Shown: in pieces, positions 1-64,000 of the stretch
How positions within the stretch are numbered: the first letter of the stretch is position 1
Layout: every line of letters begins with the position of its first letter
DNA from: Xylographa opegraphella
Taxonomy: Eukaryota
DNA: 64,000 nucleotides
Direction: 5' to 3'
Assembly (NCBI GenBank): GCA_022813865.1
Contig: JALDZX010000029.1
Span: 186,001 to 250,000 of the forward strand
Notes under the pieces: generated by a model
What the model was told of the DNA's origin: nothing
Databases searched by the model: none
The model's input: the letters and a program-made list of their open reading frames with translations, nothing else
Position numbers and translations under genes: made by a program

Positions 1-886
1 GTGTAGAAGACGGAACGGTAGCATACCGGATAGCTTTCGAAGTCAGCAGGACGTCCTTTAAGCTGCAATGAAAACATCTCACTTCCAGCTCACACAAGCG
101 GCCACGACTCCTAGCGGCTCCCATCTGACCTCGTTATACTTGTACATCATCAGGAAATTCGACGGCCTTCGCTCCGATCTCAGTGCTTTTTCTCCATGTT
201 GTATTGTCCACTTCAGTTTTTCTGCAGTAACAAGGATCTCCCCAAAGCTCGCATCAACCTTTGTCTTCCCCGAATCCAAGCAAGCCACGGTAGCGATCGT
301 GTCCTGATTTCGTAGGATGTACCTAAAAATTGCCGTTCGTGAGCTTCTGGTCTGAAGGTGTTAGATATTTGGAACGTAATGGTATGACTGACCTCAACAT
401 AGTCTTCAAGACTCTTCTCCTCTGCCCCCATGTTGTTTTCGCCCATTTCACCTGCGCTTCCTTTGCTTTTGCAATTGCTCTGTCTATTCCATCCGAGGTG
501 GTAGGATTGAAGTTGGCAAGAAGCCTACCATTAGCAGGGCAGTAGCATTGTATTGCACTTGACCCAGAGACCTTCGTAAAAGATACCACTTAGCAATTGC
601 GACATATAGTTAAAGATTCAAGAAACGTTCTATTTACCTTTATATTTGGGTTGTCAAGAACTTCCCCTACCCATGCTGGCGAGCATTGCTCAGGTATCGG
701 CACGGTAAAATTCACAGGCAACTCATCCTCATCGGTTAAAACAGTGTAGGTGAGAATTGTATATATAAATGCTATCACAATGAAGCTTGAAATTATTGCG
801 ACCCAAGGTACTGACTTTGATGGGAACAATTCACGATACGGACGATCGAAGAGATCGAGCATAAATTGCCCGGCAAGGCGCTCCAT
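1..886 (-). CDS. MSC7: MSC7-like aldehyde dehydrogenase, 5' part (continues beyond the left edge)
   Basis: Exons 886-638, 571-393, 322-83 and micro-exon 33-27 join through GT-AG introns. Product has an N-terminal hydrophobic anchor and ALDH motifs IQCYCPANG, ACLDSGKTKVDASFGEILVTAEKLKW and WEPLGVVAACVSWNYP. Confidence 0.85.
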
Positions 887-971
887 GTTCTTGTTTTGTG
901 ACGACTGAACGCCTTGCACACAGCTAACTTTGTCAGGGAATTTGTTTAGGGCTGTTCGCATTGCTTGTCGA

Positions 972-1001
972 TAAAATTCATGCCGCTAAAATTCATGCCG
1001 C
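972..1001. repeat. 15-bp perfect tandem duplication (TAAAATTCATGCCGC x2)
   Basis: Read directly at 972-986 and 987-1001, upstream of the MSC7-like start. Confidence 0.9.
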
Positions 1002-1397
1002 TTGCCGAACTTAGCGCTTGTCGACTAACCTATTTTGCTTAGCACGTCATATCTTGAGCGGGTAACACGCTTAACACTCACTGTGCTCAGCAATTTGCCA
1101 CAACAGGCTCACATCGCGCTTAACACGTACCGCCTTTAACGCTTGCCGCTGTAGGACGTGAGTCTTCTTGATGGATAGGTACATTATATAAGAAGGCAAT
1201 GCATTTCTATCGTAATACAAAAGCAAATTCAACGACTATTGACTGATCCTCGCCTCAAAGTCCTCCTGGCTGAGCAGCCCATGCTCATATAAAACGACAC
1301 TAACTTCCAGAGAATCTGATCTCAGTGATTCAATGCTTTGCCTGAGCACCTTTCGGTCAGCAGTTGTTCTCTTCTCCATGCTTTGAGATTGTTAAGA

Positions 1398-1713
1398 TTA
1401 CCATAAAGCACTTTCTGCTGGCTGCTGCCTGTCCTTTCGTTTCCTTAACTCGGCATCGCTGAGAGTTCCCGCTGCAACATTCAGCGTGTTCTGAACGGAA
1501 CTGGTGGTTTTAGTGGTGGAGAAGTAGGCGTTGAGTTTCTGAGTGATTGCATTGTGATTGAGGTTTCCAAATCGTCTCAGAATCATTGCGTGCTCGAGCT
1601 CCAGCCGCGTCCTCTCCAGTGTCAATATAAAGCTCCATAGAAAATTTGGGTTCAACTACTTACCATAGATGTCTTCCATTCGTAGTACCAGCAAGGTTGG
1701 TGCGGGTTGACAT
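1398..1713 (-). CDS. Putative small Myb/SANT-like helix-turn-helix protein (about 87 aa, two exons)
   Basis: atcATG at 1713 follows a long pyrimidine-rich leader. A GTAAGT donor at 1663 and a weak GAG acceptor at 1612 give MSTRTNLAGTTNGRHL-W-TRLELEHAMILRRFGNLNHNAITQKLNAYFSTTKTTSSVQNTL...RKRKDR. Confidence 0.4.
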
Positions 1714-4208
1714 GATGACGATCGAGGTAGATGTGAGAGGAGTGATCGGTTTTGGGCCGAGGATGATGATGGGCAAGGTGGTTGATAAGTTCGAAAATGA
1801 TGTTGGAAGTTGGATGAAGGATGAAGGAAGGAAGATGAAGCATGCTTATAAACTAGGATGAGAGCGCTAAGGAAGCCACATGTGTATAGTGAATAATTCG
1901 AGCAATATAGCCGACCAAATCCAGGGGATTCCAGAATGTGGGTACTTGGAATTGTGTTCTTGTTTTCGCTCCTTGATGAATCATTGATAGATTTTCGCAC
2001 AGTAAGTCATTTATAGCATCTAGATAAAACGTATATAAATAGAATGAAGCAGAATATTACCACCTACTTCGCCCGGTACTGTAATTCCGAGTTTGAAATT
2101 GTGATAAGTAATGGATTTGGCAATTTGAATTGTCGGGATAACAACGAAGTGAAAGAGTGATGTGACTATGGCCGTTCGACACACTACTGTCACTATCGTC
2201 GTGTTTAGGACAACATAGGTTTCACCAACCTGTGAATGTTTTAATCCACTCTTCGACTTGCAGCAGATACTTTGAAGCTACCCTGATTTGGCCAGTGTTG
2301 GAAACTGATGGATGTTCGTACCGAGCTCATAAGTATCCTATAAGCAAGTACCTAGGATGACGTATAGAAGAGGTAAGCTCGGACCCAAAGATTGCCTGGA
2401 TGCAAGTTCTCTAATTCCTGTTGTTGAAGCGCATATTTCGCCCAGTGCAGCGCGTCGAGCATCGCTGGATCTTTGACATGAGCCAAGAAGGCGGAGCAAG
2501 CTTTCATAATCATATTAGACGAAACAGTCCATATATTGCAGCATCAGCGTAATTTGAGAAGCATTCGGTCGAAGTTCTCTGCTATCAAAGCTATTACTAG
2601 CACCGTATGTTGTGATTATATTCAATACGCGGCAATCGAATATAGACCAGCTGACAACGTGGCGTAACAGAACGATTGCATGATATTATAGATATAGTCC
2701 GTGGTGAAGCCAACGCAGAGGCATGTGTAATACCTACGGGTAACAGATGTCAATCTCCCTGCCAGAATCATGGGCAGTTCTTCAGATAGCATACCACTCC
2801 GCCAAAGCAACAAATCGTGCAATAGAGGATGTGAGACACAAAAAAGATTCAAAAGTAGGACCAGCTTAGATGGTCAAGCATTTGTTGCACCAGAGTTAGC
2901 ATTGAAATCGACCAACCTAAATTAAAGATGCAAAAGAGAAGATACGAATATGACCATCAGCTCAAAAAAGACAATGCAACGTCACACGTATCCTGGACTT
3001 CGAGTTTTACGAGAGACGCATTTGCATTAGAGAGAATGTATCAAATGCCGAGGCAATAGGACCAAGTATACCAGCAATTAAAGAATAGTCACTTGAGGCA
3101 AACCACCATCGGCTTGGAGTACGATACTCTTTCCACTGACTTTCCACGTCATCCATTGCAGAAGCCTGGGTGTCTAACATCTAACCTCATACGGGCATCT
3201 GTCGATCAGATCATCTCTAATGATAATCCACATTGGATTCGATACAAGAGCCATGCTTTGAGAGACATCTCAAGTACAAGGAGAACATTCGGTGCAAGTG
3301 CAAAGGCACTGGTGGACCCTATGCAGCTACTTCTGCTACGGACGGCATTGTAGCTGTCACAAGTCATGACTTATGCGAGTAACAAACTTGAGGTGCATTT
3401 TCCACCGGCGGCTTTCGGCAACGCCAAAGTACCGAATCCATCGCTACACGATTTTACGCTCAACTGTGCACTACCATTAGCCGCATAGCGCTTATTATCT
3501 TAGCGAAAACCCGGTTGGGGCGTTTCGATGCATGCGAAGCATTCCGAGATTTACGTCAAGTGCGATCTACTGTACTTGCACAGTGAAGTGGTGAAAAAAC
3601 ACCTGAGTCCTAGAGGAAGTGGTCATATAATATTCAACGCTGGAATCTGGCAGCATGCTCGTGAGCCAGTGGATAGACTCTAGCTCTAAGACTTAATTGC
3701 CATAGTCATAGAGTGTGTTCACATATCTGTACATGTGGATACTAACGACGATGGCCACTGGACCCGCAAACATAGAACACATGCTTGGGAGCAACGACTT
3801 CTAATCAAGTGGCTGTGAGCGAGCACCGGAGATCCTTGTAGTATTAGGGAATTGCCTTAGAACAACCACTTTAAGCATTGTCTCTCCGCCATGAGGTTTT
3901 GTTCCGAGTCTGATTTCTCATCTGTGTCCTCCGCTCCACCATCCCTTGCTATGACTCTGAGCCAATCGACTATTGGGCAAAGAATGACTCAATTGCTCGT
4001 ATTGCAGAATCATCTGGGTAAACGTTACGTGGACGGAAGGCGCTTCATATAAGTAATACTATATAGAAGACCGAGGTTCGTAAAAAGTACTTCAAAACTG
4101 GTTAAGCACCAGCAGTATGAACGAATGAACATGAACCCAAGTCCATCGTCTCTTCCCCCGCTTCCTAAACTCCTTTCACCAAGGAAAACCTCGAAACCAT
4201 AGGCCGTA

Positions 4209-5015
4209 CTACCACAAGCTTCGGACAAAATTCACCAAGCTCCTCTTCCATGTGATGCCAAAGTCCGCGCACGTCGGCCCGAAGAATTCTTCTGTAGGAC
4301 TGATAAAGAACTGCGCAATACCCATCTTACCTGCACCGCTCGTTGCGCTCCCGCTCGTTACATCCGCCATCAAGAACCGCTTGCTCATTTTCTCCTGCTC
4401 GACACTCTGGATCGCAAGACAGAATTCATAGATCGCATCGGCTGCATTACCTGCATATGCTCTTGGTTGGGTTTCGCCGCAAGCGTCCGAGGTAGGATTG
4501 GCTTTGCCGGTCAAGAGATCGAGTTTAGCGTTTATGTAGTAGATCGGCACCGTGCTACCCATTGCAATGACGAAGCTTATCATCTGACCTGTAAGGATAG
4601 GGTATGTTTCGGCGTAATTCTTGTTCGAAAGGTAGTCATTGACAGAACCGGCGACGCTGTTACACCAGGTGGTGGAGGCCACGGCTGCAGCAGCGATCTG
4701 GGCCCTGCTGCTGTCATAGGCCGTGCCGAAGCAATCTGCAATTGCTAGGCATACGCCGTTGACGGTATCGTCTGAGAAGGTACTATTGGTTACCGACTTG
4801 TAGGTGATGCTAGGAGTGTAGGAGGAGGAATTGAGGCTGCTGTAGCGGGTGGTCCCGGAAGACCCTTTACGGTATAGTCGTATGACTTCTCCAGTGACGA
4901 CATCGGTTGATTCGTAGATTGGCACCGAGCCAGTACTGCCAGCTGGAATCACGGGTAGTACATATGCTGAGGCATATGATATCAGAGAGCCAAGGAGGAG
5001 GATATTGTATCTCAT
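4209..5015 (-). CDS. Secreted 268-aa protein of unknown function (signal peptide, 6 Cys)
   Basis: Intronless ORF with hydrophobic N-terminus MRYNILLLGSLISYASA, six cysteines and dibasic sites. TATATAAA lies about 135 bp upstream. Confidence 0.8.
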   Translation of the reverse strand: MRYNILLLGSLISYASAYVLPVIPAGSTGSVPIYESTDVVTGEVIRLYRKGSSGTTRYSSLNSSSYTPSITYKSVTNSTFSDDTVNGVCLAIADCFGTAYDSSRAQIAAAAVASTTWCNSVAGSVNDYLSNKNYAETYPILTGQMISFVIAMGSTVPIYYINAKLDLLTGKANPTSDACGETQPRAYAGNAADAIYEFCLAIQSVEQEKMSKRFLMADVTSGSATSGAGKMGIAQFFISPTEEFFGPTCADFGITWKRSLVNFVRSLW

Positions 5016-5149
5016 CTTGAAATGTAGAGATAGCTGACTGGTGTAGATGAAACGTAATGGCTTGAAATCGCCAGTGGTGATTGTGGAACGGAAAGAATCA
5101 GGTCAATATGATAATGATGAAGTAAGTATAGAGGGACCTCCTTCCTCCA

Positions 5150-5157
5150 TTTATATA
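5150..5157 (-). promoter_or_regulatory. TATA box of the secreted-protein gene
   Basis: TATATAAA on the minus strand, about 135 bp upstream of the ATG at 5015. Confidence 0.5.
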
Positions 5158-7664
5158 ATGGTCTTGTATTCTGAAGCATCCGCGCTGGACCTATAGAATT
5201 ATCCTACAACTTCGCGATGCTAGGATCAACGTAGAGTGCTTCCGATACCTTGTCAGATCTTGGTGCTGAGAGCTGAACCCTTGGTCAGGTTGCGCTTCAT
5301 GGCCTAATCGGGCAATTATCGCAATCTCAAGAGAGGTCAAATATCGGTCCATGCGACTTTTAGTGTCTTCCGAGCTCGTTTCATGCATTTCGCATCATAA
5401 CATAAGCCGGGTCACGTGATCGCATGGAGGAGCACGAATTAATATGCCTGAATACTCCATAGGCTAGGCTGATCAGCTTACATGAGCTGAGCTCTTTGGG
5501 TTTTGGTATTGTTTCTCCACAAATTACTGACTTCTGCGAGGGCTGAGTCGTCTCTTCAGAAACCAGCAGTGGCCGTGTCGGACAATTTATACTGTACCGA
5601 GGACATCTTAAAAGCCCGTCTGTCGAACCTTATCAGATCGTGTCATTGACAGCTCGAACAGCGCATGGTTCATTCGATCAGCCATCAAAAACTGCAGTGT
5701 CTTACTTGTGAATCCGCTCAAAAGTCGTACGAGTTTAGTCAAGCAAACCATGTGACATCAGCAATATCATCAGGAGATCAGACTGGATAACATCTTAAAC
5801 CACAAGTAAGCAAGTCCAAACAAACAGTGTTCACATATACTGTCACGATAAGCACATATTCAGACGGCATTGAATTATCGCCAAGGAAAGCCATGGATGA
5901 GCTGTCTCCCATTCCCATCGTAAATCGTAAAATTGTACAAGAAAGAAACAGGTACATCGCGATTGCACAGGCGAAAAGGTAGCCTAGACGCTAGTTTTAG
6001 TTAGGGGATGTTTAAGCGAAATCACGGTACGATCGATCCGCAGCATTCTGAAATATACGCTGCTAGGGGATAGGCTGGCGAACTTGTGGGTACTCCGTAC
6101 TTAACTTTGGATTTCCATGTCCACAAAGCCAAATTGAACTAAGCTCAATTTGTGCAAGTGTAATTCTCCAATCTGCGTTTGCAGGTTCTGCAACATAGGG
6201 TCAAAACACATTGACTTGCACGTTTGTTTCAAGTACATCGCACATAACTATGGTCTTAATGACAAAAGTACGGAATAGTGCTACTGCGTCCCTGGCCTCT
6301 CCATGATCTCAAATTGAGCTTTGGAGGGGCTACGCTCCGGTGTATGGTCTTGTCCGAGCGTTATGATGAATATTTTCTGAAATGTGGACTGACGCTTGCT
6401 TGTGGAAAGTGGATGTATCCTATAAGGTATGCATCAGTATGAAAACAGTGAGCTCTCTTTGTCGCGACAAGGTCTCATTGCTGGATAGCTTTGAAACGGG
6501 CCTTGAACTTTGAGTCAGCGGAGGGATGATGAGTACATAGAGCAGGGTATTGTCTGCGCGTTTCAGGAGATACCAACTTTATGAGACAATTGTATTGTCT
6601 GATAATGCTCGACGGCAAACTCATGAGTTGTGTGAAGGAACTTGATCTGTGGATGATGCACCATTTCCGGGTATTGGTTGTCTGGGACTCCTTTGCACAT
6701 CAAAACCAGAGTTAGCAACGAAGTGGTTGATTCCGAGTCGTCTCGAAGTCTTGAACATCGTTAACGAGTTCTTCTTATGCCTAATTGCATCTGTGAACTG
6801 GACCAGCTCCCTTGGAACACCAGCATACGAGGAGAACCAATTACTCCATGCGCTAGACGCAGATGCCAATCCTTGTTTTTGGCCAGCGAGACTAGCAACT
6901 CCTCATGCCTCGCCACAGATCAGAAATGGGTGAGCATTGCTCTGTCAGCACGGGAGAGGATGGTGCGAGGCAGAACTCTTCGGATGATACCAGTACTGCA
7001 CTCATCACTCTGCTGACAACATTCTGCCGCGTACGGTCTGCCTCAATCTTCATCCTCAGCAGCCGTCATTGCCGGCGCTGCTTAAAGCTTGGACGTACTT
7101 CGGAATGTACTATGGAATACTCGAGGTCCGACGTTTTCGAGTGCCTCGAGAGCCAACAAAAGCAATTTTATTCAATATCAGACTCGATGAAGATGAGAAC
7201 AATGTGGACCTTAGGGTAGGAGTAATATTATAAGAACACGGTTCGTCATTCAACACGACTGTTATACGCGATACGACAGGTGAATCAGCATAAATACACA
7301 TGGAAGAGAGCACTACTGAAGTTCAGTCCTCTGTTTTTGAGAAGGTAGTGGTTGTGAGGTTGCTTCTTCCCAAGATATACAGGTTTACAGATCGAAAACA
7401 AGATTGCAATAGCACCGCCATGTAAGACAAGTTTCGTAAAGATACGCTGGCCCGCAGGCCAATGTATCCTGGTTTGTATATACAGAATCTCGATTCTATA
7501 TCCGAGAACCGTATCCTCGTGCTCCATAATACAAATTCCAAAGCACCAGAAAGATCCTAGTATAGCCAAGGTTGTCTAATGGGCTCATGGAATTGTCACT
7601 CGGAGTTGTTCCTGGAACTTTGTACCGATTTTCTGATCCAACACCGAAGATGCCAGTCACCAGT

Positions 7665-8747
7665 TCATTGCTTCATAAGCTTTTGCATGCTCTGTAGTCG
7701 ATAGTCATCTATCGCAGTTATCCAGTCATCCCTTATAACCGAGTAGCTCTCATGCTCATTCAAATGTGGCTTGCGGGGGTTTATAGCCCAATATCCAAAA
7801 TCGGCGTCCATCTCGTGGAGATATCTCATCAGGTTGTCCCAATAATGCTGATCGCCTTTATTTGGACGATTTGGTGCTCCGAACTCACCTACCCAAACAG
7901 GAGCTATGTTTTCTTTGAGTAGATAACCCCAATTTTTGTTCATCTCCTCGACAAAACCAGGATAAGGACGTGTAGCGAAACGGCTCATGCTACCCCAGCC
8001 AGACCAAGAATATACGTGTGCAGAGTAAACCACTCGGTTAGCGATATCAAGCCTGATAGGCCTAGCCCGAGCACCGGAAAGGTCGTTTGCGGATGAAGTG
8101 CCTTCAACAACTATCAACCAGTTTGACTGCATTGCCAACAACCGATTGCCAGCTTTTTCGGCGGCTGGAGCCCAGGAACTCCAACGCATGGTCCCCCAAA
8201 AACCATGGACCTCGTTACGGAGATCTGCACCTATGACGCGGGGATTGTCGATGAATCGTGACATAACGGTCTCCCAGTTTTGAATCCATGACTCCTCTGT
8301 TTGACGAATTCGGCACAGAGAACCAAGATGATCATTGCTCCAAGTTGCATCACAGAGACTGAGCCCATCAAACCACTTTGCATGCGTAATGTGATTGTTA
8401 ATAATCACTGCTAGACCTGCGTCTGTCAAAGCACTCACGCAAGCCTCGTATATGTCAAGAGCCCTCAAACCAATCAGGTCTGGATTTGCGATCAAAAGCG
8501 ATGTAGGAATGATTGGATTAGATATGACCATCTCGTCCGAGTAAGGAAGACGAAGGCTATTGAATCCTAGCTGACGGATCATCTTTGCAATCTCGGAACG
8601 ATGCCGGACATCAAGACCGCCCAATATGAAGAGCTCATCGCTGGCACCATACCAATTGACCGAGGCAAGCTTGAAGCGGACATCATCGGCGTCGACAATA
8701 TTCCGGCCTGACGTACGAAGTGGAGGTTTGAACAAAGCTTCCTTCAT
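7665..8747 (-). CDS. Glycoside hydrolase family 5 (cellulase superfamily), no signal peptide
   Basis: Motifs GRNIVD..FKLASVNWYG, GFNSLRLPYS, acid/base ADLRNEV, VVYSAHVY, nucleophile VWVGEFG and FGYWAIN. Confidence 0.9.
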   Translation of the reverse strand: MKEALFKPPLRTSGRNIVDADDVRFKLASVNWYGASDELFILGGLDVRHRSEIAKMIRQLGFNSLRLPYSDEMVISNPIIPTSLLIANPDLIGLRALDIYEACVSALTDAGLAVIINNHITHAKWFDGLSLCDATWSNDHLGSLCRIRQTEESWIQNWETVMSRFIDNPRVIGADLRNEVHGFWGTMRWSSWAPAAEKAGNRLLAMQSNWLIVVEGTSSANDLSGARARPIRLDIANRVVYSAHVYSWSGWGSMSRFATRPYPGFVEEMNKNWGYLLKENIAPVWVGEFGAPNRPNKGDQHYWDNLMRYLHEMDADFGYWAINPRKPHLNEHESYSVIRDDWITAIDDYRLQSMQKLMKQ

Positions 8748-8970
8748 TTTGAGGGATGAAAGTAGAGCCTATTGTGACTCATTTTCTCAAACGAGGAACG
8801 TATCTTCACAGGAAAGTACCGCTTTAATTCTTGGGGGTTCGAAATAATGCCTGGAGCCTATTGGAGTTACTTGACATGACGTGGAATGTTATTTGGGTCG
8901 GAGGTTTCGGAACTCTAGTCGTTCCGAGCTAACCGAATATAGTATAATCAAATACCAGATGGATTGAATA

Positions 8971-9040
8971 CCTACCTTTACCATATGCCACCTACCTTAC
9001 CTTAGGTACCTTATCTTATGCAGTAGGTACCTTACCTTAT
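8971..9040. repeat. Low-complexity TACCT/AGGTA array
   Basis: cctaccttta...cctaccttaccttaggtaccttatcttatgcagtaggtaccttaccttat lies in the divergent GH5/FATP intergenic region. Confidence 0.7.
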
Positions 9041-9617
9041 CAGGCTTCCCCGCTCAGCCATTTCACCGCTATGTAACGGCGGTACGGGCGATACGTGTAA
9101 TCAATGAATGTATTAAGTACTCAGCGATCGAAACACCATTTTCAAATCAGTATCTATTATTAATAAATTACTATAAGAAGTCGTTGGATGTCGCGAGTCT
9201 GCTCCTGCTTTGCACCTTCGTCCAATCGGCCTTCAAAGCATGGTTTTGTCAAGCTGGAAAGCCACGTGACTGTTGTGAAGTGCCTGATATTTTACCCGGG
9301 CTAATATGCCGTACCGTCACCATCGGCCGAGACTCATCCTTCGGGGTTCAACCTTCACGACATATCTTCTTGAAGATGAGATGGATGTCTGTGAGTCACG
9401 TCTAATGGATGTGTAAAGATAGCGTGTACACTGCAAAGTTCGCTATTTTAATGTTTGTGTCCTCTGTTAGTAGAATACAACCAATAAACCAGTCGTCGAC
9501 GGTTTTTGTTCAACGGCATAGCACACATTCTTGGAATATTCCTTTAGAAGTTACATTTCCTGCGACTTCATATTGATCTTACTCGATTAGCGGTCACAGA
9601 AACTGCTTGACACGGCC

Positions 9618-11644
9618 ATGGGTAAGAGATTTGTTGTATACGACAGTACTGATACTTATCCTGGATGCTAATGACGCACAGAGGCTGCTGCGGTTGCCTT
9701 TACTGGAGCTGCCGCCGCTGCCGCATACTTCGACGCAAAATTCCACATTCGACAAGACCTTAGTAATATCATACGTTTCAGGGCTGGGGATCGAGCATTG
9801 GCGAACGCAGGTATGATTGCCACGCAATTAGGTTGTCATGATAGCGGACGTTTACGGTACGGTTGTTCGTAGTCAAAGAACGTCGGATATCATGCTTCTA
9901 TCTTTTCGAGGCCAATGTTGTCAAATTCCCTGAAGCAGTCGCTATCTGGTCTCGCACTGGCAGCTATACATGGTCTCAAGTCCACCAACGGGCATGTCAA
10001 TATGCAAAGCTCTTTCTTAATCAGGGTGTCGAGCCTGGTCAAATCGTAGGTCTATACATGCAAAACTCCCCCGAATTTCTCTTTATCTGGCTGGGTCTGA
10101 TGGCCATCGGATGTGCACCAGCCATGATCAACTGGAATCTTGGTGCGGACCCACTTGTGCACTGTGTAAAGATATCAAAGACAAAACTTTTGATTGTAGA
10201 TGAAGACCAAAGTTGTCAGGACAGGATCGGAAGCGAGAAGCCAAGAATTGAAAGTGAAATGGGTGTGCATGTTATCACACTGTCAGAAGTCCTCAAAACA
10301 GAAATCGCAAATTCGCAGGCAGCTCGGCCAGAAGACGAATATCGAGCAAATGTCACTGCTGAGTTTCCATGTGCTTTGTTCTATACGAGTGGGACCACAG
10401 GTCTTCCGAAAGCATTCCCTTTCGGTACTGGTCGTCTGTACTCAGGCGGCGCAATATGGTTGTCAGTCATTGGTGGCCAGAAACCGGGGCCTGATGGAGA
10501 CCGCTACTATGTCTGTATGCCTTGCTATCACGGGACTTGTGGGATAACTACAATGAATTGCCTACTCTCCGGTATCTCTGTTGCAATTGCGAAAAAGTTC
10601 AGTACCTCCCAATACTGGCAAGATGTCTATGACTCCCAGGCGACTTTCTTGATTTACGTCGGCGAAGCAGCCCGCTACCTCCTTGCTGCTCCTGTGTCTC
10701 CGCTCGAAAAGCAGCACCGAGTTCGGTGTATGTATGGTAATGGGTTGCGACCAGACGTCTGGTCTAAGTTTCAAGAGCGCTTCAATGTGCCGGAAGTTTG
10801 CGAATTCTTCAATAGCACTGAAGGTATGTTCGGATTAGCGAATCACACCAGGAACACTTTCAAAATGAATGCAGTCGGCCACCACGGGTTGATCATGCGA
10901 TATCTTTTCCACGAAACCTACGTCCCAGTGGAAGTCGATATTGAGACAAACGAGATAGTACGCTCACCGAAGACTGGCTTCGCGAGGCGGAAAAGCTACG
11001 TGGAAGGTGGTGAAATACTTGTGAAGCTGCCGAACAAGACCGCATTTCCAGGATACTGGGGTTCCTCCGAGTCTACCGCGAAAAAGTATGCTCATGACGT
11101 GTTCAAGAAAGGCGATGTGTACTACCGGACTGGGGATGCTTTACGACGTACCGACGATGGTCACTGGATCTTCTTGGACCGCCTTGGCGATACCTATCGG
11201 TGGAAGTCCGAGAACGTGTCCACGGCGGAGGTCGCTGAGATGTTGGGAAGATACCCGGGGATTGTCGAGGCCAATGTGTATGGAGTCCTGGTACCAGGAT
11301 ACGAAGGACGTGCGGGCTGTGCGGCAATAGATTTGGCGGCCCCTATCAAGAATGCCTTTGACTGGAAAGCGTTCACTGAGTATGGAAAGACTAATTTGCC
11401 AAGCTACGCTGTACCGGTCTTCATCAGAGTGGTGGATGGCGGCGTTGGCTCAATGAGCAGTCACAATAACAAGCAGAACAAAGTGCCACTCAGACAAGAA
11501 GGCATAGATCCTCGGTTGAAAGGAACCAAAGTAGCAGGAGGCGAGCGAGATCAGGTGTACTGGTTGGCTCTAAAGGCAGCAGAGTATGTTCCTTTCACGG
11601 AGCAGGATTGGGATAATCTAGTCGTTGGTAAAGCGAGACTGTAA
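9618..11644 (+). CDS. FAT1: FATP-family very-long-chain acyl-CoA synthetase / fatty acid transport protein, peroxisomal
   Basis: Exons 9618-9621, 9682-9810 and 9873-11644. N-terminus AAAAYFDAKFHI, AMP motif YTSGTTGLPK, FATP motif GDVYYRTGD...DRLGDTYRWKSENVST, and C-terminal PTS1 ARL. Confidence 0.9.
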
Positions 11645-12234
11645 TTTATATAAGAGACCAAGGCCTTGGCTAGAAATATTGAATGAGGAAAATTTGGGTA
11701 TCTGAAATCGCGATGTCCACAATATTTCTCACACTACAATTAGTGGGTAACCTGACATCCTGGGGCCTGCAAGTGGGTTCTACATAATATCAATTGTCCT
11801 TTTGTCTCAGTGGTAAACCCCTCGTTGTCCGTGTGGTTTACAGTACTACTACTACGCTTTACTGGCCAGGTGACTGGTCAGCTTTTAACTAGATGTGAAA
11901 TGGGTTAGAGCCTTGGCCGGAGCGCCACGGAATCAAGCTTTTTGAGGGGTCTTCCACGATGCATGACGTTCCTGGAAGCTAAACCCCAGCTCTTTCATAC
12001 CCGTGGCTGACCCGTATCTGTACATCCTGTGGGCTTTTGCCAAATTGGCTTCTGTGCCCATTGGACGCAGTACACAGTAATCATGACGATTGCAAGCGTA
12101 CTCGTAACTAGACCTCCGCTACTTGTAGCAAAGTGTTCCTTCCGACTTCACAGCTCCCAACGTTGCCTATCCACCGACAACCTCAGTGCCCCTCGGTCCA
12201 AAGTCTTGTCAATTGACGGCTTTAGCAAACCATC

Positions 12235-14260
12235 ATGGCCGGCTTAGCACGACATGTCAGTTCCTATAGTTCTGGTTATTCGATGGGGCTAGACCATGAC
12301 TGATTAGAATTGCCTAGGTCGATCCTGATGAGATTATCAGGACGCTCCACGATCACCCAGATGCAGCCAGGAAACAACATATCCACACTCATGGTTCTGT
12401 CACGCAGTCTACCCCTTACTCTTCCCGTTATGCGACTCAAACAGAGCTTTCTAAGTTCAGAATTCCTCAGGACGGAGCACCGGCGGACGCTGTCCATGCC
12501 ATGCTTAAGGATGAGCTAGATTTGGATGGAAAGCCGAACCTGAATCTGGCTAGGTATACGCTTCTACTTCTATTTATTTGACGATCAATGTACTGACAAA
12601 CCATCAATAGCTTTGTCGGCACCTATATGGAACGTGAAGCGGATGCTCTTATGATGGAGAACATATCCAAGAACATGAGTGATGCGGATGAGTATCCTGC
12701 AATGATGGATATGCACGCCCGTTGTGGTAGGTGTAATGGTCAACCAGAAGAGACAAGGCAGCTGATTCGAACTCAGTCTCAATCATCGCTCACTTATGGG
12801 GGGTTCAAAAAGGAGAGAAAGCAATTGGTACTGCTACTACTGGATCTTCCGAGGCTATCCACCTTGGAGGGTTGGCTATGAAACGTCGCTGGCAGGAAAA
12901 GCGTCGGGTCGCTGGCAAAGATACCTCAAAACCCAATATCATTATGGGGGCCAATGCCCAAGTGGCACTGGAGAAATTCGCAAGATACTTCGAGGTTGAG
13001 TCGAGAATCCTGCCAGTCAGTAAGAAGAGCAACTACAGGCTTAATCCAGAACTTGTCAAGGAGAACATTGATGAGAACACTATAGGTAACTGGACCTCGC
13101 AGTTGTTAGACTTTCGCTGATAGCCTCAGGGATTTTTGTTATATTAGGAAGTACCTACACTGGTCATTATGAGCCCGTACAAGAGATCTCAGAGATACTG
13201 GACGAGTACGAAAAGAGGACCGGTGTGGACATTCCGATTCATGTTGATGCTGCATCGGGCGGTTTCATCGCTCCTTTCACGTAAGCCAATACAACCATTA
13301 TGATTATCAGTCCCCAGCTGACACTTTTAGTCATGCCAAGGTTGGTGGGCCCAAGTGGAACTTTGAGCTACCACGAGTAAAGTCTATCAACACCTCTGGA
13401 CATAAATTTGGTCTTGTCTACGCTGGCGTGGGCTGGGTATGAGAGACATGCAACTTATCAAATTGAATCAGTACCAAATCTGACGTTTCTTAGATCATTT
13501 GGCGTGACGAAGCTATGCTGCCCAAGCATCTGGTATTTGAGCTGCATTATCTGGGCGGCACCGAAGAGTCCTATACATTAAACTTTTCCCGTCCTGGTGC
13601 CCAAATTATCTGCCAGTACTTCAACCTGATCCATCTTGGTTTCAACGGTTTCAGAAATATTATGGAAAATTGCATGAGCAATGCTCGGCTTCTTAGCAAG
13701 GCCTTGGAAGCATCTGGGTGGTATGTGTGCGTCAGTGACATTCATCGCAAGAAGGGTGAGCACGAATTCAAGGGTGTGGAACATCCTGTTTTCTCGAAAG
13801 ACAACGAGACGAGCGCGGACTATAATGCGGGATTGCCTGTTGTGGCGTTTTGTTTCTCGGATACTTTCCAAAAGGACTATCCTGCTCTCAAGCAGCAGAG
13901 TGTGAGTACATTGCTGCGCGCAAAGCAATACATCATCCCCAGTAAGTTCAACGGTGGAGCACCTGAAACACCTTGAGTCTAACAAGTAAAGATTACCCAT
14001 TACCACCAAATGAAGACGCAACTGAAATTCTTCGTGTGGTTGTCCGTGAGTCCATGTCACTCGATCTTCTCGACCGCCTGGTGTCAGACATATTCGCAGT
14101 TACTCAGACCATGATGGAATGTGATCCGGCCGATTTGCAAGCCTTCGCGCCTGGCAGCGCAAGTGTAGAGAAGCACCACAGCAGCCCGGGTCACAATGTC
14201 GAAAACAAGCATAAGGCGAAAAGACCTATGAAACATGGAATCCATAGGAGTGTCTGTTAG
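12235..14260 (+). CDS. GAD1: Glutamate decarboxylase
   Basis: Multi-exon gene starting [12 protein letters not shown]. Motifs [48 protein letters not shown] site [10 protein letters not shown] and TLNFSRPG. Confidence 0.95.
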
Positions 14261-14599
14261 TCATCGGCAAAGGGCCCACGTCTGTCGTCCACAGATGGCT
14301 TGGTCAGTTAGACACTAGTATGCATGATAATCAAAAGTCCTGCTTTGACGAAAACAATCGTTCAGTCCTCGGGTTGAATAAAACGAATGATTGTGGTAGA
14401 TACCTATGCTGAAAAACGCCGTGGATATAGCATACAACCTGCCTTATCTTAACTGAATTGGAACGCTAAATCTTTATTCAGTCCCCAGTCACTTCGCTTC
14501 CTCATGCTTGATCACCTAAGCACTCAGAAACTTCCGCTAGGTCTGCATTCGGTCCAGATTAATATCATCCAAGCGTCTCTTCCTTACATGACATAAAGC

Positions 14600-15430
14600 A
14601 ATTAGCGTTTGCCTTCGCTCTCCAGCTCACCTTGCCTCAAGATTGACCATGCCCACATCCCCAAGCCCGTACTGCAACCTTCGCCCATTCGACATCCTGA
14701 CCGAGCACGTCCATAGCGAAGTTACTCACTTCGCTCGTCAGCTTATCCTCGCTGCCATACCTTCGATTTGACCCATCCCTACGTCACCACCATCTACACG
14801 TTGACCGTGTCGCTCATGAGCATATACTGCGCGGTCGTCCTGGGCAAGTCAGATGTGTCAGGGATTGCGCCACACTTCTGCCGTGGATGAGATCAAGTAT
14901 AACTGCCAGAGCGCGCATTCACAAGTCCAGGCCCGCGAAGCGTATGTCCGTCTGCGCAATTATCTCATTGATCACCCGAACGGCAAGGCCATTAAATCCC
15001 CGCGATGAAGATGATGGGCAGGGTACGTAACAGCTGTACGATCGAGCTCAATGTGTTAAGCCCGTATTGGAAACATGAGGGCACGAGGGGCGCGGCTGCA
15101 GGTGATGGAGGTTCGAGGGGGAAGATCTACAAGAATGGGTTTGTGGAGGTGAGGATGACCGCTTTAAGTGACGTGTAGGTTTTTATCGAGGGCAGTGAGA
15201 AAGGCGGAGAAATGGTCGGTTACGATGTTGAGTAAAGGTTCTTGGGCAGATTGTGAATCATGGTGAAGAGGACCGTGGAACTCGTGGAGAGGGAGAGGAG
15301 GCGGCTAGTGTGGGTAAGTTACAGGTTGATTGGACGAAGGCGGAGGTAATGCAGGGCAGCTTGTGAGAAGGGCGAGATAGGGGAGGTGTGACTGGAAGAT
15401 CTGATTGGGGGTGGTTGATACTTGGGAGAT
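14600..15430 (-). pseudogene. Decayed enoyl-CoA hydratase/isomerase (crotonase family) gene
   Basis: Collinear fragments VLFTMIHNLPKNLY, LKAVILTSTNP, LRTLPIIFIAG, NEIIAQTDIRFAG, YMLMSDTVNV..GWV and EDKLTSEV are broken by several stops and frameshifts. Confidence 0.7.
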
Positions 15431-15915
15431 GGTGCGCCTGATTGCTTGCGAATGAGGGCAAAGTAGACCGTCTGCACAGAGGCCTTCAATCACAATCCAA
15501 AGGGATGCAATGTTGGCACATGAGAACATTGATTTCAACTTATTTCGATGATGAAAGCTGAGCTGAGCTGTTTGTCATTTCGGGCGTTGTGAGCGAAGTG
15601 AAACGAGCATGGCTACGCTTGTCAAGGTCAGCATCGCACATGTAATTTGGGAAAGTGGCTTCACAGCGAAGCAGCAGGTTCATTTGACACAATTATGTAA
15701 TCGCACTGTGGTTAAGTAAATATTTAGGTACGGAGTAGTAGAGCTGTTAGTAATCGCACCAAGAGTATTCAGCAGCCGCAAGCGCGAGGGCGCTACGCGG
15801 ATGCAACCCCGAACCCTTTAATATTAGGTTATTAATGGAAGGGCCAGTCCATCTCGAAGATCACCAAAGCTTGAGCTCCAGTTGAAGGCTTTGCGGCCTA
15901 GTTTTCTCAGTAATA

Positions 15916-16519
15916 ATGTTCCGTTTTGTAAGCATTGCAGCCTTGAAGCCTTCATATATAATTCGCTAATCTCCGCAAGCAGCACAAGGCCCTTGATGTG
16001 ATAACACTCTTTCACAAGCCCTCGTTACCCAGTTCCACCCGTGTGCTCAACGTCCTAAAGCAGGTGTCTGCTCAGGCGTCGGAAGGCGCTACTGAAGACC
16101 AAGCATCGGATCATTCCCATCAAAATAGAGTTCAACGCTCGGAATTCGAGCTCAATGTGACCGAAGAGCCGCCGACGAGCGATCAGCTAAGGTCTATATT
16201 GGAGTATGTCGGCGCTAGGAGGGCAAAAGATATCATTGATGGAGCGAGGGATGAAGGCGACGCGATGAGGCTGTTGAAGGAAGATAGTAACAGGTTTAAG
16301 CGACCCGTTGTAAGTAGCTGGACTTTCAGCCACCAAGCCGACGTCTTCTGTGTGCACTGCTGACAGGCTTGGTAGATCGTGGATTGGAACAACGGTCGAG
16401 CTGGTGAGTATTCCAGTGATGGACGAAAAGCAGAGAGCTTACGCGCAATAGTAATTGGAGACAGCGAGTCAGAAATATTGAAAATGGTCGGCGAGTTACC
16501 CAAGGAAGAGACTGTATGA
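15916..16519 (+). CDS. FMP46: FMP46-like (DUF1687) thioredoxin-fold mitochondrial protein
   Basis: Exons 15916-15927, 15983-16309, 16376-16403 and 16452-16519. Motifs MFRF-HKALDVITLFHKPS, PPTSDQLRSILEY and RPVIVDWNNGRAV. Confidence 0.85.
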
Positions 16520-17641
16520 TGTATCACAAGTCTGCTTTAATGAAGATTTGGTGCTCAGCGACTCTTTCAAGAATTGTGGTTTTCCATAGCAAAAGTGCTT
16601 CAGGTCCCGACCACGATTATGATCTGCAGTATTCTGGGAATGTCTCCGACTGCAATAATGTGTGTCCATGCTCAATCTAGGTCGTCTTTATGCTCTTAAA
16701 TGAACAGTCAATTGCAAATGAAATCATGTGTACTTGGACAGAAGCACACAGCATTGTGACATCTGCGGTTTAGGACTGTTAACACAGAACTGTTCCATTT
16801 TTTGACCTGTTGTGGTTACAAATGAGTGAAAGGTTTCTCAGAACTAGGCATTTCAAGAACTACATGCTCCTGGCTGGACAAGGGAAACGTTGTCACTTGC
16901 CGCAGTGATAGTCCGCATAGCGCCCTACTAGCTTCATTGTTTTGACTACCTGCCAGTATTCACTGTAGTACTTTCGTTTCAGTTGGCTCATAAGACGGAT
17001 CTCGCTAAATAACACTGACAAAGCTTTTCTTGATCTGTACGCCACACAGACAAGGACCTACCCTTCCTGAGCAATAGTGTTGTTGAGGAGACTACTTGGT
17101 TCTGCGTTCTGGTGTTGAATTTGCAGAAGCGTTCGTCGACATCTCACTACGCTCTACCGCACAGTTCGCACCAACACCAACGTCTGGATAGCATCGCAAT
17201 GTTACAACATATTATGACAAAGGTTGTGCTGAGTTGAGCAATCGTTGAGCCTTGTCTCTTCCTAGTGTTGTCAGCGTTCGACCGTCTGATCCTGTCGTCC
17301 CTTCCCAATCGAGTATCTGAGGCCGTCCGTAAGCGAGACTTGAGAGGTGGCTCTACTTGGATCGAGCATGTCAAACACTGACATCTTCAACACCATACAT
17401 TGCTATTATAGGCTGTCAGCGAGTATCTTCGCTGTATTGGCTCTGGTCAAGGTACGTGGAGCTTCTACCTGTAACCACAAACATCTCGCTTCTTCCCCTT
17501 GTGAATCAGTATTCAGATATATGTCTCACTACTTTGAATTCTACTTCTCCATTGTTAAGTAGAACGATTTTGACACTTCATTCAGTTGCAATCAGGCTGT
17601 GCAGAAGTAGGTGTCTTGAATTTTGTCATTCATTTTTCAAC

Positions 17642-20600
17642 ATGGCCGCAACAAATAGGAGACTACCAGATCAAAACCTGGATTTGCTAGTGGAACAGCT
17701 TCGTCAAGGAAAAGCTATTTTTTCTACAAATCTGGGAAAATACCCTCCACGTCGAGCACAACCACTCTCGACGCCTGTTATACTACGAAGCGACTGTGAA
17801 GCAGATTTGGCGTCTATAATTGCAGATCTGCGTATCAAATTCCCACTGGAGTGTCAGAAGATAACAATACCTGTCAACAATATTTACGAATACTTTGACC
17901 ACTACGATGTCAACCTTCAAGGCTCGGCTTTCATAGCTGAACTCCTAAGAAGAATCGCCGAGCAAAATGAGGGAACCACGAAGAGCGCTCAGCAGTTTGC
18001 TACGCAGTGGATGAAAGACCATAGTGAAGGCTTTCCTGATATTGATTTAGAGGATGAAGATCTCTTCAGTGCTGAAGAGAAAGAGAAATACAGCTTTGAT
18101 TTCTTAAAGGATGTTCTGGAACTCCTCAAAGGTTTACAAGCCCGCCCAGTAGCATCTTTTGAACGAACAATAGGTGCGTACCGACATCTCGATGCTGTTG
18201 AGCGTTTCTTAGTTAATTAGGCGCCGTAGATCGTGGCCGTCCCTTGAAATTATCAGTCCGACAGGAGAGTGATTCGTCAATACGTCAAGATAGCCCAGCT
18301 TCTGGCTCATTTGAGACCAATCCTTCCAACTATAGGAGAGCTGCATCTGCTTCACGAGAGCGATCTACCTTTCTCACCCCACCTATGGCGTTTGGGGTCC
18401 CTCTAATGACTGATAGAACATACGCAAGACGTCGAAATTCTGCACGGCATACGTCAGCAGAACAACAATCATTTTATATACCGCCTGTCCAGTACCACAG
18501 CGATACCGATGCAGAAGCTGGTGTCGGATTGAGAGACCGCCTGCCTTTGCCAAGCGAGCCACAGCTACGAAACCTACACATGCAACATAGTGTCCGTTCT
18601 GTATCTGGCAATATGGCAGGAGTTGCGGATACGAGAAAATTCTTTGCAAATCGATCAAACTATGCTGCCGGTGTATTGGAGCCGTTCCCTCCGTACTTCC
18701 AATCTAATAACTCAGGCAACATCAATGATGGCTTCAGTAGAACGCCAAATCGCAGTTCCAGAGGTCAACCTTTCAGCCAACAGGGACCCCCTAGACGATC
18801 TCAATATAGCAATGCATCTCCTGGCTGGTCTTATCTTGCCGCGAACCATTATACAGCTTCTCCAACCGTACGTATGTTGTCAAACAGTAACACGAGTTCC
18901 GGAGGCCAGCATCACCGCAATTTATCGGCAACTCAGCGATCCCATTCTGTCTACAGCTCCGATCCTGCATTTCCTATTTCCAGTAATTCTTCAAGTGTGC
19001 GACCCAGCCCAGTCCTCGGTGGTCAAGCTCTTCCATACATACCAATCACTATTCCTCAAGCAGACTCAGAATATATAGCAGATGTCCAACCGTATATCTA
19101 TCATGGCTATATTGAGAATATGCCCCCGTCTTCCGGCCATGTATTTGGGGAGTCTGCACCTTGGCCATCCCCAATACCAGGTGTCAGAAACAATTATCAG
19201 AGTCAAGAATATCAAGCCAGTCAGAACGTGGCAAATCAGTTTTCACAACATCAGCAATATTCTGCTCGACACGGTCACCGCCCGAGTGATAGCGAGCTTA
19301 AAGGACGAGCGGAAAATCAAGCATCTTCTCATAACAATCCTCGTAAAAGCATCTCCGACGATGCACGTACAATGCCGCTAGGCGATCTCAACAGTAGGCG
19401 CAGCTCGCTAAGTGAACATCATACAAGCCGACGTGGATCCTCCAGTGAGCTGCACGGCTTTATCCGGGATCAAAGCAATGTTCAACAACACTCTCGACGT
19501 ATGTCTGGTGCACGAAATGGATCACGCCATTCTAGTTTCTCACAAACCCAGCAACCATTTCGTGACCAGTACAAGCGTTCTGTCCAAGGGGCCCCAGGGG
19601 GGTATTCCCCAATGGGCTATTTTTCTGCGAGTAGAGGAAGTGGTGATTACTCTCATCTTATCCATCAGACCATAGAAGAGCACCGGTCAGATGGTGATCG
19701 AAATTCGCTCGTTAATTACAGCGAGGTGCCAAGCAATGAAAACGGTTTGGGACAAGTCAGCCGTTTCAGAGGAAAAATTACTGAAATGCCAAATGCTTCA
19801 CAAGATCAGGAACAAGGGTCGAGGGCTGTTGAGCAAGTTCGGCATAGAGAGGCGAATACCACCCACGAGCGTTCCAATCATCTATCAACTATGCAGTCGC
19901 ATCAAATCTCGCAGCCGAGGAACAATACCAGTGATACTCAGCCGCTCACTTCAAATCTCTCAACATCAACTCCGCAAGACAGTCAAATGCGTTATAGCCG
20001 GTACTATAGAATCGATCGACCTCTCGATCCACTGAAATTGTACATATCGGCACCGACAGAATCTGTCGATGAGATCCATGAAGTTTTCCGACCTTACGGT
20101 AACATCATAGATATCGGCGGTCCTTTCACGAGACCAGGGAAGAAACCGTTTCCTAACGGAGGGCCACCGTCTTTTTACTTTCTCACGTAAGCCATTTAAC
20201 GTCCTTTCTGTAAGATAATCATCTGAAGTCTGTTTAGTTACTCGCAGCCAGCCGAAGCAAATACTGCCTTGGAGCGCCTCAATCGGACAGCCCTTCCTTC
20301 TGGTGCTGGATGTCTGAGAGTGTCGTTTGCATTCCAAAGACCTTGGGATATTCGTGAGGTACCAAAAGTAACATCTTCTGCTGAATCAGCCACGAGAATT
20401 GCCTACCCAAGAAACATGCAGTTTCTTGATGCAACAAAATCTCAGGCTATGCCAAGGTCTCAACTGAGAGACGAGAATCCCCAGGATGCCAACCAGGGTC
20501 CACCCAATCATCTATCTGCTCATCACCATGTGCAAGTGGATCCGGCAAGTTCTATAATCAAGCAGAACGTCAAGAAGTCTTCTTACGTGCCGGGCCCGAG

Positions 20601-23600
20601 CACTCCCACGAAGAAAAGGATTAACAAGAAGTCGAAGAATTCAACTCCCACCAGGAAGGAGGGTGTTAGTGGTGCTGATGCGCAGCCAAATCTCGCAAAA
20701 CCAGTATCGCAGATACCGCAAACCGCTGGGACTAGGTCAGACGTGCAAGAGTCCAATAAGGATGTCGTGAAAATTCAAGCACATGCTACCAGATTCGGTC
20801 AGATTATAGCCAATACTCAGTCAGTAGTCCAATCTTCAAGCAAGAAGAACCATGAGATCTCACAAGGGGCGACCCTAGCAATTACTCCCGAGGTTCTGCC
20901 TACTCAGGCTGAGGACATGAATAAATCTGTTGATTACAAGCAGACCTTCGCGAGACGCAATGACTCACACACTGATCATGAACAGCTTTATATCTTGGAT
21001 AGATCACCGAGCCGGAAGACTCGGAACACTTCCTCGTCGCGTACAACAAGCCAGCCTCGATCTCAACCTTCTCCAACCGAGACTTATGAGCAGGTCATTA
21101 CCGGCGGCCCGGCAGTACCAGATTTTTCGGAAGACCAGTGGCCAGCATTACAACGTCGTTTGCCTTCTCCCATGGATGGCCAGCATGCACCTGTGATCGT
21201 TACGAAACGACTTAATTATCGGGCTATCTCTTTGAAGCCAGCCTCGGAAGCCAAGACAGAAGGAATTGGAATTTCGAGGACTGCAATAACTAAGCAGGTA
21301 GTGCATGACTCGGAGGAAGGATTCAGTAAGGCTGTATCAAAACTGACAGCTTCTATGGTCACCAGAGCCAATGGCTCAAATTCAAGTGGTGACCTAAACG
21401 AAATCTTACAAAACACCAGCGCAAACCATACTTCTGAAGACGTGAACAGTCCAAAAGCGACTCATCCAGCGGATATTCACATTAGAGTTCCTATCACCTC
21501 AATATCAATTGACGCTGGCCGAGAAGTCGCTTCTGCTAGTGGCTATAACACTGCAAACCACCCTTCGCATTCACAGCCAGAACGGTCAAACAGCCCGGCA
21601 GAAGAATCAAGGCAGTTTGACAATAGTTCTCTGAGCAATTCAAATGACCGTCGGACCAGCACTCCGGAACCGGTTCCGGATATGGTGAGGAACAAGAGCG
21701 AGACATCCTCCACCTTAATGTCTGAAATCCATGAGACAAAGAACAATCTTTCCTTGGGACAAGTACCCGAGCATGTTGGCGGAGCACTTTCGTCTGATGT
21801 TGGTATCGCATTGGAGACAGCGCCATCTTTTGAGGAAATCGCGCATGAAACTGCAACCACTCCACTACCGGCAGTGGATGTTCAGCCACCACCAAATGAG
21901 TTTCACTATGGGGATCACGAGAAGACTGAGAATACTTCCGATATCACAGCAAGCGTGACGTCTCCGGTTACGAACCATGATTCCGATACCAAGCTCTCGT
22001 CACGCGCCAAGGGCAAACAAAAGGTCCTCACCATTGAAGTTCCGCCTCGTGGTCTTCAATCGACAGCTACACATTCGGCACCGCCACATCCTTCGAAGTC
22101 GCCAAAGAGTTCGAAATCTAAACAAAACCTGGAAGTTTTAGAACCTTCGACGAACAGCTCAGTTCTGGTACCTTCCCCAGCCATCTCAACGCATATGAAG
22201 AAGAAAACCAAGAAGATCACACCACCAAGGAAGGCTTCTAAAGCCAACGTAGGTACGAAAAAGGACACGAAAACGTGTAAGCCGCTCAGCACTAGGACCG
22301 AGCTTGATGCATTTGATGGCACTCCCAAAGATGTACCATCACCAGATCCAATATTAGGTCAGGAGAGCTTAGCAGATACACATGGATCCAATAAATCGAA
22401 TTATGAGGTGGCTGAGGCTACTCGAGCTACTACGGTCGATCTCACTGTAGAGGGAGTATCAGATAAAACGCAACAGGGTGAACTTTCTATTGAGGATCCC
22501 ACACGGTCTGATGACCAAGCTTCTCGAGTCCGAAATTATCCGGCACCTGATCCCTCAAACGCCGTATATGTCACGGAATCTCGTGGGCCGTCTCTTGCGA
22601 AGAGGAAGTCTCTCGACTTGGCCCGGCCAGATACCGACTCCCAGCTTGTTCAAGAACGATCTTATCCGGCGCCTAATCCAGCAAGTGCTGTGTACGTGAC
22701 AGGCAGGTTTCCAGCAAGGATGATCGTACTGGATCATTCAGATCAAGTTGAGGATGAGAAAGTCGCCACGACACCACCTTTAAGTCCTGACATGCCTAGC
22801 AAGAAAGATCGTGCAAAGTCTAAGAAGATCAAGAAGCGAAAGTCGAAGTTGACCACCGAAAATCAGAACATCTCTGAGCCACAACCAATAATGCCTTTTC
22901 CAAAGCCAAAACCACAGTCTGCGGCATTTCCCACTCTTCCGTTGGACAACGTTTCACCTACGAACCCTCCATCACAAAGGAGCTCCGAGTTAGATACAGA
23001 AGCTTCTGATCCTTTCGGAGTGTGGGATCCTATTTTGAATGTCGAACACGCAGGTCAGGGTGAAGCTCTTAACACGGAGATTTGGACTGGCGCCGCGAAT
23101 GAAAAGCGTTCAGGTACCACGGCTGTGATGATAATGAAGAATAAAGCCAGGTCTTTTGATTTTGAAGCGTTTGATAAAGGGGCACACGAGTTTCAGAACA
23201 AGAGATCTCCATTAGATTCTGAGCTCCTTCAGCATATTGACAAGCTGAATGCTAACAGTCTTGGGCTTACCATGGATACTACTTCAACAGTTCAGAATAG
23301 CGCAAGCATGGATTCCGGGAAACAAGATATGACAGGCAATATGCTGTCAAGCAGATCTAGCATAAACGACAATGGCTCTGTGCCTGAACTGACTAGGGGC
23401 AGCAGCATTGTCTCCAGCTCTTCCAATATTATCTTCCCTGATGTTCCGGGCTACATACCGAAACCTTTGTCTACCCTTCTCGCACCAGTCAATCTCACGC
23501 ATAATCCTAGCTTCAACTCAAGTAGCCTCCAGACATCAAATCTTAAAGCTGGAGAGCCTCAGCACAAGCCCGAATTCGATAGCAATATTTTCGATAGACC

Positions 23601-24907
23601 CGCAGTCAGAACCGAATCTCCACCAAAGAGTCCTCACGCTCCTGAATTTGGAAGTGGATCGATCTCCGCAGAATTCAAGCCTGACGTTGAACAAGAAGAA
23701 GTTAGCTTGGAGGCTTTCACCCCAATACTGTCACCGCTAAAGCCAGTCTTTTCACCCAATCTCCTGGACATGTCCTCAAATATTCTTGAAACGCCTCTCA
23801 CGAAGACGATGCTATCTGAGGAGGTTGAAACCAATAGTACGGCCTCGGGTTTCGAACACAAATCCTCCACCAAAGCTGAAGCTTCGGTCAGCCATTTGGA
23901 GAAAATATCGGTAAGCGATGTAGTCATGGGTGTTCAATCCCAACCTGAAATTAATTCTCAGGCTTTGGATAATATGAAATCCATAACAGAGCAGAGTTTA
24001 TTTCATAAAATGAAAACGCCCGAGTTAGTGACGACATCCGGTTTATTAAGCGCTGAAGAGGAAGTGAAACCGTTGGGGATAGGGGACATACACAATAGTG
24101 TTCCTGACATAGAGGATTCATTGTCAACCCAAGCTGATACCAAATTTGAGCGTCTGGAAGACTCAAAATTTGTTGAGGTAGCAACTAATAGTAAGAAGAT
24201 TATATCTTCGGAAGAAGTGGAATTCCTCGAAAAAGTGAAACCAGAGCAACGAGCGGAATTGGGAGTCGAGGCACCATCGCAAATTGTCGGACTATCAACT
24301 ATAGTTGTTGACAGCAATGATACAACGCCCACCGAATGTGGATCTTTGGCAGAACCTTTAAAAACTCTAGGACAGCCGAGCACATCAGCTGACATTGAAG
24401 ATTCTTCCTCGGCGGTGCAGCAGTCTCCAACCAAAACTCTCGACGATGCGGAACCCTTTAGTGCTGTCTCTGAAGCATCGACTGTCAAAACAGCCTTTCC
24501 ACCACTCCCTTCGGCTTCGTTCTCAACCATTTCTAGCTCGCCGCCGAAGCTTTCAGAAGCAAATATCGCGGCGCACACCGTCGCTACCGACTCCGACGAG
24601 GCGAGAGAACAACGCCGGTCGCGTAAGGAGAGCATTTCCGAGTGGTCGACCACGAGCTCTTTCCGCCGCAAGACTTACAGCGAGGCGGCCAACATCCCGT
24701 CGCCCACTCGTCGGACGAGAGGTCAGTCTGTGGTGCGTGTCACTGGATGATGGAGAGTCGTGCTTTGTTGACCTTGTTCTCCAGATGTCGCCCACGGACA
24801 GTGAGGCCGAGGTTGATGTGAAGAGCAAGATCAAATCGCGGATGGGTGAGGCTAATCTGTGGTCTATTCCCCGGAAGGAGCAGCGTTGGACATCGGCTGA
24901 GGAGTGA
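17642..24907 (+). CDS. Very large (about 2,368 aa) low-complexity protein with one central RRM
   Basis: Exons 17642-18173, 18230-20186, 20238-24732 and 24785-24907 splice in frame. RRM-like segment LKLYISAP..EIHEVFRPYGNIIDI..FYFLTYSQPAEANTALERLN..LRVSFA spans intron 2. Confidence 0.75.
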
Positions 24908-25502
24908 GTATATGCGGGAGTGAGATGCGATATCTTGACTGCAGCGCTTCTGGAGGGCATAGGATACGTGGATTGTTCTGGTAGGTATGCTATATTACGG
25001 CTGCTGCGCTGAATTGACATGGTGGCAGCTACTACAGGGATGTGTCCATGACGCCGTGTCGGAGGATGGCAGTGATCTACGGTAGAGATATTGGGCAATG
25101 TCCAGAATGATATGCTGTGGTCGCTTAGCGTTGGCCGAATCGATCTCTAGGAGATCGCTGCAGTACTACATTTCAGGAAAAGCAGAAAATTGGTAGTCTT
25201 CAGCTGCAGCAGGCACAGTTGTCACTTCGTTGACTCATCTTCGTCCCACTGTCTATGCTCGTAGTAGTAGTACAGTTCCGCCTAGAAAGCAGTTTCGCGT
25301 GCAAACCCCATCCCTTATCAGCCTTGCCTGTGTGTCATCTTCGTGTTATTCTCGTTGAGGCTCTGCGCGGCAGGAGCACAATCCCATCCCACCTGTAAAG
25401 AAATGTCTTGGTACGGCATGCATGACCGAAAGATAATACCTGATCGTAAGAAGCTAAGACAAGTACGAAAGGAAGAGCAACCAACGACTGCAAACGGGAA
25501 GA

Positions 25503-27687
25503 TCAGAAAATAGTGCCAAAGGAGCTTTCGGACGGTAGAGGCTTGCGCGGACTGCCCGGTTTACCGTCCGCGTCCATGACTGGTTTGCGGTGCCTGTGAA
25601 AGTAAAATAGTCAGATCCATATTCTGGACCGGCTTAAGATGACGGAGCACCAGACATACCTGAACGTGAACCCTACAAACAGGCCCTTGCCCATCTTCTC
25701 GTCTCGATCTGCCATATTCTCCAGAGCTGTTTGCTTGTCATGCACCTCTTTATACTTGGCCATGTCCGCCTCACTGCTGAAGTCGTCGAAGTACCCCGCG
25801 TCAGTCTCAGAGTCCAGCTCGGGCACGAAGGGTGCCTTCTCCTCCCTCAGCTTGCTAAAGTTCACCTCTGCGAAATAGTGGTGGCGGTGGATCTCTGCGA
25901 TGCCACTGAAGCGCTGCTGCTTTGACGCCACCAGCCGGCAGATGAGGTCCCATGTGCGTGGAGAGAGGAAATAGTTCGGATCGTCGTATTCGGGCTTTTT
26001 AAAGACTTTCTTCCAATGGCGTAGATTCTGCCAAGTTTCGTCGACAGTAGCTCCTGCGAAAGGAGGATATCCGGCTAAAGATTCGAATAACATGCACCCG
26101 AGCGACCAGTAATCGACCGTGAAGTCGTATTCCTCGCCTTTGAGGACTTCCGGTGCCATGTAGTCCGGAGAGCCAACGATAGACTTCGCGTAGTTGACAT
26201 CACGGTCACGGAGAGAGCGATAGCCTTCACGACGTTCGGTCATCGAGCGTTGGTCCATGGGGCGGCTGAACGGGACGGCCATGTTCCCTACTTCTTCGAG
26301 CTTGATCCGCATGGACTCGATCTTGATAGGCGAGAGCATACCGGCTGCAAGCCCGAAGTCCGTAAGCTTCACGTGACCAGTAGAGTCAATGAGGAAGTTT
26401 TCGGGCTTTAGATCTCGGTGAATGTAGCCGAGCTGGTGAAGGGCATCGACGCAGCAGAACATCTCGGCGATATAGAAGCGCGCGTGGCGGTTATGAAGAA
26501 CTCCGGTATTGTTGAGGAGTGTACGGAAGTCCCCCCCAGGTACATATTCCTGGTAAACATTAGAACAGCTGGACACGCGAGATCTGCACAACAGCATACC
26601 ATGGCTAAATATATGCTCGTGTCGTCCTGAAATGCATAAAGGAGCTTCACCAGCCATTCGCTGTTTGCTGCCGTCAGAATATCTCTCTCGGTTAAGATAT
26701 GTCTGATCTCATCAAGCTTGAAAAGCAGCTTCTTGCTCATGACCTTTAATGCGCACACTTCTTTGGTATCTTTTTTAGATGCCAGAAACACTTGTCCATA
26801 ACCACCTTGTCCGACCTGAGTGAGAATTTGGAAATCACCTTGACGTAGTCTTGTCCGTCGTTTTCGCAGATTTGCCCGCTCCCTTCCGAGGTACTTGTGT
26901 TTTGCAGTTTCGTATTCGGCAGAAGACGTATCTGGAGGAGGGTGTTCGACGTCGAATTTTTTGTGCCGTAACTCTCGCTGATGTACATAATTCAGGAGAT
27001 CGAAGTAATAGTCAAGGAAGTCTGGTGAGAAACGCGCCGTTAATGCTATCTCTCCGCTTCGCAAGGGTTCAACTTACATATCTGAGTAACGTTCGCCAGA
27101 CGTTTGACTTTTGGCAATTGTAGTTTCTCGAGCTCCTCGGCAGTCAAGCCACGAGACGGACTATATCGACCACGTGCGCTTGCATCAGATACGTCTTTGC
27201 TCTGATACTGTTCCTGACGTGAAACTGCAGCCTGGTTTGAAGTATTGTGGACCTCCTTCCCAATCCTGCCGCCTGGGGGTGTATTCTCCTTATTAGATTT
27301 TCTCAATGGGCTACCAGGTGCTGCAAGATACTCTTGACGAGAAACATTCTCATCCAAACTCTCTTCCATTCCTTGTCTTCCAACCTTGTTTGGAGAGCCA
27401 GGTGTCAATTGCTGTCGTCCGGCCTTTGTAGGACTGGAAGGTGTCAACTTCATTGCATTCTCAAAAACATTTGGTAGGTCCTTCGCTCCGGGTGGGAGCT
27501 TGTTCTTGCTTGGGCTACCTTGCGGAGTAGAGTATGGGGTTGTAAAGCCATAGTTTGTGGGCGTCGAGGGCCTGTCATAAAGAGCATTGCCAGAGCGGGT
27601 ATGTAGTAGAGGAGGCATCGGCATTCTAAAGTCTGGCCTACTTCCACCTGGAGACAGTGGATGACTGTCTGTCATCGCTGGAGTCAT
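25503..27687 (-). CDS. DBF2: NDR/LATS-family Ser/Thr kinase Dbf2 (Sid2)
   Basis: Exons 27687-27078, 27021-26600, 26549-25660 and 25593-25503. Motifs YFLDYYFDLL, GQGGYG, HRDLKPEN, DFG, SIVGSPDYMAPE and hydrophobic motif FVGFTFRH. Confidence 0.95.
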
Positions 27688-28707
27688 TGCAAGTTGTGCC
27701 GATATGGAAGGTCGTCGAGCGCACACCTGGCCACAGGACGCACGTAAATGTTCGACCCTTTCTATATGCAGGCGCACCGCACAGTATCAGATATTTGGGA
27801 AACTCGCTGTCAGAGTCTTATGCTGTTGAGCTGACACCTGAGTTGACTTGATCGTGACGTTCTTAAACATGTGTTGCGGGCTGCTTGATACAACCGAGTT
27901 TCGAGAAGTTTTGGTTGACCGAGCAACAGAAGGCACTTTTTATGCAGTATTGAGCCTACCTACCTAAATCAAGCCACACAGACTCCACAGATTACACAAA
28001 CTTCAGCTCAACTGAGTATTGTAATATGACTCACGACACAAATTCCATGTGACTCTGCGAGTGACGACTTTCCTTGAGAAATGCTCCTGATGAGCCGCAT
28101 TTGGCCTTCCACTCACTAGAAGAGCTACACATGCCTGGTACTACAATAATTTCAAAATAGAACGTGGTATTCAACTCGGATATCTCGTCAGTCAGGTATC
28201 TCACTCTCCCGAGTTACTGCTATAGTTCACAACTTCAAGATTGGCTCTACAAGATGACAAGTCTCACCATTGTGTAAGGGGGATGAAAGCAAGAATCGAG
28301 AAGAACATCTACTCCTTATTGCCATACAATCTTATCATCGTGGGATACCTTCATTCCTACCCGCCCGAGCAGCTTTCGCTCCTGCTGAGTCATTTCCACT
28401 CCATTCACTCTTTCGTTTCCAAATTTTTGAACTGTATGATGTGGGACTGATCGGACAAGCTGCCGCAAATGTCTTCTCCTACGCGAAACCCTAACGAATA
28501 CGTCCTGTGCTAGTCACTAGCTTTTCTTTCTCACGACGCGACCAACACATCTTCTGACCTTCTCTCATCATTTCTTTCGGATTCTTCCTTCTGTTCGTGT
28601 ACTGCAATGATTGATTATTCCTCTCCCTTTTCAGTTCCTGTAATTGGCTCTTGAGGTTTTGTAAAAATCAGCTCTGAGAACACAAAGTCAGTAAAGAGGG
28701 TGAAAAG

Positions 28708-31181
28708 ATGTTCTATAGCCATGAGGGTCGGCCTACCTCGCGACATCTTGTATCATGCCTCGTGTGCTAACTGTGTCATGCAAAGTCCTCACGTCGAGGA
28801 AGTACGGAGTTGCCACCGTCTGGTAAGCAGATCTGTCCACTATTTAGTGTGATGTGTCCAAGCTCAGCTTCTCAGGCTTGTTGCGACGTTGGGTTCGAAT
28901 TCAAACCTCAAGAAGATCAACCGTAAGGCCATCCTGGACGTCGACATTCCCAGAGCATGTATGACAATCACACAACCAGAAGCACCAATGGCTTTGCGAC
29001 TGCAGAGTAATCTTCTGTATGTCGATCTAAGCGTCTTGGTAACTATGCCCAACTGACTTCTTCTGACCTTTTCAGATACGGTGTTTCCCGTGTCTACTCA
29101 CAGCAATGCTCCTATGTCTTAGTGGATGCACAAAATGCTCAGAGCAATATGCGAACTCTCTTCAAGCTCGTGAAAACATCGGAGCTCGATCCGGAAGCAG
29201 GAAAAGCAAGGCAATATCATTTCTTGCTCTTATACCCGAAAAAATCTGACCAGCTTGAATAGGCCCGATCAACTGGTTCTCCAGGATAACCCTGCTTTTC
29301 TACCTGATATTGATCTTCCTGGCCTTGACCTCGATCTGTCAATTTTCGAGAATTCTACTCAAGGATCATCGCACCGCACAAGTATCATGTCTGCTGGTTC
29401 GCAGCCATCAAGTAGGTCCAGTAACAAAGATGGTGAAGCGTCTGTGGTCGGACTTCTGATACCGACGTCAGACAGCGGAAACGCTGGCGGAACTGAGGGC
29501 TTTCAGGTTGCAATGCCAGGAAGTAATGCAACCGAAATTGGTCAGGGTACTGCGAATGTCTTTCTAGAGGAGCAAGGGTTCTTTCCCGATGTGGACTTCA
29601 ATTTCGATGCCGAAGGGAACATGGTGGAACTTGAAACGCCTCAAGGCGTTCAATTTGATGAGGCTGTACCAAGGACACGGAGTGACTCAGAAACGAGTGG
29701 TCGAATGCGCCAGGGCTATGATGATGGGCTTTTAACCGGTCATCAACAGGTATTATTCACACCCTTGCTATTATTGAACGACTCAAGTAATTGATTTTTA
29801 GTTCGCCGAAGCATTGGATCTTGATGTGGATATACCTATGATGGAAGCTGATCAAAGTCCTTTGCCTTTCGCAGCGCCTTTTCCAGAGATGGTGTCTGCC
29901 CCTAGAGAATCTCAAAGCTTTCTTAATTCATCCTCTCTGGTACCTGAAGAAGGAGGGTCTGAATCTGCGGAAGCAGCCCAGGTTCGTAAAAGGAGAGGCC
30001 CAAGAATCATACCTGTTGACGAAGCTCCCGAACTACGAAACTCAGACCTTGCTCAATGGGCTGCCAACTACACCTCCAATATGGCGGAAGCTTCTCGTCA
30101 GAAGCGTCAGCATAAGTTGCCACTTCAAGCTAAAAAGAATGCCGCAGCTTGGGTATTTGATATTGGAATTGGTGCAGTGGGTACCAACATGAACAGCCTT
30201 AACATGCGAAGTCCGCTTGATATGTTTGCAGGTAATGCATTGATGGAGGCTCTGACCGGGATTAAGAAGCCCGTTACTGGACATAAGAGAAGCCGTGGTG
30301 AGGAAGATGAAGGCACTTCTGAGGATCTCGTACGCCGGACCCGCCCTAGAAGTATGGAGGAGGAAATTGGTCACGGTCAGAGTATCGATCTGGGCGAGGA
30401 AGGAATGCAGCCCTCATTTGGTGACGATGTACGTCAAACCGCTAATCCTTCAAGTTCCAGAAGCTGACACAAACAGTCCATCGAAATTGGTCGTGATGCT
30501 CCTCCTCTGCTCGAAGACTTCTCATCACAAATGCCGTGGAATATTACCGCTTCCGCTCACGGCTCACGTCAAAGTTCTATGTTTCATGGTCGCGGCTTCT
30601 CTAGCAGCGTTGGGGGCTTTCCGACAAGTGCTGGTAACCCCAGCTCCATGCTTCCTCCGCCATTCGGCACAACGGACTCATTTAATCGTCGAGCAAGTCG
30701 ACTAGTCAGCGCGAGTCCATTGCTTGGTCGAGGCCCACATCGTCACAGTAGCCTTGAGCTACCAGTCCATGATGACGATGAAGACCTACTCGGCGGCCGA
30801 GTAATGCCAGACGATGAAGCACTCGAGGATTTCCAGCTATTTGGGCCAGCTGCTATCGTTGATACGCAAACCGCGGCTCAGTCGCAGTGGGTCAAGGAGA
30901 CTTTGGATCGAGAGAGCACAAATTTCCTAGATTTTGTCAAGACCAAAATAGCTGCGACGGCGGCGAGGATTGACGATGACGAGGATGAGTTAGCTGGTGA
31001 CTTCAACAGTTCGAATAATTCCATCTGCTTTCATGAACTTCTGCCGCCGGCTCAGCACTCCAGGGTTGTGGCAGCTCAGGCCTTTCATCATATGCTTGCT
31101 CTTGCCAACAAGGGACTGCTGAGTGTGGACCAGACTGTGGGATATGGACCGATCAAAGTGGCTGTCGTGGACTCCCCATGA
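28708..31181 (+). CDS. REC8: Meiotic cohesin kleisin Rec8 (Rad21/Rec8 family)
   Basis: N-terminal MFYSHEVLTSRKYGVATVWLVATLG...APMALRLQSNLLYGVSRVY and C-terminal winged helix FHELLPP..SRVVAAQAFHHMLALA..Q..GYGPI. Six introns, one of them GC-AG. Confidence 0.9.
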
Positions 31182-31542
31182 ATACTGAGCTTCGGCTCAC
31201 GTATGCTCGCTTTTCCCGGATGAGTACTACTGTACGACATCCTTTCATATGTACGCTGCTGAATTGTTTTATCTTGCTCTAACTCAGTCAGCTTTCACCG
31301 GTGTTCTAATTCAGTCGCTTTCATACCTGGCAGCTCCTAATATTCAGAAAGACTACTTGCTCACATGAACGATTCCTCTTAGTCTATTTGGAACACATAT
31401 AGGACGGTTCATGTACAAAGATAGCTATATAGTGCTTGATAATCGCCGATCTACAAAAATCTAATCCAAACTGTGGCATGACTCATTCAATCGTAAATTC
31501 ATGTGCATGAATGGGACGTCCACACACACTCAATTCCATCTT

Positions 31543-33666
31543 CTAGGCATCTAGCTTCAGCCGCTCCAACAGCGCATCGATCTTTCCCAGAAGAACCTGG
31601 TAATTGATCGCGTCGCCCGCAAACTCGTCACCCGCGATCTCCCCATCCAGCATTCTGACAGCACCGCTCGCGAGCTGTGCCTCCACATCGGGAACTATGA
31701 AGTCCGCAGGTCTGGAAGCGCCCTTCTCCGCATTCCATCCGTCCTCCTCACCTTCTTTCACTTCTTCTACGAGCCCGCTGTCCTCGCCATTCACTATCCC
31801 CGCGTCCTCGTCGTCCATCATCTCCTCCATGCCCGCGTCCTCGAACCGTAACCTGAAGCGCTCGGACAGGTAGAAGCGGATGTCGTCCACTAGCTCAATA
31901 CTGTCGGTCTCCTGCCGGGCTTTGATGCGCGCCGCGCTCTCGCGAACCAGCTCCGCGAATTCCTCGTCGTCGATGTAAGCCTCCAGCCGATAGGCCAGGA
32001 AACGTGCTGCGAACGTTTCAAGTCGTGGCACGCGCGTAAGCCAGCCAGCACGAAGGACGTCGTAGATATCAACTTCGTCGATACCGCCGTCTACGGTGCC
32101 AAACGCAGCAGTCTCTCCGTTGTTTAAATTTGCAATGCTGGCATGCTGGGGCATGGATCCATTGCCGAGAGTGCTGATCGCGACCGCGGCCTTGACTTTG
32201 AGCTTCTCGATGAGAAGAAGGTCGGCGGCGAAGAGGACGTCGACGGCAAGCGAGAGAGGGATGGTCGCGTTTTCGGTGTAAAGACAGGTGAGGATGATCT
32301 CCAAGACAGCTGGCGAGCAATCAATGAGGACGATCAGGAGATGCGGGGTGGGTTGCGCTTCGAGAAACGAGGAGGAGAACATGGTGAGGAAATATTCGGA
32401 ACGTAGGAGTATGGCGCGATGGGCCGGGTAAAGTGTTGATTGCCGACTTGCAGTGAAATTGGATATGGAGGATGATTGCGACAAAGGCCCGACGGGAATT
32501 CCGAGAGGAAGACCCCTGGACTCCTGTTCCGAAGGAATACTGTTATTCAGGGGCGTTTCAGTCCCACTTGGAAGAGGAGTATCTTCGGCTACTACCTCGT
32601 CGGCTCTCAGCAAAACGTCGGCGAAGATGGCGTTGTCTCGATCCCATTGTACATTGTTGGCTATCGAGGAGTCGATCTCGATTTTGTGCTTCATTACGTT
32701 ATCACGAAACCACGCTTCGGTTTGATTTCTGCCTCTTTCCACCTCTTCCGTCCTGTTTTGCCGTGCCAGACGGCGATCGGAGCTTTCTAGAATCCCTTGC
32801 CACAAGCTTGGTATTTCCAGATACTTGCTGATCTTTTCAATTCCTTCGAGGACCTCCTCCTCTGTGAAACCTGTCCCAGGTCCTCCCCCAACATCATTGG
32901 GTATTTCGCCGAGATAGACGTACCTGATTGCTATATCAAAGGCTTGTGGGGGAATCTTTGGTGGAAGCTTCCAGCTCGTCGTGTCCGGCGCATTCCCAAG
33001 CTTCTTACGGAAGTAAGGTGATCTCGCTGAGAGGATGAATTTGTGCAAATTGAAGGCTCTATCAGCAGAGGTTACGAGGATGTCTGAAGTTTGAGGATGT
33101 TCCCTCGTCAACAAAGAGGTAATGTGAGCTGCAAATGGCTGCAGAGGATCGCTAGATTTTGAGTAGTCATATGACAAGAGGAGGTTTCTGATTCGATCGT
33201 TCAATGCGTTGTATAAACATCGTTCGCCTTGGAATGTGTCCCGTTCGCACAGTGCCCCGGACTCCAGGAGAAGCCTAAGCGTGCGTGTCAGCTAGCCAGC
33301 TTCATTCACCCACCTCAGCTTTCAGACGGCATGTCTAAGGTCAACTGGGATAAACTCACTGGACTACTTCGTAATGTCCACAAAGACTGGCCTTCTCTTC
33401 TCAGCGCCGGCTCTCCGCCAATGCTACTGAAGTGCACTCACCAAAATTAAAGGCGTGTAGTCGAACTGGTCTCTAGCGTTTATATTCACCCCCTCCGTCG
33501 TGATCATCTCCTGACACACCTTGAGGTCGCCTCGTCGACATGCTTCGCAGAGCTTGCTGAAGCTGGCGCTGAGGTCCAGCGGACTGTCCTCTTTCAATCT
33601 CCCATTTTCGATAAGCTTCTTTTCCTCGTGAAGACTGGCTTCAAGTTGATCTTTCCTCAAAATCAT
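31543..33666 (-). CDS. Ankyrin-repeat and BTB/POZ protein (Btb3/YIL001W-like Cul3 adaptor)
   Basis: Ankyrin repeat LCEACRRGD..GVNINARDQFDYTPLILASLCGHYEVV, then BTB motifs FNLHKFILSARSPYF and YPAHRAILLRSEYF. Two introns. Confidence 0.9.
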
Positions 33667-34116
33667 AGATAATTATACAGACTTGGTATAACCCGTGGAG
33701 GGAACTATCGCCTCCAAAGAAAATAATAATCGTCAGACTTTGATAGCGATGACGCTCAGGCGAACGGAGTTAAGCATTTCATTAATCCGTCTGCAGGGCC
33801 CAATCCACCAATCACAGAAGTGCTACTCCCAATATTTGACAAGTCATTCCTTTGAAATGATATTTGGGAATGTCCAATCATGGGTTAGGCGGTATACTCA
33901 TTCGAGCCATATATGTGCTCATCATCCCGTTCGAAATTTACAATATGGATATGTCTCCTACTATGTACACATGCTCGGAAATAAATGCTATTTACAGATT
34001 TCATCACTCGTGAACTTTTGTTCTTGATGCAGCACGTTCGCCGTGTCTCTTTCCCTCTCAGAATCCCCATTACTGGTTGTGATCTTTTTGAAAAATAGTT
34101 TCATCATACTGGCTTC

Positions 34117-35493
34117 TCAAATTTCGATCGAGCGGACTTCTTCTGCAACAACTTGATTGCTCTCCTTAGTTTCCCGCTCCGGGACCGCTGATACAACGCT
34201 GGAGCCAAGGCTGGTCACCTCGCTGTCTTTTGGCTTCACCTCTGGTGCTTTCGTCAACGGCCAATGGCCATTCTTCTCCTTGTATCTTAATGCCAAGAAT
34301 GCACAGATTACCGCAACCCAATAAGCATTATAGGATATGACGGACCCATACGTCGCAGAGTTCTGCCATCCTAGAAGAGCATTGAATACTCCCCAGCCAC
34401 CACCGCCATTTATTTCTGGGTTGCAGCACTGTACAACAGGTTAGCCTATATCTCCACCTATGTGAGCGTGCTCTGGAGACTGACGTTGACGTGCCACACA
34501 CTTTGTCGAATGTCATATGAACCGGGTCCGGAGCCTGCCTCGGAGAGATCTCCTCCAACGAGATTGTTCCACTAGTGAGGATTAACATTTCTTCTTTTCC
34601 ACGAGGACGACAGATATATATACCGTATTTTCTTGGAAGAGCCAAACGGCCTTTGAAAAAAGACCTGCGGCAACAAGATACAAGAAGCATGTTGAAACAA
34701 TTAAGAATATCTGAATGGAAGCGAAGTTGGCGCCCCTAAAGTCATTAATTCTAAGACTCTTGAAACATTGAAGACAGAAGAGCTTACTTGTAAATAAAGA
34801 AGCCAATGAGACAACCAGCGCCTAGGCCAGTCACAACAGCGAGAGGAAAGGAGGTTGCTGGAAGCCCCAAGCTTACACCACCGATGAAGATTACTGCTTC
34901 GAGCCCTTCTCGAAGGACAGTGATGAACGGAAGCATGAACATCACGTATTTCTCGCACCACTTCTTGAATCTGTTCATTATAGTACCACGCCTGGTGCTA
35001 TCTTTGGCTTCCAAGGCTTTGGCCAGCTTGACGCGCCATTTATCTTGCAACTTAGACACTCTAAGCAGAGCAGCTCCCATGATGGATATGATAATGGAGG
35101 CTACCAAGCCGAAGGTACCTTCCCAGATATTTTCTGAGCCTGCCCAATGGTTCTTACCCAGGCCATAAAAAGCCCCGATCATGCCAGCACCTATACATAT
35201 GCAGATAATCAATCCAAGGATGGTCCCCATCCATACCTATTTCTGATTCAGTGACAAAGCCAATTGATCAGCTCCAGCTTTGCATACCTGTCGGCGTAGC
35301 TTCTTGTAGGTCGTTGGATCCCGGTCTGGTCCCAGAGTCTGCTTCAAGAAAGCCAGCAGAATGGAGACAATTATGCTGGTTTCAAGCGTTTCTCGAAGAC
35401 ATATGAAGAAGACTACATTTGCATCAACATCTCGGGCAATGCTTATGTCATTACATTCAAATACATACTCGGGATAGCGAAGACGCTCGACAT
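34117..35493 (-). CDS. FTR1: High-affinity iron permease
   Basis: Starts [19 protein letters not shown]. Second REXXE motif VLREGLE, plus [30 protein letters not shown] and [12 protein letters not shown]. Five introns. Divergent from FET3. Confidence 0.95.
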
Positions 35494-35620
35494 GATTTTT
35501 GTGGACCAAAAAAAACTTGATAAAGAGACTTCTAAAGGAGAAACAAAGCAGTCTCAGACACTATGACCACTGGATTGTTCTGATGGCAATGGTACTATGC
35601 AGTGCTGGGTGGGGTGGAAG

Positions 35621-36611
35621 ATCTGATAACGACTTTAAGATAATTTCAGAGATGGGGTGATGGCAGTTGAAACCGCCGAAGAAAGTTCCGCTCCGATTAT
35701 CTGATCGCGCTAAGGCCCGACTAAGCTGAGTAGTGCGGGTCCACGGTGTGCTTTGGTGTGCTTCCGTCCGATTACTCCACAAGACTGCGGGCGGGGCAGA
35801 GTGAGATCGTGACCGAGATCGGCGCGCTCGACTCCCTCGTGAATTTACCGAACTTGAGGAGGGGGCTGGAAGCAGCTGAACGAAGAATGACAATGTGGCT
35901 GTCGGGTGAATGGTCCTCGGAAATGCTCTGAACCTCTGACGCTTGACCGGTATTTCAGCTCTACTCCGAACTGCTTGGCGCCGTTCAGCTCCAAGCACAC
36001 GCTGACGAAGGCTCTAGCCCGTCGTCACCAGGGACCTCCTTCGCTCTCAGTCATCCAAAGTTCCACGTGTATTGGCCTTGGACGAATCGGAGTCACACTC
36101 TTTATCAATCTGATCTAATCTCTGCCCTAGTCTATCCTTGGTGTTCCTGTTTGCGCGAGTTTTCCAAGGGGCCCGATTCCTTAGCTAATCGGCCAATCTA
36201 AGAACGGAACTTTGTCCGAAAGTAGCCGTCATCGGCTGATAATTTTACTGTACTGCTCGTCTCTCGGACCAATTGACAGCCAGTAGACCCAAGACTAATC
36301 GCATTGTACATCGGCTTCAGCAATCTTCGGGCATTGCCTTTCTTCTTTCCTCTACATACACCAGCTTCGTGAGCTTTTCCGAATCCTTGTGTGGCTTGTT
36401 TGTGTGGTCTGATTGCGGGTAGAGAATTTCCTTGGGGCCCTTGCTGCGTTGTTCTTGCATCGTTCTTGCATCGTGCTTGCATCATCCGCAGCTTCCAACC
36501 GAGCTCCGATAACGGGCGCGTTGGGAACCCTAATCAAATCTTATCAGATGATCTTTGCAGTCCTTCCCTTCTCCAAAGCTTGACTGCATCTGTGTAAGCA
36601 CGATCAGATAA
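35621..36611. promoter_or_regulatory. Four SreA/SRE-type iron-repression GATA boxes (ATCWGATAA)
   Basis: ATCTGATAA at 35621-35629 (+), ATCAGATAA at 35697-35705 (-), ATCTGATAA at 36541-36549 (-) and ATCAGATAA at 36603-36611 (+), all in the shared FTR1/FET3 promoter. Confidence 0.8.
36451..36483. repeat. 11-bp tandem repeat GTKCTTGCATC x3
   Basis: gttcttgcatc gttcttgcatc gtgcttgcatc, read directly. Confidence 0.85.
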
Positions 36612-36912
36612 CGCAGGTGTAAGGATATTGGCACCCGTACCTGGCCTTGAGTTTGCTTGACGTCCAGGGAAAGGTGTGGGGAACTGGAAGCTCCGCTTGA
36701 CATATCCCTCTTCGGCAGTGGAGGCAATACGAGGTGGTCAGTGGGCTACATCTTCCGGCCTTCTGGCCTCTTTGGCGCTTCGGCTTTGAGACACCGTCAA
36801 GTTTTTGTTCACTTAGGGAGATTCTTCGATACACCGACGGAGGTCGAGTTTTTAAAGAGCGGAATTTGGACCAGTCTTCTTCCTCTTGAACATATCTCCT
36901 GGCATCACTATC

Positions 36913-38957
36913 ATGTGGTCCGCTGGTTTGTTCTCAACTGCAGCTATTCTCTCTTGTTTCGTGTCTCTTGGTTGCTCCACCACAGTCACATACGACTTCA
37001 ACATCACATGGGTCACTTCCAATCCTGATGGAGTCTATGAACGATCTACAATAGGCATCAATGGCCAGTGGCCTCTACCAGCTATAAGAGTCTCCGTGGG
37101 AGACCAAGTCGTTGTCAACGTGATGAACCAGTTAGGCAATGAGTCGACCAGTCTGCATTTTCATGGCATCTATCTCAATGGGTCGACAGAAATGGATGGT
37201 ACTGCCGGTGTCAGTCAATGTGCCATCCCACCAGGCGCCTCGATGACGTATAACTTTAAGGTGCGTCAGGATCTCTCAGTTTGGTCAACCGGAGAAGACT
37301 AACATTACTCAGGTTTATCAGCCCGGGACGTACTGGTATCATTCCCACGCTATGGGCCAGTACCCTGACGGCCTACGAGGGCCTTTCATAGTGCAGGACC
37401 CGGCGTCTCCGTTCGTAGATTTGTACGATGAAGAAATTGTGCTTACTCTTTCTGACTGGTATCATGAATCGATGGCCGTGCTCGTACCATCCTTCATTAA
37501 TATCGCCAATCCCAGCGGGGCTGAACCTATTCCAGATGCCGCTCTGATTAATGATGCACAGAATGTATCATTATTAGTCAAGCCTGGGAAGACGTACATG
37601 ATTCGGATCATTAACATGGGAGCTTTCGTCGGCCAGTATCTGTGGTTCGAGGATCACAGTATGAGTATCATCGAAGTCGATGGTGTTTATACAGAACCAG
37701 CAGAGACGGAAATGCTATACCTCTCAGCAGCTCAGAGATACAGTGTATTGCTAACGACGAAGAACGATACCTCATCAAATTTTGCATTTGTTGGAAGTAT
37801 GGACCAGGTTCGTGATTCCTATTGCGATGTAGAATGTTCATTATTGACGATGATAGTAGGTAATGTTTGATCACGTACCTCTGGGTCTTAATCCAAACGC
37901 TACTGGTTGGCTTGTATACGATGAGTCAGAAGAACTGCCACCACCAGTATTGTTGGAAGACTTCTACCCATTCGACGATTTCAATCTCGTGCCATATGAC
38001 CGCGAGGCGCTATTTGAAAACGTAGATCACTCCATTACTCTCAATTTCATGATGGGGAATCTGGACGATGGTGCCAATTAGTATGTATGACAGTTCGCCA
38101 GGAGTCATCATCACTAATCGACAACTAGTGGGTTTTTTAACGATGTCACCTATGTCTCTCCGGTAGTCCCGACTCTCTACACTGTCTTATCGGCAGGTAA
38201 TGCTGCTGGCGATGTAGCTATCTATGGTAATAATACCAATGCCTTCATCCTCAAGAAAGATGAAGTGGTGGAAATTATTCTGAACAGCGCGGACTCCGGG
38301 AAGCATCCATTCCACCTTCATGGTCATAACCTCCAGGTTGCAGCACGTTCTGCGGTCGATGCAGGTCCATACACAGGAAACGTGTCGCTGTCACAGATAC
38401 CAATGCGTAGAGACACCTTCATGATAAACTCTGGTGGTTACGTTGTCCTACGGTTCAAAGCCAGTAATCCAGATGAGTCACTGCGTAACAAAAACTCCTG
38501 TGGACGCTTGCTAACATATTTTTACGGGTTTGGTTGTTCCACTGTCACATTGAATGGCACATGGATGCAGGTCTTGTTGCCACAATGATCGAAGCTCCGT
38601 TGGAGATCCAAAAAACGATCAACATTCCCGCTGACCACTACAAAGTATGTGCGGACCAAAACTTACCGTATTCTGGTAATGCAGCGGGGAACACAAAAGA
38701 CTTTTATGATCTCAGTGGAGAACACGTATCAGCGCAACCTATACCGGCCGGGTTCACTGCAAAAGGCATTGTTGCTCTAGTGTTCAGCTGTGTTAGCGGG
38801 GTTGTGGGTGTTGCCGTCATTGCCTGGTAAGACATCTCCGCCTTTCAACACGATCCGGCTAACCTTGCTGTGAAGGTACGGTATGGGCGAGATTGGTGCA
38901 CACGACATGGCCGCCGCAAGAAGGGCTGTCATTGAGCTTACAGGGGGCAGCAGTTAG
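36913..38957 (+). CDS. FET3: Multicopper ferroxidase
   Basis: Signal peptide, copper motifs [18 protein letters not shown] and HCHIEWH, Fe-binding GAEP, C-terminal [25 protein letters not shown]. Five introns, including an AT-AC intron at 38473-38525. Confidence 0.95.
38473..38525 (+). other. Non-canonical AT-AC spliceosomal intron (U2-type signals) in FET3
   Basis: CCA G|ATGAGT...GCTAAC ATATTTTTAC|GG GTT TGG restores [14 protein letters not shown]. No AG occurs between the branch point and the copper motif. Confidence 0.85.
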
Positions 38958-39873
38958 TGCTCTGCATGGCGTTTTCTCAAAAGCGTGATGGCAATGGAAA
39001 TGTATATAGTTATTTGCGATATATATGGTTCATGAATTTGAATCGAGAACAGGCATGTTTCATTTGCCCGCTGTCAGGCACGATTTACGACTATCACAAG
39101 TAATGTAGACCACTCCAGGTCCAATGGTTTTCAACCTCGCGGCTGATGATAAATACCATTGTTCCATGGTTATCACCTTCGATATTCGCCTTCCATATGG
39201 AGTGTGAACACGAAATCGAAAAATAGCCTGAGCTCCAAAGGCATTTTTCATCTTTCGTCCAAGTCACGACGGATACAGACTAAGACGTCAACACAAACTT
39301 TTGTTGGCAGAAGCTGCTGTAGGGGCATCTCGTCGTTTCACATGGACGCTGCATTTGTGCTTTTGGTGGAAGTTTGCTTGTTTTGTTAATGTGATCAAGT
39401 TGATTGGTTCGATATGGCGAAAGCCACGATAAGGCATTAATGAAGAACACATCAAACAAAATACTTGCACTCAGAGATTACATCATAGTTAGTGCACAAC
39501 TCGCAGGCAAGTACGTTAGGGCAACCAGCCAAAACACATCTTTTGTCCATGACCAATATCCACTTTCATTCCTGTGTGAAAGCCGAGAAGCTCCGAGCAA
39601 GAATTGCATAATTTATTGGGTATGCTTACGTCGGACTCGGCACTAGCCTGGTAAATTTGCAGATCTTCTGCCCAAACCACCGAAAGCTTGCACAGCCACT
39701 CTTCCGAACATTATTTGAAGCCACCCCAAAGTTGATATCGGGCTTCAAAGCGACCAGCCTGCGGACGATCATCACTAAGAATAGGCCAATCCGCAGCTCG
39801 ATCCCTCCTCGACCAGGTTCTCAAATAACAGGTCTTTGCAATCAATTCTTACGGAAGTGCACAACGAAACAGA

Positions 39874-41999
39874 ATGAGCTCGCCCGCCAGCGACGCTCCC
39901 GCTCCGGAGCCACCGCTGTCCCCAAGTATGGCAGCACTGGGGAGTACAACTCAGACTGAGGACTTCGCACGACCGGTCTCTCCTTCAGCACCCCGACTTC
40001 CAAACTTGCGCACCGTGACGGATTCTCCTTCTGCATCAACCATGACCGCCTCGTCAACTCCCTTGGGCGCCATCAATGCCGCCCGCCGCCCTGCAGCTCC
40101 TCAACCAACGTCGTCGACCATCAGAAGTGGGGGTCTTCCGCAAGACATGCAAGCAAAAATGAAAGCGTTCCAGCTTTCTCGACAAGGAGCTCCTCCAGGT
40201 CAGAAAGTACAGACAAGTGGGCTGCCTCCGGGAAACCAGCCACTTTCGGCTGGGCACGTACCAGCTGGTGCAATCGGAGGCGGGTTAGCACTGGGCGGAC
40301 AGATGGCGCCTGGTGCTCTCAGAGCTCCTCCATTTGCTGGTGGAACAGGAGCATTTGGGATGAGCGGCAGACCACCGAACCACAAGACCACTTCCGCACC
40401 AGCTATTCCCAACGCCAGGCTCAACCCCAAGGCAGGCTTGGCAGCGAAGAGAGGGATGAACGGCGGGCTTTTTAAGTTATCCGACGCCCAAGGGCCGGCA
40501 CCACCTACAATGAGCGTTGATGGATCAAACGGGGACGCGAATAACTCCAGCAATGCACCACTGGGAGCGACGGAACACAAAACAGAGACCGCCTTCAGCA
40601 GATGGGACAAGATTGTTGACACGAAGACTGGAACTCTTAAATTCGCCGGCAAAGCTACAATACATGGCCAGGGTATTGATTTTCAAGATGGTGGCAGCTT
40701 CAGTATATCTCTCGATGAAGTCGATACCCTAGAGGAATTGGGAAAGGGTAATTATGGTACTGTCTACAAAGTACGGCACAGCCGACCTCAGATGCGACGG
40801 CCTGGTCAGGGACTGCAGGGGAACAAAGCTCCTACCATACTTCAATCTTCACTGAACAAGTCGGAAAATGCGGACAAGTCCAAGGACGACCTTACAGCTT
40901 CACCTCAAACGAGGCGCCAGGGCAATACCACTGGCTTGGTAATGGCTATGAAGGAAATCCGCTTGGAACTCGATGATGCCAAATTTGCTGCTATCGTTAT
41001 GGAACTCGATATTTTACACCGCTGTGTTTCCCCCTTTATAGTTGACTTCTATGGTGCTTTCTTTCAAGAAGGTGCAGTCTACATCTGCATGGAGTTTATG
41101 GACGGCGGGTCTATTGACAAGTTGTATGGCGAAGGAATACCCGAGAATGTTCTGCGCAAGATTACTCTTTGCACGGTAATGGGTCTCAAGTCACTCAAGG
41201 ACGAACACAACATCATACATCGAGATGTCAAGCCCACGAATATACTCGTAAATAGCAGAGGCCAAGTCAAAATCTGCGACTTCGGTGTCAGCGGTAACCT
41301 TGTCGCCAGTATTGCAAAAACAAATATTGGATGCCAAAGTTACATGGCCCCTGAAAGGATCGCAAGCGGAGGTGTCGCCTCTGCTGGAGCCAATCCTGGC
41401 GGAGGGACATACAGTGTACAGAGTGATATATGGAGCTTAGGCTTGAGTATCATCGAGTGTGCTATGGGCCGATATCCATATCCTCCAGAAACCTACAACA
41501 ACATCTTCAGTCAGCTAAGTGTAAGTCATCCGATCCATTGTCGTATGAGCCGAGTTTTAGACATTAGACTAACTGTATCCTGTTTTAGGCAATTGTCGAT
41601 GGAGAACCTCCAGACCTTCCTCCCGTGGGATTTTCAGATACCGCTAGGGATTTTGTCCGCTCGTGTCTGCATAAGGTCCCCAAGCTTCGCCCGACTTATG
41701 CCATGCTGATCCGACACCCCTGGCTCTCGCCTCTATTAAAACCTCCTACAATATCAGAAGACGACGAAGACGAGGAGGAAGGGGCAGGCTCAGATGCGGC
41801 AACGGTATTGGGAATAGGAGGTGGCGCGACTACGGCGGACAAGGAAGTTGCTGCGTGGGTTACCAACGCCATAGAGATGAGGAGGTTAGGAAAGATGGGC
41901 AAGAGATTAGCGCCAGCGTTGCATGCGGCTCCTTTGGACGCAGTCGCCAGCCCGAGCAAGGAAATGAATAGAAAGGACATCGCCGCTGGCGGCGAGTGA
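39874..41999 (+). CDS. PBS2: MAP kinase kinase of the HOG pathway
   Basis: Motifs ELGKGNYGTV, MAMKEIRLELD, IIHRDVKPTN and DFGVSGNLVASIAKTNIGCQSYMAPERI. Intron 41521-41588. Confidence 0.95.
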
Positions 42000-43782
42000 G
42001 TGCGGGACACCACGACTACCTAATCTTATGCGTTTCGGTGTGAAGAAAACTCTTAGCGGCCTGCGTGCTAACGTAAATATTTTTGGTTTTGAGGACATGT
42101 TGGTCGTCGATTGAGAGAATGGGGAACAGAAGCTCCATCGGGGAGAGCTTGCTTCTAGCATAGCAGTGGTAATGGTCGGGACGTTGGAAGACCGCTTTCC
42201 GATGTAAAACGCTTGATGTAAGCATGAGTCCACGCAGATTGTCCTTTACAACCCCTTTGCTGCGGATACAGTGCTTGGCAGGAGCATATTCGAATGATGG
42301 TTCAATCATCGAGATAGGGTGAGTCATGTGACCATGAGAAGCGAATCAACTCGTGCCTGTGTAGCTTCTTCACCGTCACCATCCGCTCTCGTGATTCAGT
42401 TGTCATTCAAGAATCAATACCTATGGATCTGCACACCACGTTGCTAGCCTATTGATCCCGCACTACGTAGTACCTTTAGCCACCTTGTACCCTCAACGCA
42501 GGAGTGTGTCGTGATAACTCAAACACCGGGTTTCAACCATCTTCGGTGGTCACACAACATGGCATTATACAGCACACCATGAATCTAATACCAGCAGTCT
42601 CCCGCCATCTTTTCTCGATGTATTCGCACGCGTTCGGGAAGAAGGTTGCTCATTCTTTTTCGCCTGAGGGATTGTGGCAGCTCCTGCCTGCCGTGCTTAT
42701 CTTCGCTGGAACCAAATATGTCAAACTCGTCTGGTTTCTGGTCGTTCTTATCCTTGTCTTCTCTATATATTCTGTTATCGGATTGAGCGTTGTTCTTGTG
42801 TGGTCTGTATCGACAGGGCTGCTTTATTTGCTGTCTTGTTCTTCATCGGAGAAGGGTAGTCTTTCCATCCTTGTAGATCTTGAGGGCAGAGGATCTTGGA
42901 GCTCTCGGTTTCTTGTGTGCAAAGCATCTTTGTGATCCTATGGATCTTGTGTTCAATACCTTTGGCTTTTGTTTCGTTCTATTTATGGTTAGTTGCTCAC
43001 AGATTCTGCGGTGGCATATCATAGCCTCTCCTCACACATCATCAATATGTCTGGTTGTGTTATACCCGCAAACTATAATGCAGGTTCTATTCGTGGTAAT
43101 CGTGGCCCACCTGCTGAGTAGTATTTTGACCGAGATAACGGAGGATAGGGTGGTGGCGGTGGGCATGGCGGTAGGGGTTGTGGAACATGTACAAACTACA
43201 GAGCGCAAGGACACTCCATCGATAGATGTTCTCATTGCGATGGCTCTGGTATCTACCGATCCGAATGCTACCGCTAGTTCTGAAGCAAAAACTTATCTCC
43301 ATTCAGGTAAAGATTGGCTGAAGCAACCTGATGCAAGCATCAAGCATGCAGAGAATGCAGCGTTCAACGACTCTGCATATCCCAACCTATCCTCGTCGGT
43401 TTTGGGGTTCGTACAGCCTACGTGCTCCAACATGCTGTCTGGTAAGAAACATCTCTGACCTGCCCTGGAACTTCCTCCATACGAATCATCATCTTCTCAC
43501 AAGCACTCCAAGCGATCTGGCTTCGCACTCATAAGCACAAAGCCCATTATCACAAGATCTCCAAGAATTATATTATGCTCTACATCCCCATCCGCGTACT
43601 TCAAAAAGAGCGAGCCCCCGCGTCTCCGCCCGTACCAGTCCTATGCTATTCATCCCTATCCATTGCACTACCCTAAACCAAGAAAATGTACAGGAATAGT
43701 ACAAAAGGGGAGGCCCAGATGCATCGTCAAAGCCTAGCCATACTATACAAAGGAAATTCCAGAGCCCAACCAGGAGAAGCTG

Positions 43783-45354
43783 CTACCGGCTGCTCTCCAT
43801 TCCTAAAATCCCTCCCGTCCGCCCATGCATTGTCACTCGCTCCCGCAAGCCCCGCAAGCTCTCGCTCTGCGTGAGGGAGCTGGCGGTCCTCCGCCGGTTG
43901 CTCTTCCGGATCATGCTCCGCGCTTCTTTCTCCTCGGCAGCTTCTTCGATGAGGATCTGTCGCCCGCCATCGTCCTGGTCGTCGAGAACCTGCTCGCGTG
44001 ACGCGGCGGCTTGCTGAGTGGCTTTGCCGCTTGGAGGCTGGGGCTGTTGGAAGGAAAGAGGGGTGTTGTGTAACTCCTTGGCTTCCTTAAGGGCGTCTTG
44101 GTAAGGTCTGTGGTCTGAGGTGTCGCTTTGGGACGGGTAGGTGTTGGTGACCGGAGAATCTTGATCGACAAGGCGTTGGGCGGCTATCTTGGAACGTTCG
44201 TATCGCGCAGAAATGTCGCCGCCTGTCCATACGGTGCCGAGGAAACGATCCCAGAATGTAAAGAAGGGTTGAGAGAAGTTTGTCTGTGTCATGTTAGGAG
44301 ATCCCATACAGACCAAAAACTCAAGTGAGAGAGATTACCTTGATACCCCAGCTCTGATGGTGGATGTCGTGATATCCCGCATTATTCGAGGTCAAACGCT
44401 GAAGAGGATCCCATGGCAGAGAGTACCCACAGTGGTCGTCCACGGTTTTGATCGTTGAGCAGGTGAAGAACCACATCCCTTGGCGGGTGCTCATACCAGC
44501 CACTTTAAATGCTATACTTGTACCAAGGATATCAAGTAAAAATCCTTCGAACCAATGGTTATACAAGGCACCAAAAGCATAAGGTACGTAAAGCCGATGG
44601 TGCCGGGAGTGAAAAGTTGCTAGTCGTTCGTTAGTAGCTGTACTCCAGCTGTGGCAGTCCAATACATACTGTAGAGCCATTTGTTCATATGCATGGCACG
44701 ATGCAAGAAATATTGCCAAGTATCAACGACGAAGATACCAATTCCGAATTGGACCGCTGGGATAATATACCAGTACATAGCTTTTGCGGCCATTTTTTCC
44801 CACGGTGCGAAACTAGGGACAGAAACTTGGTTGCCATTTGAGAGGGTTACAACCTCTATCAAGGATGGGTAGACACCACCAGAAAGAGCTCCAGCCAGCG
44901 TGGGATGAGATCCAGCCATATTTTTGGCAATGCCATTGGCATTGACACTGACCAAGGACAGCAGCCCAGGTATCGCCCTTTGCATAATTCGAATCCTTAT
45001 TGCCCATACCGCCACGTCATAGCCTTCTTTTCCATAAAAGTCATCAGGCTCGGTCATGCCCAGAACAATGCCAACCATTGTTTGTATTATCTGCTGAAGG
45101 ACGACATCTCTTACGACTTCCCACCTTGATACGTGATTTCTTTTCAGCACTTCTGCTGGTGTGTGAAGTCTGTACTGCGAGAAAAGATCCTTTGTGTCGA
45201 TCCAGTGAAAGATCATGGATAGTATCCAGTAGGCGGCAATTGGAAGAAGGAGAGTCAAAAACTTGTCGGGTATTGGAGGAACGAGAGAAGGCAGAGGTAT
45301 GAGACTGTATTCTGGCAGTGGTGGTAGATTAAAGCTATCCATTGTAACGTCCAT
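43783..45354 (-). CDS. SUR2: Sphinganine C4-hydroxylase
   Basis: Histidine boxes HRAMH, HSRHH, DDHCGY and HDIHH, plus TNFSQPFFTFWD. Two introns. An alternative ATG lies at 45342. Confidence 0.93.
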
Positions 45355-45839
45355 AGAAGCACGTCAGGCCTCAAAAGGCGTGTGTTCGTTGCGATGCGGC
45401 GCGGCAAGTACCAGGAGGTTTTCGCGCAAAGATCTGTGTACGAAGGGCAGTCAGGAGGTGGTGAGCTTGCACAGTGGTCAAAGGAGTGTGATATAAATTA
45501 AAAGATCATATTAGGTGCGTGCTGTCCCACTGGCGGATACGTGCGGGATATCGAGCGTTGAAACATAACGGGGAGATGATCTCGACACCAAACGTCAGTC
45601 ATGTTTGCCACTCGGTCATCCGAGTAGCTTCTTACGGCTAGCATGGCTTAGCCGCTGTTCTAGCCGGTATCGCTCTAGGTGCTTGCGGTCCCACCAGTCT
45701 CGAATCCCATTCAAACATTTTTTCGACATTTGCGGCGAGTCTATAAACTGTCCAAACGTCCCTTCTTCTTCACCTGTTTACGTGAGAGCTGTGGTTTCTC
45801 TATCGAGTCACTGTTGAGTAATCTCCATTATCGTTAACA

Positions 45840-46698
45840 ATGATTATTTTCAAGGTGAGTCAATTAGCGACCATACCCCGCAATGCGATCCGACTCAGAA
45901 GAGGGGAAGCTGTTTATTTTACCCATGGGGTTTTGTACCTACCTATCCTTTGAGTTCTTTCTGATATGTTGTTTTTTTAGGATATTGTCAGTGGGGATGA
46001 GATTATCTCGGATACCTGGGATCTTAAAGAGATCGACGACACTGTCTACGAGATTGACTGTAAGAAGGTAACCAAGGGTGTGGATAACGTTGGTAAGTTC
46101 TGTAACCAGCCTCGCAAATCCGCGCTGTGGGACTATACTGCAATAAGCCCCAGTTACAGGACTAATTTCATGGCGTTTGGCAGATATTGGTGCCAATCCC
46201 TCAGCAGAAGAGGCAGAAGAAGCTTTGGAGGAGGGCCAATCAACCGTCATTGATGTCGTCGACGCTTTCCGCCTTAATTTTCTTGGCGATGAAGCATCGG
46301 GTTCACGATTGTTTGGCACGAAAAAGGAATACATGGGTCAACTGAAGAGTCTGTCTCTACTGCCTATAGTCTCAACGGCTATGCTGATTCATTAAAGCCT
46401 ACATGAAGAAGGTTGTCGAGAAGATGAAGGAGAGCGGGGCCGACGAATCGGCAATTAAGAAGTTTCAAACCGGTGCACAAGCCTACTACACGAAGCAAAT
46501 TGCGCCCAACTTCAAGGATTACGATTTCTATGTTGGCGAGTCGATGGATACTGACGGAATGTGGGGTTTTTTTTTGGCAAACGCATTTGGCGTACACGCT
46601 GACATGAACCCAGGGTCGTTCTACTCAACTATCGTGAGGATGGAATAACACCATATATCACCGTCTGGAAACATGGCTTAACGCAAATGAAGGTTTGA
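45840..46698 (+). CDS. TMA19: Translationally controlled tumour protein
   Basis: [48 protein letters not shown] and WKHGL. Four introns. Confidence 0.95.
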
Positions 46699-47755
46699 GG
46701 AGAATTTGAGGTCGAGTTCGGAGGCCATTAGATGGTATTATTATTGTTTTGCACCGTCATGATGGTAAATATCTTGACGATACCAGTTTGGGGGGGGCTG
46801 GATCTACAGGCATGGTCGGATGATCTTGTGGCATAAAAATGAAAAAACTGAGCCTGGCATATTGGTTCATAATCGCCTGCATGATCGAAGCGTTCCAAGC
46901 TTGCGGCACAATGCATGTAAATCTCGTCACAACTCCCGGTCCTGACATTACCAATGGCTATATAAACCTTGAATTGCTCTTTAACTGGAATGGTTGACAG
47001 CAAAGAGAAATGCGTTTCAGCTGTCTTGACAGGATTCCTTCCCCATTACTTGCTGCTTTCTATTGGTTGTTCGAAGTAAAGCCTGTGTCCATCTTGACTG
47101 TTGTCAGATTCATCAGCGCAGACAACCCCTCCAGCCGATCCGCCGCGATTGCTGAAGAGGCACCATGATGAAACTTCCACCATCAGCTGATCGAAGGAGT
47201 CAGGGACAGCCAATGTTAACAATCAGGTTTCTGTTAGAGATCAAACTATAGACTATATGGTCTTGTATCTTCAACATCTTGAAACTTTCCTCCAGAGTCC
47301 CTGGATAAGTACTATAGTCAAGGGGTAGTGGGCAATATCTGATTAAAGAAGTGGCTATAAACGCAACAGGCTCATTACAAATCTTGGACGGATAAGTTTC
47401 CAGGGACAAGTTATTCCACACTGTCTAGTTGTCTCCCATCAGTAATCGTCCTCGGGATCCACACTCATGAAGCATCAGCTTAGGGCTTCGGCTCCTTGAA
47501 CCGACTAAGCCACTAGTGTGCCAAGAAGTCGAACAAATTGGATTCATGACTCCAACCCACAAGAACCATCCAACCGAATCTACAATCGCATCTATCAAAT
47601 GTGAGTGATCCTCGAATGTAGCGGTGATTTATTGCTTTGCTGGATTTACTTCATTTATTGCACATATCTCAATATCGGGAAGTACCAGCTGACATTTTAA
47701 TCGCCACCTCAGAACCTCTTGAGAGACAGCATCAAAGAAGCACGCCACCGCAATC

Positions 47756-48201
47756 ATGGGTAAAGTGCATGGGTCTCTCGCTCGTGCCGGAAAGGTCAAG
47801 TCGCAGACACCAAAGGTTCGTACATTCTCGAGACCTTTCCCCCATATATAGGTGGCAGGATTTTCGCCGCATTACAAATTACGCATGACGCATCACTGAG
47901 TTGCAACTCTAATCTCCGACCTACTCGCGCCTGTAATCTTTTGGAAACAGCTTTTTTTAAAATGTTCATCATGGATTCTGACAGGTCGAGAATATAGGTT
48001 GAGCCTCAAGAGAAGAAGAAGACTCCCAAAGGCCGTGCGAAGAAGAGAATAACATACACTCGGCGATTCGTGAACGTCACGATGACTGGTGGAAAGCGAA
48101 AGGTACGAATTACCCGTAGAAGGGCTATCATGGAATCTAGCCTGGGTTCTTTGGTATATGCTAATATTTGTTTATAGATGAACCCCAACCCAACCACCTA
48201 A
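47756..48201 (+). CDS. RPS30: 40S ribosomal protein S30 (eS30)
   Basis: [62 protein letters not shown]. Two coding introns and a probable 5' UTR intron at 47601-47712. Confidence 0.97.
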
Positions 48202-48778
48202 GTTTGTATTGATGAGGGTTTGCCGGAGGAGAAGGGGAAGAGTAGAAGCTGCAGGCGTGAGGTTGAGCGACATGATGGAACTAGGTCCGGAGAGCAGCGG
48301 CTTCGTTGCTTGAAGATTGGACAGGCCATTATTAAGGTCGCGGCAGTTTGCATGTGGAATCTAGGCGTTATTCGTATCACTGAAATCACATACTGCTCGA
48401 CTATAACCTTGCCGTGCTCTGAATGTGAAAATTGGTGATGGTCATGCTATGATGAGTCGTGCAACAATCATGCCAGCAATAGGACTTGATTCCGGGAAAA
48501 TCTCCTCGACTACCCGGCCCCATATCTCCAAGCCACTATCGTCCTCTCAATGCCGAACAAACCCCTTACGCATTTTCACTGTATTTACGAAGTACTGCAT
48601 TCCAGCATGACGAAACGTACCCGCTGCTACTCGTTCTCGATTCCACATAATGTACGAGCCTGTCAAGACGTTGCTTAATCTGAAAATATACAATTATCCT
48701 TCGAAAGATCTCCAGCAGGTCGAGAAAGGTCTTACAGCTCAATTTAGAGGTGGCACCCTTCGACTCACGAGCATTCCC

Positions 48779-50252
48779 TCATGTAGGAAGTTCGTCCGCG
48801 AATACATGACCTTGATCCTCATTCGGGCCATCGATCGCCAAGGAGTCCTCTCCCGCCCAGCCAAACTCCTCGTCGGATCCGACTTCTTCCTCCTCGGACT
48901 GGCTGTCCGCAACTTCGGCCTCCCGTTTACGCTTGAGTTTCGGCCCTGGCGCTATGGGCAGCACGATGGACGGGCTCACATTTCTGGGGACGGCAAGTTC
49001 TTGGAGACCACCCTGTCCGATGCGTCAGCAGCCACTTGCGGATTCCCATGACCACAATTTTGAGCTTCACCTGTGCCGTCGTGAACGAGACCACCTTGCC
49101 CAATCCCTCGTACGTGACGTTGGCGATCTTCGTCACTCCGGCGTATCGGATTGCTTTTGTTCGGTTTTCTCGGCTCTGCTGATCGTGCGCAATCTCCCAG
49201 TCGCGAAAGAGTACTATGCGATTATGTATGCCGGCATCCCATGCTCGCGTGGATAGCGCCGGGCGCAGGACGGTGCCGAATTCTGTCTTGACCTTGGTGG
49301 TCGTCTGGCTGATGAGCAGAACGGCGATGTTCTTCATTGCAGCCAGTTTTCCGAGACGGGCGTGGAAATCGCTCATGACGGAAAAGCGTCGGCTTGCTGC
49401 CCATTGGAGGGCGTCATTTTTTTTGCTTGGGCCTTGGTTGCCATCGATCCCTTCCACGGCTCGCGGAAAGGCTGTTGCAAAAAGAGGAGAGACGGCGTCC
49501 ACGACTATGAGGCTGGTTTCATTTGGGGGGAACGACGGAGAGGGGTGTGCTAAGAGAGCGAGAAGATGAGGTAGAGTTGGAGTGAAGAAATAATGCAGTC
49601 GGTTTAATAGCTCACTTGAACGACGAGACCTGGGGGAGGACGAGAGGGCGTCTTGGGAGATCGGCAAGATAGAATTAGATATCACATCCTCTAGCCTCGA
49701 TTCAACAAGGGGCTTTCCTGTATCTGGCTTATATTGGCATTTGGTAGATAAAGGCGACAGATACCAAACCTACCTATCCAAACCACAGAGTCTTCCGTAT
49801 GCAGTGCGTTCACAGTCCCTTGAATTCTTTTCCAGATTGCCTTGTCAGCTCAGCAAGTAACCATGATCCGATATATCCCAATGATAAATCAACATTTTAA
49901 AAATTGCTGCGCATGAATTCGGCTGCTTCGTAAACTGCACACACTTACGCCAAGGTGGTCTTTCCAACCCCAGGAGGACCATAAACTTCCGTAATTTGCC
50001 CTCTCACGAGACCGCCAGGGAGTGTTCCCTGGCCTAATTCCTGAACGTCCTTACCCTGAAGGATCTGGTCAAGTTGTGGCAATCCAGTGGAGACGGCCGA
50101 GCCGCGCGAAGCAGATAGAGATTTGAGAGCCTCCGAAGCCGAGACTGTCGGCAGTCGATCTACAACTCGCCTCAGCACTGACACGGAGAAATGAACGTGG
50201 AGGACTCACGTGACGAGGGTGGTGTGAAGTTGGAGACATCTTGGTCTCCCAT
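48779..50252 (-). CDS. RAD55: Rad51 paralog, Rad55/Rhp55-like
   Basis: HRLPTVSASEAL, STGLPQLD, GLVRGQITEVYGPPGVGKT (Walker A), LIVVDAVS (Walker B) and AVLLISQ. Four introns. Confidence 0.8.
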
Positions 50253-50641
50253 ATCCTACCGATCGCTGCGGAACGGGCGTGCGGAACTCAGTGCCATTGG
50301 GGTCAATAATGGCTGTAGGAAGTATACACCATTTGCGAGCGGTATGTTATACCTTACTGTGCATATTGCAAAGACATTGACTGGGTATGATCCCGCCCTT
50401 CGGCATCATACCCGCGCCCTTCGAGAAACGATTAACCATGCTCATGGCCGGGTAAGGGGTTCCCGTCCTGCACCGCCGGTGACTATTTTTGTGCTTGCAT
50501 TCTTTTCTATACCACTGTCCTTTTCACAGTTGTGATCTTCTGCTTGAGTGATACATGAAGAAATCTGCTTTGCTGTAGAAATTTCTCGTGGGATTCGATA
50601 CTCATATCACATGCAGGACTTCATGTGAACTTGAAAACACG

Positions 50642-51850
50642 ATGTCTTTCCTGTTGACTATATCCTGCTTGTGTTTAGTACCAGTCCTGGTAACAGTTGC
50701 TACTACTACTTTCTTGCACAACAATGACATCTCGCTCTCTACGAAGGGTTGCAGAAGATTGGGAATTCATCTGGTGGAGCATGTGCAGATCTCCATGCCA
50801 AAGCGTCCCGATTTTCTTCAATCAAGGGTCAAACGCTTATGGATTTTCCCCGTCAAAAGTTGTAGAGGCGTTGAGCTCGACACGGCGGATATCGTTAGCA
50901 CAGGAATGAAATATGACCGCCAATTCTCTTTCGCTCAGATGGAAACCGATACCCAGAAGTGGAGGTTTCTTTCCCAACGTCACAATCCATTACTTGCACA
51001 TATTAGAACTGAGCTGTGGGTTCCAGATTCATCATTGCGATCATATTCTCCGTCCCTTCCGGGTGTTCAGAGTGATGGAGTCATCATCATGTCTTATCCA
51101 CGGCAGTCAAATGGTCTGGATGCGGTGATAGACCGATTGTATGCAGCTTTCACAGGAAGCCGTCTGGAAAAAAAAGTCGCAATTCCCTTCAATCCAACCT
51201 CCGCGCAGATCAAGAACAACGGTTACAAGATGGAACGGATGACAATCTGGAAAGACCACCCAATGGCGTTGAACCTGAGCTCGTCCTTCTCCGTCGAACT
51301 CCAAGAGCTCCAAGCCTTACTCAACGTGAATCGACCACTCGCACTCTTCCGTGTAGCCAACGAGCACGAACGAGAAGTCTTTCGTGATGCACCGCGGGAG
51401 GGGCAGGTCGGCTACCAACCATTGGTGGGTTTTGCAGATGCATATCCCCTCCACACCATGAACGTCGCCAGTGTAGAAGACGTCCGGAATAGGCTCGCCG
51501 ACACGATACCGGACCTTGGAGTTCTCCGCTTCCGCCCCAACATTGTGATCGAGGGCCCGGCCGCGTTCGACGAAGACGCATGGAAGTACGTGCGGATCGG
51601 GAAGTTCGAGTACTACGTGGCGTGCCGGACCGCTCGTTGCCTGCTGCCTAACGTGCATCCAACGAGTGGGGTGAAACACCCGGCCGAGCCGGATAGGACG
51701 TTGAAGAGCTATCGAAGGATAGATGCAGGGTCGCCCAAGGACGCTTGCCTCGGCATGCAGATGGTTCCTGCCTCACCCATCTGCAGCATCCGAGTGGGAG
51801 ATGACATCGAAGTTCTGCGAACTGGCGAGCATATCTACGCGCCTCAATGA
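50642..51850 (+). CDS. MOSC-domain (mARC-like) protein with N-terminal membrane anchor
   Basis: Motifs LWIFPVKSCRG, YDRQFSFA, GFADAYPL, RFRPNIVI, FDEDAWK, CRTARC and IRVGD. Confidence 0.9.
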   Translation: MSFLLTISCLCLVPVLVTVATTTFLHNNDISLSTKGCRRLGIHLVEHVQISMPKRPDFLQSRVKRLWIFPVKSCRGVELDTADIVSTGMKYDRQFSFAQMETDTQKWRFLSQRHNPLLAHIRTELWVPDSSLRSYSPSLPGVQSDGVIIMSYPRQSNGLDAVIDRLYAAFTGSRLEKKVAIPFNPTSAQIKNNGYKMERMTIWKDHPMALNLSSSFSVELQELQALLNVNRPLALFRVANEHEREVFRDAPREGQVGYQPLVGFADAYPLHTMNVASVEDVRNRLADTIPDLGVLRFRPNIVIEGPAAFDEDAWKYVRIGKFEYYVACRTARCLLPNVHPTSGVKHPAEPDRTLKSYRRIDAGSPKDACLGMQMVPASPICSIRVGDDIEVLRTGEHIYAPQ

Positions 51851-53154
51851 CCTGTGTAATGTCTACGGTTGCTTTAACAGGATGAGAGCATCGCATAGAT
51901 CACTTTCTTCGACTTTGGATGATTTCAGCCGTTGACTTTGGGGTCCTTTGGCGCCGCCATATTCTCGGAAGCCACCGTCAACACGACGATATCTCCATGA
52001 CTGGTGTATGATTAAGGACTGAAGTTCTAGTTAAAACAGGACAGCATAGCACCAGTAATTACTACGATGCACGCTGGTTGATGATTAAACATCAGTTTCT
52101 AGAGTAGAGACAATACCAGGCTGCTGCAAACCACATGATCCGGCTTCCGATGCACGAGTTCTGTACCCTGCTTACATCTTTGTTGTTGATCGGTTGGGTC
52201 AAGTGCGCACGTGACTATCCCAACCCTGACCTATCTGAGGTGCATGGACGTTGAACACGTTGTGCTTGCGACCCATTGCTTTGCTCATCGGTTGGGTACA
52301 GAGTATGGAGGAGTAGGAGGCATCCCACCTGAAAGCTGATGCCATGTGTCAGAGAGGGGTCATGATAAGTATGAGGATGAGCTCGCCGTTCTGTTGGGGC
52401 ATGTGAAGCACCCCCGCGTTGGTGTACCTTTCCTGGTGAGTCTGGAGAGCTCACGAAGCAAGCTCATCCCTGGCCGTAGAGTTGATCATTCGACCCCACT
52501 CAATTATTGCACATGAGAAGAGGCTGAATGACGAGTTCGCCAGGCCAAGATGGCCAGTGGCGTCATAGTCTCTACGTAGTTTAGCGCCAACTTCTGACAG
52601 CCTTCCGACGTTGGGGACTTTAGCGCCGATGGCGGGTAGATAAGCATAGGGCTGTGTAGTGCACCAGGACCTTTCTGCAATCCCAACACCGCAACCACAG
52701 TGTCAAATACCTCTAACAAGGGCGGAGATGAAGGTGACTGGTGTTGGATTGGTCAATTGCAGAACCCTACGATCATTTCAACCGACGAAATCTGTTTCTC
52801 GTTCATGAAACGGTGCCTGAAGATCTGCTGACTAAGAACCTTAAACGGTGGCCACGCCAGGGACCAATATATTTTTTTGTTGGGGCAGGATCATCGCCAG
52901 AATTGTTGGGCGGGAAATGGACGACGCAATGACAATCTCTCCGCACCAGACACCTCGGCTTCGCCTCCAGCCAAGACGACACATTGCAGCCAAGCCAAGC
53001 CTGTGCTAAGTTCTTTAGTCTTCGCGTGGCACCGGTGCATCACGGCACCATTCCTCACCACCCTTCATATACCCGTCCGCACCTTTCGACTCTTCTTCCC
53101 TTTCATCCTCCATACCTCCCCATCTCCACCATTCCCCACCCCCCATTTCTCATC

Positions 53155-54652
53155 ATGCCTTCCAACCAACCAGCAGCTGGCATGCTGGCTATCAAGCCCG
53201 AATACCTCTCATCACAGCCGTCTCCCATGGCAAAGCAGTCGGAGCCAAACCGAAACAAGTCGTACGATCCCAAAAAGCAGCACATCACAGACACCCCGAT
53301 CACGAAAGCCAATTGGTACAAGCATGTCAACTGGCTCAACGTGACACTGATAGTTGGCATACCCCTCTACGGTGTCATCCAGGCGTGGTGGGTGCCCTTG
53401 TACTGGCAGACGGCTCTCTTTGCCGTGGCCTACTACTTCATGAGTGGTCTAGGAATCACAGCTGGTAAGTCCTCTTATGTGTCCTTGTCTTTTCCTCTGT
53501 ACTCACTCTCGATAAGGCTATCATCGTCTGTGGGCACACACTTCCTATTCGGCAACGTTGCCGCTTCGAATCTTTCTAGCTGCCGTAGGTGGAGCGGCAG
53601 TGGAAGGCTCAGTAAGATGGTGGGCAAGGGATCACCGAGCACATCATCGTTACACCGATACCGAAAAGGACCCATACTCTGTTCGCAAAGGCCTTCTCTA
53701 CTCTCACTTCGGTTGGATGTTGATGAAGCAAAACCCAAAACGAATTGGACGGACTGACATCTCCGACTTGAACGAGGATCCCGTGGTCATCTGGCAACAC
53801 AAGAACTATCTCAAAGTCGTCTTATTCATGGGACTCATCTTTCCTATGCTCGTGACCGGGCTTCTATGGGGTGATTGGTTCGGAGGTTTTGTGTATGCTG
53901 GAATTCTTCGCATCTTCTTCGTTCAACAAGCCACGTTCTGCGTCAATTCACTGGCTCACTGGCTCGGTGATCAGCCATTTGACGACCGCAATTCGCCGCG
54001 AGATCACGTCATTACTGCTTTGGTCACTCTCGGCGAAGGATACCACAACTTCCATCATGAGTTCCCGTCCGATTACCGTAATGCGATCGAATGGCATCAG
54101 TATGATCCTACGAAGTGGTCCATTTGGATTTGGAAGCAGCTCGGCCTCGCCTACGACCTGAAGCAATTCAAATCCAACGAAATCGAAAAAGGTCGGCTTC
54201 AGCAACAGCAGAAAAAGCTAGACCAAAAGCGCTCCAAGCTCGACTGGGGTGTTCCTCTTGATGCCCTGCCAGTCATGGAATGGGAAGACTATGTGGACCA
54301 AGCCAAGAACGGTCGAGGTCTTATCGCTGTTGCCGGTGTTGTCCATGACGTGACAGACTTTATCAAAGAGCATCCTGGTGGAAAAGCTATGATCGGTTCT
54401 GGTGTTGGAAAAGATGCTACTGCCATGTTCAATGGCGGTGTGTACATGCACAGCAACGCTGCACACAATTTGCTTAGCACGATGCGTGTCGGTGTCATCC
54501 GTGGTGGATGCGAAGTTGAGATATGGAAGAGGGCGCAACGAGAAAACAAGGATGTTGAGTATGTCAAGGATGACCAAGGACAGAGGATCATCAGAGCTGG
54601 CAACCAAGTCACGAAGATCCAGCAACCGATCGCTACCGCTGGCGCTGCGTAA
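53155..54652 (+). CDS. OLE1: Acyl-CoA delta-9 desaturase with fused cytochrome b5 domain
   Basis: [31 protein letters not shown] and b5 motif HPGG. Intron 53465-53516. Confidence 0.97.
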
Positions 54653-55684
54653 GCTGACTATCACAACGCCTCGACGGCTGATTTTGCTACGACGATGCAA
54701 TGCCTATTCATGTTAATAGTATGCACAAACACTGATATTCGAATCTCAATGCTAGCCTGCGAGGCGTTTGGGGGACATGGACTGGGCGGCTTGAAGACAG
54801 ACTTTTTGTTCTCGTCCCTCGCTCAAGGATGAACTTTGATGTGATACTCTCATAGACCGAGTGATTATCACGATAGATTAGACACGGTCATCGATGGGCC
54901 AGTGCAGATGCTGAGTTGGTAATGATAAATTTCAAAGATTGTGCAACGCTTCATTGCTGTGTGGTGGATCATGAACCAATTAGGATTACGCACATATATA
55001 CCGCGCATGATGATAACCACGGCCTCTCCGCCATACTGCGTCCTTCTTCCCACCTGCCAACTATTAAGCCTGGTCCTTTTGCCATTGATTCCTCTGCAAC
55101 AGCGTTGTCTCCCTCCCCTACCGTACTTCCCGTCCCCGTCGCCCATAAGGCAAAGCACTATCCACCACCATCATTTCCCAACCCTACCCTTCCCCCTCCC
55201 CAAAAATATATAAAACAAAACAAAGCCCACCGTGATGGATCTTTTCACCCAGCAGATTGGGATCAGCAAGCCGTCGCTCCCCGCGCTGCGGGTCTGCGCT
55301 CGTGGCTCCGCCCCGGGCGGTGGACGTAGATATGCATGGGCAGGGCGCTGGTGTTTGGGATGTTAGGCGGTGGGGAGGGGGGAGTGAGGGGGTCTGGCGA
55401 GCGGGCTGTAGTGGTTGGGCTGGAAGTATGTATGGGGGAGGGCGAAGAGGGTGGAAGGGGGCGGGCTGCCGGGGGGGTGGGATTGGCAGGTGGGTGCGTG
55501 TCGAGTCGGCAGGACGAGTGCAAGGCACACACACCAAGACCTCGCTCTGCGGTCGGGCTGGAAGACTTTTCTCTCCTAAACCCTCTTTTGCCGTTCCTGC
55601 GCCCGCTCGGCCGGGGGGGGTGGTTCCGAGTCCTTCGTCCAGTTCAGGAATTACCTCCTTTCAAACTCGCCCTTCCACCCTCAC

Positions 55685-56638
55685 TCATATTTCCGCGGGC
55701 TCGCCCTGCCCGCGCGGCCACTTGACCATCCTCTCCACCTTCCTCCGCAGCGCCCTATTCTCCTCCCCGACCTCGACGCCCGAGCCCAGCCGCAGCACGC
55801 TGGGGTACTTGACGTCAAGCACGAACGTCTTCAGGCCGCGCACGCGGCCCACCTCCTGCAGCCAGCAGGCCTCGTACTCGACGCCGGGCATCCACAGCCG
55901 CACGAGGAGGTCGAGCGCCTCCAGGCCCGTCAGCCGCACGGCGACGATGTTCCACACCCGCGCCCACGTCTCGTGGTCGTACGGCCGCTGGAAGCCCGGC
56001 GCCGCCGGCACGGGCACGAAGGGCATGTCCCATTCGATGAAGAGGTACCGGATCAGGCCGAGGTGCTGCGGGCGCACGCACTGGTTGAAGTAGACCAGCG
56101 CGTCCAGGTGATGCATGGCGAAGGTGTTGGTGCGGTACACCAGCGGGTGCGCTTCCTGGTAGACGGTGCGGCACGTGCGCAAGATCTCCAGGTCCAGGTG
56201 GTCCGTGTCGATGCAGCAGGAAAAGGGGGGGTTCTCCTTGGCCGAGCGTCGGGTGTGCTGGTTGGGGGCCCAGCAGGAGGGGTAGAGGCTTTGGGTGTGC
56301 GCAAGCCGCTTCGGCCGCGTGGTGATGTGGAGGATGTAGCGGTCGGCGAAGAGGTGGCTGTATATCTGGCGGCGAACGGAGTACGGCAAGCGGAGCAGCG
56401 GCGAGGCGGGAAGGTCGTCGCGCGGGAGGGCGTCGGTGGAGGGGTGGAAGCGACGAGAGTATGGAAGCTGCGGAGGCCTGTTGGCATTCCGGGCACGACG
56501 CATCTGCTCCTCGTTGGTGGACTTGGGGCGAAGGCAGCGGTAAGCTCCATGGGCGCACAGGATCGGAAGCCAGACCGGCGTCAACGGGAGTGCGATGGCA
56601 ATGAACACCCAGTCCGGCACCGTGTAGGAACGTACCAT
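55685..56638 (-). CDS. Hypothetical fungal protein with an F-box-like LLRLPxxVRxQIY motif (DUF7730-like)
   Basis: GC-rich intronless ORF from the ATG at 56638. Motifs SPLLRLPYSVRRQIY and ILRTCRTVYQEAHPLVYRTNTF. Confidence 0.75.
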   Translation of the reverse strand: MVRSYTVPDWVFIAIALPLTPVWLPILCAHGAYRCLRPKSTNEEQMRRARNANRPPQLPYSRRFHPSTDALPRDDLPASPLLRLPYSVRRQIYSHLFADRYILHITTRPKRLAHTQSLYPSCWAPNQHTRRSAKENPPFSCCIDTDHLDLEILRTCRTVYQEAHPLVYRTNTFAMHHLDALVYFNQCVRPQHLGLIRYLFIEWDMPFVPVPAAPGFQRPYDHETWARVWNIVAVRLTGLEALDLLVRLWMPGVEYEACWLQEVGRVRGLKTFVLDVKYPSVLRLGSGVEVGEENRALRRKVERMVKWPRGQGEPAEI

Positions 56639-57952
56639 CGCGCTAGCGACAGGCTGTAGAGCTTGATTGGAAGGTAGTATGTCAGGAGAAAAAGCCTGGG
56701 GAGGAGCCCAGGCGAAGTAATCGTAGGTGAAGAAGTCTCTAAGGACAAGGTGTAGATGACGAAGTTTATAAAGACAAGGCTGCGGCGTTGAGCTCAAGAG
56801 GGTGATGACGAAGCGTCAGTCAATGGCGGTGAATGGAAGTGAAGGACCATAAACTGAATCGAATAGTATATCAATTGGAAAGATCACATGGTCGAACGAT
56901 TCCTCAACGGTAGTGATTATCTCGGAACCACAAGTCCGATTCATATCGGGAAAAAATACACGGCAAGTGAATAGAATGAAGAAGGCCAGGCTACCAAGCC
57001 AGGCTAGGCCACAGCTACAGAGAAATGTTGATCAACGTCGCGAGCCTGACTCAAGGTTATTGAGACGCCAGAGGCAACTGACGGTTGGCCTGTTGAAGGA
57101 CGTCTAGCCAGCCTGTGGGATGCCCATCGTGATGCTAGAACTCCGCAGAACCACTTTTTAAAACACCTTGTGAATTCAGATCCGTGAGGGGGAAGGAGTG
57201 GAAGGCGCTACAGTTGCCGTGATGCTTGCTTCCTGTATATAAGCAGGACTTACTTCCAAGGCTGCGCTCACATCAAGTAAACTTTGGATCTAAGCGAGAA
57301 TGATGCAACGGATGAATGTTCTACCATTCGCCGATAATAGAGGAGGGATATTCACTGCATAGCTCTATGGTGAGCATGCTATCAAGTCGAGTGGTGTTTC
57401 TTACCGTCGACCGTGGTCGGATTGTGCATACGAGACTTGAAGATCGCTATACCATTGCTTGTCTTAGATCGTGGCCCCAATCTGGACTGTCATTCCTCAA
57501 AACTGTTGCATGTCACACCCTCTGTAGCTTTCTGACGTCTGACTTTTATTTTCATTCCTAACTGTATCAACTGGCTTTCTGAGTACTGGTTGGGTGATTT
57601 GCCATTATAACACTACTACTTTTAAAGAACCTCAGTACGGAGTAGTAGTCACAACGCCTCGAACATTTATCTTCAAGCTAACGTTATTAAGTATTGATTG
57701 AGAACACCAGTCTTATATGAGACTCGCCCTTCTTCTGCAACCGTAATAGTTCAGTACAGAACCACTAGGCGAAGTAGCGGTGAAGGACCGAGTCATAAAT
57801 CGATTCAAGTGTGCCGAGTGCTTGAAGGTTGATCAACGATGCCAGTACGGCGCCGCTATGCTCATGTGCACAAACCCTCAAATTCCAGAGAGTGCTATTC
57901 CACAGAAAAGAACATCATGGTAACTCCAGGGTGACGAAGACTCGACATGCCC

Positions 57953-58879
57953 TCACGCTTTTCCACTGCTCGAGAGCTTTGCATGCAGCCTCCCGAACAT
58001 ATCCAGTCCCATTACGACAGCTGTGTATTGTCAACAACACATTCTGCGTCTTAGGGTTTCCTTATTGATATCATCAGAGTAGGGGGACACTTACATAGTA
58101 TTAAATACGGCGCATAGAGCCCACCCAGATCCAGCTTCACCTTCGACTTCACGTTCCAGCTCATGAAATCGACGATGCAGGTAAGCGTGGTCATGGCGGT
58201 CTGTACAGAGTATACGAGCAGATGCACAGGGACCATTGGATCATCTATTGCACGGACGGTTAGACTCAACTGAATCTGGTATGACTTCTATGATCCATCA
58301 ACTACCGAGAAGGCATTACAACAAGATACCACTCCTGGAATATTATATGCTCTACACAGGTTTCATTCTTGCAAAAATACACAGTAGAGTAGACAGCTAT
58401 GAAAGAAATTGACACGCTAAATTACAGTCAGCAAAAAAAGAAGAGCTACACTCACTCCGCATCAACGCTCCCACGGCCCAGATACTCAACGGCAGATGAT
58501 AACAAGCCTCCATCCACACAAAGGCATCGAACCACGCTGGGGGCGCGGTGAAGAACTGGTCCTGGTACGTGGTAATGTACCATGTGCGCAGGGTGGTCAA
58601 GAACTGTGGTTTCAAAGCCGGAGGGTAGAGGGGTACGAGGTCAACCACTGAATCGTATCAGCTTGTAGCGACTTCGGCGAAAGACATGAACCATAAGCGC
58701 AAGACAAACAAAGAACACTGAGGAGGATACGAGGGATGCAAGGGACGCGTACAGAGCATGGCAATGATGTGGATGGTAAAAAATGAAAGGTAGACAAGGT
58801 CGAATTTCCGGTTCCATATGCTTGGAGAGGAAGAGCGCGGTGCTGTCGTGGAGATCGATGCTTTCGAGTTGGAAGACAT
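57953..58879 (-). CDS. EXPERA-domain (TMEM97-like) membrane protein
   Basis: Four exons giving DLVYLSFFTIHI..LVDLVPLYP..WYITTYQDQFF..PAWF..MEACYHLP..YSVQTAMTTLTC..LYAPYL..GLDMFGRL. Confidence 0.85.
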
Positions 58880-59924
58880 CGTTATGCCTGCGAACCGGGC
58901 AGAGTTGATCGAACTGTGTATAGCTAGACCAATTAAACGTGCATCTATCTCAATGGAGCACATATACTGGTGGGCGCGTCTGTGGAGTTTGGAGAAGGCA
59001 GCTCACTCGACGCGCTCCCGAGGCTGCCGCTTTAAGGGCGACCGGGGTGATACATACAGCATGCCCTAGTATGGATAATGCGTATCCCTACACCGATCTG
59101 AATACATTTCGGGGGCTAGGTTCGTCAATGCTTACTTACGGTAATCATCGACGTCTTCGTGAGCGATTACTGCAAAGGTATTCATTGTGGTAAGCTCATA
59201 TCAACTGACCAGAGGACCATGGAACATCCTCCGTTCAAACCCGAATTTATCAATGGGGTTTCTAGTCCGATTTCTTCAAAAGGTCCCAAGTGCTGTGGGA
59301 AGAAAGACAGGAGCTCGCCATGGAGCATGGTGAGTCAAAGTCCATGGTGTGGAGATGTTCCGAAGGCCGCGAATCTTGTAACGCGGAGGTCGACCAGAAC
59401 AGAACCTGCCCATGACAAGTCACGGCTGCTCATAGACGTCGGCTCTGGGGCCCAAGACTGTGATGAGTAGGGTCTGGATATGGACCGGGAAACGAGAGGA
59501 TCACAAAGAAACCTAAAATTTGGTGACATTATACCGGATGTCATATCCATCAGCACTCCCTTGTTGATTAGAAGGTTATGAGGCCTGGTGTCAAGCCGTA
59601 GGATGACCTTTTCACCTCAAACCTGGTCAAGGTCGTGAGTTAGGCGAGAATAAGATTTCCAGTCGAGGAATGCTTGAACTGGCTACATAACACAAGTATA
59701 CTATATGTTTGTAGGCGCAACAATCTCCACAGAATGACAGAATCGTTTGTTAAAGTGGAGCTCATGGCAATGCTCAGCATCCTACAAAATTCGACAACGA
59801 GCCATTTTTGGGGCCTCACGGAGCTCTCTGGCCATGCAAGCCATGCACAAACGCCGCTCCATATGTACTGCACCAACGCCGGCCCAATGTTGAAACAGAC
59901 CAGCCATGTAGAGCCCAACCCTGA

Positions 59925-60449
59925 TCACAAGCTCATCCGATCCAAGCTGGCCCGGTCGTTACTCCTTTCTCTTGTCACCATCCCTAACCTATAGAACCTC
60001 TCTTCGCCCTGCGCCGTTCTTCCACCAATGAACCACTTCTCCCCGCCTAATGCATCCCTAAAGCCTCCCTCACTACTGCTATCGCTGCCTCTCCGATTCC
60101 TGCTGGCAAATCCGGCGCCGGTGGTCAGTGGGGTAGCAGCGTTCCGGGACACGCCAGAAGTAGACGGGTGCCGGGCGTGGTGGGTATGTGTGGTATTCGT
60201 TGGCGAGAAAGCGGCCTGCACAGCGGCGCTGGTCAGTCCAGCGGGTGTTTTGGTAGCAATTGCTCGAGCCGCTGAGGCAGCTGTTGTCTGCGAGGTGGGC
60301 GACGTTGGCGAGGAGATGTGGGCGGTCTGCGATGTGAGGCTTGCTGTCGTGGTTGAAACGGAGGCTGTAGCTGCATTCGATTTCTGGATGGCGGAATGAG
60401 CTCTGAAGGCGGCGAGGAAATTGGAGAAAAAAGGACGATTGGTAGGCAT
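59925..60449 (-). CDS. Conserved-looking fungal hypothetical protein (about 174 aa)
   Basis: MPTNRPFFSNFLAAFRAH, a Ser/Thr/Ala-rich linker, then RRGSDSSSEGGF...EKWFIGGRT..GEERFYRLG..SLDRMSL. Confidence 0.75.
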   Translation of the reverse strand: MPTNRPFFSNFLAAFRAHSAIQKSNAATASVSTTTASLTSQTAHISSPTSPTSQTTAASAARAIATKTPAGLTSAAVQAAFSPTNTTHTHHARHPSTSGVSRNAATPLTTGAGFASRNRRGSDSSSEGGFRDALGGEKWFIGGRTAQGEERFYRLGMVTRERSNDRASLDRMSL

Positions 60450-61200
60450 TGCGCTGGTGATCCTCAATGGTGGCTCACTCCAATCCGATGTTTGCTATAA
60501 CTTGAAGCTGGTGAGATTGCTCTGTCAACTGGTGGAAGAGGAGCAGCACAAGAGCATATGGGCTTGCACAAGGACCACGGCAATCAATACCGGCGAGAAG
60601 CAGAAGCTCCCCGGGAAGATGAATTTGTTTTAGTCAAGCGTTATTCCGGCTGTTGCATTTCATGTCCTGTATCTGCGGGGAAGAGTGACAGAAGAATGAT
60701 GCAGTCCACCAACTTCGGGCCGACTCCTGGCAGCAAGCCACGCTTCTGAGGAAGTCTTGGAGAAGCACGGTAGCGTCCTTTGTCACCCTGGTTCTGAGAA
60801 GTGACTGGTACTTGGGTCCGTGGTGATCTCCTCAGATATGGTACAGGAGCTAGAGAGCGATTTTGGGTTTGTGGTAGCTGTGTGGGGGAATGGGAGAAAG
60901 GCTTTTCTGTTGCTGGTTGTGTGACTCTCGTCGTTGGAGTGCAACGTTTGTTCCGAGATCTCCCGCGTTTCTTGATGACCGCATTTGCAAAAAAGCGCCG
61001 TTCACCCGGCAAGTCCACCCGAGCTCTGGGACGGTTGTGATTGGCTGAGAAGAGCCTTTTCCGTTCGAGGCCTAGCGGTCGTGGAGCTGCAACATTGACT
61101 TCGGCACGCCCTGCAACAGGTCTGTCTGGATTGAGCAGTAACTTCAACGGAACTCAACCTACCTATCCAACTTCTATAGTTGAACTGACAGCCTCTCACC

Positions 61201-61843
61201 ATGGTCAGTGTGCATTCTAATACTGGTCTTTGCGCCGAACATACAGTGTACTGACCGTCTGTTAGGGTCTATCAGGACAGCACGGCGCGCAGACTTGGAC
61301 GCAGAGGCCCGATTACAAGACCTACAAATCCCCCTATGGTCCAGGGTACGAGCGTTAATACGTAAAGTCTCATTGATAACCATACTGATATTACGACCTT
61401 CAGATACACCATCAATAAGAACTTCCATGGCATAGATCTTCGTCGCGCCACCAAGTTGTACGTCACATATTCTCTATAGATATCCGGCGTAAAGAGAAAC
61501 GAGTGCGGACGATATAGAGTGAAAGGATTACTTGCGAGACTATAATGCTGATGGAATCAAATCTCATAGTGGAATAACAGCCGGCTCTTTCGGTGCTGTA
61601 GCTGGGATCTTTGCCCTGTTCTTCTTCTCCGACGTCCCGAAAGTGAGGAAGGATATAATGCAGGTTCGTGTACTCCGATTGTCTCATCGCTTGTACCATA
61701 TTGATGACTTACACCCGCCGCAGAAGATACCGATCATTGGAGATCAGTTCGACAAGACGGTCCCGCCGTCGGATAACGTATGCGTACCCTTTATGAACGT
61801 TCCGGTGAAAATATATCAGCTGACTTTAGTGTAGCCATTCTAA
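61201..61843 (+). CDS. QCR10: Cytochrome bc1 complex subunit 10
   Basis: Six small exons (first is ATG only, last is CCA TTC TAA). Product includes YKSPYGP..FHG..AGSFGAVAGIFALFFFSDVPKVRKDIMQKIPIIG..VPPSDNPF. Confidence 0.88.
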
Positions 61844-62306
61844 ATGTGCCCCTTGATCGCTGTTACGGCAATAGATGGCTCCTGTACTATAAGCGTGTTG
61901 CCTTTATGCATATAGAAATTCTGGATGAGTACCCGTCTACATTATTCATAGTGCGATTATGACATATGTGATTCTATGCCTGACGTGCGGCTTACGCCTT
62001 CACTCGTTGCTTGTTCACCTGCATCTACAAATACTTTACCCGCCTCGTAGTCTCCTAGGTTTTCGAGATCACAGACTTTGCTCGGCATGAGTTACCGTTC
62101 AATTTCCTTCCCCGGGACTTGATTCAGCATCAGCAATTCCCCCATAATCGTCAAGCGATGGCTGTCTTCCGTTTTCCTCCTGGTATGGTCATCAACGGAG
62201 CTCGAATATACTTCAAGAAAAGGCAGAAGGAAGGGTCGGAATTCAAGCGTACGGCGAACAAGGCTGAACTTTTAGTAGCCAGCCAAGTTCGGCTGGCCCG
62301 TTCAAT

Positions 62307-62368
62307 ACGGAACAACAGTCCCTTGTTATACGAAATAACGGAACAACAGTCCCTTGTTATACGAAATA
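62307..62368. repeat. 31-bp perfect tandem duplication
   Basis: ACGGAACAACAGTCCCTTGTTATACGAAATA at 62307-62337 and 62338-62368. Confidence 0.95.
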
Positions 62369-62799
62369 CAGGGAGTATGGGCGGCTACATATGGAGCACT
62401 GCTATCAAAGTCCGATCATTGAAAGCCATGGAACCTATCTTGCATGATTGGTGTCGAATGTGCAGCCAGTGATTTATCGGGCAACCTGAACATGTTATTC
62501 GATCTCACATTGCGTTCCCACTTTGTAGACTGTCCCTCCAAACGAACACGAAGCCCGATCAAGAGAGATATAAAATTCCATAAAAACATCACGCACGCGA
62601 GGATAGTGTACAAACTGCTGTCCAGCCACGCCCTCAACGACGTCTATCCGTTTTACTCTCAGCTGTATACGTCGGTCTCTAAAATGAATCAACTTCCGAT
62701 CCCTTCCCACCACAAACGCCAAGGAATGGTGTGAACCCAGATCATTGCGAACCCGTACAATAGCCCCTGTGCAGCAACCCAGAGCATGCCAAGAAATAA

Positions 62800-64000
62800 C
62801 TAATCAACTTTACCCGTTCCCCCACCGCTCAATAGTCCTTCCTTGCCATCAAGCTGGAAGAACCCTCCGTTGGTACTGCCCTTGGTCCTTCGTATCCTGC
62901 CGCGACCCCAGTACGCTAGTAGAACCAGAGCACCCGCGCAAAGGCCGAGGGATAGCCAGGGATGAGTGGCCGATGCACTCCGGGCCTGGTAGAACGTGCG
63001 TTGGACGGCACCGGTGGTGTACTTTGGCGAGATCTTGGGAGGATCATAGATAACTTTGGTGAGAGTCTCCAGGATTGAGGTACGCGAGGGGACGATTGGG
63101 GCACCGGAGGCTGTGGTGTCCCAATACCGTTTGTTCTGCTTCGATGTCAGCCGCGGTACTCACTTGGGTACAATTTGTGAAGGTACTTACGTCCTCGTCG
63201 TTGATGATGACTCTCTCTCCATCCTTGACTTGGATTCCGTACGTCGTCCTTATCCATCTTTCCCAGAATACACCATCAACCCATGCGAAACCGACTTGCT
63301 TTCTGTCCTCTTCGCTGATATCGATCACAATCGTCTTGGCTTGACGTAGCGCCCTTTGATCGTTACGGTCCTCGGCTTCCTCGATCCGAAGCTGCTTGGC
63401 ATCCCGCTGCTCCTGTCTCTCCAACTGGAACGCGTGCGTCTCACGGTCCATCCATTCCAGTGCCGCGTTCTTGATTTCACGCTTGTCGAGGCTGAACTCA
63501 TCGGAACGTTCTCGCGACAGAATTCCAAGAACAACGACACGACCATGCATGATCTCACGCGAGTTGGTTGCCGTGAGCTCCGGTACGATGGGTAGCCAGA
63601 CAGTCTGCATCCACTCAAGTACTCTGCGGTAATCTCGCATGTCTTTAGGAGCCAATGCATTATAGTAGCTAGGTCTACCGTCTCTTGACACAACCAGTCT
63701 CGGCCAGGTGTGGATCTTGAATCTGTCAGACAGTACAGAACTGTCTGTCTTGACGAGCTTTGCATGTCCAATCAGGCTCAGCGTTATTCGGTCGAGTGCT
63801 GCAAAGTCTTCAGGCGTAGTTGCATGATCATAGAAATACACAAAGATGACTTCTTCAGTCTCTTCCATCTCTTTGAATGTTGCTGCATCAACATACTCGA
63901 CGCCCATCCCGATATCTAGGGCTTTTTTTGCATAGCTTACGAGGTCACCTAATCCTCGCAAGCCATCATACTCAACACGTTCGCCGCCACGGAAGAAGTG
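62800..64000 (-). CDS. Membrane-anchored protein disulfide isomerase-like protein (Eps1-like), 3' part
   Basis: Thioredoxin-like tail FFRGGERVEYDGLRGLGDL, VIFVYFYDHATT, a coiled-coil and FAWVDGVFWERW. After one intron come a TM segment and the C-terminus GKVD. The CXXC site is outside the window. Confidence 0.8.

Follow-up and report, generated by a model that had tools for sequence, protein, structure and literature searches.

The 64,000-nucleotide stretch of Xylographa opegraphella DNA analysed here (the window) carries on its plus strand a FET3 gene, whose coding region at positions 36913-38957 was modelled as six exons (36913-37260, 37313-37807, 37860-38080, 38129-38472, 38526-38826 and 38876-38957) encoding a spliced product of 596 aa. 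Intron 1 (37261-37312, 52 nt), intron 2 (37808-37859, 52 nt), intron 3 (38081-38128, 48 nt) and intron 5 (38827-38875, 49 nt) have GT-AG ends, and intron 4 (38473-38525, 53 nt, phase 1) has AT-AC ends. The exons match the Pfam families Cu-oxidase_3 (PF07732), Cu-oxidase (PF00394) and Cu-oxidase_2 (PF07731), and the spliced translation contains all four copper-ligand motifs, HCHIEWH among them, together with a C-terminal hydrophobic helix. The HCHIEWH motif and the start of this helix are encoded by exon 5 (38526-38826, plus strand), for which the best solved structure is yeast Fet3p (1zpu, E 4.6e-14), laccases reaching 5.6e-06 or worse. By its three cupredoxin domains, its copper-ligand histidine motifs, its membrane anchor and its pairing with FTR1, the gene is, as far as its sequence tells, that of a Fet3-type ferroxidase, with a predicted activity and a predicted role in iron uptake. 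Over exon 4, the closest proteins listed are those of Xylographa vitiligo (88%) and X. trunciseda (85%), both of the Lecanoromycetes, Baeomycetales, Xylographaceae.

The neighbouring gene encodes an FTR1 iron permease, found as two ORF pieces at 34784-35560 on the minus strand (Pfam PF03239, E 1.5e-36 and 6.4e-06). It is transcribed divergently from FET3 and probably continues further downstream on the minus strand. The intergenic region between both genes (35621-36611) contains ATCWGATAA motifs at 35621, 35697, 36541 and 36603, that is, four of the six occurrences found in the window, where 1.27 are expected. This motif occurs in the paper entitled 'SreA-mediated iron regulation in Aspergillus fumigatus' (PMC2610380), a title that would link it to SreA, and its presence between FET3 and FTR1 suggests ordinary transcriptional control of a putative SreA type.

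Intron 4 begins with ATGAGT (38473-38478) and ends with TTTTAC (38520-38525). Its 5' splice site, CAG/ATGAGT (38470-38478, plus strand; the slash marks the border between exon and intron), agrees with the U2-type consensus CAG/GTRAGT except at +1, and the 3' terminal AC (38524-38525) stands in the context TTTTAC/GG. A branch site GCTAAC is found at 38510-38515 on the same strand, and its predicted branch A (38514) precedes the final base of the intron by 11 nt, a spacing which resembles that of FET3 introns 1, 3 and 5; its context reads TTGCTAAC and contains no TCCTTRAC. The intron thus displays the features that define U2-type (type II) AT-AC introns, namely AT and AC ends, a 5' site of U2 type at all positions but +1 and a branch site of U2 type.

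The limits of intron 4 are dictated by the protein that it interrupts. Exon 4 ends with ...AAT CCA G and exon 5 starts with GG GTT TGG TTG TTC CAC TGT CAC..., and excising 38473-38525 gives the open 596-aa FET3 frame with five introns, in which the predicted spliced junction reads ...AATCCAG/GGGTTTGG... Positions 1-110 of the Cu-oxidase_2 profile are matched on exon 4 and positions 112-135 on exon 5, the Gly codon split by intron 4 being the single profile position between these two matches. All GT or GC donors and AG acceptors around intron 4 were enumerated and no frame-restoring pair was found among them: in the length-compatible GT/GC-AG pairs the acceptor always lies at or before 38477, and a TAA follows at 38486-38488. 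Past the AG within the 5' splice site, no AG is met in 38479-38575 except that at 38569-38570. Nor does the junction leave room for sliding, since the bases that flank the two ends are unlike (G/C to the left, A/G to the right). Because the Cu-oxidase_2 profile continues from 110 to 112 and no GT/GC-AG pair restores the frame, exactly 38473-38525 must go. Retention of intron 4 would lead to an in-frame TGA at 38586-38588 (plus strand) and to a 507-aa product devoid of HCHIEWH and of the membrane helix. The positions of the intron, of its branch site, of the next AG and of this stop had been given in an earlier note on this DNA, as had the claim that no GT-AG solution preserves HCHIEWH, and all of them were reproduced on recomputation.

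Annotated proteins of related fungi carry the trace of the same ends. Among the 120 best homologues, the anchor motif that precedes the junction was located in 117. NPG with HCH within the next 80 residues, which denotes a correct join or a short patch at most (e.g. P0021), occurs in 82 of the 117; six have NPG followed by other residues, HCH being missing from the next 80, and 29 have NPD at the junction. Five NPD models from Fusarium, from which the predictor had removed 23 codons (NP/DPLALQ), were set aside. The remaining 24 proteins read NPDK[SFCWYL], NPDMS, NPDE, NPDN or NPDT. Since the Gly codon splits after its first base, an Asp (GAY) at this place implies that the intron's first base is A, and in the NPDK cases the third residue is compatible with ATAAGT. 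These 24 proteins do not distinguish AT from AC, Asp being encoded by GAT or GAC, and give the last intron base only in part: in 7 of 7 in-frame read-through models an Arg (C/GN or A/GR) stands before [VI]WLFHCH, which implies a last intron base C (or A), never G. The proteins of the NPD type come from Lecanoromycetes, Candelariomycetes, Coniocybomycetes, Sareomycetes, Xylobotryomycetes, Thelocarpales and Vezdaeales and span at least five classes of Pezizomycotina that mostly form lichens. Two Xylographa species have truncated annotations of 507 aa and 482 aa. The former, P0001 of Xylographa vitiligo, is precisely as long as the product that retention would give in the window and ends with ...LLTYLYGFGYSTVTLNG..., a read-through of a window-like intron with a Tyr (TAY) where the window has TAC; the earlier note's expectation that gene predictors would break on FET3 is thereby borne out. 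A protein from a spliced transcript that nearly coincides with one of the AT-AC loci was sought among the matches listed and not found.

The DNA of metagenome contigs, scanned with the exon-4 alignment, provided 80 loci, of which 60 were resolved by script and 20 were read by eye from three-frame translations. At the position of FET3 intron 4, 53 of the 80 loci have no intron and 13 have a GT-AG intron (52-131 nt); two more begin with GT and have their 3' end beyond the contig (L031 and L071), and one locus (L026) is cut by the contig end. AT-AC introns occupy this position in nine loci (L002, L003, L011, L034, L039, L042, L047, L054 and L056) and AC-AC introns in two (L008 and L059). Some of these introns are identical (L039 and L042; L054 and L056), and 3 positions distinguish the intron of L008 from that of L059. 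The earlier note had proposed to look for the AT-AC ends in the orthologous intron of related fungi, and the outcome was in favour of conservation. The recurrence of AT...AC at the same codon in independent relatives places the arrangement beyond chance.

First and last bases are strictly paired: A(+1) occurs with C(-1) in 12 of 12 introns of the AT-AC or AC-AC kind (A-type introns, the window's among them), and all 13 GT-AG introns pair G with G. All 12 A-type introns are preceded by CAG and have RAGT at +3 to +6 (CAG/AYRAGT), the relatives' 5' sites being ATAAGT or ACAAGT. The GT-AG homologues, which occupy the same codon and phase as intron 4 (e.g. the Alternaria-like L016 and L045), differ from them by their canonical ends and by a more variable 5' site and last three exon bases, CAG and RAGT each being present in 5 of 13. 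At their 3' end, 11 of 11 related A-type introns finish with YAC or TAC, and in each of the 12, that of the window among them, a branch site of the CTRAC type lies 9-25 nt from the end and is followed by no AG. No U12-type 5' or branch motif was found in the 12 A-type introns, and none of them begins with ATATCC. In 9 of the 11 related A-type loci, identity to the window is 51-65% over 77-121 residues after the junction, with HCH kept, and 56-65% upstream of it; the identity rows of L054 and L056 were spoiled by a read-through HSP, and exon 5 of both opens with G-V-W-L-F codons.

Intron 4 lies in phase 1 where NP meets G[VI]W, a position that it shares with GT-AG introns of other Pezizomycotina. 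For the trees, rows with fewer than 200 aligned residues were removed, including 5 of the 24 proteins with an A-type intron deduced from the junction. In the FastTree tree of 194 rows, the window belongs to a set of 67 rows with a support of 99, which contains all 19 such protein rows that were long enough, six of the nine AT-AC loci and the two AC-AC rows. Beside these stand 28 rows whose G[VI]W join is correct (annotated models), 8 loci with no intron at this position, and 3 Teloschistaceae-like rows flagged for keeping an intron of the GT type. The three AT-AC loci L039, L042 and L047 lie outside this set, and in an IQ-TREE analysis of 71 rows selected from the 194 they are sister (95) to Sordariomycete/Leotiomycete-like rows, on a backbone that is poorly settled. 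The named proteins nearest to L039 are about 70% identical to it, and no clear NPD junction was found among 116 further proteins from the L039 search, P0183 giving an ambiguous NPDFP. Among the 20 intron-bearing DNA rows, the fewest A/G switches amount to 2, and the covariation of A/C with G/G, although perfect, is phylogenetically thin, with 2 independent contrasts only and a sign test p of 0.5; it is consistent with compensation between the two ends and gives no statistical proof of it. One old origin of the AT-AC state followed by reversions, and at least two origins, would fit these data equally well.

These observations make it very probable that FET3 intron 4 is a genuine AT-AC intron of U2 (major-spliceosome) type. 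Its accurate excision is what we infer from the coding sequence downstream, since exon 5, with HCHIEWH, is as conserved as the upstream exons in A-type loci, and since an untranslated copper-ligand motif and membrane anchor would decay over class-level divergence. In the proposed mechanism, U1 would recognise a 5' site of which all positions but +1 match the consensus (CAG/AUGAGU), and U2 would pair with the consensus branch site GCUAAC. At the second catalytic step, the A(+1)/C(-1) pair would stand in for the non-Watson-Crick contact between G(+1) and G(-1). Mutual suppression of this kind, with a G1-to-A change rescued by a 3' G-to-C change, occurs in yeast and mammalian splicing mutants. 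Precise excision would rebuild the Gly codon and restore the reading frame of HCHIEWH and of the membrane helix at the C-terminus, and the full-length ferroxidase would partner the neighbouring FTR1 permease. The optimal flanking positions look like a compensation of the +1 mismatch, which suggests selection for efficient splicing, and intron 4 is most likely spliced constitutively. Compensation of a 5'-site mismatch has also been described for GC-AG introns (PMC1557818). The AT-AC state may be old and self-locking: as a reversion at one end only would be expected to block splicing, it could persist without any function of its own.

A sequencing or assembly artefact could be imagined because both ends of intron 4 are non-canonical and because the stretch is matched by one run alone, X1, which is perhaps its source, X1 being possibly the window's own sample. 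Its probability is practically negligible, given that the Logan contig of X1, at a word depth of 162.6, shows 0 differences across 37800-39000 (1201 bases), that A...C ends recur in 11 contigs of other assemblies and that 24 independently annotated proteins imply them. Run X2 gave a short, about 80% alike contig that covers 38659-38929 only, outside intron 4, and nothing from run X3 aligned to the FET3 stretch. On the evidence of the X1 contig and of the relatives, the AT-AC ends are no sequencing error, and the statement of the earlier note that a single one could not explain them holds. U12-type introns have a 5' site ATATCCTT and a branch site TCCTTRAC. An intron of this type, removed by the minor spliceosome, would have the same terminal dinucleotides as intron 4, would agree with the branch A lying near the 3' end (11 nt) and would belong with most AT-AC introns of animals and plants, which are of U12 type (PMC7072748). 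Such an assignment is nevertheless extremely unlikely: both consensus sequences are missing in intron 4 and its relatives, where the 5' site is ATGAGT or ATAAGT and the branch site CTRAC, and a short distance from branch to 3' end is equally found in the GT-AG introns of FET3. Furthermore, neither Ascomycota nor Basidiomycota yielded convincing minor introns in a survey covering over 3000 genomes, which speaks of a 'complete absence' from Dikarya and of the loss there of most or all minor snRNAs (PMC10639083), and it is on this literature for Dikarya that the reported absence of a minor spliceosome from the host would rest. The earlier note's reading, in which a natural AT-AC intron carries U2-type signals and lacks U12 motifs, is accordingly upheld for the window and for the 11 related A-type introns. 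It is also very unlikely that intron 4 simply stays in and that FET3 is truncated or dead in this lineage, as the truncated database annotations of the two Xylographa species could lead one to believe: the window and 11 of 11 related A-type loci have open, conserved exons 5 and 6, with HCH kept, where decay would be expected over class-level divergence, the splice signals of intron 4 are kept perfect and the FTR1 partner is intact alongside.

The earlier note had gone further and proposed that intron 4 may splice inefficiently and act as a switch, slow or conditional splicing and the retention stop after 507 aa tuning ferroxidase to iron or copper in addition to transcriptional control. Retention would indeed delete a copper-ligand motif and the membrane anchor, the AT-AC state is kept across at least five classes, and A(+1) substrates are slower in the first step of splicing in yeast and mammals. 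We regard this switch as unlikely and the proposal as not sustained, for all 12 A-type introns, without exception, have optimal signals at the flanking positions, as if efficiency had been selected, no AG competes with the 3' end, and relatives either lack the intron at this position (53 of the 80 loci) or have a GT-AG one (13 of 80), intron-less rows and G[VI]W models sitting inside the very clade with a support of 99. The conservation is explained equally well by the two-step barrier to reversion; conservation of AT-AC alone shows no regulation, because long retention of this state is expected without function, and the four SreA-type promoter motifs already suggest an ordinary transcriptional control. 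Doubtful to a like degree is a scenario in which AT-AC predates the split of at least five classes, later gave rise to an AC-AC derivative and persists as a slow-splicing checkpoint on reductive iron uptake. If it were true, it would amount to a splicing-level control peculiar to slow-growing, metal-exposed fungi, and the intron would be no frozen accident.

Constitutive removal of intron 4 by the major spliceosome, the preferred reading, would place it in a class of U2-type AT-AC introns that has been known since the 1990s. Those of human SCN4A and SCN5A, termed type II, likewise have a U2-type 5' site, are removed by the major spliceosome and have borders conserved from human to puffer fish (PMC1557818). 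Intron 4 differs from them in being fungal, 53 nt long and endowed with a strict CTRAC branch site, in a host group reportedly devoid of the minor spliceosome, its use of U1 and U2 being predicted. According to the same source, SpliceRack holds 15 U2-type AT-AC introns in human and 0 in Arabidopsis, and the fungal cases it mentions, in xylanase genes, are hypothesised only (PMC1557818). AT-AC introns are rare in fungal annotations (PMC7072748). Within Pezizomycotina, Sanger sequencing has confirmed junctions of both kinds, AT-AC and AC-AC, in Fusarium graminearum (PMC3577648); the accessible text of that paper does not name the genes and reports neither conservation across classes, as found here, nor a link with FET3. 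The suppression pairs of yeast and mammals are engineered mutants, whereas the A/C pair of FET3 arose naturally and is fixed; one sub-lineage combines it with a C at +2 (AC-AC). In the literature searched on AT-AC introns with ferroxidase, Pezizomycotina or lichen, no report of the FET3 intron or of its conservation was found. Within that scope, intron 4 is a new, unusually well-conserved case of this known but rare class.

The occurrence of GT-AG, AT-AC and AC-AC homologues at one position offers a series in which the pairing of first and last nucleotides and the compensation of the 5' site can be studied, and intron 4 would provide a natural example of a major-spliceosome AT-AC intron in fungi reportedly without a minor spliceosome. 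Its conservation across at least five classes makes it a stable character and possibly a phylogenetic marker. Gene predictors should permit AT-AC (and AC-AC) ends at the position of FET3 intron 4. Otherwise, when iron uptake is compared among lichen fungi, FET3 would be misscored as missing a copper-ligand motif and its membrane anchor, 15 of the 15 named NCBI models seen for FET3 with an A-type intron being truncated or patched at the junction.

All 15 of the NCBI-annotated FET3 models whose junction at the intron-4 position (38473-38525 in Xylographa opegraphella) is A-type, that is, implies an intron with A at +1, are wrong at that junction (database homologues P0001, P0002, P0003, P0007, P0013, P0019, P0020, P0023, P0037, P0050, P0051, P0062, P0072, P0095, and P0119). 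Ten of these models are truncated at 415-507 aa, and the remaining five either read through the junction or bridge it with a short patch of additional residues.

At the DNA level, two metagenome loci related to FET3, L008 and L059, carry at the intron-4 position a 52-nt intron with AC-AC ends and the pattern ACAAGT...GCTAAC...CCCAC. Judged from its sequence, this intron is the AT-AC state with a C at +2, a base likewise found at this position in GC-AG introns. Since the introns of L008 and L059 differ from each other at three positions, a single read error is excluded as the source of the AC-AC ends, and in the tree both rows cluster with AT-AC rows and intron-less rows. A second set of AT-AC FET3 introns, 66-67 nt in length, was found in loci L039, L042, and L047, which are placed outside the lichen-type clade as sister to Sordariomycete/Leotiomycete-like rows and whose closest named proteins share only about 70% identity with the group. 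The AT-AC ends of this set may have arisen independently.

Other homologue models depart from the correct join in different ways. In five Fusarium models (P0089, P0096, P0098, P0099, and P0109), NP is joined straight to DPLALQ with the loss of 23 residues in total, namely [12 protein letters not shown] and those next in line, and thereby also of a copper-ligand motif. This deletion, which looks like a 69-nt in-frame stretch called as an intron by the predictor, has no relation to AT-AC. Three Teloschistaceae-like rows (P0021, P0091, and P0120) belong to the clade in which AT-AC is frequent. In their proteins, NPG leads into residues that differ from those of the correct join (NPGD, NPGT), and P0021 then comes back in frame at IWLFHCH; most neighbouring rows have the correct join. 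The script, working on protein sequences only, classed all three as a retained GT-type intron, and a GT start is compatible with NPGT but incompatible with NPGD. Their state may stem from reversion or be an old polymorphism. In Xylaria grammica P0183, which lies outside the AT-AC clades, the junction reads NPDFPSPP... and implies an intron start of ATTTCC, unusual as a 5' site; this NPD junction is probably a prediction artefact.

FET3 is divergent from the iron permease gene FTR1 (34784-35560, perhaps on to about 34117, minus strand; Pfam PF03239). The 1.35-kb region between them holds four ATCWGATAA motifs (35621-35629, 35697-35705, 36541-36549, and 36603-36611), and the whole window holds six vs. 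1.27 expected by chance. An excerpt of PMC2610380 links this motif to SreA-type GATA repressors. The FET3-FTR1 pair is flanked by two long open frames, one upstream (31543-33291, minus strand, 582 aa) and one downstream (39829-41709, plus strand) whose translation contains protein-kinase motifs (HRDVKPTN).
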